Part shown: piece after piece, positions 1 to 5,537 of the stretch
Layout of the letters: the number at the start of each line of letters is the position of its first letter
How positions within the stretch are numbered: position 1 is the first letter of the stretch
Virus record (IMG/VR): IMGVR_UViG_2602041586_000008
Span: 1-5,537 of that record
DNA: 5,537 nt
Source of the DNA: a virus
Lineage: Duplodnaviria; Heunggongvirae; Uroviricota; Caudoviricetes
Reading direction: 5' to 3' (one strand)
The notes under the pieces: generated by a model
Databases searched by the model: none
Told to the model about the DNA's origin: nothing
What the model saw: the letters and a program-made list of their open reading frames with translations, nothing else
Program-made: the position numbers and the translations under genes

Positions 1-70
1 TGTGCCAACAGCGGACATTATAGATGGTATATGTAGAAAGTGAACATGCGTAGATTGTATGATTTAGCCG

Positions 71-880
71 TCACTTAATTATTGGATAACTCACACAAGT
101 ATGACCGTTGCTTATCGCATACATTTGGTTTCCCTTAAGATTTACAAATGGAAATGTCGTATACTCATAATTTATAGAGGTCATATTAAATGTAAGGAAT
201 TTATCTTCAAGTTCTAATTTTGTAGAGTGGGCAGGGTATGTTCCTTCATTTTTCATTGTGATAATAAAACCGATAGGAAAAAAATGTAAAGCACAAATAA
301 ATGCCACATGTCCTTCGTTCATAAATGCTACACTTTGAGCGGATATGTGCATTCTGTGTGGGTAAAACCAGTAGTAAATATCATGAGTTTCCTCAAAACT
401 TGAATTTTTACCCAAAACATAATCCTTTAAAGGTGTATAGAAGGGGCTATCTACGGGTTCTTTTTTACAATCTTCAACTGAAGTTGCTGATAGCACGTGC
501 CCAATCATAGCCTTAGTGAAAGATATGCTATCAAAAGGTATTCTAATGAATGGATATACATTCATACCATTCATATATCGACTTAACTGTTCTTTAAAGG
601 ACTTTGTTACATTTTCAATTGCAACATCGAGCCCACCTAATACCTTATTGTTACAGTGGCTGCAAATGGTTCTGAAATAAGAGCCATTTTTAGCATTTAA
701 TGGTTTAACTGGTTCCTGAATACCAAAAAATTCGCTAACTGTTTTCTGCAAAACAGGGCCTAAGGTTATGGCGCACTTTGGAGGAACATGATCTTTTGTG
801 AGCAAGCCATATTTCCCACAAATATTGCAATAACCTTCAGTAATGCCATTGTGCTTCCATCGTTCACTAATTTTCGTCAT
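71..880 (-). CDS. HNH/HNN-type nuclease-domain protein, 269 aa; N-terminal zinc-finger nuclease motif, C-terminal ~180 aa uncharacterised
   Basis: Complete ORF with ATG at 880..878 and a GAGGGA Shine-Dalgarno 6 nt upstream on the minus strand. The N-terminus carries CNICG...DHVPP...N...CSHCNNK, i.e. CxxC / DH / N / CxHCN, which fits the HNH (HNN-variant) beta-beta-alpha-metal fold. The C-terminal aromatic-rich region is not recognised. GC is visibly lower than in the phage core genes. Confidence 0.7.
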   Translation of the reverse strand: MTKISERWKHNGITEGYCNICGKYGLLTKDHVPPKCAITLGPVLQKTVSEFFGIQEPVKPLNAKNGSYFRTICSHCNNKVLGGLDVAIENVTKSFKEQLSRYMNGMNVYPFIRIPFDSISFTKAMIGHVLSATSVEDCKKEPVDSPFYTPLKDYVLGKNSSFEETHDIYYWFYPHRMHISAQSVAFMNEGHVAFICALHFFPIGFIITMKNEGTYPAHSTKLELEDKFLTFNMTSINYEYTTFPFVNLKGNQMYAISNGHTCVSYPIIK

Positions 881-1440
881 TTTTATTCCCTCAGTAGCAT
901 AAGCTATCTATACGTTTTTTAATCCTATCAAAGATACAACTTAACGTCAGGAAAATGATAGTGTTTATCTAAGTAATACAATTAACTTCAACGCGTGACA
1001 GTCTGCTTTTCGCTCAAAGCGGACTAGAAGGTTAGCTTGCGTCGGACTTGGCGTATTTAAAGAAGTGCTGGTGGTGACTGGTTGTTGTGTTCCATTTCTA
1101 CAGAATAAAATCACAGAAACTATACCCAATAGTTGTATTGAATCACTGACGAGACAGCTTCATATTTATCAGGACTGGTGTGCGTCTAATACAGGGGGTT
1201 GTCGTGCTGGTTCTCAAATGTGCGCTGGCTATTGCGGCTGTAATGGCAATTTATTGTCTTGCTGTTGTTCTTATGGAGCGGCTTTCTGATTGATTACATA
1301 CTGGCTAGAAAAAAGGTGTTACCTTGGTTTATCTTTGTCCGGCAAGGTGCGCTCATTAATCTTAAGTAAATTTATTGCTCAAGTATTCAGATTACTTCTT
1401 ATGGTTGAAGTCTCCTGTCAATGTAGAACCAATATATTTA

Positions 1441-1478
1441 CAAAAATGAGACCCGTCGGGGATAGCCCTGCCGGGTCT
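1441..1478 (-). terminator. Candidate intrinsic terminator for the YeaR-like gene
   Basis: 7-bp stem AGACCCG (1449-1455) / CGGGTCT (1472-1478) with a 16-nt loop. On the minus strand it is followed directly by ATTTTTG (plus 1441-1447), about 30 nt past the stop at 1508. The loop is large, so stability is uncertain. Confidence 0.45.
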
Positions 1479-1507
1479 GACTGTTAAAGCATTTTTAATA
1501 TGATCAT

Positions 1508-1846
1508 CTATTTTTTGGTGCTATAGACTTTTTCGCCCGAGAAGTCTGGAGCGACCCAAAAGTTAATATTAAACTGAGCATCATCGCTTAGTTCAACACG
1601 GTGCCAGTATTGTGGTGGGCTTGTTGCAAAAGCGCCAGCATTAATGACTACTTTTATCTCCGGTTCAGTAGCATTCTCATCAGTAAAACCATAATATGTT
1701 ACAGTGCCTTCCATTACGCACAACTGCCCAAAAACACCTGCTGCTGTATTATGATGTGTTAATAACGCTGAAGGTACGTTCTCTTTTGTGAAGAACGGAG
1801 TTGAGCGTTTGATTACCCAATCTTTAGGAATTCTCTTGTGTGTCAT
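1508..1846 (-). CDS. DUF1971 / YeaR-like small protein, 112 aa (TehB-C-terminal-like fold family)
   Basis: The ORF track gives 1508..1870, but the internal Met (MTHKRIPKD...) at 1846 is preceded by a perfect GAGGAGG Shine-Dalgarno (plus 1853-1859), so the start is placed at 1846. Motifs RSTPFF, VMEGTV.YYGF.DE..EP, AG.FA..PP..WH and FNINFWVAP match my recollection of E. coli YeaR (DUF1971). Confidence 0.8.
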   Translation of the reverse strand: MTHKRIPKDWVIKRSTPFFTKENVPSALLTHHNTAAGVFGQLCVMEGTVTYYGFTDENATEPEIKVVINAGAFATSPPQYWHRVELSDDAQFNINFWVAPDFSGEKVYSTKK

Positions 1847-1861
1847 AACCACCTCCTCAAA

Positions 1862-1884
1862 AACATGCATTATAAATGCGTGTT
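1862..1884. promoter_or_regulatory. NsrR-box-like 11-1-11 inverted repeat (candidate operator) over the -10 of the YeaR-like gene
   Basis: Plus strand reads AACATGCATTA-T-AAATGCGTGTT. Both halves approximate the NsrR half-site AAnATGCATTT as I remember it, 10/11 and 9/11. It lies 3-5 nt upstream of the Shine-Dalgarno and contains the -10 hexamer. Confidence 0.4.
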
Positions 1885-1901
1885 TTTGAGGGTTATGTCA
1901 A
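1869..1901 (-). promoter_or_regulatory. Sigma70-like promoter elements for the YeaR-like gene with an atypical 21-bp spacer
   Basis: On the minus strand there is a perfect TTGACA (plus 1896-1901) and a perfect TATAAT (plus 1869-1874), separated by 21 bp. That is longer than the usual 16-18 bp. The -10 is well placed relative to the SD and ATG (predicted start site near 1862). Confidence 0.35.
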
Positions 1902-2163
1902 GCTGTTATGAAACACATAATTGATATGTTGATTAGAGGAGAAGATATAATAAATATGGTTGTTTTTCGTATAACTATTTGTTTTACTTTTAGTTTATGC
2001 ATTCTGTGTGTTAGGAATAAGTTATTAAAGTTTAATCAAAAAATCTCGATGTAGTCCACATAGATTATTGTTACTGAACCTTATTGTGTGTATTAGTTGT
2101 GTTCTGAAATTTCAGCTTAATTATTTATGATGTATTTTTTAACGATAAATATTTTCCCAGGAT

Positions 2164-2214
2164 GCCTTTACTGTGTATATAAATAAATTATATACACATA
2201 AATAATGTAAAGGC
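2164..2214. repeat. Nested inverted repeat in an AT-rich intergenic region
   Basis: Inner perfect IR TGTGTATATAA (2172-2182) / TTATATACACA (2188-2198) with a 5-bp spacer. It is flanked by outer arms GCCTTTA (2164-2170) / TAAAGGC (2208-2214). Confidence 0.5.
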
Positions 2215-2573
2215 GTCCTTTTAGATATATCTTATCAAATGTTAATGACTTGAGTGGGAAATATGATTCCAGCAACTTATCATGTGGCTACTTTATAAAA
2301 ATAATGCCCATATAAAACAACAAGCGAAAAGGATTACGGATAAAAAAGGAGCGAGATGTGCGAACTTGTTATTTTCCATGTTTAACCACCTTAAATAATT
2401 GATGATGACGGGATGATTGCATCTGTAATGCTTTTATTGAAATGTTATGATAAAAAAGAACTTTTGCATAACATTAAAATGTAATTTATCTAATCGTTTT
2501 TAATAATAAATGTCGTATTTCTATCCTTGTACCAGCTATTTGATATGTAGTGTTTGTTCATGCTATGTGGGGC

Positions 2574-2601
2574 TTTACACCATAGCCAGTTTATTTATAC
2601 T
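2574..2601 (+). promoter_or_regulatory. Candidate sigma70 promoter for the nin-like operon
   Basis: TTTACA (2574-2579), 16-bp spacer, TATACT (2596-2601), about 60 nt upstream of the ATG at 2660. It overlaps an imperfect hairpin (GCTATG(T)GG ... CCATAGC, 2562-2586) followed by T-rich sequence, which could instead be a tR2-like terminator. Confidence 0.3.
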
Positions 2602-2659
2602 TTATTCGTCAGCCTGAACAACTGGCATCTGCTGCGCTGCGCCATCGAGAGATTGAGAA

Positions 2660-3259
2660 ATGGCGCATATACAACTGGTCAAACAAACCTCTTCTGGTTT
2701 ACTTCTCCCGGCGACGCCGGAGAGTTGCGATTTTTTGCATCAAATCAAAATAGGTGAGTGGATACACGCAGACTTTAAGCGTGTGCGTAACTACGCATTC
2801 CACAAGCGTTTTTTCAAACTCCTGCAACTGGGATTCGATTACTGGACTCCGGTCGGTGGGGCGATCACGCCTCGCGAACGAAAACTGGTATCGGGCTTCG
2901 TTGATTACCTGTGCGAATCAGTAGGTCGGGAACACACTCCAGCCCTGAGTGATGCCGCAGAGCAATACCTTAATACCGTTGCGACATGCAGAACCCGGGA
3001 TACGGCATTGCTAAAGTCGTTTGACGCTTTCCGCGAGTGGGTAACCATTCAGGCAGGATTTTACACCGAGTATATTTATCCTGATGGTAGTCGTGGGCGC
3101 AGGGCAAAATCTATCGCATTTGCGAACATGGACGAAACCGAGTTTCAGCAGGTTTATAAATCTGTACTGAATGTGCTGTGGAACTGGATCCTGTTCCGTA
3201 AATTTTCCTCTCCGGAGGAAGTCGAAAATGTGGCCGCACAGTTACTGGAGTTTGCGTAA
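2660..3259 (+). CDS. Lambdoid nin-region protein, 199 aa (DUF1367-like by memory and synteny)
   Basis: Complete ORF at about 50% GC. Its stop overlaps the next gene's start (TAATG at 3257-3261). Position is immediately upstream of a YbcO-like gene and a Q-like gene, as in many enterobacterial prophage nin regions. The family name is a recollection, not a search result. Confidence 0.8.
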   Translation: MAHIQLVKQTSSGLLLPATPESCDFLHQIKIGEWIHADFKRVRNYAFHKRFFKLLQLGFDYWTPVGGAITPRERKLVSGFVDYLCESVGREHTPALSDAAEQYLNTVATCRTRDTALLKSFDAFREWVTIQAGFYTEYIYPDGSRGRRAKSIAFANMDETEFQQVYKSVLNVLWNWILFRKFSSPEEVENVAAQLLEFA

Positions 3260-3549
3260 TGGTGGATTTACGTAAAGCGGCGCGGGGGCAGATGTGCACC
3301 GTCAGAATTCCTGGCTACTGCAATCACAATCCCGAAACATCTGTGCTGGCGCATTACAGGCTGTCGGGGACGTGCGGAACAGCGACAAAACCACACGATA
3401 TGCAGGCAGCGATTGCCTGTAGCTCATGCCACGATTTAATCGACGGGCGGGTAAAAACCAGCGATTACACCAAAGAAGAATTACGCCTGATGCATGCAGA
3501 AGGTGTTTTTCGCACACAAGAAATCTGGAGAAAGGAAGGTTATTTATGA
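3259..3549 (+). CDS. ybcO: YbcO-like (DUF1364) Cys-rich, likely zinc-binding phage protein, 96 aa; putative nuclease
   Basis: 96 aa, the same length as DLP12 YbcO. It has the MxDLRKAARG...C.VRIPG.CNxNPETSVLAH.R..G.CGT.TKP......IAC..CHD pattern with 5 Cys and His that I recall for YbcO. Translationally coupled on both sides (TAATG upstream, ATGA downstream). Confidence 0.75.
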   Translation: MVDLRKAARGQMCTVRIPGYCNHNPETSVLAHYRLSGTCGTATKPHDMQAAIACSSCHDLIDGRVKTSDYTKEELRLMHAEGVFRTQEIWRKEGYL

Positions 3550-4088
3550 TTTACCCAACAAATACAGGCAAAAGCGGGGAACACCTTCGTCTCACCACGC
3601 TGGAAAGTGTCTGGATTCAGGGAAAACTGCGCATGTGGGGGCGCTGGTCGTATATTGGCGGCGGTAAGACGGGAAATATGTTTAACCAGTTGCTGGCATC
3701 CAAAAAATTGACGAAAACAGCCGTCAATGAAGCCCTGCGCAGGATGAAAAAAGCGGGAATAGAGAAACCTGAGCTGGAAGCGTTTTTGCGAGAGATGATC
3801 AATGGCAAGCTAAAGACCTGGCTGGCGCATTGTACTGATGCAGAGGCGTTATGTATTGATAGAGTCATAAGTGAGGTGCTGGCAGAGCATCCTGGATTGA
3901 TTAGTGTCCTCCGGCAACGGTATGAAGGACGGGGGATGACTAAGCGCAAAATGGCTGAATTGCTAAATGATGCACATCCTGAGTGGTGTTTTAGCACATG
4001 CGAAAAGCGAATTGCTAATTGGTTGGCTGTTGCTGAGTATGCCCTATATATTCCCATGCGAGAATCATTTGCTCAAAAAATAGCTTGA
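3546..4088 (+). CDS. Putative late-gene antiterminator, Q-like, 180 aa
   Basis: Start placed at the internal ATG 3546, which has an AAGGAAGG Shine-Dalgarno 5 nt upstream and overlaps the YbcO-like stop as ATGA. The longer ORF from 3426 would overlap the YbcO-like gene by 124 nt with an Arg-rich N-terminus. It is the last nin-side gene before a hairpin/terminator region and the lysis gene. It has four Cys (C-x6-C ... C-x3-C). The function is assigned by synteny; the sequence family is not confirmed. Confidence 0.6.
   Translation: MIYPTNTGKSGEHLRLTTLESVWIQGKLRMWGRWSYIGGGKTGNMFNQLLASKKLTKTAVNEALRRMKKAGIEKPELEAFLREMINGKLKTWLAHCTDAEALCIDRVISEVLAEHPGLISVLRQRYEGRGMTKRKMAELLNDAHPEWCFSTCEKRIANWLAVAEYALYIPMRESFAQKIA
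4023..4052 (+). promoter_or_regulatory. Candidate late promoter (PR'-like) inside the 3' end of the Q-like gene
   Basis: TTGGCT (4023-4028), 16-18 bp spacer, TATATA/TATATT (4045-4052). An alternative is TTGATT (4085-4090), 17 bp, TGcTTCAAT (4105-4113). Neither is compelling. Confidence 0.2.
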
Positions 4089-4117
4089 TTTTTTACGCGT
4101 AAACTGCTTCAATTCCG

Positions 4118-4134
4118 GCTTTGCTTCGCAAAGC
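4118..4134. repeat. Perfect inverted repeat GCTTTGC-TTC-GCAAAGC
   Basis: 7-bp arms with a 3-nt loop, 30 bp after the Q-like stop. No T-run follows, so it is not a terminator by itself. It could be a protein-binding site or an RNA hairpin in the late leader. Confidence 0.5.
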
Positions 4135-4172
4135 TGTATCGCGAGGCGAACCAAGCGCATGAACTTTACCAG

Positions 4173-4200
4173 AACCCGCCATTGAGCGGGTTTTGTTGTT
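4173..4200 (+). terminator. tR'-like intrinsic terminator downstream of the Q-like gene
   Basis: Stem AACCCGC (4173-4179) / GCGGGTT (4186-4192), 6-nt loop, followed by TTTGTTGTTT. Confidence 0.55.
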
Positions 4201-4276
4201 TCTGGTACTGGCGAACCTGATGTTTCATTTCTGGAACGAGATTCCTGGCGGAATACCTAGAATCGAGACATTCTGG
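4200..4276 (+). repeat. Direct repeats of TTCTGG (x3) plus one TTCCTGG in the leader of the membrane-protein gene
   Basis: TTCTGG at 4200-4205, 4229-4234 and 4271-4276, and TTCCTGG at 4242-4248, all between the tR'-like terminator and the ATG at 4311. Confidence 0.35.
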
Positions 4277-4310
4277 TAAAATTGTTTTCAGTACAGGATG
4301 TGGAGGTGAG

Positions 4311-4880
4311 ATGAGAGAACTACCTAAAGATTATTTTTTAGGAGTAGATGATGAGCTCGTCGATTATCTTGAAAAACAAGGGGAAGAGACGATACGAGAG
4401 ATTCATCTTTCTAACAAAACCAATGTTGAGAATGGATACAAACTTCTGAACATTCAGATTGTTGGAATTGGTTCATCTTTTTTATTGCTGACACAGAAAA
4501 CTAATTTCGATTTTCTCACCGCCGGAATTACCACATTTACATTACTATGGACATGGTGCGCCATTTACTTGATATGTACTGGTTTATCTGTGAAGGTTAG
4601 GGGCCTGATCAATGCCCCTCCTGATCATCTATATCATGAAAAATATAAGGATATGGAGCCCTCGAGCTTTAAAATATTCGCTGATGCAGGATATTTAGGA
4701 CCTGATAAGTTATTGCCGCTTATACGAAGGTATCGCCTTGTTGACTTGAGTGATACAGCAAGAGAGTTACTGTTGGAAAATGAGAAAATCCGCACGAGTC
4801 TCGATAAAGCAAGGATGTATACCATCCTTGCTCCGGTAGCGGCGATGTTTATCTCGGCTGTTTTTTTATATGTTCAATGA
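4311..4880 (+). CDS. Low-GC predicted membrane protein, 189 aa, about 3 TM helices; accessory gene between Q and holin
   Basis: Complete ORF with GGAGG just upstream, though the spacer is short. Hydrophobic segments sit near aa 45-62 and 68-92 and at the C-terminus (MYTILAPVAAMFISAVFLYVQ), with soluble N-terminal and central regions. It is visibly more AT-rich than the flanking Q-like and holin genes. No family recognised. Confidence 0.7.
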   Translation: MRELPKDYFLGVDDELVDYLEKQGEETIREIHLSNKTNVENGYKLLNIQIVGIGSSFLLLTQKTNFDFLTAGITTFTLLWTWCAIYLICTGLSVKVRGLINAPPDHLYHEKYKDMEPSSFKIFADAGYLGPDKLLPLIRRYRLVDLSDTARELLLENEKIRTSLDKARMYTILAPVAAMFISAVFLYVQ

Positions 4881-5010
4881 CTGAGTCGGCAGAATCTCCA
4901 ACAAAAACACGACGTGTAGCAAAGTCTGTAGTACTTTGTGTTGGAGTTGGTTTTGGTGCCACGGGTTGCTGAGGTTTATTTTCATCTTGTGGCTTGTTTT
5001 TTTCAGACAT
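4849..5010 (-). CDS. Small hydrophilic Pro/Lys/Gln-rich protein, 53 aa (hypothetical)
   Basis: Internal ATG at 5010 of the 130-aa minus ORF, with a strong AAGAGGA Shine-Dalgarno 5 nt upstream. Sequence MSEKNKPQDENKPQQPVAPKPTPTQSTTDFATRRVFVGDSADSVIEHIKKQPR. Its 3' end overlaps the membrane-protein gene by 32 bp in convergent orientation. It could equally be non-coding antisense sequence. Confidence 0.4.
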   Translation of the reverse strand: MSEKNKPQDENKPQQPVAPKPTPTQSTTDFATRRVFVGDSADSVIEHIKKQPR

Positions 5011-5103
5011 AAAAATCCTCTTTGTTTGAATTGTTACTTTTGGCGATTTAACGATATCAAACACGAGTATATACCGCCAGAAGCTTAATCTGGCACTCCA
5101 TCT

Positions 5104-5130
5104 GACCCCGGCATGTCCCGGGGCTTTTTC
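5104..5130 (+). terminator. Intrinsic terminator upstream of the holin gene
   Basis: GC-only stem CCCCGG (5106-5111) / CCGGGG (5118-5123) with loop CATGTC, followed by CTTTTTC. Plus-strand only; there is no T-run on the other side. Confidence 0.6.
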
Positions 5131-5227
5131 GTTGTTAGGCTCCGGAAACATCCTCGACTTCTTGTTAGCAAGCCTGAGAGCCTGAATCTTACACTTAGCA
5201 CCATCCGAACTCTCGGAGGTGAGGCTT

Positions 5228-5537
5228 ATGAAAATGCACAATGCCCCTCATTCCTGGCCTGACTTACTGGAACTCTTACAAAGTTGGTGGCGTGGAGATA
5301 CGCCGCTGGGTGCAGTGGTTATGTCAATTATTATGGCTGGTTTGCGCATTGCCTATTTTGGCGGTGGCGGCGGCTGGAAACGAAAAACGCTTGAGATTCT
5401 GCTTTGTGGTGCTCTGACGCTGACCTTTGCATCCGCGCTTGAGTATGTCGGATGGCCTAAATCACTTTCTGTTGCCATTGGTGGTGGGGTGGGGCTGAAG
5501 TGGTTTACTGAATTTGGCCACCTGAACAGAGGTGATA
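5228..5537 (+). CDS. Lambda-S-like class I holin with MKM dual start (antiholin/holin), 3' truncated by the window edge
   Basis: GGAGGT Shine-Dalgarno at 5215-5220 and ATG at 5228. Translation MKMHNAPHSWPDLLELL...GGGGGWKRKTLEILLCGALTLTFASALEYVGW... has the Met-Lys-Met dual-start signature and hydrophobic layout of lambda S. The reading frame runs open to the window end (103 codons). Confidence 0.8.
   Translation, partial: MKMHNAPHSWPDLLELLQSWWRGDTPLGAVVMSIIMAGLRIAYFGGGGGWKRKTLEILLCGALTLTFASALEYVGWPKSLSVAIGGGVGLKWFTEFGHLNRGD

Follow-up and report, generated by a model that had tools for sequence, protein, structure and literature searches.

Background

What does a solitary, AT-rich gene that runs against the operon of its prophage encode, and by what means did it come to lie there? 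The question is posed by positions 71 to 880 of a 5,537-nt stretch of DNA from a virus of the class Caudoviricetes (IMG/VR record IMGVR_UViG_2602041586_000008), the whole of which is referred to here as the window. A sequence-only reading had described a low-GC gene whose product joins an N-terminal HNH nuclease motif to an unrecognised C-terminal domain, and had considered two roles for it, that of a free-standing homing endonuclease and that of a phage-defence nuclease. The evidence gathered here points to a nuclease that acts on its own, in defence or against mobile elements, and draws its specificity or gating from the C-terminal domain, a reading to which we give about an even chance. The features on which the argument turns are collected in Table 1.

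Table 1. Features of the cassette and of the encoded protein, in window coordinates
Feature	Position	Strand	Basis or remark
Left hairpin GTCCGC-TTTGTGCCAACA-GCGGAC	-8..16 (1..16 being its 3' two-thirds)		cassette/slot boundary
Target CDS, 269 aa	71..880 (stop codon 71-73)	minus	ATG start; ORF listing
Alpha/beta domain of unrecognised fold, residues 104-269	74..571	minus	AF2, alignment
Predicted Zn-finger HNH-like (beta-beta-alpha-Me) core, residues 15-80	641..838	minus	motif, alignment, AF2, hhalign
5' region inside the cassette	881..1000	minus	GAGGG ribosome-binding site, 888-892
Right hairpin GTCTGC-TTTTCGCTCAAA-GCGGAC	1001..1024		homology to Rac prophages with other cargo resumes exactly here

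The gene and its prophage

The window is matched at 100% in E. coli isolate AB66 (NZ_OZ547461), where the host element is a Rac-type lambdoid prophage. ORF 71-880 is the only long one of its region in the ORF listing, and its product, a member of PHROG 21495, carries the accession WP_171867619.1 in the source genome and WP_000161640.1 on copies in other genomes and plasmids. Compared with a 94.8%-identical allele from a P2 prophage, from which it differs by 42 nt and 14 aa, the gene shows a dN/dS of 0.14, and the ORF is thus a protein under purifying selection; together with the numbers of homologues and the invariant residues described below, this value shows that it is no chance ORF. As the sequence-only reading had noted, the gene is low in GC (34.9%, versus 48.6% for the nin/Q genes at 2660-4088) and lies antisense to the flanking phage operon. 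Only weak sigma-70-like matches were found for it, and neither a convincing sigma-70 promoter nor an intrinsic terminator; the promoter must lie within 881-966, the stretch common to most P2-like copies.

Upstream, the prophage carries intR, recET, kilR, sieB, repressor genes, ydaU/ydaV, DUF1627 and DUF977. The target gene is followed by genes for a TehB-like DUF1971 protein, DUF1367, YbcO/DUF1364, a Q-like DUF1133 protein, a 189-aa membrane protein and a holin, and then by an IS. IS2 disrupts int/xis, and ISEc52 cuts the prophage right after the holin (locus L001, 17568-22231), with sitABCD following, so that the Rac element is a defective remnant in which the cassette is still intact.

Several neighbours of the gene are worth recording in their own right. 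The TehB-like DUF1971 protein (1508-1870, minus strand; Pfam E 2.6e-26), is likewise encoded against the direction of the phage operon and matches TehB in its N-terminal part alone, outside the methyltransferase; its gene is conserved in many Rac-type prophages that share window 1001-5498. Between it and DUF1367 lie some 790 bp (1871-2659) with a GC content of 25-30%, in which nothing is annotated and no ORF reaches 60 aa. This stretch could be a regulatory or H-NS-type region; an Rfam search of the window returned nothing real, here or elsewhere. The 189-aa predicted membrane protein (4311-4880, plus strand; PHROG 11870, no Pfam or PADLOC match) is encoded in the classic moron position downstream of Q, with the Q-like DUF1133 gene on one side and the holin on the other. 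An unusually cysteine-rich 74-aa ORF with a GTG start (1065-1289, plus strand; …CAGYCGCNGNLLSCCCSYG…), which PGAP does not annotate and whose 3' end is overlapped by terminator-like hairpins at 1228-1247 and 1264-1282, may be non-coding.

The encoded protein and its family

The protein is best described as a predicted nuclease of a divergent, split Zn-finger HNH (H-N-N) type, joined to a domain of unrecognised fold. The CxxC...DH...CxxCN series that the sequence-only reading had picked out in the first 80 residues is read directly from the 269-aa ORF, as C18-x2-C21, D30-H31-V-P-P, N65-G66 and C73-x2-C76-N77. In an AF2 model built with the family alignment (pLDDT 86.5, pTM 0.88), the predicted head has a beta-beta-alpha-metal topology with a Cys4 site: beta1 (24-32) bears D30-H31 near its end, beta2 spans 67-73, and the helix at 74-103 opens with C76-N77, while an insertion of about 34 residues (33-66, with a helix at 42-51) divides the motif between the strands. 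C18/C21 and C73/C76 are the predicted zinc ligands of a structural Cys4 site. Conservation was assessed among 111 members, whose identity to the query is only 19-44%. Ten positions show no variation at all (C18, C21, H31, C73, C76, N77, G127, W171, P202 and P244), and a further set is conserved in at least 90% (G16, L27, D30, P33, P34, L81, G82, D85, H128 and A131). The residues expected of the catalytic centre of an HNH/His-Me finger, namely H31 and N77 (invariant) and D30, are thus among them, at positions which fit the predicted strand and helix.

Profile comparisons place the HNH signal at the level of the family. The window protein itself scores 11.6 bits against Pfam HNH_5 (E=0.29), under the cutoff of 27.5, over profile positions 1-21 only, while HNH_5 is matched by 61 of the 111 members at E<=0.1 (best E 2.3e-6). 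Nineteen Pfam families were matched overall, and beyond HNH_5 and Endonuclease_7 (5 of 111 members) none recurs. Ten members were also inspected singly; three matched HNH_5, all partially. All inspected matches are below the gathering score and cover positions 1-21 or 28-53 of the 56-position model, different members matching either its CxxC...DH half or its N...CxxCN half, which is the pattern expected if an insertion of about 34 residues splits the domain. By hhalign, the family aligned to the HNH region of E. coli McrA (201-266; P=0.015), and the comparison with YbcO was uninformative. On this family-level evidence, we treat the protein as a His-Me finger nuclease of a divergent H-N-N type. 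The earlier HNH assignment thereby holds for the invariant zinc-ligand and D-H...N positions, the predicted topology and the family as a whole, and falls short in the profile check of the window protein taken singly.

The C-terminal domain is predicted to be alpha/beta, and its fold was as little recognised here as in the sequence-only reading. Its invariant or near-invariant residues are G127-H128, W171, Y173, P202 and P244. A modified-base reader was sought there, and nothing resembling that of McrA or an SRA/EVE-type fold was found; likewise, neither the window protein nor the 19 Pfam families of the 111 members include a NUMOD, IENR/IENR1 or HTH module.

The family is large and uncharacterised, and is captured by no curated model. 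An exhaustive profile search returned 1,780 representative clusters, defined at 50% identity, at E<=1e-3 (a lower bound) and 349 at E<=1e-30, nearly all about 270 aa long and matching the profile end to end. A word-indexed search gave 93 full-length homologues of 226-315 aa, most of 268-280, without a Pfam domain and named at source only "chaperonin", "metal-binding protein" or "hypothetical". Genome matches come from Gamma- and Betaproteobacteria, Cyanobacteria, Nitrospirota, Planctomycetota, Bacteroidota, Firmicutes and one CPR bacterium. The Arg/Pro-rich N-terminal extensions of the longer members P0116, P0120, P0136 and P0142 were considered as extra domains and set aside, as they resemble mis-called starts in GC-rich genomes. 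For the window protein, searches of Pfam, NCBIfam, PADLOC and PDB sequences gave no significant match (no family of PADLOC-DB 2.0 even at E<=1), and an accession-based literature search found no papers. The product name that PGAP gives to ORF 71-880 is "chaperonin". It has no Pfam or NCBIfam match behind it, and the Foldseek rows to TRAP1 and EspG are non-significant (E >= 0.15); the name is rejected because nothing supports it. It has been spread by PGAP and UniRef to many family members, in thousands of records, without a supporting domain or fold, and is probably an annotation error that merits correction. The name "metal-binding protein" is likewise without support.

Distribution and the boundaries of the mobile unit

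Among 5,426 complete E. coli genomes, 141 carry the gene, in 120 chromosomal and 29 plasmid places, and in 122 of these carriers it is at least 99% identical at the nucleotide level; another 88 E. coli genomes hold paralogues with 60-80% nucleotide identity to the window gene. Conjugative plasmids of Escherichia, Klebsiella and Shigella encode the identical protein, as do two Enterobacter records. Four contexts can be distinguished: Rac-type prophages, where the gene comes after the DUF977 gene; Qin-type lambdoid prophages, between the DUF977 gene and hokD; P2-like phages and prophages, in the Z/fun slot between the tail-fibre-assembly and sheath genes; and a betT–DUF2254–integrase–[gene]–IS26 module on plasmids and chromosomes. 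Only 3 of 50,697 phage records contain the gene, all P2-like or prophage, to which 50 prophage-sized IMG/VR contigs can be added; no lytic phage genome among those records carries the family. Diverged members are located on chromosomal islands in a wide range of phyla. In 78 loci from many phyla, the four genes on either side include no conserved neighbour, and only recombinases and transposases recur.

The DNA shared between contexts spans about window -7/1 to 966/1024, so that the mobile unit measures about 1 kb and comprises the gene, some 120 bp of 5' region and some 70 bp of 3' region. In its complete form it is a cassette of 1,032 bp bounded by two 24-nt hairpins, with no space for a second gene, and it recurs at 99-100% nucleotide identity in lambdoid prophages, in the P2-like Z/fun slot and in the IS26 plasmid modules. 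Such identity in unrelated backbones strongly supports the independent acquisition that had been proposed from composition and orientation, and the cassette has thus spread horizontally. The first 8 nt of the left hairpin fall outside the window, and the DUF977 gene is 72 nt upstream of the hairpin; a full copy lies at 11993-12016 of locus L001. The palindrome pair (L: GTCCGCTNTGTGCCAANAGCGGAC; R: ...TCGCTCAAAGCRGAC) encloses cargos that differ from case to case and measure 0.4-5.4 kb; its palindromes also occur at positions 4512 and 8001 of L002, 5923 of L088 and 6857 of L084, and in the IMG/VR loci L096-L175. Both hairpins are retained in Rac prophages with a different cargo, whose homology to the window breaks off exactly at 19 and 1001. 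Most P2-like copies are about 95% identical and retain the left hairpin only, and the IS26/integrase plasmid module has the right hairpin whole and the 3' part only of the left.

The left hairpin pattern was found in 117 IMG/VR contigs. Among the 80 of these that were fetched, it lies 72-101 nt after a DUF977 gene in 49 and 53-65 nt after a P2-type tail-fibre-assembly gene in about 18. A right-type hairpin follows at a distance of 395, 1008, 1186, 1216, 1250, 1601, 2146, 2216, 2489, 3270, 4792 or 5428 nt. At least 12 unrelated cargos without any HNH gene lie between such pairs, and the identical 1,032-bp HNH cassette is present in lambdoid as well as in P2-like contigs. In other prophages, family members of 84% identity or less are without the hairpins. 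We also considered whether the hairpins might belong to the HNH family alone, for instance as its target, and rejected this: other cargos share them and diverged members lack them. It follows that the boundaries are a property of a cassette or slot system rather than of this protein, and this speaks directly against self-propelled homing. The palindromes have no T-tail and are thus not plain terminators; the pair looks like a cassette-exchange site system. Nilsson, Karlsson and Haggard-Ljungquist (2004) reportedly found stem-loop repeats flanking foreign ORFs in the Z/fun region of P2, and short conserved palindromes are said to bound the P2 tail-fibre/sheath cargo in a manner suggesting site-specific cassette exchange; the hairpins described here may be the same stem-loops.

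Defence hotspots

The lambdoid slot comes after the replication module, at the DUF977 gene, and before the nin/Q region, and between the DUF977 gene and window position 1001 or so it is a defence hotspot. In other E. coli genomes (loci L002 and L089-L092) it was read to hold AbiH with WP_000982358.1, WP_014639476.1 with a partner protein, a PD-T7-3 homologue, PDC-S39 and, in NZ_CP126952, a TetR, adenosine deaminase, HAM1-like NTP pyrophosphatase (NTPase) and ThsA-like SIR2 set of four genes which matches no complete known system. WP_000982358.1 is the validated system DS-37, and WP_014639476.1 (with WP_000354965.1) is the validated DS-33 (PMC13092281 Table S6). The P2 Z/fun slot is a documented second defence locus (PMC9519451; bioRxiv 2024.10.15.618418). 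Non-defence cargo exists as well, such as a cassette of porin, channel and sulfatase genes.

Related genes keep similar company. The paralogue WP_001609855.1 (PDP1; 53% aa identity over the full length) adjoins the validated DS-13 and a SMODS+SLATT pair, and WP_187183634.1 (51%, also full length) adjoins SMODS+SLATT, a recombinase and a KAP NTPase. In distant taxa, the neighbours within two genes on either side, surveyed without a control set, include a full-length Dsr1, PDC-S73, a CBASS cyclase with an exonuclease effector, AbiD, HerA and type IIG restriction-modification enzymes. DefensePredictor ranks the paralogues as "predicted novel defense gene", with log-odds of 7.5-8.4 (PMC13092281). 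When PDP1 was cloned and challenged with 24 coliphages, it was scored defensive = FALSE (PMC13092281 Table S6). The same study cloned and challenged 94 units, and 55% of the tested units were negative (PMC13092281), so the PDP1 result leaves room for a narrower specificity. The defence alternative raised by the sequence-only reading has thus gained a location in validated defence hotspots, and has met a single tested paralogue that did not protect; we infer the defence role of the gene from its context.

Alternative explanations

A single-gene cassette of 1 kb in slots that otherwise hold anti-phage systems probably encodes a defence nuclease, then, and not a homing endonuclease. The homing explanation, in which the protein would cut a cognate site in cassette-free phages and spread by recombinational repair, is very improbable. 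The HNH-like head with its separate C-terminal domain, the sporadic presence at a fixed intergenic site of related phages and the AT-rich composition would all suit it, but at least four unrelated backbones carry the same cassette and have no target gene in common, its carriers among the phage records are only temperate phages and prophages and no lytic ones, and the DNA-binding modules named above are missing. The homing site that had been proposed for related phages lacking the gene is not found as an empty site; cassette-free genomes carry other cargo between the same two hairpins. As at least 12 HNH-less cargos share these boundaries, mobility is not specified by this protein, and the hairpin-free members in chromosomal islands of many phyla also speak against homing. 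The layout that had first suggested a homing endonuclease has in this way been largely refuted by context.

Two further explanations concern what the protein does once in place. It is unlikely, though deserving of more weight than homing, that the product, a nuclease or a protein derived from one, has an accessory ("moron") role outside anti-phage defence, be it plasmid or satellite interference, toxin-like addiction or DNA processing that aids the prophage. The frequent location on conjugative plasmids and next to IS26 and integrase genes, the negative phage-defence test of PDP1 and a hotspot cargo that is not exclusively defensive are in its favour; set against these are the overwhelmingly defence-type neighbours and alternative cargos, the high DefensePredictor log-odds and, contrary to classic addiction, the lack of a partner antitoxin or immunity gene. 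That the protein is no nuclease, its CxxC...CxxC being only a structural zinc ribbon with a non-catalytic or other catalytic role, is distinctly improbable. Although the window protein stays under all HNH profile thresholds and the database names make no nuclease claim, a structural ribbon would not need an invariant H31 and N77 and a nearly invariant D30 in the exact HNH register, HNH_5 is by far the commonest Pfam match across the family, and the chaperonin name finds no backing in Pfam, NCBIfam or Foldseek.

Proposed function

Under the preferred reading, that of a stand-alone defence nuclease, the gene is the sole cargo of a mobile cassette of about 1 kb in the defence hotspot of a Rac-type prophage, and its product would guard the lysogen or plasmid host against other phages or mobile DNA. 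A zinc-stabilised HNH (H-N-N) centre formed by D30, H31 and N77 would cut nucleic acid, and the tightly packed C-terminal domain (H128, W171, Y173, P202, P244) would give target or trigger specificity. Given that there is no partner methylase, antitoxin or immunity gene, this specificity would spare the host, either by the reading of a non-self DNA feature, as Type IV enzymes such as McrA do, or by gating through a phage cue. Nuclease activity, the role of the C-terminal domain and the defence phenotype are what we infer here, from the conserved motif, the predicted structure and the genomic setting.

If active, the protein would be a very compact (269 aa) and self-contained nuclease, which must tell self from non-self through its C-terminal domain, in a widespread family of no fewer than 1,780 clusters, which extend from Proteobacteria to Cyanobacteria, Firmicutes and CPR bacteria. 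The lambdoid DUF977–nin slot behaves like the P2 hotspots and has the same boundary hairpins, which provide a concrete handle on the swapping of defence cargo between unrelated temperate phages and plasmids. A bolder possibility, rather unlikely in our judgement, is that of an immune nuclease of a new, one-protein class, whose novel C-terminal fold would sense a phage cue or non-canonical DNA and license the split HNH, combined with an enterobacterial, hairpin-bounded cassette exchange that would shuttle defence genes among P2-like phages, lambdoid phages and conjugative plasmids, as in an integron-like marketplace.

Comparison with known systems

The nearest functional parallel is EcoKMcrA and the single-chain Type IV HNH enzymes, which are likewise prophage-borne solitary genes without a methylase. 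The predicted nuclease described here is solitary in the Type IV sense, with no cognate methyltransferase, no conserved neighbour and a single-gene cassette. It also has a Cys4 zinc-finger HNH combined with a second domain, here in a putative specificity role. The domain order differs, as the HNH is N-terminal here and C-terminal in McrA, and the HNH core is split by an insertion of about 34 aa and ends in N, whereas that of McrA ends in H. The C-terminal domain is without similarity to the McrA reader or to SRA/EVE-type folds, and nothing found here points to modification dependence. With Pfam HNH_5 (PF14279) and the His-Me finger it shares the CxxC...DH...N...CxxC(H/N) register. PDP1 (WP_001609855.1) and its cluster-mate WP_187183634.1, both from E. 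coli, belong to the same family and are single genes in defence islands; the PDP1 locus is a chromosomal island beside DS-13 and SMODS/SLATT, and the window allele lies instead in a hairpin cassette.

Homing endonucleases of the I-HmuI/mob type resemble the gene in being small HNH ORFs of foreign composition between phage genes. Unlike them, it has no DNA-binding modules and no constant target gene, does not occur in lytic phages, and shares its ends with unrelated cargos. The ORFs reportedly flanked by stem-loops in the P2 Z/fun region are alike in that the cargo is bounded by short palindromes in the tail-fibre/sheath slot, but the hairpins described here bound, in addition, the Rac/Qin-type hotspot of lambdoid prophages and the plasmid/IS26 module.

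Follow-up and report, generated by a model that had tools for sequence, protein, structure and literature searches.

The window (i.e., the whole 5,537-nt stretch of DNA analyzed here) carries a short DUF1971 gene that is probably cargo of a Rac-type lambdoid prophage, predicted to be repressed by the host regulator NsrR and induced by nitric oxide (NO) from a promoter that probably came from an enterobacterial chromosome. The features of this unit, in window coordinates and with the strand in parentheses, are as follows.

1442 to 1478 (minus): probable intrinsic terminator, with a 7-bp G+C-rich stem (AGACCCG/CGGGUCU; 1449 to 1478) and an inner 3-bp stem, then UUUUU (1446 to 1442)
1508 to 1846, including the stop codon (minus): coding sequence of a DUF1971 protein of the STM1808 or short "TehB-like" subfamily (112 aa; 339 nt)
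1852 to 1858 (minus): Shine-Dalgarno (SD) sequence GAGGAGG, its GGAGG separated from the ATG by 5 nt
1855 to 1891 (no strand): full palindrome of 37 bp, with 17-nt arms, one mismatch, and a 3-nt center, from an inverted-repeat scan
1862 to 1884 (no strand): predicted NsrR operator, an 11-1-11 inverted repeat reading AACACGCATTT-A-TAATGCATGTT on the minus strand, from the matrix score
1869 to 1874 (minus): perfect hexamer TATAAT, a candidate -10 inside the operator (CATAAT in one allele)
1873 to 1878 (minus): CATTTA, homologous to the -10 of the orthologues, 17 bp downstream of TTGACA and a poor match (2 of 6 positions)
1896 to 1901 (minus): consensus -35 TTGACA, separated by 11 nt from the NsrR box downstream, a distance also kept in the orthologues
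1902 to 2659 (no strand): AT-rich noncoding spacer (~760 bp; 25 to 30% G+C) between the unit and a DUF1367 gene

Gene family and prophage setting

The encoded protein matched the DUF1971 profile (Pfam PF09313) over profile positions 1 to 80 of 80 (92 bits; cutoff, 23.1; E = 2.3e-26). It also matched the solved DUF1971 structures 3DL3 and 3BB6; the former, an Aliivibrio fischeri protein of the same length annotated as "tellurite resistance protein B," was ~77% identical to the window protein (E = 3.5e-59). The coding sequence starts with the ATG at 1846 to 1844, which is also the start in RefSeq WP_000149055.1 (an identical 339-nt coding sequence) and in all orthologues. A 120-aa open reading frame from an ATG at 1870, which begins within the palindrome and has no orthologue support, was rejected as the true coding sequence.

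A preliminary description of this DNA had called the gene YeaR/DUF1971-like. The DUF1971 match, a test set beforehand, bore out the family, but orthology to YeaR was rejected: the window protein was only 41% identical to K-12 YeaR, the yoaG partner sought downstream was absent (a terminator-like hairpin is found there instead), and a DNA comparison of the window unit with the chromosomal yeaR locus showed no similarity. By these comparisons, the gene is a YeaR paralogue of the STM1808 type and does not belong to the YeaR type.

RefSeq names this protein "DUF1971 domain-containing protein" or "TehB family protein." The NCBIfam TehB equivalog (PRK12335) gave 49 bits versus a cutoff of 303 and covered the N-terminal 106 positions only, and the window protein contains no SAM-dependent methyltransferase domain. 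A TehB methyltransferase identity was ruled out because the equivalog cutoff was missed widely and the methyltransferase domain is missing. The "TehB family protein" label on some copies is therefore misleading and reflects domain-level carryover; in full-length TehB (PDB 3M70), it is the N-terminal DUF1971 domain that aligns with the window protein (E = 5e-11).

The Salmonella enterica gene adjoining dsbB encodes a protein with 79% identity to the window protein over the full length and without gaps. It lies in the order fadR-nhaB-dsbB-X-...-ycgN-ycgM-ycgL-minC (X being the orthologue), also in subsp. arizonae. Given that dsbB is STM1807 (PMC4143323) and that the orthologue directly follows it, X is STM1808 by position. 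Judged by identity and synteny, the window gene belongs to the STM1808 subfamily of DUF1971 and is the counterpart of Salmonella STM1808. The window protein was 75 to 82% identical to the product of a single-copy chromosomal gene in Kluyvera, Leclercia, Citrobacter, Klebsiella, Raoultella, Salmonella, Vibrio, Aliivibrio, Photobacterium, and Shewanella. Synonymous sites were saturated between the window gene and its counterparts in both Kluyvera and Salmonella, which implies either a donor outside the sampled genera or an old transfer.

The window is 100% identical to a region of Escherichia coli isolate AB66 (NZ_OZ547461.1). The AB66 locus lies at ttcA and consists of a degraded Rac-type prophage, in which intR is frameshifted and recET, kilR, sieB, and ydaTUV are retained; the prophage ends within the holin gene, interrupted by an IS element beside sitABCD. 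The DUF1971 gene is flanked by a replication block (DUF1627 and DUF977) and by DUF1367 (NinB/Orf-like), YbcO, and DUF1133 (Q-like) genes, and it is oriented opposite to both of these phage blocks. The gene, the AT-rich spacer, and the DUF1367 gene occurred together in all alleles examined (including those at loci L083 to L085 and in phage L088), and this region yielded no Rfam family and no tRNA. The slot on the other side of the gene varies, being occupied by a 269-aa Cys-rich protein here, by QueH in one strain, and by Hok and a KilA-N protein in others. The gene was present in ~453 of 5,426 complete E. coli genomes (~8%) and also in induced phages of the vB_EcoS-666R9 group. The placement of the unit beside phage nin genes and its designation as an accessory gene of a prophage region, both made in the preliminary description, agree with these data.

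On this arrangement, the unit is a prophage moron, i.e., a lone gene with its own predicted promoter and terminator whose presence varies among prophages. The lambdoid morons bor, lom, and sodC are likewise single genes that lie between phage blocks in the opposite orientation, with a G+C content below that of the nin and Q genes. Unlike lambdoid morons generally, the window promoter has a predicted operator for a host stress sensor, which would have been inherited from the donor chromosome. A PADLOC search returned no defense-system match for the DUF1971 gene or its neighbors, and a defense role for them was rejected on that basis.

Predicted operator and promoter

The 23-bp palindrome that had been likened to an NsrR box (AACATGCATTA-T-AAATGCGTGTT) is the 23-mer AACATGCATTATAAATGCGTGTT at 1862 to 1884. 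We scored it with a palindromic NsrR matrix, for which Table 4 of PMC5320621 (CFT073 ChIP-seq) supplied 26 distinct 11-1-11 sites; 10 of the 27 rows in that table have no ChIP peak, and the matrix is thus partly prediction based and not wholly independent. The window site reached 20.7 bits, the best score in the window (runner-up, 12.0 bits), and ranked about 7th of the 26 known sites, which were themselves scored leave-one-out. It was level with ygbA (21.0 bits) and gadX, above hmp (17.9), and below ytfE (30.6), hcp (25.1), and yeaR (22.5). The exact tail probability was 5e-8 if the background was uniform and 2e-6 if it had 30% G+C (i.e., at most 0.025 sites expected per window), and none of 300 composition-preserving shuffles reached 20.7 bits (top shuffle, 20.4). 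The matrix check thus favored the resemblance proposed earlier, and these scores suggest NsrR control of the window gene. Each half-site of the window allele has one deviation; that of the left half, a C at position 5, is absent from all listed NsrR sites. The second NsrR-like match (1942 to 1964; 12.0 bits) was discarded as chance level for AT-rich DNA, with 1 to 5 such matches expected per window.

The full palindrome adds 7 pairs to either flank of the NsrR box, and its left arm (in plus-strand coordinates) overlaps the SD sequence. A repeat with 17-nt arms and 16 of 17 matches arose in none of 300 block shuffles of the window, for which the maximum was 15.

The promoter elements around the box are irregular in their spacing. 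The TATAAT had been described as lying at the palindrome center; it is indeed a perfect hexamer inside the box but is ~1.5 nt off the dyad center (1873). Its spacing to TTGACA is 21 bp, and that to a weak ATAACC is 16 bp. Because the TTGACA-TATAAT spacing is 21 bp and the alternative CATTTA is poor, both the strength and the start site of this predicted promoter are uncertain; a consensus promoter scan of the window called no promoter at the operator region. The retention of [T/C]ATAAT in all E. coli alleles hints that TATAAT is the working -10, in which case transcription would start near 1862 and the leader would be ~16 nt. Both candidate -10 hexamers fall within the NsrR box, and NsrR binding should therefore occlude the -10 whichever of them is used. 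A MerR-type long-spacer promoter, considered on account of the 21-bp spacing, was rejected because the dyad lies on the -10 and not between the hexamers and because the orthologue spacers are 17 to 18 bp.

Downstream, the terminator hairpin begins 29 nt past the stop codon and has a fold z-score of -1.9; a terminator scan of the window did not call the hairpin at 1449 to 1478, and we regard it as a plausible but imperfect terminator. Of the self-contained unit proposed in the preliminary description, the SD sequence and the operator-like palindrome stand and the terminator is plausible, but the promoter departs from a clean -35/17/-10 arrangement.

The yeaR-yoaG operon of E. coli K-12 also encodes a DUF1971 protein and also has an 11-1-11 NsrR box in its promoter (AAATGGTATTTAAAATGCAAATT), by which it is repressed, but it differs in having yoaG downstream and in being activated by NarL, while the window gene has neither yoaG nor a NarL 7-2-7 site. 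A search for NarL 7-2-7 sites between 1850 and 2000 with up to 3 mismatches found none, and no FNR box was found near the promoter; window-wide matches to both were at the level expected by chance. NarL or FNR coregulation as at yeaR was rejected on these grounds, and, unlike the yeaR promoter, the predicted promoter should function independently of activation by nitrate or anaerobiosis. Inputs of this kind, known for yeaR and other NsrR targets, are thus not apparent at the window gene. In 2007, Lin, Bledsoe, and Stewart reportedly placed the yeaR operator at a center of -32 and the NarL site at -43.5. The NsrR box of the window gene differs from that reported operator position in covering the -10.

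Conservation of the predicted operator

Unforeseen in the preliminary description was what became the strongest support for the operator, namely, that the promoters of the orthologues (Kluyvera, Leclercia, Citrobacter, Klebsiella, Raoultella, Salmonella, and others) have an NsrR box in the matching position. Boxes scoring 17 bits or more and centered 27 to 55 bp before the ATG (27 to 39 bp in enterobacteria) were found at 59 loci in 16 genera, including E. coli. For the enterobacterial orthologues, the best matrix match in the 200 bp upstream scored 20.7 to 30.4 bits at all loci but one, the exception being Leclercia L010, in which loss of 1 bp from the box reduces the score to 12.2 bits; most orthologue boxes scored 24 to 30 bits. 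Two Photobacterium loci had a box (28.5 and 18.3 bits), and most Vibrio, Aliivibrio, and Shewanella loci had none upstream of the orthologue. The NsrR link is thus not universal in the STM1808 subfamily.

The layout around the box is also shared. In the enterobacterial orthologues, a -35-like TTTACA, TTGACG, TTGCCT, or TTGTTT lies 11 to 12 nt before the box, and box positions 7 to 12 form the -10 (TATTTT, TATATT, or CATATT), giving a spacer of 17 to 18 bp. With one representative per lineage, column information was 1.62 bits in the box, 0.94 in the -35, and 0.44 to 0.53 in the other flanks. The alignment presents a clear phylogenetic footprint, in which the box and the -35 appear fixed and the flanks have diverged. 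GGAGG is kept at the SD position in most orthologues.

STM1808 itself is likewise a single-gene unit, with an NsrR box of 26.9 bits that contains the -10, a -35 located 11 to 12 nt upstream of the box, and a longer palindrome around the box, as in the window. It differs in being chromosomal, between dsbB and ycgN, whereas the window copy is prophage borne. The box center is 39 bp from the ATG in STM1808 versus 27 bp in the window gene, and the STM1808 -10 (TATATT) is in register with its -35, whereas the perfect hexamers of the window gene are out of register. Our findings are in line with the comparative analysis of Rodionov et al. 2005 (PMC1274295), who predicted that NsrR regulates tehB-like genes in enterobacteria and in Photobacterium; these are given there without gene identifiers and may mean tehAB.

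This conservation bears on whether some other protein (another Rrf2 regulator, a phage repressor, or a nucleoid protein) acts at the site or whether the palindrome arose by chance. Both the site and NsrR-like matrices are AT rich, and one shuffle did come to 20.4 bits, as such an explanation would predict. The box, however, is kept in nonphage chromosomal contexts in 15 other genera, mostly at 24 to 30 bits, a pattern that excludes chance and a Rac-specific repressor, and a passage of PMC7527575 cites the Salmonella orthologue STM1808 as a member of the NsrR regulon with a role in virulence, with reference to Karlinsey et al. 2012. We consider a different regulator or a chance palindrome very improbable.

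In E. coli and its phages, we observed four alleles of the operator (17.7 to 26.6 bits), all given on the minus strand.

Window: AACACGCATTT-A-TAATGCATGTT, 20.7 bits
AR_0372 and the induced phage vB_EcoS-666R9: AAGGTGCATTTATAATGCATGTT, 26.6 bits
VE-V10-F: AGGGTGCATTTATAATGCATGTT, 20.1 bits
AMSCJX02: AAGGAGCATTCATAATGCATGTT, 17.7 bits

The substitutions are concentrated at box positions 2 to 5, mostly degenerate positions of the NsrR consensus; the right half-site, TTGACA, and the SD core are invariant across the alleles. The window allele was ranked as the second weakest of the four; the scores are those listed above.

The alleles also help in judging whether the operator is a relic. If the -10 had drifted in the E. 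coli lineage, the operator would sit on a weak or silent promoter, maybe one silenced by H-NS, and the gene would be barely expressed, making NsrR control moot. Such a history would account for the 21-bp interval from the -35 to TATAAT, for CATTTA at the ancestral -10 with TATAAT 4 bp out of register, and for a scan that calls no promoter. It would also fit the 20.7 bits of the window allele compared with 24 to 30 in most orthologues and a host prophage degraded by a frameshifted int and IS truncation; in addition, with 25 to 30% G+C in the upstream spacer, H-NS silencing could act regardless of NsrR. The coding sequence, however, is intact, and dN/dS values among the prophage alleles were 0.04 and 0.20, the differences being few and mostly synonymous; on these small substitution counts, the prophage copies are under purifying selection. 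Furthermore, the gene is carried by ~453 complete genomes and by inducible phages, [T/C]ATAAT, TTGACA, and a strong SD sequence are found in all alleles, and the commoner, divergent allele has the better box (26.6 bits). We therefore judge a relic operator to be unlikely, although less so than a different regulator.

An element acting in RNA would read the palindrome differently, as a leader hairpin (1841 to 1900, minus strand) whose left arm (CCUC) pairs with the SD sequence and buries the AUG, providing translational control or silencing of read-through transcripts. The 81-nt leader indeed folds with -25.7 kcal/mol (z = -6.3), places the SD sequence and the start codon within the stem, and gains further pairs from an outer repeat (1841 to 1850 and 1891 to 1900). 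A stable fold is nevertheless expected, given that every NsrR box is a hairpin by construction, and the 7-pair extension that reaches the SD sequence is lost in the other E. coli alleles. The conserved -35 and -10 would put the start inside the right half-site, yielding an mRNA without the left arm, while upstream on this strand there is no gene and no convincing promoter; Rfam returned only two subthreshold miRNA-hairpin matches. Given that the SD-pairing extension is not conserved and that the promoter geometry omits the left arm, we set an RNA-level element aside as highly unlikely.

Similar lineage-specific extensions of the palindrome surround the box in Salmonella and Citrobacter. More speculatively, extension of the box to perfect palindromes of 37 to 43 bp, with compensatory changes in Citrobacter, could reflect a structural need (a cruciform or a DNA-shape preference of NsrR) or, alternatively, neutral templated repair of quasi-palindromes.

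Proposed regulation and role

For a gene under NsrR control, which is the reading we favor, we propose the following course of events. The promoter would have come with the gene from an enterobacterial chromosome, in an ancestral layout of a -35, 11 nt, and a 23-bp NsrR operator containing the -10. In an unstressed lysogen, the host [Fe-S] repressor NsrR would occupy the operator and keep RNA polymerase off the -10. Nitric oxide would nitrosylate the NsrR cluster, and NsrR would leave the operator; transcription would then yield an mRNA with a short leader and a strong ribosome-binding site, ending at the hairpin terminator. The encoded DUF1971 protein is small and cupin-like.

Karlinsey and colleagues are said to have found, in 2012, that STM1808 aids the resistance of Salmonella to NO. 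By analogy, the prophage gene might serve in lysogenic conversion for nitrosative stress, lysogens gaining a protein under NsrR control that NO induces and that measurably improves their survival of host-derived NO; we offer this role tentatively and hold it to be possible but doubtful. No chromosomal STM1808 orthologue was detected in E. coli, and lysogens would thus gain this protein by carrying the prophage.

If the proposed regulation is true, a temperate phage carries a member of a host stress regulon together with its operator, and the cargo would stay silent until the lysogen meets NO, e.g., in an inflamed gut, inside macrophages, or while it respires nitrate or nitrite. The gene would also be an accessory, strain-variable addition to the NsrR regulon of E. 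coli: neither the window site nor the gene is listed in the CFT073 table, and the gene is missing from the regulon studies of K-12 and CFT073. The principle is already known, both from NsrR control of this gene family in Salmonella and from morons with their own regulated promoters. A search of the searchable literature returned nothing relevant to the prophage-borne E. coli copy, which appears to be unreported. Under the same proposal, several database labels for this gene would be due for correction, namely, "TehB family protein," "cytoplasmic protein," and the PHROG entry "unknown function."

Extended palindromes and upstream sequences of the DUF1971 gene

In several lineages, the predicted NsrR box of STM1808-type DUF1971 genes (i.e., counterparts of Salmonella STM1808) sits within a much longer perfect palindrome. 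Loci bearing DUF1971 orthologues are designated by L-numbers.

Extended NsrR-box palindromes
Window, 1855-1891
L086, about 2944-2982
Citrobacter loci L026-L051
L030, L071, and L078

Beyond the NsrR box, the palindrome in the window has 7 extra pairs per side; the corresponding numbers are 8 for S. enterica and 10 for Citrobacter. The flanks outside the box varied in sequence from lineage to lineage, and among Citrobacter species the extension exhibited changes on both sides (i.e., compensatory changes). The extension was absent in Klebsiella, most Kluyvera and Leclercia, and the other E. coli alleles. Neutral templated correction of quasi-palindromes may account for it, as may a structural preference.

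Regarding sequences farther upstream, a TTATTATCAA motif was conserved approximately 10 nt upstream of the -35 element in one clade of chromosomal DUF1971 orthologues (L004-L025; Kluyvera, Leclercia, Silvania, and Buttiauxella) and was not present in the E. coli prophage promoter of the DUF1971 gene. This motif may represent an UP element or a binding site for a different regulator.

An enterobacterial "tehB homolog" was predicted to be an NsrR target (Rodionov et al. 2005; PMC1274295). Salmonella tehA and tehB were tested by Gilberthorpe et al. (2007; PMC2884951), with no effect of NsrR (1.1-fold). Given that the short DUF1971 gene is often labeled TehB, the "tehB homolog" of the former prediction may have meant STM1808, not tehAB.

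AT-rich spacer and the DUF1367 gene

Two features were located upstream of the DUF1367 (NinB/Orf-like) gene.

2159-2219, plus strand, long, imperfectly paired hairpin within the AT-rich spacer
2574-2601, plus strand, sigma-70-like promoter match (TTTACA-16-TATACT; 10/12), the top match in a scan of 1300-2700

The hairpin consists of an outer stem (AGGATGCCTTTAC/GTAAAGGCGTCCT) and a perfect inner stem of 11 bp (TGTGTATATAA/TTATATACACA), with TTTTAG following on the plus strand. It could act as a terminator ahead of the genes for the NinB-like protein, YbcO, and Q, in the manner of the terminators in lambda's nin region. The promoter match lies approximately 60 bp upstream of the DUF1367 gene, which starts at 2660.

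Cargo slot and late region

Two further genes encode proteins assigned to PHROG families of unknown function, and neither protein had a match in Pfam, NCBIfam, or PADLOC.

71-880, minus strand, 269-aa Cys-rich protein with CxxC ... CxxC motifs (phrog_21495)
4311-4880, plus strand, 189-aa predicted membrane protein (phrog_11870)

The Cys-rich protein carries differing database labels ("chaperonin," "putative metal-binding domain-containing protein," or hypothetical), and its gene fills the variable cargo slot, which is occupied in related Rac-type prophages by QueH or by Hok and a KilA-N protein. The region at 1001-1308 appears to be noncoding, with 87 to 95% identity to unannotated regions in phages Evi, Tritos, and mEp460; its sole ORF (1065-1289; 74 aa), which is Cys-rich, had no family match.

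The gene of the predicted membrane protein is flanked by those for the Q-like antiterminator and the holin, which places it at the classic position of late-operon morons. Upstream of this gene, a hairpin followed by a T-run was observed at about 4160-4200.

Follow-up and report, generated by a model that had tools for sequence, protein, structure and literature searches.

The window, the whole stretch of 5,537 nt analyzed here, belongs to a Rac-type lambdoid prophage of Escherichia coli. It matches the chromosome NZ_OZ547461 at 99.96% identity over its full length and at 100% over positions 4100-5240, and on that chromosome recE, kilR, sieB, and ydaS/T/U/V-like genes lie upstream of it. Toward its right end, the window holds a Q-like antiterminator gene, an intrinsic terminator, a cassette with two convergent genes (termed A and B here), and a lambda-family holin gene (Table 1). 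The antiterminator assignment draws extra support from a weak Phage_antitermQ match and from PHROG 753, "anti-termination protein Q-like." An IS3-family element cuts the holin gene at 5498/5499, with the later prophage genes replaced and the cassette left intact. Similarity between the window and an intact phage (ON470614) stops at 5498, and the annotation of locus L001 lists the holin, then directly an ISEc52-like transposase, and then sitABCD. An Rfam scan of the whole window returned two chance miRNA-like matches, both outside the cassette region, and zero tRNAs.

Table 1. Features of the window, in order of position.
Feature	Position	Strand	Remarks
ORF, 269 aa	71-880	minus	function unknown
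TehB-N/DUF1971 ORF	1508-1870	minus
AT-rich gap	between TehB-N/DUF1971 ORF and DUF1367/NinB
DUF1367/NinB	2660-3259
YbcO	3259-3549
Q-like antiterminator gene	3546-4088	+	left neighbor of the cassette; Pfam DUF1133, 3e-108
Intrinsic terminator after Q	4170-4204	+	stem 4170-4195, T tail; 10 pairs, -16.1 kcal/mol
Whole cassette	~4206-5190		~985 bp, GC 0.41
Candidate promoter P_A	4271-4282	+	conserved box TTCTGGTAAAAT; -10-like TAAAAT after TGG
Gene A	4311-4880	+	189-aa predicted inner-membrane protein
Gene B	4849-5010	minus	53-aa hydrophilic protein; PHROG 14506, 2.4e-31
B leader/promoter-like region	5022-5062	minus	includes candidate extended -10-like TGATATCGT at 5051-5059
Inverted repeat GCCAGA-N7-TCTGGC	5076-5094		between B box and terminator
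Intrinsic terminator, cassette exit	5106-5129	+	stem 5106-5123, T tail; -12.0 kcal/mol
Lambda-family holin gene, truncated	5228-5498	+	right neighbor of the cassette; Pfam Phage_holin_3_1, 3.2e-21
End of IS3-family element	5499-5537		interrupts the holin gene; break relative to intact phage

Gene A starts behind a strong Shine-Dalgarno sequence (GGAGGTGA at 4302-4309). The first-pass annotation had described an AT-rich ORF of 189 codons at this position, and the base composition agrees: the GC content is 0.388 in gene A and 0.41 across the cassette (4206-5190), compared with 0.47 in the Q gene, 0.49 in the segment 4089-4205, and 0.51 in the holin gene. The three transmembrane segments proposed in the same annotation are recovered both as hydrophobic peaks in a Kyte-Doolittle profile (19-residue window; 1.29 at residues 42-60, 1.66 at 76-94, and 2.01 at 170-188), the first of which is moderate only, and as three long helices in an AlphaFold2 model (pLDDT 82; residues 14-62, 68-92, and 134-188). 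Fourteen Lys and Arg residues fall in the loop spanning residues 93-168 and one in the short loop between TM1 and TM2, a distribution that, by the positive-inside rule, suggests a cytoplasmic N terminus and large loop and a C terminus on the outside. The predicted layout of the protein is an acidic N-terminal helix, a TM1-TM2 hairpin, a basic cytoplasmic loop or helix, and a C-terminal TM3. A short leader ORF preceding A (4282-4314) was dropped from consideration, as it is not conserved at other loci.

Homologs of A (n = 104) are found across the Enterobacterales, with hosts in Escherichia, Salmonella, Klebsiella, Citrobacter, Serratia, Yersinia, Pantoea, Morganella, Proteus, and Providencia; they reach down to 39% identity, and nearly all are exactly 189 aa long. 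An exhaustive search of 1.84 billion representatives places the relatives of A in 54 clusters at 50% identity, reaching down to ~27% identity. Across 29 diverged variants, diversity at the three codon positions is 0.37/0.28/0.62, and conservation is strongest in TM1 and the acidic N-terminal helix. By these substitution patterns, gene A is a real gene under purifying selection. The source annotations of these proteins read "hypothetical" or "putative membrane protein."

The first-pass annotation had taken the cassette to hold a single gene. This view has to be revised, as gene B occupies the minus strand downstream of A, and the interval 4881-5130 is not an empty 3' untranslated region. B is convergent with A, the 3' ends of the two genes overlap by 32 nt, and a Shine-Dalgarno sequence (AGAGGA) lies at 5016-5021. 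The encoded protein, which is longer in its RefSeq version (71 aa), is rich in Pro, Gln, and Lys, of low complexity, and probably disordered. What B proteins have in common is that they begin with MS(E/Q)xNKP, are rich in Pro, Gln, and Lys in the middle, carry the motif DFxxxRxxVG(D/N)SA(D/E), and end in a basic tail; the motif is kept even at very low DNA identity. A homolog search with B returned close unnamed relatives only, and B is mostly unannotated across genomes.

Loci with A were recovered from public genomes, viral contigs, and assemblies (n = 98), and B is present downstream of all 46 distinct A variants that have enough downstream sequence. In these 46 cassettes, B measures 47-64 aa and its overlap with A 20-35 nt. 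The codon-position diversity of B (0.40/0.32/0.58) follows the pattern of a coding gene, and inside the overlap all three codon positions of A are equally constrained (0.45/0.41/0.42). Judged from these patterns, both genes are under selection as proteins. The arrangement reaches well beyond the close homologs, with relatives of A at 28-36% identity keeping a convergent B-like ORF of the same design (L103/L104, L105, L106/L107, L108, and L109/L110). A and B overlap by 70 nt in L105, whereas in L108 they abut with no overlap. Because relatives this distant still carry the convergent ORF, the unit of selection is the A-B pair. A possible B-like ORF is also seen in L102.

The borders of the cassette can be placed by comparison with loci that lack it. 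On the left, direct alignment shows that similarity to L010, L011, L012, and L013 stops at 4194-4205; on the right, similarity to the holin modules of Gifsy-2 and SW-37 starts at 5188-5191. There is also an inner break relative to L013, at 5019/5020. This locus matches the window at 4075-4205 and at 5020-5498, with an unrelated convergent gene pair between the two matching segments, and its minus-strand gene begins exactly at the position of the B start and would be driven by the same upstream segment. Some part of 4100-5240 is matched in 812 complete E. coli genomes; matches covering 80% or more of it, and with it the full cassette, are limited to 223 of 5426. The partial matches sampled agree with the window only over the first ~105 nt after Q, which include the terminator stem at 4170-4195, and window positions 4100-4205 are 88-97% identical to cassette-free loci. 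The same Q module is followed in Rac-type prophages (trkG downstream) by tRNA-Thr, tRNA-Gly, and a 96-aa ORF; in O157:H7 by tRNA-Met, DUF6645, DUF1378, and DUF826; and elsewhere by an ORF6N gene as cargo. A is encoded in 5 of 50,697 phage records.

The Enterobacterales loci examined (Escherichia, Serratia, Pantoea, and Morganella) all have the pair in the interval from the late terminator to the holin gene, while the neighbors themselves vary: the antiterminator is of the DUF1133 or Phage_antitermQ type, or of the PF03589 type with an Ogr/Delta gene, and the holin is Phage_holin_3_1, holin_2_1, or an unassigned 86-aa protein. This constant position may reflect one ancestral insertion followed by module shuffling rather than a lysis function. 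The linkage to lysis genes is broken in L102, L105, L106, L108, and L109. In L105, a Peptidase_S24 cI-type repressor gene is the immediate neighbor of the pair; B is on the repressor strand and starts 15 nt past the repressor stop, at the site downstream of cI that rexAB takes in lambda. L106 and L108 are early regions with RecT/YqaJ/SSB or Gp157/AlpA genes, L109 is a small island adjoining gmk-rpoZ-spoT, and L102 adjoins an HSDR_N protein and HTH regulators. L110 likewise falls in an early region or island. Given that the same Q module carries other cargo elsewhere, that few genomes and phage records encode the cassette, and that distant relatives lie in immunity or early regions, the comparative evidence is that the cassette is mobile accessory cargo of temperate phages and islands and not core lysis machinery. 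The proposal in the first-pass annotation that the Q-to-holin interval holds acquired cargo is thereby upheld.

Two intrinsic terminators were found in a scan in which 1.4 were expected in shuffled sequences, so the scan alone is weak evidence for either. The downstream terminator also keeps its position across diverged loci and shows compensatory stem changes, with pair 88/105 formed as GC (13) or CG (6) and pair 92/101 as CG (11), GC (3), or GU (3). The upstream terminator is common to genomes without the cassette and is therefore assigned to the Q/late-promoter module, where it is best read as the equivalent of tR'; in lambda, pR' transcripts end at tR' unless Q modifies them. Hence, of the two terminators that the first-pass annotation saw as bracketing the cassette, both are present in the scan and the downstream one is conserved, but the upstream one is a property of the Q module.

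The candidate promoter box P_A (consensus cATTcAGGTAAAAT, core pattern TA[AG][AG]AT) lies 34-42 nt before the start of A in 24 of 29 variants (<90% identity) and is also found in L105, a relative at 28% identity. In Pantoea (L006) and Morganella (L009), the box is missing, and the late terminator abuts A, ending ~30 nt before its start; in these two genera, A looks like a purely late (Q-dependent) gene. The GGTAAAAT box was considered as the true late promoter and rejected, as it accompanies the cassette whichever Q family is present and is found next to cI in L105 as well. The earlier suggestion that cargo at this site is expressed from the late promoter under Q control is incomplete for A: given the conserved promoter-like box ahead of its start, A is probably not driven by Q only.

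The minus strand presents its own candidate signals. Besides its extended -10-like element, the region upstream of B holds a small GTTA/TAAC hairpin; ~40 nt of it are highly conserved, with many invariant alignment columns, and the pattern TGnTAT[CTG]GT occurs 46-57 nt before the start of B in 25 of 29 variants. Most loci retain the inverted repeat farther out; some changes in it affect both sides, for example CCAGT/ACTGG, and its covariation is modest. The repeat could form an RNA hairpin or serve as an operator. The scan of 3900-5537 found no minus-strand intrinsic terminator for B, and B transcripts are therefore expected to continue into A in antisense. L105 has a minus-strand terminator, located just upstream of A. 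If the conserved boxes are promoters, the transcripts of A and B would be mutually antisense over most of the module.

Searches of protein families do not place either protein in a characterized group. Neither A nor B matches a family in Pfam or NCBIfam, and neither matches any PADLOC-DB v2 defense model at E <= 1. The sole family match of A is PHROG 11870, labeled "unknown function," and the PHROG matched by B is likewise without an assigned function; BFVD yielded no family for A, a profile search of PDB sequences gave nothing below E 0.09, and fold searches retrieved generic long three-helix bundles only. The view of the first-pass annotation that A has no assignable family therefore stands for Pfam, NCBIfam, PADLOC, PDB, and BFVD. 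That annotation had also named two outcomes that would speak against its view of A, and both came out negative: A does not match a characterized family and, with distant relatives at other sites, is not a core lysis component.

A Pfam scan of 31 family members produced scattered sub-threshold hits (DUF2207_C, YLATT, PycTM, SLATT_3, 8xMP, and holin families), which we take as hydrophobic noise because they are sub-threshold and fall on inconsistent stretches. Membership of A in the SLATT/YLATT/PycTM group was rejected on this basis, the hits coming from single relatives at E 0.016-0.17, below the curated cutoffs and on different stretches. Membership in a holin family was likewise rejected, with no Pfam or PHROG lysis match and noise-level hits in one or two relatives. 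Direct hhalign comparisons gave probabilities of 0.4% against lambda S, 0.15% against lambda RexB, and 0.08% against SieB of the same prophage. A literature search found no paper on the A/B family.

What could such a pair do? Our tentative preference is for A and B as an antisense-coupled membrane effector and its antidote or regulator, acting in the lysogen in exclusion, abortive infection, or prophage maintenance/addiction. The guess of the first-pass annotation, a membrane effector for superinfection exclusion, abortive infection, or host modulation, is plausible. The close coupling of a small membrane protein to a disordered mini-protein encoded antisense to it suggests that A needs restraint, and the location of the pair at cargo sites, the rexAB position among them, suggests that the prophage expresses it. 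Both genes would be expressed in the lysogen, each from its own candidate promoter, and B would restrain A, the membrane-acting effector, either by serving as a labile antidote protein or by antisense or transcriptional interference, or in both ways. Labile antitoxins are often hydrophilic and of low complexity, as B is. Events such as the shutoff of host expression by an infecting phage or the loss of the prophage could tip the balance; A, once freed, would damage or block the membrane, resulting in exclusion or abortive infection or in the killing of cells that lose the prophage. During lytic growth at the Q-holin site, Q-dependent read-through would boost A and occlude the B promoter. Because the exit terminator lies beyond the B promoter, rightward transcripts would stop past that promoter, and the A transcript would be antisense to all of B.

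A more specific version of this proposal, which we regard as doubtful, is that A and B make up an unrecognized two-gene conflict system in which a membrane-disrupting A is checked by both the tiny convergent B protein and the antisense transcript and is released on phage attack or prophage loss. Such a system would have been overlooked because B is usually unannotated and A has no domain. Several observations stand against an effector and antidote in general. There is no PADLOC match, the Pantoea and Morganella loci lack the P_A box, and in the Enterobacterales the pair always directly precedes the holin. In addition, the B promoter region can serve another gene, as in L013, and may not be specific to the pair, and the predicted fold is generic.

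The main rival to the effector/antidote interpretation is a role in lysis timing, which we consider unlikely. Late read-through at the Q-holin site would raise A and interfere with B, which leaves room for a scheme in which A, as the first late gene, modulates the membrane (by depolarizing it, or as a holin partner or antiholin) and sets the time of holin triggering, with B and the antisense transcript silencing A in the lysogen. This scheme would fit the fixed position of the Enterobacterales pair between late terminator and holin, which holds across at least three families of antiterminator and three types of holin. It would also fit the Pantoea and Morganella loci, which have no room for a separate promoter, and the small multi-TM character that A shares with holins and antiholins. 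However, the cassette is missing from most phages that have this Q or this holin, distant relatives are remote from lysis genes, next to cI or in early regions, and the cassette here is intact though the prophage holin is destroyed. In sequence, A resembles neither lambda S nor any Pfam holin family, and its predicted N-in, three-TM, 189-aa design differs from those of class I-III holins. Alternatively, the pair could be purely an addiction module, a type I-like toxin-antitoxin system for post-segregational killing with no anti-phage role, in which the B transcript serves mainly as an antisense RNA. The convergent genes, overlapping 3' ends, and single membrane partner resemble the prophage type I systems txpA/RatA and bsrG/SR4, and the lack of a minus-strand terminator for B in 3900-5537 would carry the antisense transcript into A. 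This reading is nevertheless improbable, as B is conserved as a protein whose motif persists at very low DNA identity, A at 189 aa is three times the size of type I toxins, and the genes in L108 abut without overlapping.

We give similarly little credence to lysogenic-conversion cargo outside phage conflict, that is, an A that alters host physiology (envelope stress, ion handling, or colonization) with B as a regulatory or assembly partner. Host-directed cargo, Stx toxins for instance, is known from the Q-holin site; the copy in this degraded prophage persists beside sitABCD, and no defense-system model matches. Against this, the A family is small (54 clusters) and confined to phage and mobile-element contexts, and the tight antisense pairing suggests a product needing restraint. 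Finally, AT-rich spacer DNA does yield long ORFs, and B is short and mostly unannotated, but the conservation data refute the idea that A and B are chance ORFs: A keeps its length of 189 aa, the 104 homologs extend to 39% identity with further relatives to ~27%, and both genes show coding-type substitution patterns. We therefore see practically no likelihood in it.

The cassette can be compared with several known systems. The interval between Q and S of lambdoid phages carries cargo genes ("morons") such as stxAB in Stx phages, nmpC in DLP12, and cspB/cspF in Qin. Like these, the cassette follows the late promoter and terminator, precedes the holin, and is optional among phages with the same Q module; it likewise has an atypical base composition, its own candidate transcription signals, and one gene directed against late transcription. 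Unlike these, it combines a membrane protein with a convergent small protein, a content unrelated to theirs, and has distant relatives at other phage sites. A two-component prophage module with one inner-membrane partner is also found in RexA/RexB of lambda, and the L105 pair occupies the rexAB position. However, RexB has four TM segments and RexA is a cytoplasmic protein of 279 aa encoded on the same strand, whereas A shows no sequence relation to RexB and its partner is ~50 aa long and convergent.

With the type I toxin-antitoxin systems of Bacillus prophages (txpA/RatA and bsrG/SR4), the pair has in common a prophage-borne membrane protein and a convergent transcript overlapping at the 3' end. 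The toxins in those systems are <60 aa and the antitoxins are non-coding RNAs, while A has 189 aa and selection acts on B as a protein. In being a small phage inner-membrane protein with no enzymatic domain, A resembles SieB of lambda and P22, SieA of P22, and Imm of T4; these are single-gene systems, however, and A has no similarity to SieB of the same prophage. Holins and antiholins (lambda S105/S107, P2 LysA, and P1 LydB) are likewise small multi-TM proteins encoded beside lysis genes and transcribed with them, as A would be here, but A differs in length and predicted topology, and the pairs of distant relatives are unlinked to lysis genes.

Prophage cargo sites are a main source of new anti-phage and host-modulating genes. 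What is new at this one is the A-B pair and its antisense architecture, in a family that is widespread in the Enterobacterales and has gone without annotation. Should lysis tuning prove true, the pair would be a new accessory lysis regulator common to phages with unrelated holins. If A is instead a regulated membrane effector, as in the interpretation we prefer, the pair would represent a new toxin/antidote and abortive-infection design in which the antisense partner also codes for a protein, and the retention of the cassette by a lysis-dead prophage would be explained. The intact cassette in the prophage described here fits with a lysis-independent role, although the IS insertion may be recent.

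At one compared locus, L013 (NZ_CP148453), the segment at 3105-3620 is the counterpart of window 4206-5019 and carries another convergent gene pair (76 aa on the plus strand, 92 aa on the minus strand) in place of A, the gene for the 189-aa predicted inner-membrane protein, and B, its convergent 53-aa partner, while the flanking sequences are the same. The start of the L013 minus-strand gene coincides with that of B, and this gene re-uses the conserved hairpin and terminator together with the conserved promoter-like box that points leftward. On this comparison, the cargo site between the Q-like antiterminator and the holin may contain a portable element for leftward expression. In the Citrobacter/Klebsiella-type cassette group (L053-L057), the sequence directly past the B promoter region was judged by eye to be tRNA-gene-like and not terminator-like.

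Additional features of the window, with coordinates and strand
Feature	Window position	Strand	Remarks
269-aa ORF	71-880	-	AT-rich; CxxC pairs; PHROG 21495 (unknown function)
120-aa protein	1508-1870	-	TehB N-terminal DUF1971 domain alone, without the methyltransferase part
790-bp stretch	1871-2659		GC 0.30; between TehB-like gene and DUF1367
12-nt motif TTCTGGTAAAAT	4271-4282		5' of A
Inverted near-copy ACTTTACCAGAA	4157-4168		immediately 5' of terminator 4170-4195

Related sequences lie outside the window, with a similar ACTTTACCAA ahead of the terminator in Morganella (L009) and CAGGTAAGA in lambda (L112, 9793-9801), 18 nt past tR'. The recurrence may be due to chance.

In the left part of the window, the 269-aa ORF is labeled "chaperonin" in RefSeq; it matches no Pfam family, and the tabulated PHROG is its only match. 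It is probably a further cargo gene with a misleading RefSeq name. The DUF1971 gene opposes the orientation of the adjoining phage genes, and the low-GC stretch that follows contains no ORF longer than 67 aa. In related prophages, hok/gef toxins and IS elements lie 5' of DUF1367, and there the segment from window position 2292 onward is conserved.

At the opposite end, the terminal part of an IS3-family element (window 5498-5537) breaks the holin ORF past approximately residue 90, and sitABCD comes after this element in the genome matching the window (NZ_OZ547461). This prophage copy is therefore incapable of lysis.

The record PP818812.1, "Actinobacillus phage vB_Apl-pPE4" (16434-17173; homologues H25/H73), belongs to a phage with Actinobacillus as its recorded host. 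It contains the post-Q segment known from E. coli in a version that is 94% identical, and it also encodes an A homologue (52% identical). With a host from the Pasteurellaceae the combination is surprising, and the host assignment of vB_Apl-pPE4 may be worth checking.

Follow-up and report, generated by a model that had tools for sequence, protein, structure and literature searches.

The locus raises the question of whether a small open reading frame (ORF), convergent with the 3′ end of a membrane-protein gene, is a gene at all and, if it is, whether it acts on its neighbor as a protein, as an antisense RNA, or as both. In the window, the whole 5,537-nucleotide stretch of DNA analyzed here, the ORF list, a PHROG match, and the PGAP annotation place a 53-aa small-protein gene of phrog_14506 on the minus strand at 4849–5010; its ATG lies at 5010–5008, its stop codon at 4851–4849, and its product is MSEKNKPQDENKPQQPVAPKPTPTQSTTDFATRRVFVGDSADSVIEHIKKQPR. 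Its neighbor on the plus strand, at 4311–4880, encodes a 189-aa membrane protein with three hydrophobic helices (phrog_11870), as seen in the ORF list, the PHROG match, and the AF2 model. The original prediction had described the small ORF from the letters of the window, and reading the sequence again bore out that description. The strong Shine-Dalgarno (SD) sequence AAGAGGA is located on the minus strand at 5016–5022, followed by the 5-nt spacer TTTTT and then the ATG, and the two coding regions overlap convergently by 32 nt (4849–4880), so that the small gene reaches into the 3′ end of the membrane gene. The Pro/Lys/Gln-rich character claimed for the product was likewise confirmed and is a family-wide property (K 12.8%, P 12.3%, Q 10.8%).

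The window belongs to a lambdoid, Rac-like prophage of E. coli and covers its late-regulatory region. It contains genes for a DUF1367 protein (2660–3259), a YbcO nuclease (3259–3549), and a DUF1133-type Q antiterminator (3546–4088), and a lambda-family holin gene begins at 5229. Among 5,426 complete E. coli genomes, about 225 (~4%) carry near-identical DNA, as do four sequenced E. coli phages, and both protein families of the pair are also found in many other enterobacterial prophages. An Rfam scan of the whole window (E ≤ 1) returned nothing in 4849–5143; two sub-threshold, miRNA-like chance matches appeared elsewhere in the window.

Judged by length alone, the small ORF is not beyond chance, since 57 ORFs in the window reach 30 aa or more and the minus-strand frame of this one is uninterrupted over 130 codons, as far back as a TTG at 5241. 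This abundance of spurious ORFs, and a frame left open so far by chance, would suit the view that the ORF is no gene but only the antisense strand of a 3′ UTR. Comparative data contradict that view, through the conservation of the frame and of the SD, selection on the protein, profile clusters, and remote relatives, and leave it scarcely credible. About 100 loci with homologues of the membrane protein were gathered from genomes, viral contigs, and assemblies, and nearly all of those with an intact membrane gene carry a convergent ORF of 47–64 aa that overlaps its 3′ end. Three distinct regions have an intact membrane gene and no small ORF (L038, L003, and L027). In L038, a homopolymer frameshift falls at codons 3–5 of the small gene while the membrane gene is intact; the L003/H36 group also carries a homopolymer frameshift; and the L027 locus holds N bases. 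The other exceptions among the gathered loci were two truncated membrane genes and one IS insertion. One clonal group of E. coli has lost a single nucleotide within the overlap, which alters both C-termini.

The enterobacterial set (about 50 loci at 49–99% identity) comprises 49 distinct loci with 41 distinct small proteins. Among these 49 loci, which were chosen by having the small ORF, the start of the 53-aa frame, its SD, and the reading frame itself are kept, with an SD-like motif 4–13 nt upstream of the ATG in every case (49/49), whereas of the two remaining minus-strand frames one stays open at only 5 of these loci and the other at none. Selection was evaluated in the part of the small gene outside the overlap. 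There, pN was lower than pS in 300 of 300 pairwise comparisons, with synonymous sites saturated (median pS 0.75) and a median pN of 0.38. Relative to the window copy, dN/dS ranged from 0.07 to 0.39 in the enterobacterial set, again outside the overlap. Conservation of the 53-aa frame had been put forward as one check on this ORF; the frame turned out to be both kept and under purifying selection. The length of the overlap is always 20, 23, 26, 32, or 35 nt in the enterobacterial homologues and 50 nt in Gilliamella; it is thus always 2 mod 3, which means that the relative frame of the two genes is fixed. The small protein matched the phrog_14506 profile over its full length (E 2.4e-31), and a profile built from the small proteins retrieved 66 clusters, all of them stand-alone, 29–100 aa in length, and unnamed. 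Because frame and SD are conserved and the protein is under purifying selection, the small ORF is, on comparative sequence evidence, a protein-coding gene in spite of its uninformative length.

[quoted passage not shown] The convergent overlap and a small-gene transcript predicted to be fully complementary to the 3′ UTR of the membrane mRNA are what one would expect from such an RNA. Strong purifying selection on the amino acids at saturated synonymous sites is not, nor is an SD kept throughout the 49 loci or a protein motif kept in relatives whose DNA can no longer be aligned. Type I systems pair a small hydrophobic toxin peptide, typically of <60 aa, with a non-coding antisense RNA as the antitoxin; bsrG/SR4 and txpA/RatA, two such loci from prophage regions of B. 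subtilis, have a convergent 3′ overlap and a membrane-targeted product. The pair studied here resembles these two in its convergent 3′-overlapping units, in the membrane product on one strand, and in its prophage location. In contrast to type I loci, the would-be toxin is 189 aa long instead of a small peptide, and the opposite-strand gene is coding and under purifying selection, so only the convergent overlap fits. An RNA acting without the peptide is accordingly very improbable, and the selection data essentially rule out both this reading and that of a chance ORF. Where the original prediction had left the choice between a small protein and an antisense RNA, purifying selection decides it for the protein, and a role at the RNA level may exist in addition.

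The association of the two genes was then followed across genomes. In the window, as at about 50 enterobacterial loci, the membrane gene follows Q, points the same way as the late operon, and immediately precedes the holin gene; three unrelated Q families (DUF1133, PF06323, and PF03589) and several holin families accompany the pair. In one of these settings (L005), the pair takes up the position of stx in Stx phages, between Q and the lysis genes. Six remote relatives of the membrane protein were inspected (P0189, P0203, P0196, P0209 from Oxalobacter, P0220, and P0185; ~20–30% identity), and a convergent small ORF was present in all six. It overlaps the membrane gene by 23–71 nt in five of them and abuts its stop codon in the other (L108). 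The remote small proteins begin with MS(E/N)..K and are rich in Pro, Gln, and Lys; in four of the six the motif F/V-x-D-S-A/I-E/D is kept and follows a Pro/Gln/Lys/Ser-rich stretch, and in L102 and L110 it is degenerate. Their contexts are different: a CI/S24 repressor lies upstream in L101 and L102, L104 falls in an immunity region, L108 precedes terminase, and L110 belongs to a Mu-like region, all of them away from any holin. A Gilliamella homologue (32% identity) has a 26-aa version of the small ORF. The proposed tie between the small ORF and the membrane gene therefore extends family-wide, with the two co-occurring, convergent, and overlapping at varied positions in the phage genome. That the pairing persists where the DNA can no longer be aligned speaks for two proteins whose functions are coupled, and not for a link at the RNA level alone. 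We estimate at about 0.95 the probability that the small ORF is a genuine gene and that its function is tied to that of the membrane gene.

DNA homology to copies in other phage backgrounds spans exactly 4252–5143, and the pair is, as judged from these sequence comparisons, a self-contained mobile cargo cassette ("moron") of temperate phages with approximately these limits. It is widespread among the temperate phages of Enterobacterales, with members also in Oxalobacter and Gilliamella. Upstream of the cassette, an intrinsic terminator is located on the plus strand at 4170–4205, with the stem CAGAACCCGC...GCGGGTTTTG followed by a T-rich tail. This terminator is possibly the tR′ of a Q-dependent late promoter; it lies outside the pair and provides context only. 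In most homologous loci, a terminator-like GGG..TTTT element precedes the membrane-gene promoter. Directly after the terminator comes the conserved upstream element GGTAAAAT, which has the form TGGTAAAAT in the window (4274–4282, plus strand) and represents a putative membrane-gene promoter with an extended −10, TGgTAAAAT (hexamer TAAAAT at 4277–4282). "cattcaGGTAAAAT" is the sole conserved non-coding element upstream of the membrane gene, and TA[AT]AAT was found 15–60 nt upstream of the membrane-gene ATG in 39 of the 49 distinct loci.

For the small gene, the most conserved non-coding block of the cassette is located at 5033–5059 and reads TGATATCGTTAAATCGCCAAAAGTAAC on the minus strand. It hardly varies even between loci with proteins of only about 50% identity. 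We interpret this block as an extended −10 (TGATATCGT, 5059–5051), a likely transcription start near 5044, and a 5′ leader; an extended −10 of this kind (TGnTATnGT; TGnTA[TC]nnT) was present at 41 of the 49 loci. A consensus promoter scan returned no sigma-70 site for either cassette gene, and both proposed promoters are non-consensus, weak matches put forward from their conservation only. The two would face each other.

A stem-loop, GCCAGA-agcttaa-TCTGGC, occupies 5076–5094 on the plus strand, in the 3′ UTR of the membrane mRNA. Most variants have a hairpin at this position with a different stem (UGCCGC..GCGGCA or GCCGCC..GGCGGC). It was shown by folding each sequence separately, while RNAalifold did not recover it from an alignment that is out of register between subgroups. 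Beyond the small gene, an intrinsic terminator follows on the plus strand at 5106–5129 (CCCCGG-catgtc-CCGGGG, C, TTTTT). Eight of its stem pairs persist through two-sided changes in 17 sequences, and its T-run is always on the plus strand; a search for a minus-strand terminator of the small gene found none. Since this plus-strand terminator lies beyond the small-gene promoter, the membrane mRNA is expected to cover the small gene in antisense along its full length. Gene order and terminator position thus predict overlapping antisense transcripts, as in a non-contiguous operon or excludon. The antisense overlap originally envisaged across the 3′ ends is therefore very likely, with a larger extent than had been claimed, namely the entire small gene.

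E. coli A41 carries the block, hairpin, and terminator as one unit, 95% identical and in the same slot. In this strain the unit drives an unrelated 92-aa gene on the minus strand, which is convergent with, and overlaps, a 76-aa gene on the plus strand. This arrangement supports the view that the block is a portable minus-strand promoter and leader joined to a plus-strand terminator. A role of the block as a late promoter, a qut site, or another Q-specific element was considered and rejected, because the pair is not bound to one Q family but accompanies three unrelated ones, and because in A41 a minus-strand gene is driven from the block.

The position of the window cassette, with the membrane gene co-directional with the late operon, Q upstream, and the holin gene just downstream in ~50 loci, could also mean that the membrane protein is a lysis-timing accessory of the late operon, made together with the holin and damped in the lysogen by the small gene. 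Several observations oppose this. The adjoining holin and Q families differ between loci; remote cassettes are found near repressors, before terminase, or in a Mu-like region with no holin nearby; and the cassette is bracketed by terminators and has a −10 element of its own. The constant link to lysis genes that characterizes a holin/antiholin cassette was likewise absent, as the holins vary and the remote cassettes have none beside them. A lysis-timing role is quite unlikely in our judgment. Nor was the link to induction of the lysogen that was implicit in the original prediction confirmed; the cassette has its own −10 elements and also occurs outside late operons.

To what kind of protein, then, is the small gene coupled? 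The membrane protein matched phrog_11870 over its full length (E 1.4e-107), and its AF2 model (pLDDT 85) consists of long helices at residues 14–62, 68–92, and 134–188. In this model the hydrophobic parts of the helices would form three membrane spans and the remainder a helical cytosolic bundle; the N-terminal domain has a net charge of −5. The proteins of the window had no match in Pfam, NCBIfam, or PADLOC, a sequence-profile search of the PDB gave nothing below E 0.6, and fold searches with the membrane-protein model returned generic bundles only. An exhaustive profile search of the membrane family yielded about 100 clusters at 50% identity, and all 48 of the remote relatives tested belong to phrog_11870. 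One of these relatives, P0196, was found by the family profile at E 1.4e-21 and itself matched the PADLOC model of PycTM over its full length (E 1.5e-8) and that of the CBASS "2TM" effector (4e-5). A few further relatives matched the PycTM or 2TM models more weakly, and the Pfam PycTM match, at 0.016, was below threshold. By way of these remote relatives, the membrane protein is probably a distant relative of the PycTM and CBASS 2TM effectors, a link that rests on few remote relatives in a class, membrane proteins, that can match with bias; the window protein itself reaches no PycTM model.

PycTM is a three-TM effector that disrupts the membrane and thereby aborts infection (PMC11224242), and PucTM has been described as a 3TM, hexameric channel whose cytosolic part is helical (bioRxiv 10.64898/2026.08.12.744502), which agrees with the three-helix model obtained here. 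Both PycTM and the CBASS 2TM effectors kill the infected cell through damage to its inner membrane. PycTM, PucTM, and the CBASS 2TM effectors share with the membrane protein a size of ~160–190 aa, an inner-membrane location, three membrane helices, and a helical cytosolic part. Unlike Pycsar and CBASS, the cassette has no adjoining cyclase or CD-NTase: no cyclase was found beside it in the window, at the Q/holin loci, or in the repressor, terminase, and Mu-like contexts, and no CD-NTase in any locus inspected. No cNMP-binding Pfam domain was detected in the membrane protein. What the cassette has in place of these is a conserved, convergent small partner of ~50 aa.

A different assignment would make the membrane protein a superinfection-exclusion or lysogenic-conversion protein, for example a DNA-entry blocker, and the small protein its modulator or chaperone. 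This is attractive insofar as the cassette occupies classic cargo slots of temperate phages, either between Q and lysis (the stx slot) or beside the CI repressor, has its own promoter-like elements and terminators, and encodes in the window a protein without a direct match to a defense model. Lambda-type morons and cI-adjacent cargo such as rexAB are autonomous units with their own promoter and terminator and include a membrane protein. The cassette resembles them in its membrane protein and in its sites of insertion, the junction of Q and the lysis genes or the neighborhood of the repressor, but it has no sequence relation to them, and its genes are convergent where theirs are co-directional. 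The full-length matches of remote relatives to PycTM and 2TM effector models point elsewhere, and exclusion proteins are not known to have an obligate convergent small partner, which we counted against this assignment. We regard exclusion or conversion as unlikely, though less so than lysis timing.

The small proteins are hydrophilic and basic (median pI 9.7) and lack any hydrophobic segment. In the 53-aa protein, the Pro/Lys/Gln-rich N-terminal half is predicted to be disordered and the tail is basic. AF2 gave no secondary structure for residues 1–40 and a short helix at 41–50, with the best confidence over residues 31–50. The enterobacterial consensus is MS(E/Q)xNKPxGExKPQ...KPxP...DF(S/A/T)xxRxx VGDSA(D/E)xxRKKxK, in which the common motif F..R..VGDSA(D/E), DFATRRVFVGDSAD in the window copy, precedes a Lys-rich tail. 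By these features, the small protein appears to be disordered and to bind through a short motif. We take it to be cytoplasmic and to be the obligate partner of the three-helix membrane protein. The GDS-like part of the motif brought SGNH hydrolases to mind, and these were ruled out for a disordered protein of only ~50 aa.

These features suggest a model in which a pore-type effector is controlled by its small partner together with convergent transcription. The small protein would take the place of the nucleotide signal of cyclase-linked effectors. Through its F..R..VGDSA motif, it would most likely bind the acidic, helical cytoplasmic part of the effector and keep it inactive in the manner of an antitoxin; the complementary charges of the two (pI 9.7 for the small proteins against −5 for the membrane N-terminal domain) were counted in favor. 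Convergent transcription and the RNA duplex could make the expression of the two genes reciprocal, and the effector could be released when the small protein is lost or when transcription from the late promoter reads strongly into the cassette, with an abortive-infection or toxin-antitoxin-like outcome. In this model we infer the promoters, the physical interaction, the direction of control, the toxicity, and the biological role, and we give the model as a whole slightly less than an even chance. An antitoxin role is weakened by the variants in which the small protein seems to be lost or altered while the membrane gene is intact (L038 and the clonal E. coli group), and for the small protein a role as activator or sensor, or no functional relation at all, would be equally conceivable. 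The more specific proposal of a hitherto unrecognized class of two-gene prophage immunity or addiction module, with a PycTM-like channel gated by a convergent, disordered protein of ~50 aa and antisense RNA as a second layer, is possible but clearly more doubtful than the general model.

In type II toxin-antitoxin systems, a protein antitoxin binds and neutralizes a toxic protein, and the two genes are strictly linked. The cassette shares this strict linkage, and its gene order is convergent in contrast to the usual co-directional operon. A parallel in gene arrangement is TaiEcA/AtiEcA of the lambdoid phage phi80, in which an opposite-strand gene interrupts the Q-dependent late operon beside its coupled partner (PMC11364771). 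In phi80 the opposite-strand gene encodes a 26-kDa defense protein and a small counter-defense gene lies in the late operon, and the Q-driven transcription of that operon reportedly reduces how strongly the defense gene is expressed (PMC11364771). Both systems have an opposite-strand gene, a coupled neighbor, and one very small partner. The roles and sizes of the two partners are inverted relative to the cassette, the position in the genome differs, and Tai acts on tail assembly and not on the membrane.

Literature searches with the accessions, PHROG identifiers, and peptide strings found no paper on either gene and turned up no Ribo-seq or proteomic record for the small protein, and the PycTM papers found deal with cyclase-linked effectors only. 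Both families are recorded only as "hypothetical" or "unknown function", and the cassette is uncharacterized in the libraries and papers searched. What we rate as new here is that the partner of a PycTM-like effector, and the gene architecture of the two, are of a new kind. If the model is true, pore-type abortive-infection effectors would have a compact, signal-free form of control by a small protein in place of a second messenger, and two "hypothetical" families present in ~4% of complete E. coli genomes would acquire a function. The pair would also be a clean natural example of a small-protein gene fixed in convergent overlap with its partner. As the cassette occupies the late-promoter-proximal cargo slot of the Shiga toxin genes, its expression logic would then be relevant to the regulation of lambdoid cargo in lysogeny versus induction.

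The minimal result, that the small gene is real, is of use for annotation. PGAP lists the small ORF as WP_240763414.1, "hypothetical protein", in some instances with 53 and in others with 71 aa, and some records in protein collections correspond to a 100-aa version. The conserved ATG of the 53-aa form is the correct start, as opposed to those of the 71- and 100-aa annotations.

Comparison of the window with the homologous cassette of an Escherichia sp. (L005/L006) revealed 87% DNA identity across window positions 4936-5133, a segment that runs through the region upstream of the small gene and the part encoding the N-terminal half of its product, whereas the C-terminal motif of the small protein and the membrane protein have diverged from those of the window (57% amino acid identity). 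This contrast places a recombination breakpoint inside the small gene, with the motif half remaining linked to the membrane gene. The low-complexity half varies even between close relatives. The PTPT codons at window 4937-4948 are represented by PTPT, PTPTPT, or PTPTPTPT in different relatives (P0004, P0006, and P0009), and another, P0010, carries an in-frame deletion of 3 aa; the differences look like in-frame slippage.

Homopolymer runs at window 4860-4867 and 4996-5003 are frameshift hotspots. Deletion of 1 nt at the T-run of the overlap alters the C-termini of both proteins, giving a small protein of 80 aa and a membrane protein of 190 aa, and this variant accounts for about 12% of the sampled E. 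coli carriers, an apparently clonal group. In a single viral contig (L038), the small ORF is cut short by contraction of a T7 run to T6 in codons 3-5.

Upstream of the small gene, conservation of the block at window 5033-5050 (minus strand, ...ATCGCCAAAAGTAAC...) reaches well past the needs of a -10 element. The block includes an (ARN)3 stretch, AAAAGUAAC, and the L102 cassette retains TATTGTTAAATCGGCAAAA. A GTAACCAC-like motif recurs 20-25 nt 5' of the start codon even in distantly related cassettes (L104 and L113, there in duplicate). The block may represent a leader RNA element or an operator.

In E. coli A41 (NZ_CP028735.1), the same promoter-block, hairpin, and terminator unit as in the window lies upstream of a different minus-strand gene, in a region (L115, 1298-1925) that matches window 5020-5143. 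The gene encodes a 92-aa product (MASFTVRVELVG...) and is convergent with a 76-aa plus-strand gene, the two overlapping by 15 nt; both are located between an antiterminator and the same holin as in the window, and neither protein belongs to a Pfam family. The A41 pair appears to be another convergent cargo cassette of two genes, unrelated to the first but with the same regulatory unit.

The Q gene contains, near its 3' end, a promoter-like site, TTGGCT-18-TATATT (window 4023-4052), followed after about 120 nt by an intrinsic terminator (4170-4195); together they form a candidate late promoter pR' and terminator tR' pair for the DUF1133-type Q. After the cassette, a subgroup of loci (L053, L055, and L057) carries on the plus strand a tRNA-like sequence (GCTCAGTTGGTTAGAGC...), downstream of the promoter region of the small gene, reminiscent of Stx phages, in which tRNA genes follow Q.

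Upstream of DUF1367, the window has two minus-strand genes: one (71-880) encodes a protein of 269 aa (phrog_21495) whose Cys-rich motifs resemble zinc ribbons, the other (1508-1870) a DUF1971 protein, and neither product had a PADLOC match. The region has the appearance of a hotspot for cargo or defence genes; in the closely related prophage of strain AR_0369, the slot upstream of DUF1367 is filled instead by the anti-phage genes iteA/iteS.
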